Translations under genes and position numbers: made by a program
Shown here: in pieces, positions 1-64,000 of the stretch
Layout of the letters: each line of letters opens with the position of its first letter
Numbering within the stretch: the stretch's first letter is position 1
Assembly: GCF_036321535.1 (NCBI RefSeq)
Contig: NC_087442.1
Span: 68,882,001-68,946,000 of the forward strand
Direction: 5' to 3'
DNA: 64,000 nt
DNA from: Camelus dromedarius
Taxonomy: Eukaryota
The notes under the pieces: generated by a model
The model's input: the letters and a program-made list of their open reading frames with translations, nothing else
The model's database searches: none
What the model was told of the DNA's origin: nothing

Positions 1-709
1 ATATGTCAGCTGGTGACAAGGGCGTCTGGGTTATTGTGGGCAATCAAAAACTGATGTGTGTTATTACCGTGTCATCAGAGTATCTATTATTAAGGTACGA
101 TAAGAAACTTAACTGTCACAGAACCCATGGTGTTCCCATTTTTCTGACAATCACATTCTCTCCCTCAGCATACTTCTTGGAGCCAGAAAAAGGCAAGGTG
201 GGTTATTATGGAAGCATGTCACGTTGAGGGCATAGATGGATGCATCTGTTTTCATCGTGGGGTTGGGACAGTCTCCCCTTTTCCGGGAAAGCCCAGGAGA
301 AATGTAAATGCTGTGTGCGGCCACGAGTTGGCTTGAGGTCTTTTCTCTTGGTGCCTTCGTGGCTGTTCTCCCTCCTTGCAATGTGCACTTTTTCATGCTC
401 ACTGTGCTAATACTGTCAGGAAGATTCAGTTCAAGCTTTTTTGTTCTGGGAGTTATGTTATATTTTAGAGGTGATTTTGCATCACAATTCCAGGGCACTG
501 TGTTGATTTAATGCTGACTTCATAAGAGAGAGTTTTATTTTCCCAACTTTTCAAATTCTCACTTGGACTCTTATTCTTGCTACCTCATGCTGTCAGTAGT
601 AATGTTATCACCAAGTCTATATTCATCTTGACTATCCAGAAAGTGAGATATTTAAATTCCAGAGCAATACCTCATTATTCTGCAGTTTGCACCCATATGT
701 CTGCCTCAT

Positions 710-1015
710 TCCTTCCTTCCTTCATGCATTTTAGCTTTCAAAAACAGCCTTTATTGACTGCCAAGTGCTCGCTGCTGGGGTTATAAGGCAAAGAAGGTAT
801 AATTCCTCTCTGTGAAGAGAGGAAGGAAACTGAACTTTAAACAAATCATGACAATGTATTTTGAGAATCCACTATAATCATTAAAAGCAGACTGTGTCAG
901 GAATCCAGGAGTGGGCGCTGATAACTGTCTGCAGCTTTAGGGAAGGTTTCAAAGATAAGGTGACATTTGAGATGGGTCATAAATGATGGGAAGGGATTTA
1001 TCAAGTAAGAGTATC
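710..1015 (-). mobile_element. L2 LINE 3' fragment (ancient)
   Basis: Reverse-oriented L2 tail pattern (ttcatgcatt...ttattgactgccaagtgctcgctgctgggg) followed by agggaaggtttc...aggtgacatttgagatggg, typical of the L2 minus strand. Confidence 0.6.
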
Positions 1016-2329
1016 ATGGGATTTCCTGTAAAAAAAAAAAAAATTGGTTTTGCTAGTTCTTGTATCAAATCCTTCCTACAGTCCTCACGCCTGTACGCAA
1101 ACTGCAAACATTCCATACCTGGTATTCCTTGTCTCCTCATTTATATCCCTTTATTTGCACTTGCCACTCTTCAAGCTGTTCTTAGGAAATTCTGTTTGGG
1201 GGAAAATGAGGCATAAGGGCAGCACACACAAAAAGTATGCGATTAGGAGTCTCAAGTGCTTCTAAATGCAACTAAATCCTGTAAGAAAAATCACCAGAGG
1301 TGCTTGTACTAGGCTCAGGATTACATACTTTAAAATAAGATAAGCAGACTGAATTAATAGGTACTGCTTTTCAAGCCACAATTAAATTCTCTTTTGCTTT
1401 CCTTGAAATTAACTATATGAAAAAAGTAAAAATGATTAGTTTTAAAACCTTATAGAAAATTTTACCTTTAATTAATAAAATACCAAATAATATGTTTTTC
1501 TCCTAATATGTGTTTGTGTGGGAGGGAGAAGGAACCTTCAAAAGGAAGGAAAAGAAAATGAAATAAAATGCTGACCACATGTTTATTACTACTATTTTTA
1601 TTATTGTTGCTAATTGAATTTATTTTAATAGCATTTGAAAAGGACTTTAGTAAACTGACATGGACATACACACATGATTAAAATGGCACAAAACAAGAAA
1701 AAAAAGAAAGGAAAATGTGTTCCTAGAACCAACTAAGGAACTAGGAAAAGCTGGTTTCCACATGTGAGCATTAAACTTCGTTTTAAACTTCCCATCAACC
1801 AAGGTTAAAAAGAAATAAGTTTCTATTGACTGATAAAAAGGAGTATGTCAGTTCTTCATCAGAGAAAAACTTTTCCTGGCACTAAATTCGGGGAGGAATT
1901 TATCATGTGTGTCATTATTTGAGACATTGACTAGTATAATGAATAGCGGTTTTGCAGACATGAAGAGTATTCCTCCTGAGATCATTTGTTATGTCACCCA
2001 CAGTAAAAGCTAAGACCACAATACTACACCGTGATCAGGGAAGCAGATTCTGTGAGGAGCCTGCAATAATACTTAGGGAAAAATAAAGAAAAAATTAAAC
2101 CAAGACATTTGGTAGAAAAAGAATTAAATTCCCCAGTGCGATGATGATAGATGATAAAACTGTATGTGTTCTAAATAGTTTCCATTTTCCAAGTAAATGT
2201 TTCAATTATTAATGTGAATTCAAAATTCTAGAAAAGTAAAGAATTTTTATATCTCACTTCATATCTGAGAAAAGGAGAAAGCTGTTTAGCCTAAATCAGC
2301 TAATTATTACTTAATTATTTCTCTTGTAG

Positions 2330-3640
2330 TTGGTCTTCCCGAAACCCACTGAGGTCTGGCTTCTGTGCCCACCTCCGACTCAGTTCTTGTACTCAGTTCC
2401 GTCTAAGAATGGTTTTCATCCCTCTCCTTCAAATAGAACTGGCATTGGTCACGTCGCTCTCCCACACTTGGCTCTCCTCCTTACCAGGTTCTCTCTGGAG
2501 GTCTGTGGCGTTGCTTTTCCGGTCCTTCTCTGTTACTGGTCACATTCTCCTGTTTGGAGTTCTCCTCTTTTGCCTGTTCCTTACTGCCATCCAGAGTTCT
2601 GTCCTTGGCCCACTCTTCTCTTTATATCGACCCTAACGTTAGCCTAGATAAACCCCAATCGTTATCTCTGACATTTGAGCTTTAAACTAATTTACAAACT
2701 AGTTATGTGCACCTAAAATATATACTTAGTAATCTTCTCAAAACCAACAAGTTTGCAGTTGAACTCCCTTCTCTTTCCTCAAGAATATCTGCTTCTCTTC
2801 TTCCCTTGACAGTTTCAGTTAATAGCTCTGTTCATCTGTGCAGTAAGCAACATTTACGATATTGTAATAACAGCATGAGAATTGTAAAATTCCACTTCTC
2901 CATCCTTCTCTTGATCAAACCTTTCATCAGGACTAGCATGCCTCCTTTGTGTTTCCCTCGTGTGATTTCTCTCTCCTTTTTGTAATCTACTGCCATGATT
3001 TAGGGACTTGTCACCTCTGATCTAGCTACAATAGATACCTACCTGGCCTTCCTACCTTCAGGCTTTTTGATAGTCATTACATCCCTCACACTGCAACCAG
3101 GCTCATTGATAGAAAAAGCAAATCTTTTATCTGTGGCTTCCTCCTCTTTAGAGTCCCCTGTGTCTTCTCATCACCCATATCAGAATTACAAGCGTGACTA
3201 CAGAGACACTTTATGATCTGGCCCCTGCTGATTGCTCCTTCCTCTCCCCTTTGCAGTTTACACCCTGTTAATGGCAGAATTGCTCCCATTTCCTGCACTC
3301 ACACATGCTCTCCTATTTTGTGGCTTTGTGCTTTGCTTGAAGCCCTGGCAGGCACTCCTCATCTTTCCTCGCCTGCTCTTACTCGTCATTTAGGCCCCGG
3401 CTCAGGCACCCTCTCCCACAGGAGGCTCCTGTACAAGCCCAGTGGGGCGCAGTGCCTGTCACCTGTGCTGCCTGAGCCATTAGCGTGCGTGTTTGTATTT
3501 TCTTCTGCTCTCACTTTCCCTCGCTAGACTGGGACCTCCTCAAGGGCAGGGATCACATCTGACTCATCTCTTTTCTTACCCATAGCAACTAGTTCAGTAT
3601 CTGGAAATGACTGATAAATACCCATGGAAATAAGTTGAAT
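2330..3640 (+). mobile_element. L2 LINE remnant with reverse-transcriptase motifs through to the 3' end
   Basis: Degenerate RT motifs SGFCAH (cf. SGFRP.H) and QSSVLGPLFSLY (cf. QGSVLGPLLFSLY). atgatctggcccctgc is typical of L2. L2 3' end ctagactgggacctcctcaagggcaggga...gttgaat at ~3525-3640. Probably fragmented. Confidence 0.75.
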
Positions 3641-4199
3641 TAAGATTATCACAATAGTATTGTTTTCCCTTCCATTAAATACACACCTCAGTGTAACCAA
3701 ATGAGAGGAATGTAAGTTGGACACGTGCATTATAGTCTCTATTAACTGTCTCTGAAGAAGAAATTTAACTTTTCTTCCCCAGATGATAGGAACAGTAAAC
3801 ACTCTCCAGAAACCTTAACTTCAACCAGATTCTTCTGCCTCATGCCAACTGCATTCAACATCGGAACCATATAATTGACTTTTATCCCAGACGCGTACTT
3901 CAAAAACTAGCATGGGAGGGATATGACTATCTTTTATTTAATGAAGTAATAATTTGATAGTAGGACTATCATAGATATTTTCAAATCTTTTAATGACGAT
4001 ATTACATAATCTTTTTTTACATTTTATTCTCTAGCTGAAATTACAGTTTTACATGGAGCAGTATGAATCATTAAATTTTTATTCCTAACTAAAATAATTA
4101 AATATCGCTAATATTTTAAGTGATAAATTTCACGCTATGCCTTGGAAATACACTTTAGAATATAGTATTTTCAGCACTACAAGGAACCAAAGGTGGAAT

Positions 4200-4340
4200 A
4201 TATCTCATCCAGCTAACTCATTTATTGAGGAGGATATTGAGGCCCCAAGAAATTGATCATCTAGTAACGCCTAAGTGGTTAGTGCCCAAGCTGGAAAAAG
4301 GACTCAGGTTGGGTTTTTCTCATCACGCTATTCTGCCTTC
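4200..4340 (-). mobile_element. MIR SINE fragment
   Basis: ttattgaggaggatattgaggccccaagaaattgatcatctagtaacgcctaagtggttagtgcccaagctgg resembles the MIR core (gatgaggaaactgaggctcagagaggttaagtgacttgcccaagg). Confidence 0.55.
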
Positions 4341-5199
4341 TTACATGGTGATTAAAAACGTAACTGCTGTATTTGGGTCAAACTTGAACCTGCACACAGT
4401 TTCCCCCAGCACACGCACTCCCTTCACTATAAGGAGTGGTTAAATAATGGAATCTTTTTGTTGTCCTTCCTGCTTGGACCTACTGAGGAATGTGGAAGGC
4501 TCATCTCTAAAATTAAAAGAATCAGTAAGGAAGTGTTACAGAGCATTCATCTCTGCTTTGCAGTTTCATTCTACATTCTTTCTAGGTGTATATAATACAA
4601 TGAAGTTCTGAAAAGTGGTGTTTCATCTCCAGTAAACATGACATAAAACACTCAGAGGTAAAATAAATTTAAAATGCAAATATTAGTCACAAAGAAAATA
4701 ATGTCTTATATTTAAAATTGAATCAAGGTGTGTAGACCACTAGCCCATTAGTTGTAAAACAACACACTATTTAGAGGTTGAACATTATTTTTAGAGCATT
4801 AAGTATACATAGTATCTATTGCTTGTAATGAGACTCAGGTGATAGTATTTACCTTTAGACTCATTTAAAAGGCACTCATCAGAAACCTGCAGTTTTCTAT
4901 ACCCTACGAGTCTGATTTCTGAAATAGCCTTTATCTCTTTTTCCAAGACTGAAATCCGAGAGTAGTAATTCTTCAGAATAAGGATATGGGTCGAAGCCAA
5001 CTGTCCCACTTGTACTTGAGATGCCAGAAATCACACATGAGTTTGTATCATTCGAGAAAGAAGAAAAATATTTTATTACACATGATTGAAAACTACCTCA
5101 GCCTAGGTGAATAGTTTTTTAAATGGGAATAATTATCTTTTGTCTATGGTTTAAAGTTTATACTAGAATGGCATCTAGGAGATCGTTGGTGCGTATTTC

Positions 5200-5340
5200 T
5201 AAAAGGCTAGTCTTACATTGCCTCCCCAACTCAAATGCAAATCCTTCATGGCAGGGAATGTGTTCATTTGTCTTTGATTTTTTTCAATTTTAGCACAGAG
5301 GGCCTGACACAGAAGTCTAATTAATCTTTGTTGAATTGCA
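5200..5340 (+). mobile_element. L2 3' end fragment
   Basis: ccttcatggcagggaatgtgttc...tagcacagagggcctgacacagaagtctaattaatctttgttgaattg matches the L2 terminus. Confidence 0.6.
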
Positions 5341-8300
5341 ATCAGGTTATATATGTGTGCATATGGGTGTAAATATACATAAGCGTGTATACACAGGTGT
5401 GCATATGTACATACATGCATGGATATATAAAATGCGTAAGACTAAAATGCATTAAATCTTGGGAGAAAGGGGGTTCACGTAACTTCAAACTCCTCACTGT
5501 CACACAGTTTTATGGCCCCCTGTACATACAGTCTTACTCTCTCACAGCAGTACTTCTTCAGTGCAGAGCAGTTAAAGGGAAACCTCCCTCCCCCACCTTC
5601 AGCCCCACCAGCCTCCTGGGAAAAGGGTGACACATTTTCCCCACACCTACTTACACAGGAAGAAGACTTACCTCTTAAACGTTGTAACACCTGATATTTA
5701 GCTTATGGGTCAAAGAACTGGGCAAGACGAAAGCCATTTATGTCAAAACTATACCTAATGAAATTATATTATTTCAGGATATTTCATCACCCTACTGCAA
5801 AATACTTTTCTGTGTAGCCCAAACTAGACCATAGTCTGTAGTTAAAAATAATGTTTAAACCACTGTATTTTTCTTTACTCTTTTTTTCTTTTTAAAATAA
5901 GCAAATAAGTCATTGACTAGTTTCTTGAATTCTAGGGTTTGTTTTTCAAACAATCTTCATGACATCAGGAATGCATACAACTTTGGGGGTCAGTTTTTGA
6001 CAGAATGGGCAGAGTCCTTCTGAAAACTTAGATTTCTTTCAACTCCTGTTTTTGCTGTTCATCTGAAAATAACAGTTTGGGCAGCCAGCTTTGTCTTGTG
6101 CTGCCAACCCCATCCTGCATCTCCCAGGAACCATGACAATCGTCAGGAAGTCATTGACTTACATTTATTGAGGAGCCATTGTGGTAAAGGAATTGCACTA
6201 GGAACTTCACAGGAAGTAGTCCATAGGACCCTGGCCATTGAAGATGCCCTGTAATTAAAGCACAGTTGAAGACAAATACATTCATGGTATGTGCACTTTC
6301 CTGACAGAATGAATGCATATAAACATGCCCAAAACAAAATACATATGTGTAGAGATTTAGCTCATAATGCATAAGGAGTGTTGGGATGACTACAGTGAAA
6401 ATAATTTATTTTGCAAGACTTTGTAGTGAATTGAATATAAAGAGGGTAATAACCAAATTAGAGGTACAATGAACTAAGGAAGGAGGCACTTACTCTAATA
6501 TTATTTTGCATCATATAGGAAAAGATACCTTACTCATAATTTTCACAGTAACCAGCCACTCATTTTTACAGTGGAGAGAAAGGACTGTGGAAAGTATCTC
6601 AAAGCCCATATAATGAAAACACACACACAAAAATAGAAAAGTGACAACACTTAGGGAAAACCTTTAAAGTCATCTTATTTTGCATAATGAAATTCACCCA
6701 AGTAAAACTGCTGGTTTATTTCTCTTTCTTTTCTAATACTTTTTAAAATATAAATGTATTGTGGAAATGTTAACATTTAAATAAATCCGAATTGGAGGAA
6801 GGCTACAGTGTCAATCAGGTAATTTTTATGAAATTATTCTGCGGTTGTAAGAGGCAAAGGAAACATGATCTAGCTGCTGGGGTGGCAAACAGCCTGCCAC
6901 TGTTAAGATAGCTGAAGTGCCACATCCTGCATCTTGTTAAATGTAACTCAATAGTCTCTATTTCAGCAGAAGGGTCTTTATTTTCATCCTGGCACTCCAG
7001 TCTTAAAACAGACTAAAGCTTCAGTTTGTTTAAAGCTACAATATGATTATTACTATAAAACAATTAGTGACATTTGAACCACTTTCTGATAGACTCAATT
7101 TAGTGGGAGTCTAAGCGGCTTTCTACATTTATTGAATACACATTTGAAAATGCTGTAAAATACATTTGAGACACAGCATTTTTTTGAGGGAGTACAACTG
7201 GACAGATTTTTAAAATTCCATATAGGTTTATAAAATTCGAGTCCTTCTTTAAAATCTGCTTAACATATCCCACTACTTATGGCCAATAAATCTAGAAAGT
7301 TTTGCCGTGGATTGATACTTACGCAGAAATAGAAATGTAATTCTACTTAGGTTGTGGCAATTGTATTTTCATACTTTGTAATGTTTTAACTTCTGGCAGT
7401 TATAATGAAAAATAAATATGAAAATGGACTTCTTTTGTAATTTAGCATATCCATAACAGTTTGGTGAATCTAAAAGATAGTTTGTGGGTATCCATTTGTA
7501 GAGTTGAGAAACTGTTCAAAGATAGCTGAATATTAATCGTTGTCCTGTTTTTGCGGGTGTGTTTTAACAGAGAAGGTAAAGGGAAAATGTTCCTGTTGAA
7601 ACTATTATAGTAAAACATTCCACTAGAATGGAAAATTAACTTATTTACCAGCCAATCAAGATTCCCTCGTGTTCTGAAAACAGCATGAAACAGGACTTGG
7701 ACAGTTAAAATACTAAAGAGTGCTGCTGACCTGGAATGACTTGGAATATAAATAGTAGCAGGAGATATTCCCATAATAGTTGTACAGGTGTTTCACCTGT
7801 TGACCTAAAGTTCTCTGCTTCCTAAAGTTAAGTATGACACTTCTCTGGGAAAATAATTTGCTCTGAAACGTAAATACTGATTGACGACGCTTGCAACTTA
7901 GGTTATTAAAAACCACTTGCATGTTGAGGATTTAGTGCTAGTAATGGGTCCTCTACTAAGTTAAGGCTTGATTTACCGTAAAAGATTCAGTTCTTTCTAT
8001 ACTGTGTAAGCTGTGAAAGGTGGAGGATCTCAAATCCACATCTGGCCAAGTGAGTCAGCAGCCATTTGTTAAGAGGTGAAGTGCTCTCCTTCAATTTGCA
8101 GCTGCCTGCAGTTGCAGGGCTGATGAGCGAAGGCATCCTCATGCTTGTTCATTGAAAGCAGGATTTCTCTGCTTTCATATTTGAATTTGAGTATCTCATT
8201 CTTCGTGGCCAGACCTGCTGCACTGGATGTGTAAATTTGGGGCATTTAAAAGTCTAACATGTAACACTTAAAGGACAACTTTTCAACATACAAAAGTACG

Positions 8301-8341
8301 GGCAGCCTATGTTCTCCTTCCTTCTTTTTCATCTGACATTT

Positions 8342-8610
8342 GCAGTGATTCTCAAAGGGTTGTCTGTTCTGTCTCCAAGAGGGCATTTTAGAATCACTGG
8401 GTTTTTTTCTCAGCAATAGCTCCATGATACCCTGGTGCCCCATATTCAATTCTGATACCACAGATTTGATCAAACTCTGGGACTGCCGAGTCTTATTCCA
8501 TGCTGTATGGAGGTGGAGACTCTGCCTAGGAACACTGCCTCCCAGGACATCCTTGTATTGCACAATGTCAGATATGATAAGTGATCTGATCCTAACAACT
8601 GTTGGGAAAT
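8342..8610. mobile_element. hAT-Charlie MITE remnant, MER20-like
   Basis: Starts cagtgattctcaaa (hAT TIR-like). Contains ccaagagggcatttt and ggacatccttgtattgcacaatg, resembling MER20. Highly diverged. Confidence 0.4.
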
Positions 8611-9194
8611 AGGGGGATGACCAATTTCATTTCTAGCCAAAGAAACTACAATTTCAATTATATTGCTACAAATTGTGATCTTGTAATTTAGGCCCAAGTG
8701 TCCTATCTCCTATAATATTCACATTTTCACAATTGTGGTAGCTTTCTTCCTGGAAGTTTTATAAGCACCATTCAATTTTTAAAATATAAAAATGAGAACT
8801 TATTGCCATTTGAAAACACTATAGAATGCTCATTTTGATTAATGTCTGTATTAGCAACATACTATAATAGTTTGCAGGTTATGGGAAATCTGAAGAGAGG
8901 TCTTTAATCGGAAAAGAAATACATAATTGAATAAAAAATAATAATAACCAAACAATAAAATTTCCCATGCTTTAAAGAAGAGACCAAACATATATTATCT
9001 TATGGACTATGATATGGTTACTTTAGCAGTATTTTAAATGAACAAATTAGAACTCTGTCGATACATGTTTAATATAAGAGAATGAAAAACTAGTATAATT
9101 TTATCTGCAGAGAAATCATATCTACCAAACTATTTATTAAAATTGTGAGACTTCAGGGGCTATCTAACATATATTTCCCCTGACTCTTTAATTA

Positions 9195-9320
9195 ATTAAT
9201 TAATTCATTCATTAAGTAATAAGTTAAACTTTACCCTGTGCCAGAGGTTATGCTGAGCACTGAAAATAAAATAATGAGAAAAAGTTTCTGTTCTCTTTGA
9301 GATTAGGGTCTATTGAGGAA
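9195..9320 (-). mobile_element. L2 3' end fragment
   Basis: attcattcatt...ccctgtgccagaggttatgctgagcactgaaaataaa, a reversed L2 tail. Confidence 0.5.
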
Positions 9321-11416
9321 ACTTATTATAATATAAAGTAATGAGAGCTAAAATAGTTACATACACCTAGCACCATAGAGTCGTGGGGAAGAGAGCTCCC
9401 AGAACACTCACAAAACATGGTGAATAATTGTGCAATTCTTTCTGTTTTTAAGCAACCTCATATCCGGAGTCCCTAATGCAAAATCTTGATATAGAAAGAT
9501 TAGCTTTAGGGAAATACAATAGCCTATAATCATGAGTAATCCAACAAAATATGTAGACAATCTGTCATCAGGGAAGGTCTTCCACAATAGCAGAGAAGAT
9601 ATTACCAGCAGGAATGAAAACAGATACAGGATTTGATGGAAAAAAATAGCAGTAGAGATATAAATTAATAAATAAATAAATACATCCATCTCTCTAGGTC
9701 AAAATAGATACAGAAAGCTTTGTAGGTGCTTTTTATGTTGTGGTAGAAAATTTAAGAAAAAGGTACATTGGCATTGGTTATCAGGAATATACGTCACTAA
9801 TTCTCAAAAAAACTTATAATTTGTTTTACAAGTCACAAGGATTGACACCTAGGCAATTCTCAAAATCTTGTTGAATAAATGGGTAAATATAAAAGAAGCA
9901 ATGCGAGAAATAGGGTAAGTAAAATGCTTTCAAAGCTGACTGGATTTGAGAATAAAGAAAGTGTATGCATATCTAAAATTGCATCTCTGGAACCATATTA
10001 GGCATGTTGGGCTATACACAGTGGCCAACACCTACAAACTCATGTTGACGGCCCCCAAAATAGATGACCACATTTAGCTTGATTCACTCAAATATAGTTC
10101 TTTCTCTAATTGTTTTTATTTTGGTTTAACAGAATTGAAATGGGTTTCACAGCATTATTAAATCTGCAGTAATTATTTAATATGTCAAAACAAGACCACC
10201 AAACTATCCGATTCCATCAAAAAATCAAATGTTTATTTCTTCAAAGTTCCACAATGAGGAATACACTCGCTTAAAATTTGAAGTTCAAAAAATTAACTGG
10301 TGGGCTTTTTCCTATGTATCATCAATACATTATTACAGTTAATTGCTAAACTTTGAAATAATAGAGTTAAAAACTGTGTGAGAACATGATTTGTTATAGT
10401 GGACATTAATTATTTTTATGCCTCAAAGGGTGTTTTATAAGATTCTGTCTGTTAGATACCTGGGGGCCTTTCAAATGCTTTGAGTTACCAAAGTTATATG
10501 TCAACTTTGAAAAAACAACGAAGAGACTAACCACATTGCTACTTAAGTCTTCAAGTCAAACCATTTACAGTTTGGATCTAAGAATATTCAAGGCTGGACA
10601 TATTGAATGTTATTTTCTTCTATTTCTTCTATAGGCATGAGAAAATGAATTTATGTTGACTGATTTTCAAAGAGATTTATTCTTTGGATATGCCCTGAGG
10701 AAAAATGGGGAAGACTTGAATTTTCTTCATAAATCACATGTAAATAATAACTGTTAACTAATAAACAAGGCATTTCCTAATCTCTCCTGTAAGGTGACAG
10801 CTGCTCCTGTACGCAAGGCAGTGAGATGGAACCTTGCATACAATTCTAACACCACAAACAGAAAAACATGGGGGTGCCTAGACTAACCAAATGATATTTA
10901 ACACTGGAGACAATAAAGAACAGGGAAGAAAATAAAGTCTTTCCTTCCGAACTCTTGCAACTTGGAGAAATCTGTGCCCATGAAAAGCAGAATGTAGTGG
11001 AGTTTTTGAGTCACCATCCGCCTAACAGTTGATTTTGCCATTATAATAAACCCTTTCAAGGAGCTTTAATTCTAGCCTGCAGCATTTCTGTTCCCTATCG
11101 TTATCAGTTTCAAATTCTTTAAAAACATTTGTTTAAAAAAAAAGAAACGAGAAGAAAAGAAAAAAGGCTGCTGCTTAGAACACAGAGATTTTAGTAAACT
11201 TGCATCTGAGATGCAGCATTCTTTTCAGTGGTAACAAAGGGAAACTATATGCTTCTGTTTTGCCTGAGTCAGACGTAAAGTAATCCTTTAACTGATAGTG
11301 CCTCATTTCTTCACTTTGTTTGTTTAGTATAGATCTGCTTATTTATTTATTCAGTGAGAAGGTGTGTGCGATAGCTTTACTGAAAGTAAATAACTAATAA
11401 CTTCATATCCTGAAAC

Positions 11417-11556
11417 NNNNNNNNNNNNNNNNNNNNNNNNNNNNNNNNNNNNNNNNNNNNNNNNNNNNNNNNNNNNNNNNNNNNNNNNNNNNNNNNNNNN
11501 NNNNNNNNNNNNNNNNNNNNNNNNNNNNNNNNNNNNNNNNNNNNNNNNNNNNNNNN
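11417..11556. other. N-run, 140 nt
   Basis: Undetermined bases. Confidence 1.
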
Positions 11557-14500
11557 GGTGGAGACACTCTCACTTAAAAACAAAACAAAACAAAACAACA
11601 AAACCCAAACAGGTATTTTGACATCTTCAATGTTTTATTATTTCAATATATTAATATTCAGGAAGACTGCATTCATTTATCAGGTAATCTAATAAAGAAG
11701 CTGTCGTGATTGCATTCCCCTTAAGTAGATGGAAAAGGAAGTATCTCATGTTTAAAACATTTAGAAATGTGGGCAAATATGATGGATTCAGGATGTCAAA
11801 AGAAAAGAGACTGTGGAAATGATGAATCTTGTTCCTATAACTGGATTTTAGCCAATTTTGGCTACATAGACACTAAACAAAAACAAAATTTTATGCATCC
11901 CTTTTTCGTCACTCTCTTTCCTTCCCCACACAAATTAATAAAACTCACCTGCTTACCCTTCGAATCAAATTCTTAAGGAAAAGGGAAGCTACCACCTCAC
12001 ATAACCACTAAAGAACTTCCCCTGTAATTTCCAATACCCTTGAGTTGTTTAAGTTTTTCTTAAAATCTAAAGCCACAAATGATGTGACTGGCCAGTTTCT
12101 GGACTCCTTCTGCATTGATTTAACATCTCTTATGTTAATTCATTTGAAAAACAAGGAGTGGTTTATCTTGAGTCTCTATTTACCTTAAATATCATGAACA
12201 CTGATGTCACAAGAGAGAACATAAAACTATTTGTTTCAAACTGTTAGACATTCAGTTCCGAGGAGGGACTAGCTTATTTTACTGAGATTTCTATTCATGG
12301 TGGGCGGGAGGGGAAGGGAGGAGTTAATGCCTCCCTAGAGATGGAACTCCCTTTGCCTTTTACCAGTCCCTCCTCTCAACTCATGCTTTCACATGTTGCT
12401 TACACTAAAAGCATTCACAAGGGTCAGATTATAAAAAGTTTAACTTAATTTCTCAAACATTGCTTTTAACCTGCCACCCCCAGTTCTCAGCGACAACCAC
12501 AGTAGTTCTTAAATAACTATCATTTTTTTTGACTAGAATGAATAATAACTCAACTACTCAGTTTTCCCAATTAATAGGATGTCTTCTGATCTTCTAAAGC
12601 ATGTTTTCACCCACACAATTCTTTTTTAGAAAAAAATAAAAGGTTCAAATTCCCTGTACCAGAAAAACCCTCATTAAAGATGCATCTCCATCATGAGATG
12701 TCAGAGAAAGGGCAAATGTTCTACTCTGATATTTGCTGTAATTCTGTTGATCATAGGTCTTCCTCATATACTAATGAAGCATTCCCTTGAAGGAAAAAAG
12801 ATAGGACACAGCAGATGTAATATAGGTTTTTTTTTTTAACATGACGTAGTTGAATAACACCTTGGGAAGGGTATGGAAATTTGTGTTTGTTTTTAGTATT
12901 AGTTTCCTTCTTGGTGTTGTTTCTCAGGAGAACTGGTTAACCAACTCATTTTGAAATTGTTAACTCAATAATGTCTCTTAAAGAGGTCATCTGCTTCTGT
13001 TGGTGGCACACACTTTGGAAGTGTCTGACCACAATAAAATGGGGCTGGAATGGGATTGCGGGGAGAGTCAGGTGTGTTTAATAAAGTGCACCATAGCATC
13101 AGGTACCTTTAATCCACTAAATCTTTTAAATACATTGAGACTGTATTTCTCCTTATGTCCTTTAATGCACAAATATAGTGAGAGCATTCACCTGCCACTC
13201 CCAGAAAGTCTCAGGGTATCTATAACCTGGGGATCCCACATACTAGAAAAACGTCTGCTTTTAAATTGCAATGTTTGTTGCCATCCCAGTTTGTTTCATG
13301 ATAAATAACAAAGTATAGAAAGTGGACATTCAAAAATATACACATTGGTTTTATCCAGTACGTGAAAAGATCAAAAATACATGTTAAAGCAGTTCTCCAT
13401 TGGAAATGTATCTTCTATGACCATCTGGGTCTTTACTGAAAAACAAGAGTTAACCAACCTGTTGTGAAGTTGGAAGAGTTGTCTCCCTAGAAAATCAAGC
13501 ACACTGCCTCTCAGAGTTTTATGCTTGGAAGTCATTGTAATCCATCTCCACATGGAGTGGGGTGAGATTAAATTCTGCTGATTTATTTGACGGAAATGCA
13601 TACAACAGCATGATCATCCATCGTATTAAATACCTGCTCAAATTTGACTCTGCAGTAGGACTTAATCACATCTGAAAACTTGAAATTTAAGAAGATATTA
13701 GGAACTCAGTTGCAAGTAGAGTTAATTATAGCATATGATGTAGATTGTGGGTTACAAAATAATTGAAAATGGAGATGCTGCTTTAAGAAGAAACAAAATA
13801 AGATTTGTCACTGGTACCTTAAATAAAATGCAACTTTAAAAGGTCAATATACTATTTCTGTTGATAGAACAGTAGAAATATAATATTCCAAATACTTTGG
13901 TAAGTATTTTTCAAGCATGTGGTTTCTTCCTTCCTTCCTTCCTCCCTCTTTTTTCCTTTCTTACCAAGAATTTTAAAAAATCTATATGTGGTTGCATTTT
14001 TTTATTTTATAATTGAATCAGTCTAGAACAGTTACGCTTACCTACAGAATTTCCTATTCTCACATTTTTTAAGTTTAAGAGGTCTACAGATAAGTAAATG
14101 TAGATGTGAATTCACTAACCTTTCAAATATTTGAAAAAACCCAAAAGATAAAAATTTTGGATGGTAAGAAAAATATCAAATGTAAATAAATATATCAAGG
14201 TTTTTTTAAAAAAAATTGTGTGTGTATAAACATGGGGATGTCTGTGCTACCAAATTCCAGGCTTCAACTTTAAGTTATTTATTTTAGAAAAAGGAAATAA
14301 TTCTGTCCTGATTTTGTGGTTCAACATCCAGATTGAATGTCTTTCCTCTCTATGGAGTCAATTCTGACCCTCTTTTATCTGAATTGTACCTACAACCTTT
14401 TATTTTTCCTGGAAGACATCAGAGTGTTTCAGGATTAGACATTATGCAAGAGAAATGGATATATTTCTAAATTTGCTTATCCTTTTTAGTTTTGACAAAT

Positions 14501-15001
14501 ATAAACTTGCTCTCCTCTTGGTAACAAGAGCTAGAGAAAAATAAACATTTTAAGACATTAAAAATATATGTTAATGAAAATGGCACAACTATTTAAAGTA
14601 TTTAAACTAATCATATGTGATATTTCAATGGGATAATTCATTAGTCCAATCTTCTAAATAATCCCAGAATGACATGAATTCCTCTGCAGAATGAATGTCT
14701 ATAGAGAGTAATCCATGGAAGACAGACAAGCCTCTTGTCATTTGCAGCCTTAATCCATTGCCTGGAGCGTGAAAAGTGCTCAGGATAACAAGTGTGGGAA
14801 TCAGTAAAACCAACATTATTTTTGGATTTTATTTTCTTAACAATACTGACTGATCAATAGGCTTGCGGAAACTGACAAATACAATACGGTCTGTTTGATG
14901 AGTCAATCTAGTGAAGTAGAGAGAGAATTCCTCCTCCCCTTCCCCCACTCTCCCCCTTTAAATCCTCTTCATTCTCTTCCTCCTCCTCCACGTACACTCA
15001 A

Positions 15002-15038
15002 ACACACACAAACACACACACACACACACACACACACA
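15002..15038. repeat. (CA)n microsatellite ~1.45 kb upstream of the SEMA3A TSS
   Basis: (AC)n with one interruption, followed by a short (AG)n. Confidence 0.95.
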
Positions 15039-15492
15039 AAGAGAGAGTGTTGCTCTTTCTCTATTGGTCTGTAGACATTAAGTAATGAAAGCTGTAGTGA
15101 CGATGCTTAGATCATTTTTTATAAGAATACCAAGCCACTTTCAATAAGTGTTTATGTTTTTAATTGTAACACTCACCCTCTCCATTCACCTGAGGAATTT
15201 CCGTATTATTGAAATAGAGCTCTCTCCTCTGTATTTCTAATGTGTGTGTTGTAAGTGGGGTGTGGAGAGGGTACAGAGTAGAGAGAGTTAGAGGGAAAAA
15301 GGGAAAGTTCTGTCCTGTTGACTTTATACACCCTTCTTCAAAAAAAAATTCTGTAAGTATACTAGCTTTGAGAAAAATTGAAAGAAAAGTAGAAAAGGAA
15401 ATCTAAGCACCTCAGACAACTTGCCTATTTAGGAAAGAACTAATGGTATTTGTGTGACTGCCTGAATACGTGCATATGTATCCACAGAAAAT

Positions 15493-15632
15493 NNNNNNNN
15501 NNNNNNNNNNNNNNNNNNNNNNNNNNNNNNNNNNNNNNNNNNNNNNNNNNNNNNNNNNNNNNNNNNNNNNNNNNNNNNNNNNNNNNNNNNNNNNNNNNNN
15601 NNNNNNNNNNNNNNNNNNNNNNNNNNNNNNNN
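15493..15632. other. N-run, 140 nt
   Basis: Undetermined bases. Confidence 1.
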
Positions 15633-15817
15633 GATGTGATGCATTAAAAATGTTAGCCAGAGCATTCCAGAAGCTGGAAAACCATAGATGTTTTTAAAGT
15701 CTGAGTATCCTTTTGAGAATCCCCTGTTGTAATTTATAATTCTCAGTGGACCTATATTTGTCTTGAACCGATTGTTGAAATGGGCTTTACTAGGAATTTC
15801 TCCGCTGAAATTGCAGT

Positions 15818-15868
15818 GGGGCGGGGGAAGGGGGTGGTAGATCCACCGGGGTTTGTTGGGAGGAGGGG
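15818..15868 (+). promoter_or_regulatory. GC box (GGGGCGGGG) and G-rich tract upstream of SEMA3A
   Basis: Sp1/KLF consensus at 15818-15826 inside multiple G-runs, ~650 nt upstream of the presumed TSS. Confidence 0.45.
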
Positions 15869-16057
15869 AGTGATCTCCAACAAGGCTTTAAAACCTTCAG
15901 TGGTTAAAGTTATATTGATGAAAAGGACATAATGTATATGCATATTCGTGTATGTATACAGGCATATACATACACACAACACACAAGTTCAAGTAGAATT
16001 ATATAACGAGCATGAGTTGTAAATCATGTAGGTAGCAGAATTCAGTTTTTTTTTCAT

Positions 16058-16463
16058 NNNNNNNNNNNNNNNNNNNNNNNNNNNNNNNNNNNNNNNNNNN
16101 NNNNNNNNNNNNNNNNNNNNNNNNNNNNNNNNNNNNNNNNNNNNNNNNNNNNNNNNNNNNNNNNNNNNNNNNNNNNNNNNNNNNNNNNNNNNNNNNNNNN
16201 NNNNNNNNNNNNNNNNNNNNNNNNNNNNNNNNNNNNNNNNNNNNNNNNNNNNNNNNNNNNNNNNNNNNNNNNNNNNNNNNNNNNNNNNNNNNNNNNNNNN
16301 NNNNNNNNNNNNNNNNNNNNNNNNNNNNNNNNNNNNNNNNNNNNNNNNNNNNNNNNNNNNNNNNNNNNNNNNNNNNNNNNNNNNNNNNNNNNNNNNNNNN
16401 NNNNNNNNNNNNNNNNNNNNNNNNNNNNNNNNNNNNNNNNNNNNNNNNNNNNNNNNNNNNNNN
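16058..16463. other. N-run, 406 nt, hides the SEMA3A proximal promoter
   Basis: Undetermined bases. Confidence 1.
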
Positions 16464-16473
16464 CAGAAGAGCC

Positions 16474-16483
16474 TAGATAAAAG
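16474..16483 (+). promoter_or_regulatory. TATA-like element (TAGATAAAAG) of the SEMA3A core promoter
   Basis: About 20-25 nt upstream of the presumed mRNA 5' end at ~16496. Non-consensus TATA. Sequence further upstream is lost in an N-run. Confidence 0.45.
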
Positions 16484-16495
16484 GGGCTGCTTCTT

Positions 16496-16799
16496 AAGCA
16501 CCACTGCAGCAGTCNNNNNNNNNNNNNNNNNNNNNNNNNNNNNNNNNNNNNNNNNNNNNNNNNNNNNNNNNNNNNNNNNNNNNNNNNNNNNNNNNNNNNN
16601 NNNNNNNNNNNNNNNNNNNNNNNNNNNNNNNNNNNNNNNNNNNNNNNNNNNNNNNNNNNNNNNNNNTGATTGTCCACATTTATGAATGAAACTGACCTAA
16701 ATCACCTGTTACCTCCAGTTTCCAGATTGTTTGAACTTCTCCGGCCGCACAATACAGGAGGGAAGGCTGAAGCAGCAGAGGACCCACAGTGTCTGCAGC
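16496..16799 (+). other. SEMA3A: SEMA3A exon 1 5' UTR (partly hidden by N-run 16515-16666)
   Basis: aagcaccactgcagcag (from 16496) and the stretch tatgaatgaaactgacctaaatcacctgttacctccagtttccagattgtttgaac resemble my recollection of the human SEMA3A mRNA leader. Contiguous with the ATG at 16800. Confidence 0.8.
16515..16666. other. N-run, 152 nt, inside the SEMA3A 5' UTR
   Basis: Undetermined bases. Confidence 1.
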
Positions 16800-16911
16800 A
16801 TGGGCTGGTTCGCTAGGATTGTCTGTCTTTTCTGGGGAGTGTTACTTACAGCGAGAGCAAACTATCAAAATGGGAAGAACAATGTGCCAAGGCTGAAATT
16901 ATCCTACAAAG
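16800..16911 (+). CDS. SEMA3A: Semaphorin-3A coding exon 1 (signal peptide and N-terminus), 37 codons + 1 nt, phase-1 intron follows
   Basis: Translates to MGWFARIVCLFWGVLLTARANYQNGKNNVPRLKLSYK, nearly identical to the recalled human SEMA3A N-terminus (MGWLTRIVCLFWGVLLTARANYQNGKNNVPRLKLSYK). Kozak-like context gcagcATGG. Strong donor AAAG|GTGAGT at 16911/16912. Confidence 0.98.
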
Positions 16912-19292
16912 GTGAGTTTGTCTTTTCCTTTTATTTGGCTAGCTTTGTAATGCCCCCCTGCCCCCTGCCCCCTGCCTTTTCATTCCTTGAACTCCCTCCC
17001 AACCTACACCATAAAACCTTCAGTTTAACCTGGGAAACCTATGCGATTGTGTGTGTCTTTTGGAGATGATTTAAACACTCTTTTATAAAAGCATGCCTCC
17101 TGTTTGATATATGACAATTTAAATGCAAACAAAGAACATTTAATCACATTTGCAGAGAAGAGCTGAATGCCTGGGAAATGCTGATCGCTATATGTGATCA
17201 TATATTCTGGTAATTTTTCTGACTCGACTTCTATTAAACTATTTTTAAAAATCACTGTTGCAGAAATGGTCTCTTTGTAGCCGTGAATGCCTCACCTATA
17301 ATAATTGTTATGATAAATTGTGTTTTCTTAGTTTTAGACACTAAATGGTTAATTGTCGTCATGAATATTCAGTTTGTTCAAATCTGACAATCAGATGCTT
17401 AACATAAGCAGTAGATCACAGTTTGCCAAGGGAATATAAACTGGAGAGAACAGACTAGTTTTTCCACAGTGTGTTATGACTGTACAAAAGACTGGGCATT
17501 TGGCTAATTGGTGTAAAGCTAATGCCTTTGAAATACGATGTTATTTGATTCCATATGTACTTCAGTGAGAACTGGAGAGGTATTACTTTCTAGTTGTACA
17601 GCTAGTTGTGAGAACTTTTTTTTTTTTTAAAAAGTATAAATTTAAGAAAGACAAAAAAAGCCTCATCACATGGTTGCTAGTGCTTTATCTGGTTACAGTT
17701 TAATGTGTATGCTTGTTTTTTTCATGAGGATTTTAAAGAAAATGTTTGTTCTATACGTATTTGTTTAGATAGATTTTATAGATAGATGGATAAAATAATG
17801 CTAATGTAGATTCTAACATGACAGATACAACTTTTAATGGAAGAGTATTTATATAAATGAGGTATTATGAAAATGGAGTTGAAGATTAAATTGTTTTTAA
17901 CTCAAGTTGTCTTACTCCCTAAGGTGTTGCTTGCTTATGGTTCTCAAATTTCTAGAATTGGGGGTGGGGCAGTGAGAGCTTCAGTTATATTCTGTTCTTA
18001 GCTTATAATGTAAGAGAAAATTATTGAATCTGTCTGTAGTAGAGATGTCTGTCTACTGTACAGTGCTCTTATGCCAGAAAACGTATTTAATTTTCACATG
18101 ATGGGAAACACCTCTTCCTGAATACTCTAGTGTGAATGAGGACCACAAATAGGAAAGACAGATGTAATTTTCACAGTTTGAATTAGAAAACTGAACACCT
18201 ACTAAATGTGTTTATTTGGATTTAATACTTAGATAAAATACATTGAATTGGAAATGTATTTATTTTTGGTATAATTTTTTGGTTCCTGAAATAGGAATGA
18301 ATTTTAAATATTAGCAAAGAGAACTGCAATTGTACTCATGCAAGATTTTTTAAAAAATAATCATATAGCATCCACTAAATATTTCATTAAATCCTAATTA
18401 TTCCTTTATATAGTAACTATCTTTAAATTATTTTCATGGTATATAACGTTATGGTATCTGTGTTTTCATCAGTGCTGGCTTTCTATTTTTTTACTCTTTG
18501 AGAATATTTTAGCCAATAATTCTTAGGTTGATGGTCCACTTTCTACAAGTTTATGTCCCTTATGAGTAAGTTTTATATACAAGTATAATTCCTGAAGATG
18601 TGAACAGCTATGTGCTATAATTTTAGAAAAAGTTTGAAACATGAAGAAGATTTAAAAAATCTACTATATTTTGGTACACATGTCTAAGTGCTAATACATT
18701 GTAAAATCAGTAGGAATCCAGAATTGTGCTTCTTTATTTTGCTAAAATTTTATTTTCATGGTAATGGATTGCTCTCCATTAATAGAAGAGTCACCAGTGC
18801 TTTCTCTATATTAAAAGATAGCATTTAATTAGAATAGCCCTTTGTTATATACACATGCTTTAAACTTGCGTAATGGAGTAAGCTATGTATATTGACAAGA
18901 TGTATATATTTGACACTGTTTCTTTATAAGCTCTTTTTAGCAATGGCATCCATTAGAATTAGTCTGCTTCCCTTTAAATCACAAACTGCCCTACAGCTAC
19001 ATAACAATTCTATTGATACACCTAGAGCTTGGCAAGTTGGTGAAACAAACTGTGAAATGAATAACAGCAGAAAGAGTAAAAGGGATGGCCCAAGCAGTTT
19101 TTCTTCTGTCGTTTTATTGGTCTGTCATTACCTTTTTGTCTCAACACAGAAACTTGTTTTGCCAAAGCAAACGCCTGGTAGCAAATTGTCAGAACTTTGC
19201 TTCTAAACTATAATAGAGTTTTTTTTTAGCTACTTCTTTTCCCTCCTTAATTAGATGTCAAACACGGTTAAAACATCCACTGCTTTGCCCTT

Positions 19293-19456
19293 NNNNNNNN
19301 NNNNNNNNNNNNNNNNNNNNNNNNNNNNNNNNNNNNNNNNNNNNNNNNNNNNNNNNNNNNNNNNNNNNNNNNNNNNNNNNNNNNNNNNNNNNNNNNNNNN
19401 NNNNNNNNNNNNNNNNNNNNNNNNNNNNNNNNNNNNNNNNNNNNNNNNNNNNNNNN
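19293..19456. other. N-run, 164 nt
   Basis: Undetermined bases. Confidence 1.
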
Positions 19457-20487
19457 GTGGGAGATAAAGGAGATTTGATACGTTAAATGAGAAAGAAAAG
19501 AAGGAAGAACAAGAAGGCAGCCTTTGTAGAGGATGTACATACATATCTAACAAGGTGACTCTTTACTTTCTAGGAAAAGGGAATTGTTTTTCAGGACCAT
19601 CTGGATAAGTGATAATATTAGAAAAATGGGGGTATGCTGGCTTTTCTCTGAACCAATCTGATTTAGAATCCTTGTGGGGGAAGCAAATGTGAGAACTCTG
19701 TAAATCTCAGCAGTCACATGCAAATTATCCTCAAGAAACAGTCACTCAGAGATACTTTCCCCTTCCTTAAATACATGCAACATCGCTAAATGTTATAATG
19801 CTGCTTTTTAAAATTGGTGCATAACTGTTTATTTCTCCTACAAAACTAGTCAAATTTCACTTTTCTCATGATGTACCAGATAATCATATAATCTTCCTTT
19901 GGAATGTGTGGTACATTGAAGACTTCAGGAAAACCTATGGAGATCACAAGGAAATAAATTAGGTTTGGGGTTTTAAACAAATGACAAATGTTCCATCACT
20001 CAATGTAATGAGCTTTTCCAGGACACTCTGTGCTTCAGTTTTGGTAGGAATCAAAGACACATGCAAGTCTGAATGCGATGGTGATCATGTGACTCCAAAG
20101 ATTAAATCAGTGCCCTCAACTTGACATTCACAGGAAGACTTAGTAAATAGCATTTAAATAAATGGTAGACATTTTAGAGGCTTTCTTTTCATATTTTGTA
20201 AAGCTTTGTTTCCCAGAATCAAGTTGTTTAATTATTTTAAGAATAACATTATCAGTTAAATCAAAATTCTCAAACATATCTTTCTGATACTAGAAGATAA
20301 TATTTAATTACAAATTATGAAGTAAAGTTTGTAAAAGCTTTTTCACTTGCCATTACCCAATACATTATGATGACTTCAAAATTTAATTAGTATGAAGAAT
20401 TATTTATGAATTAAACTTCTTGACTTTTTGGAGATTTTCATTAGTTCCTCCAAAGCACAAGCACATATTCACATATTCATACATAGA

Positions 20488-20491
<4 letters not shown>

Positions 20492-20518
<27 letters not shown>
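20492..20518. repeat. (TG)n microsatellite, ~13 units
   Basis: Read directly from the sequence. Confidence 0.95.
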
Positions 20519-20523
<5 letters not shown>

Positions 20524-23500
20524 AATAGATGAATATATGTGAAGGACAAAATTTATCTCAATATTTTATAATTGAGAAAACAATTTTGGCAGTCTACAGA
20601 TTGTGAATTGCAATAGAATGCTTTACAAGTAATATTGCTATTCGTTTAAAAGACAGTCATTTTAAATTACATATGTATTATAGTGGGCATGAGAGTTTGA
20701 GCCTCATGAAGAGTTTTCATGAGTATTTAAAGTATTCACATAATAGGATCAGATGGAATTTGTCTTACACTGAAAATCTCCTCATAGCTAAAATGGAATG
20801 TGTCTAGGAAAGTTAGGAGGAATACATATATATTTTCACAGGGCAAAGATGTTATAAATTCTTTGCAATACCTTTTCTCCAGTAGTCACTGCTTATTTGG
20901 CTTCTGTCTCCTACTTGCTGATCCTTACTTAGCATGGCCTTTTCCTTCCAAATTCTGTTAACTTTAAAAATCATGTTTTGATTCTGTAGTCTTCAATTTA
21001 AGCACACTGAAATTTAGAACTTTTTATTTATCTACTCATCAAGTATATCCAGGCAAAATCATAAGAAATAAAACAAAATGCTCAGTCTCACATCTTCTTA
21101 TTCAATGCTGGTCAGATCAAATGAGAACTAGTGAAAGTCTCCAGTTTGTGGCTTCTCTGTTTGAAGCTGCCAGATTGGCTTTTGAAATAACAACTTATCA
21201 GTGTAGGCTTTAGCAAGTAGGAAAATGACTGAGACCACAAAACCATCCCATGGACACTTCTAACCCACCAACTTTTGATAATGATAGTCAGTCTTTAATA
21301 GCTTAAGGAAACCTGATTACTGAGAAGAAAAATTTTCCAATTCTAACTTTTTAATGCTGTTATTTCTCTTTGTATAAAATTCTTCTAAGAGTCCAGTATT
21401 GTCAGTGATATGAAATAATCTGAATATTCAGGCAACTTAATAGAGGTGTAGACCTAAGATAGCTAATTTTTCTTTGTTTTCTTATTTTTAGTTATCACAC
21501 ATCGATCAATGTAATTTAAATACATGTTCTGATTTTCAATTATATTTAAATTATATATTTAAGAATTAATGAAATTGAAGAATCATTTAAGAATGAATTT
21601 AATTAGACTTGATTAATATGATTGCATATGTTTCTGGTAACAAAATAAAATTTAAGCTGTTGGTTGCAGAACATAATCTATTTACACTTAGATAAAGTGT
21701 AACTTTAGTTAAAACTTCTAAAGTTATCAAGACCGTAAGAAAGTTAGCTGTCAGAAGTTGTGTGGTTTAACTTCTTACCCTGATTTTCTCATTTAAATTC
21801 CAGGGGCATAGCTACCTATCACAGTTCCCAAGACCAATATATCACACACACCTTTACATCTTTTAGAGAATTGTAAAATCTAAAGTCAGGACAATTTTAA
21901 ATAGAATTTATACATGAGTTTTAAAATTTTTCCAGTATTTAAATAGATTTTTAATTGATCATTATCTAACAACATTCATTTACAAAGTCATGATATTATG
22001 TCATAGAGAGTTACATATGAATTGATGAAGACACTGCACTTATCAAACCTGCGTGAAAAGAATCCGGTGATAAAATGATCCATTAACGCAAAGCTGTAAG
22101 TAAAATCTCCAAAACTCATGACACTAAGTTTAGTTCATGTAGTGAAAGCTTGTTTTAAAAAGACCAGCAGCTGTAAACACAAATTAGAACCAGTGTGAGT
22201 CTTGGGCTGGATTTTACCCCTCATGACTGCTAAGGTACTGTTTAAAGGAATTACCGTGATTTGCAGTTCTATGCTTCCACTAATAGGTGGCACTAGCAAT
22301 TTGTGACAGCTCTTTCATTAGCTTGGAAATGGGCAGGCTGCTAGGATAAACACACACAGAGTAACATGTGAAGGCCAAGCTTGGAAAAACTGGCATAAGA
22401 GTCAGGAGACGTAACATGCACAAAACAGAAGCATTAATTAAAATCAAATTTGCTAAAGAGTTTGATGTGCTCTTTGCATACATCTATTGATGCATTTTGA
22501 CCCTCAAAAAGTAAACTCTTGCAACCAAAAAATAAATAAATGTACTTTAACTTAAAGAAGACTTTACATGTGTAAGTGATCTGTAAAATGTAAAACAAAA
22601 TCAGGAGAGAAGCAGTAGTACCAAACAGAAAGATGGAAGGGCAGTTTCACAGGTACGTATGAATGATAAAGTGTACTTAGCAGGAATAAGGCAGGCTGCC
22701 TGTGGCACGTTATTGCCATCATTTATAATTGGAGAGTGGCTATTTTAGGAGATAAGATCATGTTTAGAAAATTACAATTGGTATATTTTTAAAGTAACAA
22801 CTCCTTTCAGTTTATAGGTTGTTTTAAATTGTCATCATAATTAAACATATCGAAGATTCAATAAATTCTATCTGACACAGATAAGTCTAAATGTCTCCAG
22901 TTACTATCTCCTTCTATTGCCAAGACATAAACATCAGTATAAATAGGGAATTTGCACACTATTTCCAAACAGTAACAAAGCTGGACTCTGTCAAACCCTG
23001 GATGAGAGAATATACAATTTATACTTGAATTAGGGGATGAAGATAAGCAAAAATAAAATTCTGTTGATAAATATGAAGAATGAATTGGTCTCAGTGTTTT
23101 CTACAAGCTTAGAGTAAAACATAAAGGGACCACAAATTTAGGGAGTCTTGTCATCTCCTGAATGAGTCATTAAACCTACATTTCCAGGTTTCCTTTGCTT
23201 GGAGAGATGTCGCATGGGAAACAGTGTTGGCCAAACCTGAGGGTAACTGAATTTGTTGTTGCGGCCATAAACAAGGCTTTACATGAACTATAACAGCACC
23301 CACTTGAGCCTTCGTCAGCAAACTAAGGGAAGCTTAGTTCCGTTGAGCATGTCAAAGATGCCTTTAGTCTGGAAAACTCCTTATGTGGATCATCTTCGTG
23401 GTGCCACATTGTGAGGTTCTCAAGGCCAAATTTGTATTATTTTTTGTCATTACTCTCTCAAAGGCTAGCACAGTCACTTGTTGAATGAACTTGGGTTTAA

Positions 23501-24617
23501 ATTGATGCACCTTGTCTTTTAAATGCAAAAATGGTGCAAATGTCTAGTCAATCAATTCGTTAAAAGTGAACCGTGCGCTATAATGTGGCAGGGAGAGTAA
23601 ACGCAGTGCGAGACACTAGGAAAGGAGGTACTTAGGAGCTCACAAAGGTTTGAGAGCAGTGGTATGTCCACAGACAGGGTCTCCTGAGCCAAGCCTATGC
23701 CAGCACTAAATCAAAAAGTGTCTGGAACATCTCTGTTTGCCCGCAAGTAGGAGATGGAGAATATATATCAATATATGCATCTTAGAAGACTCTCGGAGAG
23801 GAATTATTTCATTCCTTTGGACAAATACCATGATTTTCCTTGCTATTGGATCTCAGTACACACAGCTAGAAAAGAAAGTGAGTCACATTATTCTAAAGCC
23901 AAATAGTGACTGAAGAGAAAACGTCTCATGATCACTCTCACTGTATCTGATCCTTCGTAGAGAACAAATCGGCCCTACCAAATTAGGTGGAAAACAAACC
24001 GTTTAAAAGTTTTAACTGACCCTATTTCATTGTCCACACTTTGGGGAGGATCCTGGCTTTGCTCTTTGACAGCTTGCTAAGGTGAGCGTGGCAGAGCCTG
24101 CCTCGCTTCTCTTATCCTTGATTCCACTCATGGAGAGCAGCGGTCGCTGATGGGCCCTCGCTTCTCATCTCCAAGTCGGCCTCTGTCTTCCCGTGGATTT
24201 GTGCTCTGTGGCGCAGGACCACTCCCTGCTTCCGTCAGCCCTTGCTCCCAAGCCCCCACTTGCCAGGAGACTAGATGTGAGAGGAACTAGACACAGGAAT
24301 CTTTGTTGAAGTGTGAATCCAATATATATGTTGAGTTTTGTTTAAGATCCTTATCTTATATAATTGAGAGGGTGAGAGAGAAAAATAAGCTACTTTCCTT
24401 AGTCTACTTACAGGTCTATAATTGATGTTTATAATATAAATTAATGCACAATGCTTGATGTTACATTCTTATAAAATATATATGTTAGTCTTGTGACAAA
24501 GTAGAAATACCAGTAGGAAAGGACAGTGGCACAATGAATCACAGTTATTTGGTGGTATTTTAAAAATGATTACATCCCTAGTCCAACTCTTAAGGAATAT
24601 ATTTGGGGAAAGCCAAA

Positions 24618-24766
24618 ACAGTAACCTATAATGAAAAAGAATATGAAAACGAATAAACATATGTATATGTATGACTGAAACATTATGCTGTACACCAGAA
24701 TTTGACACAACATTGGAAACTGACTATACTTCAGTTGAAAAATTAAATTAAAAAAAAACAACAAAA
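24618..24766 (+). mobile_element. Heavily 5'-truncated L1 3' UTR with A-rich tail
   Basis: cagtaacctataatgaaaaagaatatg...tgacacaacattggaaactgactatacttca plus an A-tail. Shares its terminal motif with the L1 at 62748-63689. No clear TSD. Confidence 0.85.
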
Positions 24767-27059
24767 CTGCTGTTTTTACCTGAGGTCAAATCAGTGTGAA
24801 TTTTTATGTATCTGAAATTTTAATTTTTATCATCAAATTTGAAATTTCAAGAGAATAAACTCTGCTCTTTTATGATCCTCCTTTAAGAGTTAGTTTAAAT
24901 GAACCTAGGTTTTCATCAGCTGTGCAAATTTTAATTATTTACAAAAATAAGTAATTATAATTAATAAGTATTTCTTACCTGTATTTTATATGTAAGACAC
25001 ATACACATAAACTCACATAAGTCATGTGACAGATTTCTTCAAAAAATAAGTAGATTCTTGGATAAATAAATTGAATGCATTGGAACTTCTGAGGAAGGTG
25101 GTATCAATTGTACCTGAAGACTTCAGGGAATTTTGTGAAATAAAACACAAGGAAGGGGGGCCTTGAAATCCAAGAAGTATGTGAGAATGGAGAAGTAGAA
25201 AAAAGTGGTAATTACCATTATAAAAAAAATTTCTTTGGGATGTTTTTAGGAAAGCAATATATTTTATATAGAAAGTAATAAGATAGTTATATATTTTTTC
25301 TGCATCAAATGTGATATTGAAACAAATCTGTCCTTTAACAAGGGAGACTTAAAGCTGCAGCATATCAGGCTAGGAAGGTCATAGAGTTAACAGGTGGTTG
25401 TCAAGGTCTGACTGAAAATGAGAGCAAGAGGACAAGTGGTACACATTTGTAAGACTTTTCCACGGTGGTTACAGTGCTCATTCAGGCTTATCCATCTCTC
25501 CTTTGAGATGTGTCTATAGAAACACATGAGACAAGCTTCTTTCTAACCAATGGAATAAAAAAAGGGAAAGCTGAGTTTGGTTATCCTGTAGAGAAAACAC
25601 TGTGACTGTAGTCCTTAAAATTATAAAATATACTGGTTTAGAATGCAGGTTTCTTCCTGTTCTCCTAGTTAATTCCTTTTTTTTTCTACTTTACTGTATT
25701 GTTTCTGTAACCAATCCACCAAGAAGTGTGAAGAGTAATTACTATTGTCTTAATTATATTTGTGTTTAACATGAAGACACCCCTGCCATCTATGTGATGA
25801 ATATCAAGCATTAAAATGCCCCCTTAGGAGTGTGTTCCTGTTCTGTGCCACCTCTCTTTAAGTGCAGAGTCATACAGTGCATATATTTTAATTTTCTTAG
25901 CAATCTGTTATCATTCAGGTTGTCTCACTTCAGAAAAAAATTAGTTTCAGAGCCAACCAACAGGCTAGTGAAATCTTGGAACATTTCATCATACGTTAGA
26001 CAGAGTTGTAGGTTCCTGGTATTTTGCCCCCACAAGCTGCAAAAGTCACTTCTGGGATTTTGGTCATAATAGTATAATCCCTGGTACTTGCAGAATTAAA
26101 TATTGATGAAGAACTACAGTAACGAGTGTGCTTATAGGTAGTCCGTGTATGTGTATCCGTAACAAATACAAGAAAAGTTACATCCAAGTTTTATTTTCCT
26201 AAATCCCATCACTTTTAATTGAAAATTATGAAAAGTGGAATGCCACTCACTAGAGCATGGGCAGAGGAGAAAGGGCAGGGGCAGATTCTCTCTCTCTGTG
26301 CTCCATGGCATTGGCCGTGACCTTCCATCCTTTATGGTTGGCCTTCCCAGCGCATCTTCTGCTGTCTGGTGCCGCTGCCTCGCCAGGTTCTCTGCTCTCT
26401 CTTAGGCATAGTTCCGACAAGTTGCCAAGACGTTGCCTCTTTTAATGGCCCTGCCATTGAGCCTTCTCAGTATCTTGGCTCCAGGTCACGTAGTATTTGT
26501 CCTCTAAAAGCAGGCACACCATGTTTCCACTCTCAAGTCCTTCCATCTCCAGAGTGCAGCACATGAGCAGGACACAGATCCTGCTAGTGCAATAGCCTTT
26601 CATCTTCCCAGATTTGAAATAAATTATCTTTTTAACTGATTCTGGCCTTCCTCTTCCACCCCTTTTCCCTGAAAGTACAAAGTCTCCAACCCATATCTTC
26701 TTATCCTAGCCAAATAAATCTCTTCTAAGTCTATCATTTTGAAAACAAAATCTGTTCATTCTCCCCTGGGGCATAGAAAAGCTTCGGCCTCAAAAACTAA
26801 AAGCCTTTATATCTCTCTTGGGAAGAGACTGGGGACCTTTCATTTTTAGCAGATTAGTCTACAGAAGAGCAAATAAAATGACAATTTCTTGGGGTTTTTC
26901 CCCCAAAGACATTGTCTCTTTTATTGTTTTGAACAAAGCATTGTTTGTTATATCAATGAAGAATAAGAAAAAAAAGTTTTTGTTTTACCTTCATTTATTT
27001 CTTTCTTTAGGTAGACCCAAGTTTCTGACTTGCATTGTTATTTTGTTGTTTTTGTTTAC

Positions 27060-27060
<1 letters not shown>

Positions 27061-27090
<30 letters not shown>
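27061..27090. repeat. (TATG)n tetranucleotide repeat, 7.5 units
   Basis: Read directly from the sequence. Confidence 0.95.
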
Positions 27091-27639
27091 TTTACGGCTT
27101 GCATTATTTTACTTCTCTCTAAAGAGCTTTTTTAAATGTTTCTTGGAAGGCAAAAATGGCAATTTCTTAATTAGATAAACTTGCCGCTTTCAATTTTCAC
27201 TCTCTTGTACACACACACATGCCACAACCTGGACATTGTGCCTAAAACAGGGAGTGTGGTTCTTCTACACTTTAGTCTAAACATCTCTGCTTTCCATCTA
27301 TAAAATACGCTGGTTAAAGGGCAAACAAAGTAGTCACCTTGACCTTTGAGATGTAGAGGTGTCCCCGTGTGAGGACTGGGAAGGCAGGGGCGGCAGAAAG
27401 CTGACACAACTGGAAAGCATGTGGCCACTGTCACCCAGGGAGCTCTTCCCAGGCTGTCCATGCCCTTGCCTGGGAAAATTACTTTCCCTGATGCTACAAG
27501 TTCTGGGAACCAGCTGCTGAGTCAGCTGGGGCTTTTGCATGCATCTCTTCCACATATCTATCAAAGGCCACAGCGTCTCTCCATTTGGATCTCTCACAGG
27601 GAACTCCAACTTGGCTTATTAAAACTATATTCACTGTGC

Positions 27640-28625
27640 TCTCTACAGACTGATTTCTCCTCCTTGTTCTCAGTTTCAGAAGTGTTGTTGTTTTGGCCCA
27701 GTTTTCGAGTCCTCTAGCATCTTTGCCTTTCCCTTCCTGACCCACCCATATCTAGCCAGTCTCAATGTCCGACGAATGCTGCTCTTGAGTCCATCTTCCA
27801 AATCCGTCTTACTTGCTCACCCAGGTAAAGTCATTCCCTTATCATTATTTGCCTGATTATGGCCATAGCCCCTATAAGTGTCTCTTCTTTCTGTTAGTAC
27901 CAGCTACAGTTCCTTCTGAAATTTAAATCTAATTGTACCTTTCTTTTATTTTAAATTCCGGCTGATTAAAGCCCAAACTCCTTAGATTGACCTATAAGAA
28001 TGACTCACCTAAAGGAGTGAAGGGCACAGAGGGAGCTATTTGGAGGTCCCGCCATTGTTCAGATATGAGGAAATTAATACCTGAATAAGGATCATGGTCA
28101 TGGAAATGAGAAAGAAAGGCTGGAGATGAGACACTCTGAAGTAGAGAAAAATTATGTATGGTGAATGACCGTGTGTAGGGAGGATCTGCAGAATTCGAGA
28201 ACAATAAGGTTTTGAATTTCTGCAACCAGGAGTGTGATACAACAATTGACAGTAACTGGAAAATGAAGCTCTCCTCACCTGGCAGCCCAGCCGTGCCCCA
28301 GTATAGGACTCCCTTCTCCACCTCACACCTGTGGACTTTGCTTTCTGGTGCACATCCTCCCACTCTGTCAATTGTTTACTGACACCCTCCTCACCAACGA
28401 ACATAGGCTTGAGCATCACCTTTGGCAAGGCTTTGGAAGAGGCAGAGAGGTATGAACCATAAGCTGGCACCTGTCCTAATGAAACTTAGCATTTGAAAGG
28501 GGAGAAGCCACAGGTTGTCAACCTTCTGTGATCACACCTGCTCTTTATCCATCTTATATTCTGTCAGGTTCAGAGTCTTGTGCATGACTGAGCCTTAGTA
28601 AATCACTGAACGAAGTGGTTGAAGG
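27640..28625 (+). mobile_element. L2 LINE remnant(s)
   Basis: cccatatctagccagtctc...ccatcttccaaatccgtc...atttgcctgattatggccatagccc resembles the L2 ORF2 3' region. An L2-type terminus (tagtaaatcactgaacgaagtggttgaagga) lies at ~28595-28625. Confidence 0.5.
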
Positions 28626-30414
28626 AGTAACTGAGGAGGCTGAGGAGGTGGCTAATATTCATTCCAGGTGAGAGGGCTCAGGAGCAGAGGTGTGACCATA
28701 CAAAAGATGTGTTTGAGTACAAAACACAGCCCAGTTTCTCTTAAAGGTTTGTAAAATAGAGTCATGAAATATTTGATTGGATGAAAAATCATTGAAGGAT
28801 GAAGAAGCAGTTTAGATATTGATAAATGGTGGAGAATTTTGAAACAGAGTTTACAGGATTTAAACTTTAGAAATGTTTCACAATAGATGATAAAACTTTT
28901 TTTGAAGTTGATAGATGAGTGGCACATGTGAAGCAACGCTTTAGGGAGACAGGAACCTCAGAGTCGGCCTTCAGTTCTGAGTTGCTGCGTTATCATCTGA
29001 GATACTGAGGCAAGACTCTGAACCATGCCTGTAGTTCAGATTGCGCTGCAAGTAATGGCCTTGTATTCTTGGGGAACAAAGACTTTATATGTGGGCAAGC
29101 AGCTTACCATATCTACATAGAGCAATACACCTTCACATGTCCAGAAAATAAAAGTCACATGTAAGGAAAACTGTGGCTATTTATGCTTTCACGTAAAACT
29201 TAAATTCTAACAATAGGGCGTCATTTAGGATACAGCTCTACCTAAAAAATATTCTGTGTTATACACTAATTCATTCAGATTTTCTTAGGTTTATGGCAGA
29301 CTGTACGTTTAGGACTTCTGATGAGGAAGGGTATATACATTTTCCTCTGTCACGATGTCACTATTTGGGCAAAGCGAGGTATCACAAGTGACTTTTTCTC
29401 TTTAGCTCACTGTGTTCGTGGGTTCATCATTCGTTCGATAATTTCTTTTCTGTTTTTTCCTGGGCCGGCAAGCAGAGACTCACTCCTTTGCACTTGATCC
29501 TAACGAGGTAAAATCAGAAGCTGTGCTTGGAGTTCTCTTACTCTCACGTGTCTTCTTTTGTGTTCAGCAGAGTCTCCTCCTTCCTTTGCTTACTGAGGAG
29601 ACTGTTCAGAACAGAACGAAGGTGCCCTTTTCTCCCTCTAACAGAGCAGGCATCCTCTCTCCACCATGCAGTCCCCTAAACCAGGCAGCTTCTTGACAAA
29701 GATTTCTGGCATAACAACAAAATGAGACCCAGTGACTCGAAGCCGTGGTTTCTCTCTGGCACTCGCGCAGTCACTCAGCAAGGCAGGGTCAGTGTCTGCT
29801 GTGTCCACTGTTTCATCAGAAACGAGATTAATACTTATCTGGTCGGCTTTGCTCTTTAGCTGTCAAATTGGAGAAAACTGTCTATTCAGTAACAGCACTT
29901 CTGTTCACATCTATGTAAACATCTGCACATTAATTCTTGAAGAATCTGTTTAGTCTATTCTAAGTAGCTGCCATATAAGGAAGTGACATTGGCGATGTTA
30001 TAGCAATTTGTTTCTTTAATACAGATCTCAGTCTATAATGTTGAACTGTACCACAGGTGACACACCCTAAGGTCCCCCAAATGGATTCTCCATTATGCAT
30101 ATCACACCATCTTTTTCATACAGCTTAGTTTTCTTTGTGGAGGTGATGCTTGAATGTACCTAGTGTGCCCCACCTAAGCAGCCAGATTTATTGCCTTTGC
30201 ATGTTTCCTAAAGAATAAAATTTCACATCCTTGGAAAGTACAAAATGATAGCAGATATTCAATTTAAAATAATATATATTTGATCATATATGCTGGTCAT
30301 TATTTACTATTACTGAATAGGAAGTCAAGCTGTTTACAGAGTTCAAGTACCTATTTGTGGGCCTATCGAATTTAGCTCCCAGAACAAAAATTTCACGAGT
30401 ACAAGAGGAATCTA

Positions 30415-30612
30415 AGCATAGTGAAGAAAGCAGTGAATTGACTATGGCATTTTCTAGTGTAAGGGCTGTGGCATAGTTCTTAGCCTCAGTTTGCTCTTCT
30501 TTAAAGTGGGGAGAATAGTAACTTCGCAGTAGCTGTCATGGGGATATTGACAATACACGTGTAAGGTGTTCAGTCAGTGCTTGGTACACAGAACATATTC
30601 ATTGACTGTTAA
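30415..30612 (+). mobile_element. MIR SINE
   Basis: cctcagtttgctcttctttaaagtggggagaatagtaac...gtaaggtgttcagtcagtgcttggtacacag matches the MIR core and 3' end. Confidence 0.7.
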
Positions 30613-32529
30613 TTCCTCGAGGCAGATTAATAATTACATAGGTTCTAGATTCCAGTGTTCTGCTCATCCAGAGTGGGTATGCATGCATGTATTCTCTAGC
30701 TATTGCGTATGTTGTGAACAAGAGTAATAATAATAATACAAAGAAAATCACAGTTGTTATATTTCTAACGTGCTTCTTTCAAAGTCGTGTAGCACAATAG
30801 TGTAAATTTCTGACCACGTGAAGTTTGTCAATGTCAGCTGGTCAGTGACTATAGGAGGACGCTTTGTAAAAAGCTAGCGTTGCAAATAAACAATTGTAAA
30901 AAAATTTTTAAAAAACTGAGTCTAAGATTAGGCCTTTCAGTCCTTCCTAAGTGAAGCTGCACGTCTTGATGTTGACCTGTTGCTAGTCACAGTTCTAAGT
31001 GTGGCATCTGTATTAGGGTACACGTAACACTAATGATGGAGTTGAAAACAGACATGATTTTTAGATCTTCTGGCTCAAACACTTAGTGAGCCAGGCTGAG
31101 CAAGGAAGCACCTGTTTCTTAAGGAAAGAATTGCCTGCATCTCACAGACTGTAAGTTCCAGTTTGTGTTTTCAACATGAACCGACATCAGTCATTTAATA
31201 TTAAGTAAAAATAACCAGGAAATGACTAGTTTTATTAGCTCCTGTACTTACAGCATATCCTCTCAAATGGTGTAATGGTTGCCTTGAATATTATTTTGTT
31301 ATGACTTGGTCCATGAAGACACAACATCCTTCATGACAACTTAAAAAGTTTGGAATCCACAGAGGAATTAACCCAATATTCCTATTTAATTTGTCCCTGA
31401 GTCTGAATGAGACATTGTAGAAATAAAGTCTGAGTTTCTCTGACCAAGTCTAGGAACCACCTGTGATGGCAAATAACCCACTTGCAGGAGAGAGGATATG
31501 CAGTCACTCGAGAAAATAAACTTGCCGTCTAAAGCTAGTAAATAGAATGAAGAACATGTTGAGAGTAACTTAAAGGGGCTTTTGTCTAACAGAAGACTCT
31601 TGGAAGCCAGACTGGGGAAATCTAGATGTTGTTAGAAAGGGAGGTGACAGTAACCACAGTTGGCTTTTAAAAGATTTTTCTGGAAGGCAGAATTCCTTTG
31701 GAAAACACTTTATGCACCAGCATGAATACATTTCTGAGATACTCTAGACAAAGACAAATTTTATTTCATTGTGGCTTTAGCCATATTACAATGTTCATAA
31801 ACTATTTTCCCTTATGCCAGACATGTGGAAGCAATCAGTATATGTAAATGATATGTGAAGGTGAGGTATAGTTTTAGCTTAAAAACTTAGACTGTCTGTG
31901 GTTATAAATTATAACCACATCACAGAGAGCTACTCGCCTTTTAATAGTAACTTAAATGTAAAAATAATCAGCGATAAATTCTTAAAACTGCTAGTGTTTT
32001 CTTAGTAAAGCACAATAAACGTAAAACAAAGTGCTACTCTGCGCTGTTACATATTTTTTTAAGACACAACATTTAAAGGCAAATATTTTTTACCTTAAGT
32101 AATTGTTAAAATGTAAGTAGCTGTAGTTAGACGTGATTACATCAGTCTATCTCTGAAAAACTACTTTACCAATGGTTGCATTTTAGATTAACTCCAGTTA
32201 TCCTTTATGAATATAAATGCCCCCTCCTTTTTTCTGTTAGTATGATATCAATTTGGTTTTGCCTATAATATACTTTTTATACATATATATGTGTATATAT
32301 GTATTCATATGCTTCATAACATTTCATGAATTTTGAATATATAAACCTGAATCAAATCTCCTTGAAAAGGAAATAGATATAATAAAAATAAATGTTTTCC
32401 TTTCTTTAAATTCAAAACAATGAAACTCAGTCTCAATATGATGGTTCTGTGCCTCTCTTATAATATTTTTACCATCTGCTATATGTAAAGCTGGATAGTA
32501 AAATAACAGGAATTCAAAGTGGTATTACT

Positions 32530-32553
32530 ACACACACACACACACACACACAC
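32530..32553. repeat. (AC)12 microsatellite
   Basis: Read directly from the sequence. Confidence 0.95.
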
Positions 32554-33216
32554 GTAACTAGAGGAGGGAAAGAAATGAAGCAAAATAAAATAAATCAAAG
32601 ATGACTATTTAAGCATTAATTTACCATCTTTTCAATGAAGAAAAGCACAAGGCCATATTTTGTTAGACTGAAATCAGGTCTGTTATACTTCTAATTTGAT
32701 CATAATAAAACAAAAAATAAAACCAACCAAACTTATTCTAACATATTTACTTGAGAGAACAAAGAAACAATCATTATACTAAGTATCTAAGTAAAATGCA
32801 CCGATATAGAAAAGAGAGAAATAGTCCCCAAACCATGGCTCTACAAGCCATCCTTCATTTAATAGGCACGTTCTGGGCCAGGGTCTCTGACAACCTGGGA
32901 CAGGGATAAAATACACAGTCCCTGCGTGTAAAGACCCTTCCCTCCAGTGTCAACCCAGATTGATTAGGGTTTAGTATATCATTAAGCTACTTTAAAAAAT
33001 ATGGAAGTTTTAAAAAGTAGAATTAATTCCACAGTCTACTAGACAAATGCTGGTTACCATTTGGAGTTTATTTCCTAGAGCAATAGTGGAGGAGTGTGAG
33101 GAGAGGATGAATGACTGGGAGTGGAGGAGTTAAGCAGAGAAGCGTTGACTCGGCTGCTGGATGTGAAAGTGCTAAAAGGGAGACAGATTCTTCAACTCGG
33201 ATGCATGTGTGTGCAT

Positions 33217-33240
33217 GTGCGTGCGTGCGTGCGTGCGTGC
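33217..33240. repeat. (GTGC)6 repeat within an alternating purine-pyrimidine tract
   Basis: Read directly. Flanked by atgcatgtgtgtgcat and ttgcatgtatgtgtg. Confidence 0.9.
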
Positions 33241-33869
33241 TTGCATGTATGTGTGGTATTATTGCTATTGTTGCAGTTTGATCTAAGGTTTTACTGTAAC
33301 TCTCATTACTTGATACATGTTATTATGCCCTTACTTCTTTAAATACTGTTCTCTTTCTCATCTAGAAAACGTTTTTTTAAAACGTATAAACTCATTTCAA
33401 ATGGACAGAAATGTACTAAGTATTACTCTCCACCAGTCACTATAATGACTGCTAGGAATAGGAAAACCTATAGGGTTAATCCCTGTTCTCAGGAACCTTA
33501 ACATAGTGCTCAAGAAAGTATACCACCTAATGATAAGGCAGATTGGGCCATCATTTAGATAGAAAGCAAATGCTCTGAAGTTTAGAGGTGACAATGGGTT
33601 GTTAATTATGGTAGGATTGCTATTGAGCTAAAGAAAATATATTTAACAAGGAGTGAAAATTAATCTGGGCCCATAAGGATGAAGAAAGTTTTGCAAGGAA
33701 GAATGGGGAAGGCCTTTCTGGTAGAAGCACAGTGTGGAGACATGAGGCATTAATGTGTATAGCTTATCTAAGAAGCTGCAAAATTAATCTTACATGGAAT
33801 GTAGTAACCAAGAGTGAGGCAGTGGGAGCCAGTTTGAAAATCTGAGTATGTAGGTGATCATTGATTCTT

Positions 33870-34300
33870 TATAATCTTTGACCATTCCTCTAGTACGTAC
33901 TAATATGGTATGTCATGAAATACACTATACTAATGGGATAGGCACAGATGAAGATGATATGTCTTCTGCCCCAAGGAGCTCCCATTCAGTGGGGAAGGCA
34001 GGCAAATTTGTCAAAACACACATAACAAGGCAAATGTGCGAAGAATAATATATCCTGACAAAGAACTGTGAAAATTCAGAAAAGTAAGCTATTACAGAGG
34101 CATGGGATCAGGAAAGCCCCTCATGTGAGAAGAAGCATTTGAGGTGGGCCTCAAAGAGCCTTTTGGCAGGCATGGAGGAGAGAGGAAGTACAGAAAATAT
34201 TCCAGGCCATGGAGGTAAAGAAGCAATAAGCAGGGGAGAGTGTTAAGAAAAAGTCATGAAATGTTTACTGTTTTAGTTTGCCTAAGCGCATTTAAGAAAA
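33870..34300 (-). mobile_element. L2 fragment
   Basis: tctgccccaaggagctcccattcagtggggaaggcagg...gaagcatttgaggtgggcctcaaag is the characteristic reverse L2 pattern. Confidence 0.6.
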
Positions 34301-34542
34301 TCATATGAGGTAAGTAAAGATACTAATTGACTAACCAGAGGCGGCTGACTTGATTTCTCCGAGCACACAGTACATGACACAAAAGAGGTATTCGGTAACT
34401 GTTCAGTCTTTTACCCTTCAGTTTCCAATAGAAATGTTTAAATATCTTGTAGAAATTGTCATTATCATTATTTTTAAGTGCTGTATTTAAGTACATTTTA
34501 GGTGCATGGTACCAAGTCCAGAACCATCATCTAGTTAGAGTT

Positions 34543-34720
34543 AGTAGAACATAGTATTTAAGAACATGGTGCTAGTAATCAGGAAACTGTGGCTCAAATC
34601 TGACACTTGACTGTGTGATCTTGGACAGTGTGCCCCACCAAAACTCAGTGTTTATTTAAGAGATGGGAATAATAAAGGATCTACCCTTTGGGATGCTTGT
34701 CTACATTACATGAGGCTTAG
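34543..34720 (+). mobile_element. MIR SINE
   Basis: agaacatggtgctagtaatcagg...ctgtgtgatcttggacagt...agatgggaataataaaggatctaccc. Confidence 0.6.
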
Positions 34721-37700
34721 ATGGTGCCTCTTAAAAATGCATCATGGATGATACACATGGAGCACTGGCAAAGTAACTGGCATGGTGAGTGCCCAGTAGT
34801 ATTGCATTTTAATATAAAATACAGGAATGGCTCACAATGTGAGGTATCAGGCCAAGTGATAAAGTGCAGAAAAGGTAGTAAGTATAATGGAGAAGCCAAG
34901 GAGGCATTCTTAACAAAGGAGTGAGATAAGGGCTGAGGAGTCAAGGAAGTGTACGAGGATAAGTCAAAAGTTTTAGATAGTGGTGTGAGCAATTAGGTAA
35001 ATACATATGCTATATTTAGAGGGAGAAAGGCAATTTGTTTGATTGCCTTTTCCCTCAATTGTATTAAACACTGGTTTAAATAAATCATTTCAGTCAATGT
35101 GACTAAGCTCTTTGGTGATGTAGATGCTAATTATTGTGATTGATTTTCTGTTATTCTTTCGGTCTTCTGAGAAGATTGATAAGGAGTGACTAGGTCAAGA
35201 TGTTTAAAATAGGGAAGACGTGAAAGAGCAAGGTGACCAGATATCCCAACAGTTGCAGCTGAGAATAGAGTTGTCTGATGATCTGTCCAGAAGTTTATCA
35301 AGACAGTTAAAGAAGTAGAAGTAAATCAAATCAGAAGAATGGAATCCAGGGGATGAAATACATGCTGTGAGGTGGGATTGGGGAGCAGGAACTTTACTCA
35401 AAATTGTATTGGTTAATGCTTTTTTTTTCCTTACATGTCTCATGCATTTGAGACAGGAAACAACTCTATCATACAAAATCATTTAAACTTTTATAAATGA
35501 TTTTGGATTGCTTCACCATAATAACTAAATAGAGTCCTTTCTGAATGTAATTTATAAAAGTGAGCATAATATACATCATACGTAGAACAAAACTGTACAA
35601 ATGGTTATTACTAAACAGTAGCTTGTTTCCATAATCTCATTGCATTTCACTTGCTGTTGAACTTGTGCTTTACAATATGTGGTTTTCTTTTAGCTCAGGA
35701 AAAGAGCAGAAAGAGAGTTCTACCTTATGTGGCAATAATAGGTAGATGCTATAGCTGAATAACTAAGCTATATTATATTATAATCATTTAGAAGAATAAA
35801 ATGCACGGCTTCTCAAGGAGAAGCAAAGACAGGTAGTCTACATGTAGCTTGTTTATTGTAATGTGTCTTCTGGTATGTTATGGATCAAAATACACTTTAT
35901 GAAGTATAACAGCTACACACAGTAAAGGCTGTGTTGTGTGCCCTTTAGTTCTCCTGATATCACAATTCTGAAGGCATGCCACTGGATTATAGCTCTGTTC
36001 TTTCAACTCTTCTCTCTTAAATATCACGTGCAGGAGAATGAGCTTCTTTTGAATGAACATGTCTCATTGCGTTCTTTTAACTTTTTGAAGTAGCATTTTC
36101 TTAACCTTTTCCCTGGGTATTTCTAATAACAGAAGACTATTCCAAAAACATTTTCAAGAAATGTGATAGTGCTACTGAAGTTGTCCAATATCGTGGCTCA
36201 AGGCGAGACATTATCATGAAAGCAGGCTTAGAGGGTGCCATTTTTTTCCAATTTCCAGAGCCAGTTATCTTCACTGCTGAAATCGAATGTTGCACACTCT
36301 AAACCTAATGTATACTCCTAGGAAAGATGACTCCAGACTGAATTAACTGAATTATTTGCAAAGGTAAAGCAAAGCCATAGCTTTCATTTCCCAAACTAAC
36401 ATTGTCAGAGTGGCTAGGAAATGCAAGTGAATAGGGAATACTGGGTATTGCTCTCTGTCAAATCTAAAAGCTGTCTTAAATGCTTAAAGAAATGCTTAAG
36501 CATCCTTAAACACTGCTTTTCAGTCTTAGATTAAGCATAGGAAGACCTGTTTGCTTGGTCTACAAATACTGATTTTTCTACTGTTATCTTTGCAGAAAAA
36601 GAGTTCATGTTAAGCCACCATTCCCGGCCCTTCTTGGTATTAATCTGGTACCCTAGTGGTTTGCCATGCCATCTTTCATGAATAAATAAGCTCATACATC
36701 TTAGAAGATAATAGATGATTTTTTCCCTTTTTGATAGGTATGCATCAAACGCATGGTATGTTTTCCATTAAATACAGGAAGAGAGAACCATTTGTGGTAG
36801 AAATTCCAATAGAAAACATATTTACACCCCTCTGATCTTTATTCCAGTCTGGATAACAATTTTGTTATTTGGCTGCTCCTTTTATCAAAGTTCTTACTAT
36901 TCATACTAATTGGGACCTTGATTTAAATGGCTTCAGCAATTTACGGCACACCACAGAATAACCTTGTAACATGTATTCAGTACCAAGATTTGTATCTACT
37001 GAAATATAAGAACTGCATCCTAAATAATTTATAAATTCAGTGAAACAAGATATTGCATGTATTGAAAAGGGAGCAACGCAACAGAATTATTCTTGAAAAA
37101 TATTGGAAGTTTTAATTTAGAATTGCATATTTAGGCTGTCACAGATTTACCATTTCCCATGCCAAATAAAATAATAGGAGTGCTGTGAAAATTTAATGCT
37201 TGTTAGTGTTGGTGAATCACTGTGACCATAAATAAAAACTGCTATAAAACTTCAGAGCATTCTTTTGTGGGGCAGGCAAGGTTCATGTAGAGTCTGCTCC
37301 TATGCCTACTTCCAGACATTTAGGAGTCACATATCAAGCTTTTAATCGTATGTGCATCCACTTGATGAGATGTTTATCAGATTGTTTTATTCTAAACAAT
37401 GGATATAATAATATAGAGAAAAAGTAAAAAGACTGATGTAGGTTTCCAATCAAAACATTTGTTAGCTATCATTTAGATTACCAGAACCATTCATCTGTTT
37501 GCTTTATGCTCTGCCCTTAAGTCAATGGAATTTGCTCTCAAGAGAATTCTGGTTTTCAACCCACCAGGGTCCCAAATAACACAGACTGCTGATTACTAGA
37601 CTTTCACATGTACCTCCAAGGGGTGGACCCTCACGCTTCTAAAGCAAGGGAGAGCTGACACTTGGACGCTCAATGGGCACAGGCGGTACATGAGGCGGTG

Positions 37701-37877
37701 ACGTGAGATTGCCCTTCCTGCTCCTTTTTACTGAGGATGATTGGCATTCCACAACACTGATGTATCCTGATGTTTGAAATACAGTTAGCTCTAGAACAAC
37801 TGTTTTTAAAGTTATTTAAAGTAAGTAACACTTTCTGTTAGAAATAAATAATGGTGGTGATAAAAGTAATGTCAACA

Positions 37878-38082
37878 ATCACTACTTAATGAATATCTAT
37901 CATTAGCCAGAGACCACTCTAAGATTTTTGTGTAAACCATCTCATTACATTACAAACCATTACAACCATTCTAGTCAGTAGACGTTTTCCGTCTTTTTAT
38001 GGATGAAGAAACCAAGGCCCAAAGTACAAGAAGTAGTAGGGAAAAAAAAGATAGAATTTTCATGTCTGACACCAAAGCCTTC
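37878..38082 (-). mobile_element. MIR SINE
   Basis: ttttatggatgaagaaaccaaggcccaaag...tgtctgacaccaaagcc matches the reverse MIR core. Confidence 0.6.
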
Positions 38083-38084
38083 AA

Positions 38085-38345
38085 TTTTTTTTTTTTAACT
38101 TTTTGTAAGAACACCTAACACAAGATCTGCCCTCTTAGTAAGTGTTTAAGTGTACAGTTGTTCGTTACAGGTATAATGTTGTACAGCAGGTCACCAGAGC
38201 TTATTTATCTTGCTTAATTGAAACTTTGTGTTCATTGATTGATAACCTCCCGTTTTCCCCTCCCCCGACCTCTGGTAACCATCATTCCACTCTCTGATTC
38301 TATGAATCTGCCTATTTTAGATATCTCATATAAGTGGAATCATTA
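38085..38345 (-). mobile_element. L1 3' UTR fragment (L1MA-like)
   Basis: Poly-T followed by taagaacacctaacacaagatctgccctcttag...tctggtaaccatcattccactctctgattctatgaat...tctcatataagtggaatcat, a typical reverse L1MA 3' end. Confidence 0.85.
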
Positions 38346-39648
38346 TTTTTAATCGCTGGCTCTTTGTTGAAGAAGATCTGATTCAGGTGATTGGAAGAAA
38401 CCACTATTCAAAGGCTGCAACTGTGCAGTTGGACATAATCATTATGGTATGGAAAAATAACGTAAAATAATAATTTCAAAAGCACAGTCCTAAAATTCTT
38501 GACATAAATTATTGCTACTGGGTTTGAGGGGCTAAACATTTCAGAGACTGTTGCATTTCCAAGAAGTTAACCAGAGATTTAAAATACACACTAATACCCA
38601 TAATCTTTAGGAAAAATGAAATCTTTTTCTCTAAGCATATGGGCTACTTACAAAAATGAACACTTTGTCCTATAAAAAGATCTATTCCAATCTTAGATAT
38701 TCATTCATTCTATATATTTATTTAGAAAATGACATGGATTTCCATAAAATCTTTCATTTTTTTGAAGTGAATCCTACTGCATATTTTTCCAGTAATGAGT
38801 AGCTAATCATATACCATTAAGTAATTAAGTTTACTGAAGTAAAAAAGCAGTATATAAAAAGGAATTTTTGCAATAGGAAACAGTTCTAGCCTCTTTTTTG
38901 TTGATGCTTAAGATGTTTCAGCATACAAACCATTATTACAGATTACAAGAAAATTTTAGGCAAAATGCAAGTGAAACTTCTATAATATGATGCCTGGTTG
39001 AGGTTGAAATACTGCAAAACCTCTGTGTTCCACAGGATTTACTCTCTAAACCATAAATCCCTTCCTAACATCCAAATATTATCCTAGAACTGGCACGTTC
39101 AACCTGGTTCATATAAAGGTTTCTAAGTTTTGGCAAACTTTTTGACAAGTGAATGAAATCAGAGGCTAGAGTCAATTGTCACATTCTATTGCTAATGCTT
39201 TATTGTAGGCATTACTTCTCAGAATTAATGAAATGGGCACTTCTTATGAAATGTTAAGAGGCTCATCAGTCTTTCAGGAAGAAAGGAAAAACGGTGCGTA
39301 CGTAATGTGACTGCTCTAGTTTACCAGTAAATGATGAGTTCTTCTGTTTAGAAATGACAAAAGAAGTGACAACTGTGAATACCACAGATGATGTTTTGGT
39401 TTTTAAGTTAGCTCTTTCACTTAAAAAAAGGTTTCCAGTGGTGTCCAGATGAAGAATTGGAATAATTAATTATAAACCTTAAAGCACTTGCCTTGACTAT
39501 CGCGCACCTGGAAATTTATGAAGGATTATTATGCATATCTCAGTATTTCTATACATCAGGATTTGATTTCTGTTTCATATTTCTGCTGATGGACTTCAGA
39601 TACAAATATCTTTTTGTATTCTGGGTCTGTTCTTCTGGATGTACCAAC

Positions 39649-39775
39649 TTTTTTGCAGGGGGTAAGATAATTAGATTTATTTATTTGTTTATTCTTAGAG
39701 AAGGCCCTGGGAATTGAAGCCAGGACCTCATGCATGCTAAGCATGCGCTCTACCACTTGAGCTATCCCCTCCCCC
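39649..39775 (-). mobile_element. tRNA-Ala-derived SINE, camelid Vic-1 type
   Basis: Minus strand reads GGGGGAGGGGATAGCTCAAGTGGTAGAGCGCATGCTTAGCATGCATGAGGTCCTGGCTTCAATTCCCAGGGCC, then an AT-rich (AAAT)n tail, CCCCC and an A-tail. A box intact, B box with one mismatch. TSD ctggatgtaccaac (39635-39648) / ctggatgtgccaac (39775-39788). Confidence 0.88.
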
Positions 39776-41020
39776 TGGATGTGCCAACCTGAATTCGTAT
39801 CAACTTGCGTTTTGTCAGGTCACCTTCTCTCTGACTCCTCTTATCCTCCACCCTCAGTGTAAGGCACCATGATCCATGCAGCTGAGTTGGGAACTTGGGT
39901 CATGCTGGGTTTCTCCATTATATAAAATGGATTTGATTACAGAGTTCCAATAAATAAATAGAAATTTTATAACAATTTTAAAAGGTATTTCAGATGGTTC
40001 AATGGAAGGCTCTGACTTTTCTATGATTGGTAATGATCCCTTAAAAGATGATATGACAAAAGTAGGCCAAATACCCTAACTGATGATATGGAAACGTACA
40101 AAATAAGCATAATGGTTGGTCAACTCACAAAATATAGACAAATTCCGATTCAAAATATAAAAGGGTGTGTTTGATACTTGAAAGAAATGTAGTGAAATCT
40201 TACTTTTGATCATTTAGCTTCCTTCCTGCACCATGGAAGTTATTAGATGCTCTTTTTGGCTTTGATTTTTGTTTGAAGCAGCCTAATCATGTTCCCAGGT
40301 AAGCAGAATAAAATATAATGTTTGGTTAAAAACATTTTAAATGTTTAGTATTAAACTAATTTGATCCTCTCTTAATATGATACATTTTCGTATCAAAACA
40401 AAGTATAAAAATTATATTTTCTTCATTAAATTTTTGTTTATTTTCTGTTTCATTTTGTTTTCTACAAATCTTATATGTAGTTACTGTTCAGCTACTTAAG
40501 ATATTATTTATCTAGATTTATGTGATAAAACAAAGGAAAACAATTAAAGAAGATACCACTTACTGACATTAAATTAATTGACCATATTAATTGCCTAAAT
40601 TGCTATCTTTATGTTATTATTTTGTAACGAATGAAATCTTCTAGTGATTTTGTGTATTTAAAGGTAGAACACTTTCTAATCTTTGCCAAAGGTGTTAATT
40701 TACATATTCATATGCAATTTACATAATTTAAAAGTTTCGCCTATTTCAAAGTAATATACATCCCTCAGATCTGCACAAATTGTCAATGAGTAACTGCAAA
40801 TCTCTTCCCACTCTCCAACCCAAACAAGAAAATACAATTTATCTGTCTCATTAAGCCCACTGCAGAAAAAAACCTTTCCCTTTCATGTGATGTCATATTT
40901 TAATACTGGATCGTCATAACTTGAAACTGAACTCTATGTTCATTTTCCTTGAAAATTTTTTCTTGCTTCAGAAATAAGCAGTATGTGTTGATTTTGTATT
41001 CTCATTGAAATAACTATTCA

Positions 41021-41394
41021 NNNNNNNNNNNNNNNNNNNNNNNNNNNNNNNNNNNNNNNNNNNNNNNNNNNNNNNNNNNNNNNNNNNNNNNNNNNNNNNN
41101 NNNNNNNNNNNNNNNNNNNNNNNNNNNNNNNNNNNNNNNNNNNNNNNNNNNNNNNNNNNNNNNNNNNNNNNNNNNNNNNNNNNNNNNNNNNNNNNNNNNN
41201 NNNNNNNNNGACCTNNNNNNNNNNNNNNNNNNNNNNNNNNNNNNNNNNNNNNNNNNNNNNNNNNNNNNNNNNNNNNNNNNNNNNNNNNNNNNNNNNNNNN
41301 NNNNNNNNNNNNNNNNNNNNNNNNNNNNNNNNNNNNNNNNNNNNNNNNNNNNNNNNNNNNNNNNNNNNNNNNNNNNNNNNNNNNNNNNNNNNNN
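41021..41394. other. Two N-runs (189 and 180 nt) separated by a 5-bp island GACCT at 41210-41214
   Basis: Undetermined bases. Confidence 1.
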
Positions 41395-42422
41395 TCAGAA
41401 ATCCATGCAGCAGGAGCTTTTCATGAGGATCAATTGTACGCATCCAAACAGATTAGATAATTAAATTTTTAAATGCAAGGAAGTCTGGAACTATTATCAG
41501 AGATTTAAACATATATATATATGTAGCTGAAGACAAAGTCTATCACAATATTCACAAAATCCTAGAATAATTTTCAACTGCTCTATTCCATTTGAAAAAT
41601 CTATATATAAGTTTTTTGCACACATATCAAATTCATCTCATATGATTGTCACAGATACAAATACAGCAAATAGCAGAAAAAAAGATCTGATGACATTTTC
41701 TAATAATCCAAAATTGTCACAACATTTGCTATTGTGCAGCTTATTAGCATAAAAACCACTACAGCAAGAGTCAAATTCCATTTTGAAAGTCGCTGCAGTG
41801 TTAAGCACCTTGAGAAATTGCAGAAGTTGCTCTCTACATTTTGTGTACTTTATATACTACAAAAGTCATTTTAAATTTTAAATGAAATGCTTTTATAAAT
41901 ATGAAGGTGGGTAGGATGTAAAACAATGCATATATAAAAATGTTTTATCATTACAAGGCAGTGAGTCATTGTTTCTGAGAGTACCAAGACGTGTTCGCCC
42001 TCCATAACTTACGTCAGGGCTGTGCTAACAAAGCTGTTTTCACCTGATGTCTCATCCATCTTTTCAGCCTGAACACTGAAATTGCAGTGTGCTTGGTGAC
42101 ACTTATATTTGTCATTTTCTTTCTTTTCACTTTTCTCTTAAAATTTTTTTTAACTTTTCTTGCTGTAACTCTGAGTAGTTATAGGCACTTTATTTTTAAA
42201 TAAAAATAGCCTGCAAGAAAAGCAGAGTTTAGGACTTAATAACTGTTAAATATGAAGCTGTTTAATGAGGCAAGTGATATCTTCTCTACTGAAAAGCTTT
42301 AAATATTCATACAAAGGAAACAGTTATGGTCATTTTTAATGAATAGAATCTCATTTTAAAAATTGATTTCATATTTATTATGTGCTTTATTAACAACACT
42401 GCACTTTGTGATTGCATTATTT

Positions 42423-42696
42423 TTCCTTTTTTAAATCATTTTTATTGAAGTTCAGTTTACAATGTTGTGTCAGTTTCTAGTGTAGAGCAGAATGTTTCAG
42501 TCATACAAATACATACATATATTCTTTTTCATAGTCTTTTTCATTATAGGTTACTACAATATATTGAATTTAGTTCCCTGTGCAATACAGTAGAACTTGC
42601 CATTTGTCTATTTTATATATAGTAGTTAGTATCTGCAGATCTCCAGCTCCCAATTTATCCTGTCCCCACCCCCTTTACCCCTTGGTAACCATAAGT
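42423..42696 (-). mobile_element. 5'-truncated L1 3' UTR with target-site duplication
   Basis: tttttattgaagttcagtttacaatgttgtgtcagtttctagtgtagagcag... is the reverse of the L1 terminus seen at ~63620-63680. TSD tttgtgattgcattattt (42405-42422) / tttgtgattgcactattt (42697-42714), one mismatch. Confidence 0.9.
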
Positions 42697-43274
42697 TTTG
42701 TGATTGCACTATTTAATTTTATTTCCCAAGAAAGCATCATTCTTTTTGTGATTGATTACTTAATATTTATGGATCTTAGTTCCAATATCTAGAGACTAGA
42801 AATTATAATAATTCCTATTAAAGAACAGTAAACTAATTATAGTTAATTTAAAAATCCTTCACAACCACTTATATGTTGCCCCAGTAAACAAAGATTACAA
42901 TGAAGAGCATTTATATAGATACATAAATGATAATCATTATCTGTGGTATCATTACAGTGGTAATCCAATATGAAGTATTCTGTAGGCCAACTTATTAATT
43001 TTATTAATTATAAAATTGAAGCCTAAGATATTTCATTGGCTTTTGCTCTTAAAGAGTTGTGGCAGAGAGAGGAAGAGGGCCCAGGGCTTGTATCCACATA
43101 CAAGTTTTTTTAATGTTTTATGATGTTCCATTATTTTCATAGCTAATGTATGTAATTGAGAAACTCAATGCCCCTATTTTCTTCTACATACTGAGAAATG
43201 TCTTTATTAAATGGGAATATTATTTATGATTTATAATAGCTGTTATTTTTATCACAATACTGAAAGTAGTTGAG

Positions 43275-43443
43275 GGCGCTGGAGAGCTTGAAACACTGGC
43301 TATACATTAGAATTACCTGGGGATGTTGATAAAAATAAACTAATGACACCTGACCTCAACACAGGATCAATTATATTAGTCTCAATATTTTTTAAGCTTG
43401 TCAGGTGATATTAATGTATGGTCAGGTTTAAGATCACTTCTCT
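43275..43443. mobile_element. MER5A-like hAT MITE
   Basis: acattagaattacctggggatgttgataaaaat...taagcttgtcaggtgatattaatgtatggtcaggtttaagatcact parallels MER5A (catcagaatcacctggagggcttgttaaaa...aagttcccaggtgatgctgatgc...ttgagaaccactg). Confidence 0.65.
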
Positions 43444-45364
43444 AGTTGTATATAGTTTAACATAAACTTGAACCCTCAAGAAATTAAAGTTATATATTAT
43501 AGCCAAGTAGAAAAGAAGTTTATACCATTGTCTGATAAACTTAGATAATGAAGATAGTCTTTAAAATGTGTATTAAAAGATTAACTCAAGTGGCAGAAAG
43601 GCTCATACATGTTGTGAACTAGTTGGCATTACATTAGGTATCCTAATTGGTTCCCATCATATTCTGAAATAAAATTCCATTTTATCAATCATCTAGTTTG
43701 CTTATGAAATGGTATAAATTAATAAAGGACATAATTTCCATAATTAGTTAGCCATCATTTATTTCCCTCTAGTTTCAAAACAATGTGATACTTATCTAAA
43801 GCATACATTTATTTCTTCTGTCAGTTGTTTGTAGAATGTCTCTTCGTTTTAATACACATTTATATTTTTGATATTGTTATCTTTATTAATGAAAGCAATG
43901 ACATTACAGAACCTCAACTGTTTCACATGTTAGAAACTAAAAATATAGAACATAGATTGCTATGTCAGCATGCGGGCTGACAAACAGAACAAGAGTTTGT
44001 AAATACACTATACACTAAATGAGTAAAAGTGGGGGATATGCACATTAACTCAGTTTGATTTTTTAAAAGTCATTTGAATGGAGGAAAAAGCAACCCAGGG
44101 GACAGCTATTTTGTCTTGCTACCTCTTGGCTTATTCTTCCTTGTCCTTTTTCTGAAGCAGTGTTTTCCAATCAAGTATCAGTCTGGAACATGGAATTCCG
44201 GGATTTTATTCCACTTACATATGAATTATCTGTGACCTTAAACCATGATGACTTTATTTATTATTAGGTAATAACTCACTTATTGGGTGAGATATGATTG
44301 TATAATCTACAGGAATGAAAATGGTAAATACAGGCAAACAAAAATGACTGAACTCTGTGATCTATTTCCTCTAATAACTCACAGCCACCAGTTGTTGATT
44401 TAGCCTGTGGCCCACTTCTCTATTTCATTCAGCTGCAAGACATTGCAGTCGTCCCTGCAGTGCAAAATTAAGCCATTTCAACAAATAATCTCAATATGTC
44501 CATTCTTTTCTGTTTGTTTCTTCCATTTGTATTTGGGAAAAGATATTTTGGTAACTTTTATTTTCCCTGTCTTGGAGTGATGTTAAGCCTGAACAAGAAA
44601 TGGAGACACTGGGAATTGTCAAACTATATATGTACATGACGGGAAAATCTGCACCAGGTGACTGTCACTTCTTCCTGTCTTATTCTATTAACACTGCTCA
44701 CAAAATTTTCTCTCCTCTACTCTCCACCTCATAGTTTCTGCTGTTTCATGACTTTTATTGTCATGAGTTCTTACAGCCGTCTCTCTGTGTGTCTGGGTGT
44801 TTAAAATACTCAGTTCTCTGTGTCTCTAGCAGTATTCAAACTCCCAAAGAGAGTAGATTTAATCTTTTCAGTTAGGATTCAATAACAAAATGTTCCTACT
44901 GAAAAGAGTTATTGTGCCAAACCATGTCTGAAGCGTAGAGAATGCAGACTTTGGTGCACGCAGAAGTTTCTAATCCATTAAATTGTGGTTGCGTGATATA
45001 AAGCATGACAGAAAACTACTATTCTGTTATTCAAAGGGAGGCTTTGGGTGTGGTGGAAACTCAGTTTAAAGGATTTCAATCCCTGTTTAGCTCCACCTAG
45101 ACACTGCAACCACACATCCCATAGGTAGCTTGAGGACTATATGTGTCACATGTGTCCTTTCCATGGTTCAATCCTGATTAGGTCCTGTCCCCTTCTATTT
45201 TTTTTCTGTTCAATGATTCCCTTCATCCTCCAGATAAATTCTTTATTCCTTACCATGTCTTACAAGATGCATTACGTTTTCAAACCCGCCTGCTTTTTCA
45301 TTATCACATCATTCTGCTCTGTCAGTCACACCTGTGATCCAGAAAATCTGAATTGCTTTTGCAG

Positions 45365-45490
45365 TATTTGTTCACTCAGCGAAAAACTATGGAGCACTCC
45401 CTATATGATAGGCACTGTTCTAGGCACTGGGGATACAGTAATAAACAAGAAAGACCAAAAAATTCATAGAATACATTGTCCAGTCATTAA
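45365..45490 (-). mobile_element. L2 3' end fragment
   Basis: ctatggagcactccctatatgataggcactgttctaggcactggggatacagtaataaacaagaaagac is a close match to the reverse L2 terminus. Confidence 0.8.
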
Positions 45491-46884
45491 CTTGACATTG
45501 CTACTACCCATCTCATCTTTCATGTCCTATCTATTTTATCTTCCATATTTTATATAATCACATATCACATATACTCAGGTTTACTAGAAATACAGACTAA
45601 ACTGGAGCATCTTGATATGAAGATATATTTAAAATATACTAAATGAACATTCTGTGTCACCTGGGCCTAAAACAGAACAAGGAATGTCTTAAGAACTATT
45701 CTCTTGCTTTATTGTTTCAAAGCATAAGGGCAGTGCAGTGTAATAACAAGAGATTGTTAAGCCAAGCTGCCCATATTCTGTTCTCAGGTTACTTACTACA
45801 TACAAGTTATTTATTAGTTTTCTCATTAAACATTAGGAATCATAATAGAATCTACCTCGTACGGCTATTGCTAGGACTGCATGTGCTAGTATGAGAATAC
45901 CCGGTCTGTATAAAAATGACGCAAGTCGAAGCCGTTGTAGTTTCTAGGTACAAGATTATTCCTTCTTGGGTATAGGTAGAAGCCCAAAGCACAAAAGAAG
46001 ACTGTCTGTTTAGCCGCTGAGTATTACCTAAATACAATTCTAATTTTTACAATTGTATAAGAATTTTTGGAGATAAAATGTCAAATATATTCTAGTAATT
46101 TTGTTGCAAAATCTATTTTAATAATAATTCAGATTAAATCATGACAATGGATTTATCAGTGAAGCAGGCTACAATAAGCAGAATCACAAGAAACGGTTCC
46201 CAAGCTTCATTCAGGATCTCTTACAATTATTTACTCTTGGTTTTCTAATTTAACAACTGTGTTAAAACAGCATTATATGAAATTAATTGCCATTTTTTGA
46301 TGTAAAATAATTTTTTTCAAAAGCATAAATACAGGCCATTGGAAAAGAATATTCAGTTAGAAAGTGATTAGTAATTTACAGACAAAGTTTCTCTCAAACA
46401 CTGGTCAATAGGAATTTATAAAATTTGAGGATGTACAAAATATATACTTATATCATTAATTTTATTGAATTTCACTTATTTAAAATTATATGTAAAATAT
46501 ATTAATTGAGGGATGATACTGTTTTCCGATATCATTTTACGAAAATATTTGTTTGATTTATTTCCATATATCTTTGTTATCAGAATGTTCAACATTATTT
46601 AAGCTGAATTTGGAGTCGCCAGAATTCAGCATTTTAAATTTTCTGTACCTGAAAATTATAAGGCTAATCAAAAATGCTCACATAAAAAAAAGACAGTTAA
46701 TTTGGGGGGGCTTTGGTGTCTATTTGCTCTTACCATGTACTCACTGTATTCCTTCTTTAAGTGTGCTTTAAAAGGTATATGTATATACATACATATATAA
46801 CATACACAGACATAAACATAACTTAAAGTCATAAGTTCATACCTCTAAGTATAATTTATAGGATTTAACATAATCCTGTACAAA

Positions 46885-47030
46885 GCATATGAATACTGAA
46901 AAGAGCTTGGATTTTGGAATCAACAACTTTGGCTTAAAACACAGCTCCAGCAACTTGTGTGGTTTGTGACAAGTTACTTTATCATTAACAGCCTCTCTTT
47001 GCTTACCTATAAAATAAAGTTTAATGGTCC
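46885..47030 (+). mobile_element. MIR SINE
   Basis: aagagcttggattttggaatcaacaactttggc...tgtgacaagttacttt...cttacctataaaat. Confidence 0.55.
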
Positions 47031-50000
47031 TTATCTTGCTTAGTACTCAGAACTTGAGTTTCTAAAGGACTTACTATCAATTGCATTAATTAATCACTTG
47101 TAGTCCTTCGACTTTGGTGTGTAACTTCTAAAGCAAGAGCTCAGCCTCCCTGTAGCAGCTCTGCCTAAGTATTAACAGGAGTTCCCAGAGGCTGCCTCCC
47201 TGCATTTCAAAAACAAATGTAATCCAGCTAGCGTGAACTATCAACCAGGAAATGCTGTACTCAGCTGTGCACCTCTATTCTCCTTGGCCTTTGTGTCACT
47301 AGGTAGACATGGCTACAACTTTGCTAAGCCACCAAGTACTGAGACCTCTTTCTCACTCCTCAGCAAGGTATTTTCTCTAAGATCTTGAGGTGCCCAAGCT
47401 CTTTGGTTTGTTTTGGGTAGGCTGAAAATAATGGTTCCCTCCCAATCTAACATTCTGCTATAGAAGGAGTAAAGCTTCTACCTGGATTTTGAAAAGCATT
47501 TTATATGAAACACATCTCAATTTTTTCTTAAACCTTTCTTTTTCTAAAAAATCAATTCCAGTTCCAAAGGATATGGGCCAAAAGACAAATTGACCACTTA
47601 CTGTACTTCGAATCATATTCAATTTTTATCCCTGAGATTTGTTGTGAAGTTTTCCACTCTTGTCTCTCTCTTCCCAGATCTTAAAACATGAGGGGTCCCC
47701 AACTCCAATTCCTGAAATTTAGCCAAGTCTGGATCTCATGTTTGGCTCCAACTGGGTGTGCTGGCTACGATTCCCCCATGCCTTCCCACCCTCCTCACAT
47801 CTGCATCTGTAAAATCCTGCTAGAGTATACATAAGGCCTTCACTCTACAATCGACTCACAGATACTAACAGCATCTAATTCTTCCTATAGTGACCCTTTT
47901 TTATTAGAGAAAAATGAACTTAATAAATGACATTTGGGAGCAAACTCCATGTATACAGGAGCTTCTGCACAGTAATACAGAAGTGAATAATTAAAATATT
48001 GTACTTATAGTATCCAGTATGCATTACATGAAGCTAAATAATCTTGCTCTTTCAGTAACATAAAACTCAAAATATAAACACTTTATTCCAAGGAAATCCA
48101 GTAAGACCATATGTTAAATGCTGTGTACTTAAGCAGGCTAAACTCTCAGGACCATAATTAGGGTCAGGATTAAAATTAGTACTGAGCCAAGCAGTCTGAG
48201 GGTATATTGATGCTATTTTTAATGATAAGCTTATATTGATGTGCTAGAAAAATGAAGCATTAGTAGCATTAAATGGGTTTAAATATTAATTCTTCTAGGG
48301 TATTTAGAAATAGAATATCCTGTTCCTATTCTTTCCTGACGATTGGCTTGTCAACATTTTAATTATCTCTTTGTTTTTGATCTTCAGTAGAGTCTATATG
48401 CAGAAGTATTTTGCATGTGAATGAGCATGCCTGTCCTACATCTGCGCTGTGCCAGTTCCAAAATTAGACCATAAAGACCTAGCAGTTCTCGCCATAAATC
48501 AAGGTATTTCTACAACTTTCAAAGCAGGGAAAGATATACACTGTTCAGTGAAATCATTTCACACATCACTTCAAACCACCTATTTCATGGGCTTGCCAAC
48601 TACTTTTACAGTTTCATAGAGTAAAAGCCTTCTATGATTGGTTCTCGAGGGCAGTGGAGCTGGGACCCTCGGCGTCCCACGGGTGTGCTTGGCGTGATTT
48701 GTGCTGCAGGCTGTGCTTGTAGTGTAAAGATCATGTGTTCACAGTGTGATTTCTGGATTGAATTAAAAAATACTTCAATAAGAGCATTCTCTTCTTCTAC
48801 TCATGCCAAAGGACAACTTTTGGTCCCAATTCTGGTAGATAATTCTGTTGGAGCAAGCAGAAAGAGCAGTTGTGACAAGGGGCCGTTGGGAACTCTGACT
48901 TCAGACAGCCTTGATGCTTGCTAGCTCGGAGGTCTGTGCCGCCTCTCTTTGCTTCTTTGAACAGTAGTATTCTTGTCTGTAAAACTGATCTAACACTGTG
49001 TACCTCATGAATTTATTATAAGGATAAAGCATATAAAGGATGTGAAAGAGCAGCTAACGCAGGATATAACTAAATTAAAAAAATTTTTTTCTACCCTACG
49101 AAATGGTGGATGGTTTAAAATATTTCAGTACCAATATTGGGTGCAATTTTGTTTGTGAGAATAAATATGGGATGGCTCCACTCCTTAAGAATATATTTTT
49201 ACTCTCAGTTTACCGTAACTCAGATTTTATTAAGACCTCGTAGCTATCTCCTGAGGTTTAAAAAGCCAGAAATTATTTCAGAATAGGGTTGGATCATGAA
49301 TCAACCAGATTTTGAGGATCAACTTACAATTTTCATGCTTCTTTATTCTTTGGTTTATGAAAATTGATGCTTTCTATTGTGGGATTCTTGTTCTCATGGT
49401 TTCATTGTTTCTTTTCAGGCTTTCGAATAGCAAAACGTCCAAATTATGAAACTCACAATATTAAACCCATTAGAATACAATTGCCCGCACCCAGCTCGCA
49501 CTTCGGTCATTTCGCACTTCGGTCATTACCTACAGCTAATGGTACAACTGGATCTTTCCAGTCCTCAGATTACTCGAAGCAGTAATACTTAGATTACATC
49601 AAGAGCTAAAAGAGCTTAGCCGTGTTTTTTGACAGTTTATTCTGTGATTGAATTACAGTATCACTAAGTAATGCACTTCCAAACTGCAAATTGCCTTAAT
49701 GTTGGAATGCTTTTCTCTTACTGATGTGTAGAGGTGGTGTTCTAATTTTATTTCCGCCACAATTACTATATCAGCTCCCATGGAGAGACAGCAAAGGTAG
49801 ACTGATAGAGCTTCATGGAGGAGTTTTGCATCCAGTGTTTTACTATTTAAGAGGATCTATGTGTAATAATTCCTAAGGAAAAATACATTTGTAAAGAGTG
49901 CTTCCAAAAACATCACCCTATTTCTTTTAAATTACTGTAAAATAACAAAGGTGCTGCAAAAGAGTTTTGTTAGTTTTTAATTTGTTCTCTTGTAAGTTGT

Positions 50001-50587
50001 GGCAGTTTGGGATGGACTTACTCCTTCTGTAGGTGTAGAAACAATCCTTCAGTATTACCATAACTGTATCAAGCACAAAAATATAAATTAGAATTTTATG
50101 AATATTGTACCTTTAAGACCTTGGTAAACAACTTGAAGCGGCTGTTCACCATGCTCAGTGGCAGATTATTCTAATGAGTTTCTGTAAAGAAGGGAAGGCA
50201 GGCAAAAGATGTAGTCCCTTTCTTTGGAAAAAAAACCCTGAAAAAGTGAGATATTGTTAGTTATAACACAAAAAAGTCATTGCTTACAGGGTCCAGCAAG
50301 TCAAATGAGTCTTGTTTTTAAAATTGCAAACTCTTACAGAGGCCAGCTTTAAAAATGAGACCATAAAATTTAGTTTAGGATTGATCTGTGACCTATACAA
50401 ATTTTGGAATCATTTGTCATCTAGCAAAACTAATATGTACAATTTTCTTCCTTGCTGTTATCTTGTAGCATTATTATATTCTATAGAGAACATCATGTTA
50501 AACGTTGTAGGAAACAAGTAAAATTCACAGCATCACAGCAATATGCAGTAATCAATGTAAGAGCTACTAGCACTGGGATTTTATGTA

Positions 50588-51260
50588 ATTTATTCAATTG
50601 ATATTTTTTGAGCACGTGCTCTGGGACATGCACAGTGTTATGCAGAGGAGCCACAAGGAGGTGCAAACATTCGTGCTGTTACCCAAATGACACATTGTCT
50701 AGTTGGGGAGAGGGATAGTAAACAAAGTTATAGCAAAAGTAAATAAAGTTTCACCCTATGATAACTGCTATGAAGCAAATAGAATATCATGAAAAATTTA
50801 ACAGTGAGACCTATTACAGATTCTCATATCAAGGAAGACATCACTGAAGTAGTAGCACTTAAACTGAAATGCAAGATTCAAGTTAGCCAGGTAGGGTGGG
50901 AAGGAGGGATGAGAAGATCCCACATGCATTGTAACATCTGTTCAAGACCCAAGACAGGAGAGCACTGCAGTTCTAAGTGTGGTGAGGAAGGAAGGAGTCA
51001 GTAAGAGTTAGTAAGATACTGGGTCTGTCATGGCAAGGACTTGAACAAAGGAGTTGCACGATATGATCCGTACTTTAAGAGGATCCTACTGATTATTCTG
51101 TTTCAATGCATTGAATGGTGGAGTCGAATTTATTTAGAATTCTCCTGCATTAGTCCAGGTAAGAGAGAAGAACATTTTCAACTAGGCAACTGAAAGAAGT
51201 GTGTGGGTTTGAGATGTATTTAAGGGTAGAAGTGACTGTGACTTTCTAAATTTGGGTAAT
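50588..51260 (-). mobile_element. L2 LINE fragment (~670 bp)
   Basis: ttattcaattgatattttttgagcacgtgctctgg...caaggaagacatcactgaagtagtagcacttaaactgaa...attagtccaggtaagagag...gagatgtatttaagggtagaa is a collinear reverse L2 pattern. Confidence 0.75.
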
Positions 51261-51392
51261 TGCAACAACTATGCACTTTTCTATCAATTTCCCTAGTAGT
51301 TAAAATCTCAAAGGTAGCTCAGTCACAATATTAAAATTGCTTCAACTAGCTATAAGCCCGAGATCTTTGGAAAAGACTGCTAGTGCTGTTTT

Positions 51393-51418
51393 CACACACA
51401 GACACACACACACACACA

Positions 51419-51460
<42 letters not shown>
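51393..51460. repeat. Compound microsatellite (CA)4 GA (CA)8 GA (CA)20
   Basis: Read directly from the sequence. Confidence 0.97.
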
Positions 51461-51462
<2 letters not shown>

Positions 51463-54114
51463 CTATTAAAGTAGGTAAGAATGTGAAACACATCTTTTAA
51501 CTTTTTTCCTGGCAGATCAGCTCTCCACAGCCCCCTTGACCTTGTTAGATATTAGTCAGCATGTGATCATCAACAAAACCTTGAATGTGAATTCTCAAAT
51601 TAGCATTCAGCGGGCCCTAAAACTTAGCAAGACTTTTGAGATCCCAACAGATGTTATTCATCTTTCAGTTGTGAAGTATGGTATTTCAAAAGATGCAGAT
51701 ATTTTATAGTATGGAAAGTTATTAATACTTAATATTTATACTTGCGTTTTTGCAGGTAAACATATATGTTGTGAAATATTGTTATAAGGATTTTGGAGAA
51801 GGAGAGATACCAGTGTGAAGGAAAAGTAAAATATTTTAATACTTAAAGGAATGTGAATGATCAGCATCCCTTCTAATGCCATTCAAAAGAATACATTTTT
51901 GTCCATGTATACATTCCAGGTAATGTTGAAATTACATAGAGTATTCAATCACTTGCTCAAAATGTACTGATCTTGAAAATTACAATGCTGATTGTTATTT
52001 TGGGGGTAATTTAAAGAAAAAAACAAAGGATTTACTACAAGAGTTTTAAATCAGTGCTGGCATGCATAATAAGACATTTTAAGTCTGTTTAGTCACCTTT
52101 TGGTGGAAAGTTTAGTAACAACTAAAGATTTGGGTTTGATAATGTTATACAGAGTTCCTTTAACAAAAGAATTAGAGACATTCTTCAAAGGATTAACATT
52201 TTATGAGTCAGGATGGAGGACTATGACTTCCATTCAAATAAATATATAGGGAAAAAATCCTATGGCTAGAACACACAGCTGGTGAAAAACATAATATTCC
52301 CACATACATTTCATGTCTTTTTGACATGTGTATCTTCACTGTATACAGACTTATACACGTGCAAACTTTCCCACAGAAACATGCCACATACGTAGAATTG
52401 GAATGTGTATTTTACAAATAATTCCTTTACAGACAATCCAGGCAATAAATACTAAGTGAAGTGATAAAACTATTTTTTTTTCTGTAGCTCACTCAATTAT
52501 GCAACACTGATCTAAATCTTTTTTTTTCTAATAGATTATTTTCAAAATGCTTTCAAGTCATAGAATGACCCAAGAATGCTATCGCAGTTCTCCCGATAAT
52601 ATTTTATTTAGTGTCACATTTTCAGGGATTTATGATTACCTGTCATAAGGAAAAGTTTGGAAAGACTACTTTTTTGCTATGAAGTTTATAGGTGGAGACT
52701 TCAAACATGAATTAAATCCAAATAATTAAGTAGGTGTCATAGCATGAGCAAAAATGGCATACTTTCATCACCCTAGGAAATGAGAAGGGGTGAACCTCAT
52801 CATTCTTTTTTTTTCCTGGTGTATCATGTAAATATTGGTAACTCTTGATTCCAGAGGATGTGATATTAAAAAGAGAGAAAAACCACAATAAAATTTTTTC
52901 ATTATAATTTACAAAATTCCAATTGGAAAGAATTGTCTAAAAACCTTAAAAAAAATAGAATCACCATAACATCTTCAGAAGGAAAAGATCTTAAAGATAT
53001 TCAGATATTACATCATTCTTTTCCTTTTAAAGTTTGCCTGAGAAATATTTAGGGGCAGGAATTTTACATGTGGTTTAACAGACACAAAGAAAGACACAGA
53101 ATCATGCCAGGAGTTCCAGCATAAATCAGATGGAGCATTAAATATGGTATTCAGAAAAAAAAAAACTAAGCTTTCTGAATATTTCTTAACTCTACAGTTA
53201 ATCTAGATATAATTGAAAATTATATTTTGTCGCTTAAATAAGAATAATATTACTAGTACAATATTAACACAATCTCAGCAGATCTCATCAGCAGATAGGT
53301 TACATGCTTCAAAAGCTGTTTTATTGGATGTGTTAGAGCACAAATATGTTGAAAACATTTTGACTTTGACTTTCCTCATTCTCCCCTACATAATTAAAGT
53401 AAGCTAATGAGTGTAAGTAAGAAACACATATTAAAGCCAAGAAGACTGTATTTGGTAACCCCTGAAGGCAATATTTGATACAAGTTGACAAAATTTCTAA
53501 TCTCTTACCCAAGAGAAATCCCAAAGTGGAAAAGACGGCCTACTTGAGGTCCAGAGTTTTTGTTTGAGAAGAATAAGGCACATCTGCTCAAAGCCCATCC
53601 ACTTCTTAAAATGTAGAATCTCTGGACTAGGAAGCCACAGAGTTGATGAAAGCTAAAATATAGTCAGAAATAGTCCCAGAGACTTTGAAGTAACTTAAAA
53701 AAAAAAAAAAAAGCTGTGAAAATCTAATGGGAATTGAGCACATTTGAGTCTAATTAAAAGAGACACTATTTTATGTAGTTTTGGATATGCTGATCCAGCC
53801 ATAGGAAGAATCCTGCATAATGAAAATCTTGCATGGGGAAGAGTGTTGATAGATAGGTCTTGAGTTGGAAGTATGAGGTCACTGGTTTATATCCTGAGGA
53901 GAAAACCTGGACATGTTCCATGAAAAACAGCTGCTTTTGTAAAATGTAATGTCTTGCACACAAGTGGAATTAAACTAGCTACTGTCATTTTAAGGATTCC
54001 ACAACTCTCAAAGAGAGGTGGACATTTGGACTCAAGCAGTTCAGATTTGCTGCTTCAGCATGAAAGTATAATTTTCCTTGAAATCAATCAGTAATAGAAA
54101 AAAATACATTTCAG

Positions 54115-54445
54115 TTAGAGTATATACTTTATGACCTGAGTTATTTACATTTATTGACACTTGCTTTATGGCTCAGAATGTGGGCTATCTTGTGTCATGT
54201 TTACTTGAAATGAATGTATATTGTATTGTTGTTTGGTAGAGGGTTCTACAAATGTCAGCTAGGTTTAGATGGTTGATAGTGTGTCTAAGTTTTCTGTATC
54301 ATTACTGATTTATATAAATCATATATATATTGTATCAATTATTTGAAAAGGATTGCTGACTTCTCTGAATATAAAATATATTCTGTGTAGTTCTGTCAGT
54401 TTTTGCTTTTTGTATTTTGAATTCTTCTTACTGGGTGAATGAACT
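54115..54445 (-). mobile_element. Old L1 ORF2 endonuclease-region fragment
   Basis: Minus strand reads caaaaactgacagaact...aacttagacacactatcaaccatctaaacctagctgacatttgtagaaccctctaccaaacaac...aagatagcccacattctgagccataaagcaagtgtcaataaatgtaaa, the L1 EN-domain signature. Heavily decayed. Confidence 0.85.
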
Positions 54446-54940
54446 AGCAGTTGTAGACCTTCTGGCTTAAGGGGCATGGGGCAAACCCACTTATGTGAGT
54501 AGGCTGTGAATGAAGCAGAGGGTGGCCAACAGGGACTGTACAAAGAACAAGAAAATAGCCATCTTGAGGGGTCTGACCAGACACTGACCCTTTCGACCTT
54601 CTCAGATTGAGTGACCCCAGCTGGGTCCTCTCGTTGCCTGGTGCCGCTTGCCCCAACTGAACGAGATCAGGTTCCGCAAAGAAAAGAGAAATGTTACTTA
54701 CTGGGCAAAGAATGGGGAAGGGAGAGCTCATGCTGGAAAGACCTCTTCTACTCAGGGGATGGAGGCAGGAAACATTTAAAGGATAAGAGGTGGGTACCAT
54801 CAGAACTGATGAATTCCAGAACCCGCCAGAGCATGAGCGGTCGTCTGGTCCCCTTTGCACGTGGCACAAATTGTGCAAATCCCGTTTGGACAGAGATCTC
54901 AGCATGGTAAGGAGGCAAAGGCAGCTTTCAGGCACTGTGG

Positions 54941-55320
54941 GTCTCGTCTGCGCAGGCGCTGCGCCGGTGGTCAGGCTGGAACCGGTTCAGGGCGGTGCCT
55001 GTCGCCATCTTGGCCCTTTCCAGCCGCAGCGGGTCGGCGGTTTTGTTTCTGTGGCGTTTGCTTTATAAGCTATCACAGTTGTGGGCGTAGACTGAGGGAT
55101 TGTGGTGTGGAAAAGAAAGTAGCTTAGTCGCCGTACCGGTGTGGGTCTCTTCTGGGGACAAGCGGAGGAGAGCCCCAGGCCGTTTCCTGGTGGGTAAGTA
55201 AGTCACCTGCCCCAGCTGGACCCTTTTCGGGGCCCCAGGGACCGTCTCCCTGCACCCCGGGCTCCGGGCTCCGGGGACGGCCTGGTGGAGACACGTGACT
55301 CGCAGGGCCACGAACGGAAC
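54941..55320. promoter_or_regulatory. CpG-island-like core with NRF1, GC box, YY1, TATA-like and E-box motifs (orphan promoter-like element)
   Basis: I count 29 CpGs in these 380 bp. TGCGCAGGCGC 54949-54959 (NRF1), GGGCGG 54990-54995, CGCCATCTTG 55003-55012 (YY1, reverse), TTTATAA 55062-55068, donor TGG|GTAAGT at 55193/55194, CACGTGAC 55292-55299. Confidence 0.55.
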
Positions 55321-58300
55321 AGGTAGGTGGTTGTAGAGATCCCAGCACCGGCAGCAGCAGGTGCTCAGAACGTGCCTAGGGATTTGGAAGCTTCGCCCTC
55401 GGGAAGCCTCACCGTAGGGGTTTTTTTTTTTGTACTGCAAGTCCTTCCCCTGCCAGGGGCAACACTCTGTTTAAAGAGCGTGTCAAGGAAGCCGGCCAGC
55501 ACCCTGGGGTGATGATGAGGGGTCCCAGACCTTGGTCTAGGCCAGGAAGAGGCCCGTAGATGTGAGTTTTCGGCCTGGCTTTGAGACCCAGGCACTGCCC
55601 TCCTAGCTCGCGGGCCCGGCTATCATCAGCCGAGCTGCCCGTGACGCTCACTTCCACACGCCGCTGGCAGGGACAGCCCTTTTCCTTCAGAAAGACCTGC
55701 CTGGCATGAGGATTCTGAATGCAGTGATCAGTTAGCCGTGTCTGCCAGCCGTGTCTGCCGTGGGCGCGGGGGCAGGAATGGCTGCGTATGTTTCTAGAAT
55801 TTGTCATCGCTCATCTAAAGCCTGATCAAGGTTTTCCCCTAGAGATTGTGCTCACTCAGAAAAGCATCAGAAGACAGAGATGTCAGGTGGTGGCCACACG
55901 CCACAGCCCTGTGGATGCACCTGAGAACCCAGCTGTCCTCTGTGCGTGAGAGCAGGTACCCTCATCCACTGAGCCACCCCCAGGAAGGCTCCCCACCCCC
56001 ACCCACCAGGACAGAGGACACCCTCCTTGCCCTAAGGCCCTAAGGAGTAATGATACACATTACAATATATACAATAGTTACACATAATGTACCATCTACA
56101 AATAAGAGTTGGCCAAAGTGTAACCAAAAAACGAAACAAAAATCAAAAACAAAAAAAACTGCCTCTTGAAACTTGAAGAAAACGTAACTTATGTTTTATT
56201 TTTTAATTCTCGGCATAATGAAATTCTAGGAAACATCCATATTTTTTATTCAAACAATGGCTATTAATCAGCTTTAGCTGAATCATGTATTAAATATCTT
56301 TTCACTAATTTTATAACCTTTTTCTGTGTTCAATTTACCTTAAATAGGTCATTTTTCTCTAATTAGGAAATTTATATTTTTAAAATTAAGTTAAAATTAT
56401 ACTAAGGAATCTGCTGAAAATATGGGGCATTGCTATTATAATATTGTTACCCTACAATAATTAAAGGAATTGAAGGTAGCACTGGAGCACAAAGAAAGGA
56501 ATTGGTCAGCATTTATTTTTCAGAATAATTAGCCTACATAGATAATGTTTGTGATTTCAAAGTAACTATCACCAATTTTCCCCAAATATCTTAATATCCC
56601 ATTATTTATTCATGAGTTATATTTTTAATAATCAAGGTCTGCCATTAAAATGATAGCATCTCCCTGAATATTCCTTGAAAATGGAAGTGCTTTAATTTTT
56701 TTAAAATGGGTCTATGTCATACAAGGTTGGTAAACACTGGATTTAAAAATTTCCTTAAGCTAATTTCCCTATAGCTAGACCTCCAAATGTCTTTAATGTC
56801 TTAATTTGAAGTATAAAATAATAAAATATGCAGTATTCTCTCAAACTCATTTTCTCATGGGATCCTTTATTCCCTGAATTTCCATTAGCAGCAAAGGAAA
56901 CTAGTGTTTTATAAAATATATCAGTATAGGATCATTCATTCATTCATCAGTATGTATATTTGCTTTCATTAGGCAAAGAGACAGAGTCAGCAGTTCTTTG
57001 TATACAGATAATGTCAAGTAAATATCACAGGAAGTATTTTCTAACTTTTGTTTGGAATATTTAAGATTTTACATCTCCATGCTTTTCCTGTTTAGTTTTC
57101 TGTTTTCTAACTACAAGAAATACAGTAGAAGGTAGGAAAAAAAAGATTTAATGATTAAAATTAAATTTCACTGAAGTAACATTTTGAACCTTGACTAGAG
57201 TATTTACATTCAGAGGAAAGTTCATGATAGAATGATTTAATTAACAATACATTAAAAAACGTTTGGTCACAAAGATAGTGTAAGGCCAAGTATAAGAATT
57301 CATTTAAGCAGAGATTAATTTTTTTATGGTGCTTCTTTTGGGAAGAAAATACACATTTTTTGATCCCCATTTTGTCCTCACAGGAGTCAAAGGTAAGAGT
57401 CCTATGATTGCTATAATTCTGCTGCAATGTATATTAAATCAATGTGTGTACTTTTCCTGAATGTTACAAGTCAACTACTGATATAGTTCAAATGTGCTCT
57501 CTCTTTGATGTCTACAAAGATGATAACCAACTGCATTGATATGGATGATGTGCCTTTCCTGATAGACCCTCTTTTGACTTAAAGTCTGTTGATAATTGCT
57601 ACTTCTGCAATAAGAGCATTTTCAACTACCTGAATCAAGACTTTCATAGCAATATCACTTACTGGTTCTTGACAGCTAATGAAGTGGCAAAGCAAGGCTG
57701 ATAAACTCCAGAGCCTATCAGGAGAGTTGAGTGTAGCATTTTTTAGATTCTGATTTACTAAATGAGGTGGAAGTCATTATATTCATCAAACAAACTCAGC
57801 TATGAACTTTTAAACTAATTTCTTGATTTTTTTAAGTGGAAGTAATTTCTCCTTATTGAGTGCTTAGAAATGATAAAACAACAGTTACAAGTGGGAAAAG
57901 CTAGAAATTTCTTTCTCAATTTTGTAATTATACTAGTTTCTACCTCTTTTTGAATTTTATCAGCAGTGGCATTTAGCCTAATAAGAAACAAATGCCTGTT
58001 TTAAATAGCATCCTTACAAGAAAATGTAAAATTAAGATAAATTTTAAAAATCTTGGAAATCCTATTAAAATGCATTACTGTTTAGGAGCAAAATACATAA
58101 CCTCAACTTTTATTTTCAATTATTTAATCCAAAGTTTAGTAATAATAAATAACATTATAAAGATGTGATCAGTGAAGATAATTTTTTTTAACTATTTACA
58201 TGCAAAATATAAGCAAGTATCAGGAAAATGAAAGAATTAAGAAATCAGTGACCTTAGGTAATGTTGCAGGACTCATTGCTCACATGGAACTGCTCTGGGG

Positions 58301-60939
58301 GTTTCATTAGGTCTAAGTAGCACTAACACTTTTTCTCCCTTCAGGTCTAGAGGCAGATTTTACCTGTTAGTCTCCACACTTAGACTAATGGGAGAGTATC
58401 ATTTTGAATATGTAGTGTGGCCAGTGGGGATTAAAAGGAGATCATGTTTCACTCTAAACAATGTTTATTAATTATCATTCTAACATTGTTATTAGCGTTT
58501 TGTTTGGTTTTTCTTTTGGTGTTGTTTTTTAAAGAGGAAAACAATCATGTTTTTTGATGAAGAATTATGAAAGGAAGTTTAAAAAGAACTTAAACTATTC
58601 ATTTACTTTTGCCTGCTCTTGAAAAAGAGGTAAATTTAGTTCTGAATTAGATGTTTGTCCTTGCAGGGATAAATGTCTTCATGTCCTACATCGATCTAGA
58701 GAATCTTTAGTGTCTGCTATCCTGTCCAGCCCAGAGATATGCTTGATTTAATGGGTCCTGGGAGAGCAAGGATTTTCCACAAACACGCTGGATTTTTACT
58801 TCATCCTAGGGAATCACTTAGTTGTCCTTTGGGCTCCTAAACCAGTTGTGGCTTACCTTACATTTAACTTCAATCCCAGAACAATTCTAAACATGACCTA
58901 ATTTTAAAGTATATTTGCAGTAGAATGTGTTTGGAAAAAATAGAAAATTAAACTTGTCTCATTTTCTGTATAAGGCAAAATACAGTATTTTGTTTCAATA
59001 CAAAGGTAATTTTAGAAGTAGTACTATCAGATAACTTTGCAAAAAAATATTATTGGGGCAGAGCAGAATATAGGAAAACTTAATTTTGCCCAAATTATCT
59101 AAATAATAATCCTATTTATCCCCTTTTTATTTGTGTATGTAGAAAAAATTACTAAATATCAATGAATTGTTAAGAACCAACCTCACTAAGCTGTCTGACT
59201 TCCATTACTTAATTAGTTCTGAAATGTATTTACTTCAAAATTAAATATATTACTAGGGGGAAAACATTTATAGTGTTTCATTGTAAATAGTTTATTATTG
59301 TCACTAAGATTAGAATGTACCCAGAAAACATTGTTTGGTTTCATCTAGAGATTCTTTGAGTACGTTGGTTTTCAACACCATCCTCTCCCATCTCCCTGCC
59401 ACCCATCTGCAGGGAAATCTGTCTCAAACAATATCCTTTTGTAAGTAAGCCAGAAGCCTTCATAGTCAAAATGTATCTATCCTAGTTAAAGTGGTGGGCA
59501 TACCATATGAATGCCATCCCTCCACCCCCCACCCCACCAAAAAAGACCATTAAACATCTCAGCTGTACAACTTCTATTTTTTAACTAACAAACTTAAATT
59601 GCATTTGTTTATGGCACTCAGATACTACGTAGTTTAGAGAATGAGGAGATAGTAAGGGCAGCAGGATAATTTATGGATTCTCTAACCCACATGCACTGTT
59701 ACACATCATAAACATACCTATTTTACTCACCTAATCAGAAATCCATCTATTCATTCATCCACTATATATATAGTAAACACCTTCTGTCAGCCAAATCTAG
59801 GGTTTAGGTGATACCTACCTAGCCACACACAGCTGCCCTCTGATTTGCTTACTTGATTGATCCTTGAGAATATTCATCTAATATCCTGGACTTCCTTGTG
59901 AGCTTCTATCTCTGTCCCAACTCTAAGAATTACATAGATTCTTGTCTCAGTCACAAAGGGACACCCACAAACACTGAAATACATGTGTTCTCCAGTATAT
60001 TTATGCTTGGATATATTTAGTTTTTGTCAATGAATAAGGAAGACTTTTTTCCCTCCCATAAATGTGTTTTGGGGTGAAAATAATGAAAAAATACTGACAA
60101 AATTCTCAGTTTCTTTCTTCAGTAAAAGCTTATTTGCTCAGCAGTAAGGCAATTCAAATAATTTTTAAACAGCTTTTTAAAAATTCTTATAGTGGGCATA
60201 TGCAACAGATAATGGGTAACTAAAGTTCATAACTAGTGTCCATACATGAATATTTTACAGAATTTTGTTACTGGAAAAATGCAGTATTCAATTTTCAAGT
60301 ATCAGAATACATTTGCTTTCGTATAGTCATGTGGGGAAATGCTAGTTATTTGGAGAAAACACTGAAATGTATCCTGTGGTATATGTAAATAAATAACCAA
60401 GACCACCTGAAAAATCAAACTTTCAATTAAGCCCTTTTTTAAAAAACTTTGCTAATGGTGCAATGCTTACCAGTCATAGGCATTTAATGAACACTTGCTG
60501 GTGAATTGATTTGATAATGAGAACCTGCCTGTAGAGGAGCCTTATAAATAATACAAAAGACAGAATCAAGAACAAAGTTTTAATCTCTGGATTATTAACC
60601 CATCATTCAAAGCACCAAATTAAATTGATGTGAATTGTAAAAGAAGTACCTACATTTCAATTAAAAATTTTTACTGACTAATCATCTTACACAGAAATGA
60701 GTGATCATTGCAATGTATATTTGTATTAACTTTTGCTTACATTAAAACATTTGGTTTCTTTATATAATAATGACATTTAAACTTTCATTGCTATTCTTAC
60801 GCATTAATCATTTTGTAAATTGTTTGCAACTTTTATTTTTGAGCATATACTTGTGTCCAAAACTCACTGACATCTGGAATTGGGTAGCAAAAATAAAGAG
60901 AAAAAATTAAAGTCACAATTTTTCTAGAAATTTATTTAG

Positions 60940-61085
60940 AAAGAGCATTGAACTGAGAGCTAGGTAACCTGAGTTTAAAACTGACCTCTGCAGTTCTTAA
61001 TGATAAAGTCACTATGCTCTTTCGTAAATGGAACCAATCAGACTTTATAATTTAAAGATCCTTCCAGATCTCAAATTCAATGATT
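60940..61085 (+). mobile_element. MIR-family SINE (MIRc/MIR3-like)
   Basis: gaaagagcattgaactgagagctaggtaacctgagtt...aaagatccttccagatctcaaattcaatgatt. Confidence 0.6.
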
Positions 61086-61124
61086 AATTAATTATCTAGT
61101 TAACCATTTCCTTTACAGATAATT

Positions 61125-61600
61125 AAACCCGTATGTCACTGTGCTAACTCTGTATCTAAAAGAATACATACCCTAATGCCCATGCAGATAAATAGCATGC
61201 AATTAATAAATTAGTATGCGTTGTGGTCAGAGTGTGTGGGGCATCAGAAGAGAGAGTGGTACGAGCTAATTCTCAGGGCTTTCATGGGAGAGATGGCTTC
61301 TAACTGTGCCTTGAAGCACAAGAACATGGAAAATAAACTAGAAGCAGGAAGGCCAGGCTAGACTTAGACAGGAGTGAATTAGCCATTTCTCATAGAATTG
61401 TGGGAACTTATAGAAATAGGCATAAAACAAGGTAGCGAAGGAAGATTAGGGACTGTGACTTATTAGGAAGTCTGGGCTAAGGCAGTGGGTATAGATGCTT
61501 TTTTAAAAGATGGAAACATTACATTTTTGAAATAGGTTCTGGGCAATTTTTATAATGATGCCTTGAAGGATATATTAAAATTGAGAGGAATTAAAGATAT
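61125..61600 (-). mobile_element. L2 fragment
   Basis: cagggctttcatgggagagatggcttctaactgtgccttgaag...gggctaaggcagtggg resembles the L2 minus strand. Confidence 0.5.
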
Positions 61601-62747
61601 TCCTATAAACTATGGCAATAAACTATTGTTATTGCAGTAGGGCTTGTCTTTAGCATTACTAGTTAAACAAAACTCGGAAACAGTTTATTCATATGATTCT
61701 TATATGTAAAATGACCATAGCAGGGCTTAGCACATATAATTTTTAAAAATTAGCCATTTTATAGCCACATTATAAATAATTTTGTGTTTAGATGGTTTGA
61801 TTTTATTGGTAATATGAATGTAATATATACCTAATTAGAAAAGCTGGTATGTAATCTGACATATAATATATATTGCTACATTTACTTATTCCTAAAAGTT
61901 ATTGCATTTACTTTTTATGAGTTTTTGCTGTTTTTTTTTTAAGGTGTTTCAAATACTATTTATTGAGACACTTGTTTTTGTGTGCCAAGACTAGGTATAT
62001 ACTAGGAAAATATTATAGGACTAGGAATACAAAAGTAAGTAAAAGCAGCATATTTACACTCTAGAAAGGGAGCTAAAAAGATAAAGCAGTGATTAATCTA
62101 CATTTTTGCACAGTACTGTATTTCAAAAGGAAAGCATGATACATTATCCCCAAGAAGGTTAGAGAGTTCACAGGAGAGGCTTGATGTAGATCCTGAAAGC
62201 TGAGTAGATTCCCCTAGGTAAGTGAGAGCGGGAGATGGAAGGAACTGGGAGACAGACAGCATTCTAAGCTTGCTAAATACAGATAGCATGCCACTGAGGT
62301 AACTGGAAATATTCCTACAGATGCATGTGCATGTATGTGTAAATATATGTATTTCTATATCATTATATATAGGTACACACACACACACAGAGTTTGTGAA
62401 TGAGCTCAAAACTGTGGAAAATACAAAGGGCTCAAAACACATACATGTTGGAAATTTCTAGGCAGGTTTTAAAAAGGCAAGTGATATAGTATCTTTGATT
62501 TTAATTTTGATTCATTCCTTGTTTAGATGAATATATTATTAAGAAGCTGTTATTGCTGTAGTTTCTTGAATGGGTAGGTGGCCTGTATCCTTAAACCTTG
62601 CATGTTTAAAAATGTCCGATACTGCCTCTGTTTCTTGCTGAGCATAAAATACAAGACATGTGTGTTTATGCTTGGGTATTTGCACAAATTCCTTTTTTTG
62701 TTTTCTGACAAATAATGTTGCTTTGACTAAGGATAAAGCCCACCTGA

Positions 62748-63689
62748 AGACCTAAACAAGCAATTCTCCTAGGAAGACATACAAATGATCAATAGGCACA
62801 TGAAAAACTGCTCAGTATCACTAATTATCAGAGAAATGCAAACCAGAACTAAAATGAGGTGTCACCTCAGACCAGCCAGAATGGCCATCATTCAGAAGTC
62901 CACAAATGACAAACGCTGGAGAGGCTGTGGAGAAAAGGGAACCCTCCTACACTGCTGGTGGGAATGCAGTTTGGTGCAGCCACTGTGGAAAACAGTATGG
63001 AGATTCCTCAAAAGACTAGGAATAGACTTACCATAGGACCCAGGAATCCTGTTCCTGGGCACATATCCAGAAGGAACCCTACTTCAGGANNNNNNNNNNN
63101 NNNNNNNNNNNNNNNNNNNNNNNNNNNNNNNNNNNNNNNNNNNNNNNNNNNNNNNNNNNNNNNNNNNNNNNNNNNNNNNNNNNNNNNNNNNNNNNNNNNN
63201 NNNNNNNNNNNNNNNNNNNNNNNNNNNNNNNNNNNNNNNNNNNNNNTTGTAGCAACATGGATGTTCCTGGAGAATGTCATTCTAAGTGAAGTAAGCCAGA
63301 AAGAGAAAGAAAAATGCCATATGAGATCACTCATATGTGGAATCTAAAAAAAAAGAAAAGAAAAAGAAAAATGAATATAAATCCGAAACAGAAACAGACT
63401 CATAGACAGTGAATACAAACTTGTGGTTGCCAGGGGAGAGGGGAGTGGGAAGGGACAGACTGGGAGTTCAAAATTTGTAGATACTGACAGGTATATATAG
63501 AATAGATAAACAAGACTATACCATAAAGCACAGGGAAATATATACAAGATCTTAAGGTAGCTCACAGTGAAAAAGAATGTGGCAATGAATATATGTATGT
63601 TTATGTATAACTGAAAAATTGTGCTCTACACTGGAAATTGACACAACATTGTAAACTGACTATAACTCAATAAAATAAAATTTAAAAAA
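62748..63689 (+). mobile_element. 5'-truncated L1 (ORF2 C-terminus + 3' UTR + A-tail) with a perfect 19-bp TSD
   Basis: Encodes [16 protein letters not shown]...[29 protein letters not shown] and ...ATWMFLENVILSEVSQKEKEKCHMRSLICGI* (stop 63345-63347), the L1 ORF2 C-terminus. Two in-frame TAG stops. TSD aaggataaagcccacctga at 62729-62747 and 63690-63708. Confidence 0.97.
63090..63246. other. N-run, 157 nt, inside L1 ORF2
   Basis: Undetermined bases. Confidence 1.
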
Positions 63690-64000
63690 AAGGATAAAGC
63701 CCACCTGATAACTTTCCTTCAATAGGTGACTGGGTTTTACTTCATGGATTCCAAATGTATTAGGCCCTTTACTTAGTAATTTCCATAATTGAGCCTCTGT
63801 AAGATAAGATTTTCCGGGAAGATGATGACATTTCAGTCTGCAGATATGTCTATTTTTAGATTTTATTTCCTATCTTTCATTCCTGTTATCACCTCATTAA
63901 TCAGTTTCATCTCTATTAAAGAAAACTTGATTTTGTTACTACTAAATTTGGAACTTTGGTGATGAGAACTAATCCTCTTTTTTTCTATGTCAGTTCCTCT

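Follow-up and report, generated by a model that had tools for sequence, protein, structure and literature searches.

How did a block of GC- and CpG-rich DNA, approximately 1.7 kb long and closed at its right end by an A-rich tract, come to lie in the first intron of SEMA3A in Camelus dromedarius? We analyzed the 64,000-nucleotide stretch that contains the block, referred to here as the window. A first-pass annotation, made from the letters alone, had described a foreign-looking cassette within AT-rich DNA and had listed a captured promoter among its possible sources.

The block and its setting in SEMA3A

The base composition of the block was initially compared to that of the rest of the window. 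The segment 54446-56125 contained 65 CpGs at a GC content of 0.56, and among 988 other windows of 1680 bp the CpG count reached at most 29 and the GC content at most 0.44. When extended to 56160, the segment had 66 CpGs, a GC content of 0.55, and a CpG observed/expected ratio (o/e) of 0.50, compared to a GC content of 0.35 and an o/e of 0.24 for the whole window. The 29 CpGs counted earlier between 54941 and 55320 were found again. The best GC change points were at 54431-54458 and at 56040, with GC content stepping sharply from 0.29 to 0.50 at the left edge and from 0.58 to 0.31 at the right edge. Between them, CpG o/e was uneven, at 0.10 (54446-54606), 0.55 (54607-55000), 0.68 (55001-55400), 0.55 (55401-55800), and 0.16 (55801-56040), which is the profile of an island with shores. 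Under the formal CpG-island rule (at least 500 bp, GC content at least 0.55, and CpG o/e at least 0.65), 54683-55502 qualified as the sole island in the window. The looser 200-bp rule was also passed by 33041-33277. The block was confirmed as a real feature of the sequence.

The host gene was identified from its coding exon 1, whose translation matched Semaphorin-3A in PDB at 16 of 18 residues (E = 6e-4). A motif expected in SEMA3A exon 2 was not found on the plus strand within the window. With exon 1 upstream and no exon-2 motif on that strand, intron 1 is a fair label for the site of the block, and the setting proposed by the first-pass annotation was retained. The decayed L1 endonuclease fragment that it had placed on the left flank was likewise recovered, as a weak minus-strand match at 54188-54298 (best E = 0.018); seven of the eight hits were named LINE-1 or ORF2 and the eighth LR1. 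The interval 54100-54445 had 0 CpGs in 346 bp. When the part next to the junction (54322-54444) was searched alone, there was no hit, and no continuation of the L1 fragment was seen to the right of the block in translations, which were compared by eye only. Inverted repeats shared by the L1 fragment and the block's right end were considered and rejected, as they were not colinear and were attributed to low-complexity chance.

Elsewhere in the window, a tRNA-derived SINE-like element was found on the minus strand at 39660-39790 (tRNA-like part, 39699-39771), present in a single copy and presumably resembling a camelid SINE. An L1 ORF2 C-terminal piece was found on the plus strand in the region 62773-63420 (E = 2e-36), beyond which came a gap and then sequence resembling a 3' UTR, with an A-tract inside it; pieces related to it were present at 24620-24758 and 42427-42698. 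A perfect 16-bp tandem duplication occupied 49496-49527, in a locally CpG-richer patch. The features of the block and of its host gene are collected in Table 1.

Table 1. Positions of the features discussed, in window coordinates
Feature	Position	Strand	Remarks
SEMA3A coding exon 1	16800-16911	+	112 nt; ends in phase 1; GT donor follows
Decayed L1 ORF2 endonuclease fragment	54100-54445	-	ends at left edge of block; outer limit approximate
Left end, 161 bp	54446-54606	.	GC 0.50; CpG-depleted, 1 CpG
Dispersed repeat piece, putative ERV1-type LTR layout	54607-54998	-	R and U5 with part of U3; right-hand limit (in U3) not fixed
CpG-island core	54683-55502	.	500-bp windows with GC >=0.55 and CpG o/e >=0.65
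NRF1-like (54950-54959) and YY1-like (55003-55011) motifs	54950-55011	.	once each
GC-rich segment, resembling 5' exons and first intron	55000-56040	+	donor-like sites at 55194, 55198, 55323, 55562
Candidate 95-nt exon	55691-55785	+	SEMA3A sense; pyrimidine-tract acceptor and GT donor
AT-rich end, 85 bp	56041-56125	+	variant poly(A) hexamer (56101-56106); A-tract follows after 19 nt
Interrupted A-rich tract	56126-56159	+	27/34 A (79%); either a degenerate poly(A) tail or an A-rich site of priming

Composition of the block

Chance reading frames within the block served as probes for noncoding relatives in protein collections, whose coverage of eukaryotes is thin. With the 180-aa frame at 54447-54986 (minus strand), a word search yielded 40 candidates, of which one protein was near-identical; three hits, two of them diverged, came from exhaustively searching 1.84 billion representatives; and a profile search retained 4 of 1865 candidates, one of which was new. 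In a frameshift-tolerant alignment, P0003, a Logan contig, matched 54982-54653, and the ENA contigs P0004 and P0005 matched 54993-54623 and 54998-54676, respectively. These alignments scored 78-118 bits, compared to 17-22 bits for three shuffles of each, and identity was 73-74% where codon positions were fully determined. The three unrelated contigs matched the repeat piece only, with ends at 54623-54676. None of them matched 55000-56200, and none matched 54446-54606 on either strand; the match between P0004 and P0005 themselves broke off at the position corresponding to 54623. Since these DNA relatives shift frame and have a common end, 54623-54998 is, judged from these alignments, a dispersed repeat with diverged copies and a common boundary. 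It spans approximately 0.38 kb on the minus strand, or about 376 of the 1680 bp of the block. As only this part matches diverged repeats, the block is a composite, in which a repeat piece, an island, splice-like sites, and an A-tract lie between sharp edges.

The layout of 54607-54998 would fit the U3-R-U5 order of a putative ERV1-type LTR on the minus strand. CpG o/e within the repeat piece was uneven (0.33 versus 0.70). At the presumed poly(A) signal of R, which is expected some 40-90 nt from the LTR end, the residues of the relatives were compatible with the hexamer, their codons being unseen, and the hexamer in the copy within the block was noncanonical. Two candidate pairs of TG...CA ends with a 4-bp target-site duplication (TSD) were found (1095 and 1282 bp), which is about the number estimated to arise by chance, and there were none with 5 to 6 bp. 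No second LTR, TSD-backed end, internal sequence linked to a primer-binding site (PBS), or coding remnant was found. Of the 33 listed reading frames, 24 were searched against Pfam and none had a match at the cutoff, in agreement with the earlier statement that no frame resembles a known protein. Other provirus features, namely, a long direct repeat or a relative among viral contigs (0 matches; 0/75 and 0/6 confirmed), were also not found. A PBS near 54635-54655 was discarded, as the match of P0004 continues to 54623, and a twin-priming inversion of 54446-54606 received no support from the probes, which cover part of the repeat only. The 180-aa and the 133/135-aa frames were rejected as real proteins, as they had no Pfam or Atlas support and their relatives shift frame. 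A literature search on all six LTR-motif terms combined returned no paper. The first-pass annotation had reported neither an LTR pair nor a PBS; the absence of a paired LTR stood, but the dispersed LTR-like repeat had been missed. For the full-length match to a known repeat that it had named as decisive against its reading, a partial match was found, with the right 1.1 kb searched for near-identical copies.

No diverged relative was found for 55000-56040 by the word search, which finds mainly close copies and yielded a 98% copy as the one match among 42 candidates. Across the whole block, the plus strand had four copies of the splice-donor motif GTRAGT, compared to 0.94 expected (P = 0.013), and the minus strand had one, so that the motif favored the strand that bears the A-tract; the NRF1-like and YY1-like sites were expected 0.002 and 0.02 times, respectively, in 1000 dinucleotide shuffles; all three motifs were picked after the sequence was read, so these values flatter. 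NRF1- and YY1-like motifs also occur in LTRs. The acceptor pattern of the candidate 95-nt exon was not enriched over shuffles (P = 0.13), and if this exon were placed after SEMA3A exon 1, the phase would go from 1 to 0. Within the exon, 55734-55759 is a perfect tandem duplication of 13 bp. Taken by its motifs, 55000-56040 looks like the 5' region of a gene. It did not have the makeup of a processed pseudogene, since donor-like sites and intervening DNA were retained and no coding homology was found.

The A-rich right end was present as first described and is one of two A-tracts of its grade in the window. Its distance from the right GC edge is 86 nt, and the chance that a tract would fall within 100 nt of either edge of the block was approximately 0.006, given two tracts per window. 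The other tract presumably lies inside an L1 3' UTR, so A-tracts need not be tails. The poly(A) hexamer preceding the tract was noncanonical, with 19 variants tried and no canonical one present. No exact repeat of more than 8 bp was shared by the two junction zones, which upholds the earlier report of a missing TSD. The longest, an 8-mer at 54489-54496 and at 56187-56194, 27 nt beyond the A-tract, was at the level of chance (0.18 expected). Position 54495, at this 8-mer, is where the records P0001 and P0002 both stop; the 8-mer could be due to chance or could mark the true limits of the insertion.

Searches of other collections gave eight Rfam matches, none at the gathering score, and a metagenome motif scan gave 21 loci, none matching beyond 20-24 bp. 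A vector or microbial origin was rejected: a single 60-bp plasmid match (E = 3e-4) was found in 72,556 records and none in 50,697 phages.

Other copies and sequencing runs

Three Logan contigs (1506, 916, and 1053 bp) carried a slightly different version of the block. Over 1134 nt, seven substitutions were visible, of which the one that falls on a called start is less certain, along with two small indels. The divergence of this version was approximately 0.9% (interval, 0.4-1.9%). For camel species, the available part of PMC7305198 gives a nucleotide diversity of 0.05-0.09% and approximately 2.1 million fixed differences; a between-species distance was absent from the corresponding part of PMC6946651. 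At assumed distances of 0.2-0.4%, the probability of at least seven differences was 0.001-0.19, depending on the CpG boost. On these figures, the diverged version may be either a donor paralogue or a sister-species orthologue.

Sequencing runs were then compared by means of 168 sampled words, all of which lay inside the block and spanned neither junction. Every word was contained in 14 of the 24 listed runs, 13 of which were flagged as possible sources of block DNA and one of which (X14) was not. This demonstrates that the block exists as one piece, and does not thereby fix its location; internal chimerism of the block is unlikely. Six runs, five of them RNA on record and one RNA by guess, held from 0.33 to 0.71 of the words, and a divergence of 1.1% at full coverage would leave 0.71 of 31-mers, which is the share held by X15 and X16. 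The shares of the RNA runs were rejected as a measure of expression, since they come from contigs, of 178 to 847 million letters, that may carry genomic DNA; three of these runs (P7 to P9) may also be one campaign. The four remaining runs (X21 to X24) held 0.00 of the 168 words. They were discounted as evidence for an empty allele because their kind was not recorded or the run was tiny. X21 to X23, which held none of the words, are large runs labelled organism A.

Origin and possible effect of the block

We tentatively favor, at a little short of an even chance, the explanation that the block is an L1-mediated copy of unspliced RNA from the CpG-island promoter of another locus, inserted with a target-site deletion. 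At the donor locus, an antisense LTR piece and the adjacent DNA would have formed an unmethylated promoter island. A transcript from an upstream start, of the orphan-transduction type, would have crossed this island and ended, or been primed, at the A-rich tract, and ORF2p would then have inserted the copy in SEMA3A sense, deleting target DNA. Such a deletion would explain both the missing TSD and the L1 fragment that ends at the left edge. The CpGs would have persisted because they were intact on arrival, a few million years ago, and because germ-line methylation of the copy is probably low. The L1 route is favored by the sharp edges, the island-with-shores profile, the A-tract near an edge, the hexamer 19 nt upstream of it, and the donors on the strand of the tract, and is opposed by the missing TSD, the noncanonical hexamer, a tract that is only 79% A, and the failure to find a donor locus or to see an empty site. 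In addition, retained introns are not expected of a transcript from the block's own promoter, so the upstream start must be assumed. The captured promoter proposed in the first-pass annotation fared well on its CpG profile, splice donors, and A-tract and poorly on its donor, for which no locus was found.

The events invoked are known ones, as far as the available portions of the sources extend: L1-type insertions whose tract is preceded, at 10-30 nt, by a poly(A) signal (PMC5110952); poly(A)-ended insertions that lack a TSD and delete DNA at the target site, as well as internal priming and orphan transductions (PMC4859970); and germ-line hypomethylation of a retrotransposed CpG island (PMC4509998). 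From the same excerpts (PMC5110952, PMC4859970, PMC4509998), the block resembles L1 orphan transductions and class 1 templated insertions in consisting of noncoding DNA other than L1, in its A-rich 3' end with a poly(A)-like hexamer 10-30 nt upstream, in lacking an L1 body, and in placing a new CpG island at the target. It differs from them in its missing TSD, noncanonical hexamer, and interrupted tract. Class 1 insertions are characterized by a TSD, tail, and signal, and class 2 insertions by none of these, in the text available from PMC5110952. Because no TSD of at least 5 bp was found at both junctions, the block was not filed as a class 1 insertion. Like the L1 insertions with target-site deletion described in the accessible part of PMC4859970, it has a poly(A)-like end, no TSD, and an old L1 apparently cut at the 5' junction; in contrast to these, its deletion and endonuclease site are putative.

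A promoter region copied at the DNA level, as a break-repair patch (a class 2 templated insertion) or a small segmental duplication, with the A-tract already present at the breakpoint, would account for the missing TSD and would retain introns and upstream promoter DNA without an extra assumption, and class 2 insertions and small segmental duplications share with the block the lack of a TSD and an unspliced genomic content. The ends of P0001 and P0002 beside the recurring 8-mer could then mark a boundary between two copies, although the 8-mer by itself is at chance level. Class 2 insertions, as described in the part of PMC5110952 that was available, are without a poly(A) tract or signal, whereas the block has a rare A-tract and a variant hexamer at its 3' end, which may be templated; we consider a DNA-level copy unlikely but deserving of weight. 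We would say much the same of the proposal that the whole block is one young camelid ERV1-related repeat, either a long LTR or a short nonautonomous element, that is CpG rich through youth. The left part is indeed a dispersed repeat, for which the ERV1 (MER4-group-like) LTRs of Laurasiatheria and the Repbase LTR*_Vpa camelid families are putative relatives, and it resembles ERV1-class LTRs in its dispersed copies, identity of approximately 73%, and common end; its U3 end is not fixed, as the probes are ORF fragments, and the motifs of the block are also found in LTRs. The available parts of the literature contain the camelid family name LTR2_Vpa (PMC6726744) and describe large ERV1 clusters of short, ORF-less elements in alpaca (PMC8605555). 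Set against this, the repeat piece makes up less than one-fourth of the block, with no paired LTR, PBS-linked internal region, coding remnant, or TSD-backed end, and its uneven CpG loss is unlike that of a uniformly young element. Word searches with two frames found one near-identical cluster each (1/40 and 1/42 candidates) and no spread of 80-95% copies, in a database that is thin on eukaryotes.

Two other explanations were given less weight. The block could be a native orphan CpG island, in which an old LTR insertion stayed unmethylated and retained or acquired G+C where it lay, as did its flank, through GC-biased gene conversion. The shores of the CpG profile suit such an island, as does a repeat piece that retains CpGs at approximately 27% from its relatives, but these may be other species or subfamilies, so the 27% need not be the age of the copy; the sharp GC steps, the L1 fragment that ends at the left one, and the A-tract that closes the right end make this origin quite improbable. 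Finally, a real piece of another locus could have been joined into the contig by misassembly. The assembly is gapped, with eight runs of N in the window, and the presence of all words in a run does not place the block, since the query did not span the junctions. We nevertheless judge misassembly very unlikely, as the block is enclosed by 21.7 kb of unbroken sequence (41395-63089), no repeat links the left junction to the rest of the window, and the complete word set was present in 14 of the 24 listed runs, though all but X14 of these are flagged as possible sources.

If the L1-mediated copy is the correct explanation, a promoter island that was moved to a distant intron would provide a dated natural test of the keeping and loss of CpGs. 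We regard the block as a further case of an already known kind of event, and the copied block is most likely inert. Among the literature matches listed, the portions available mentioned neither a camelid SEMA3A insertion nor a SEMA3A promoter in intron 1. We think it very unlikely that the block is a live, lineage-specific promoter in SEMA3A sense or the source of a frameshifting 95-nt exon. Were it such a promoter, the donor at 55194 would splice to SEMA3A exon 2, which presumably begins with an in-frame Met, yielding a camelid-specific transcript without exon 1 and a semaphorin 3A without its signal peptide, that is, a nonsecreted isoform. Were the 95-nt exon instead included in the normal message, it would shift the frame and tune the dose of SEMA3A. 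Only if it alters SEMA3A, a vascular and axon-guidance signal, in one lineage would the block be of greater importance.
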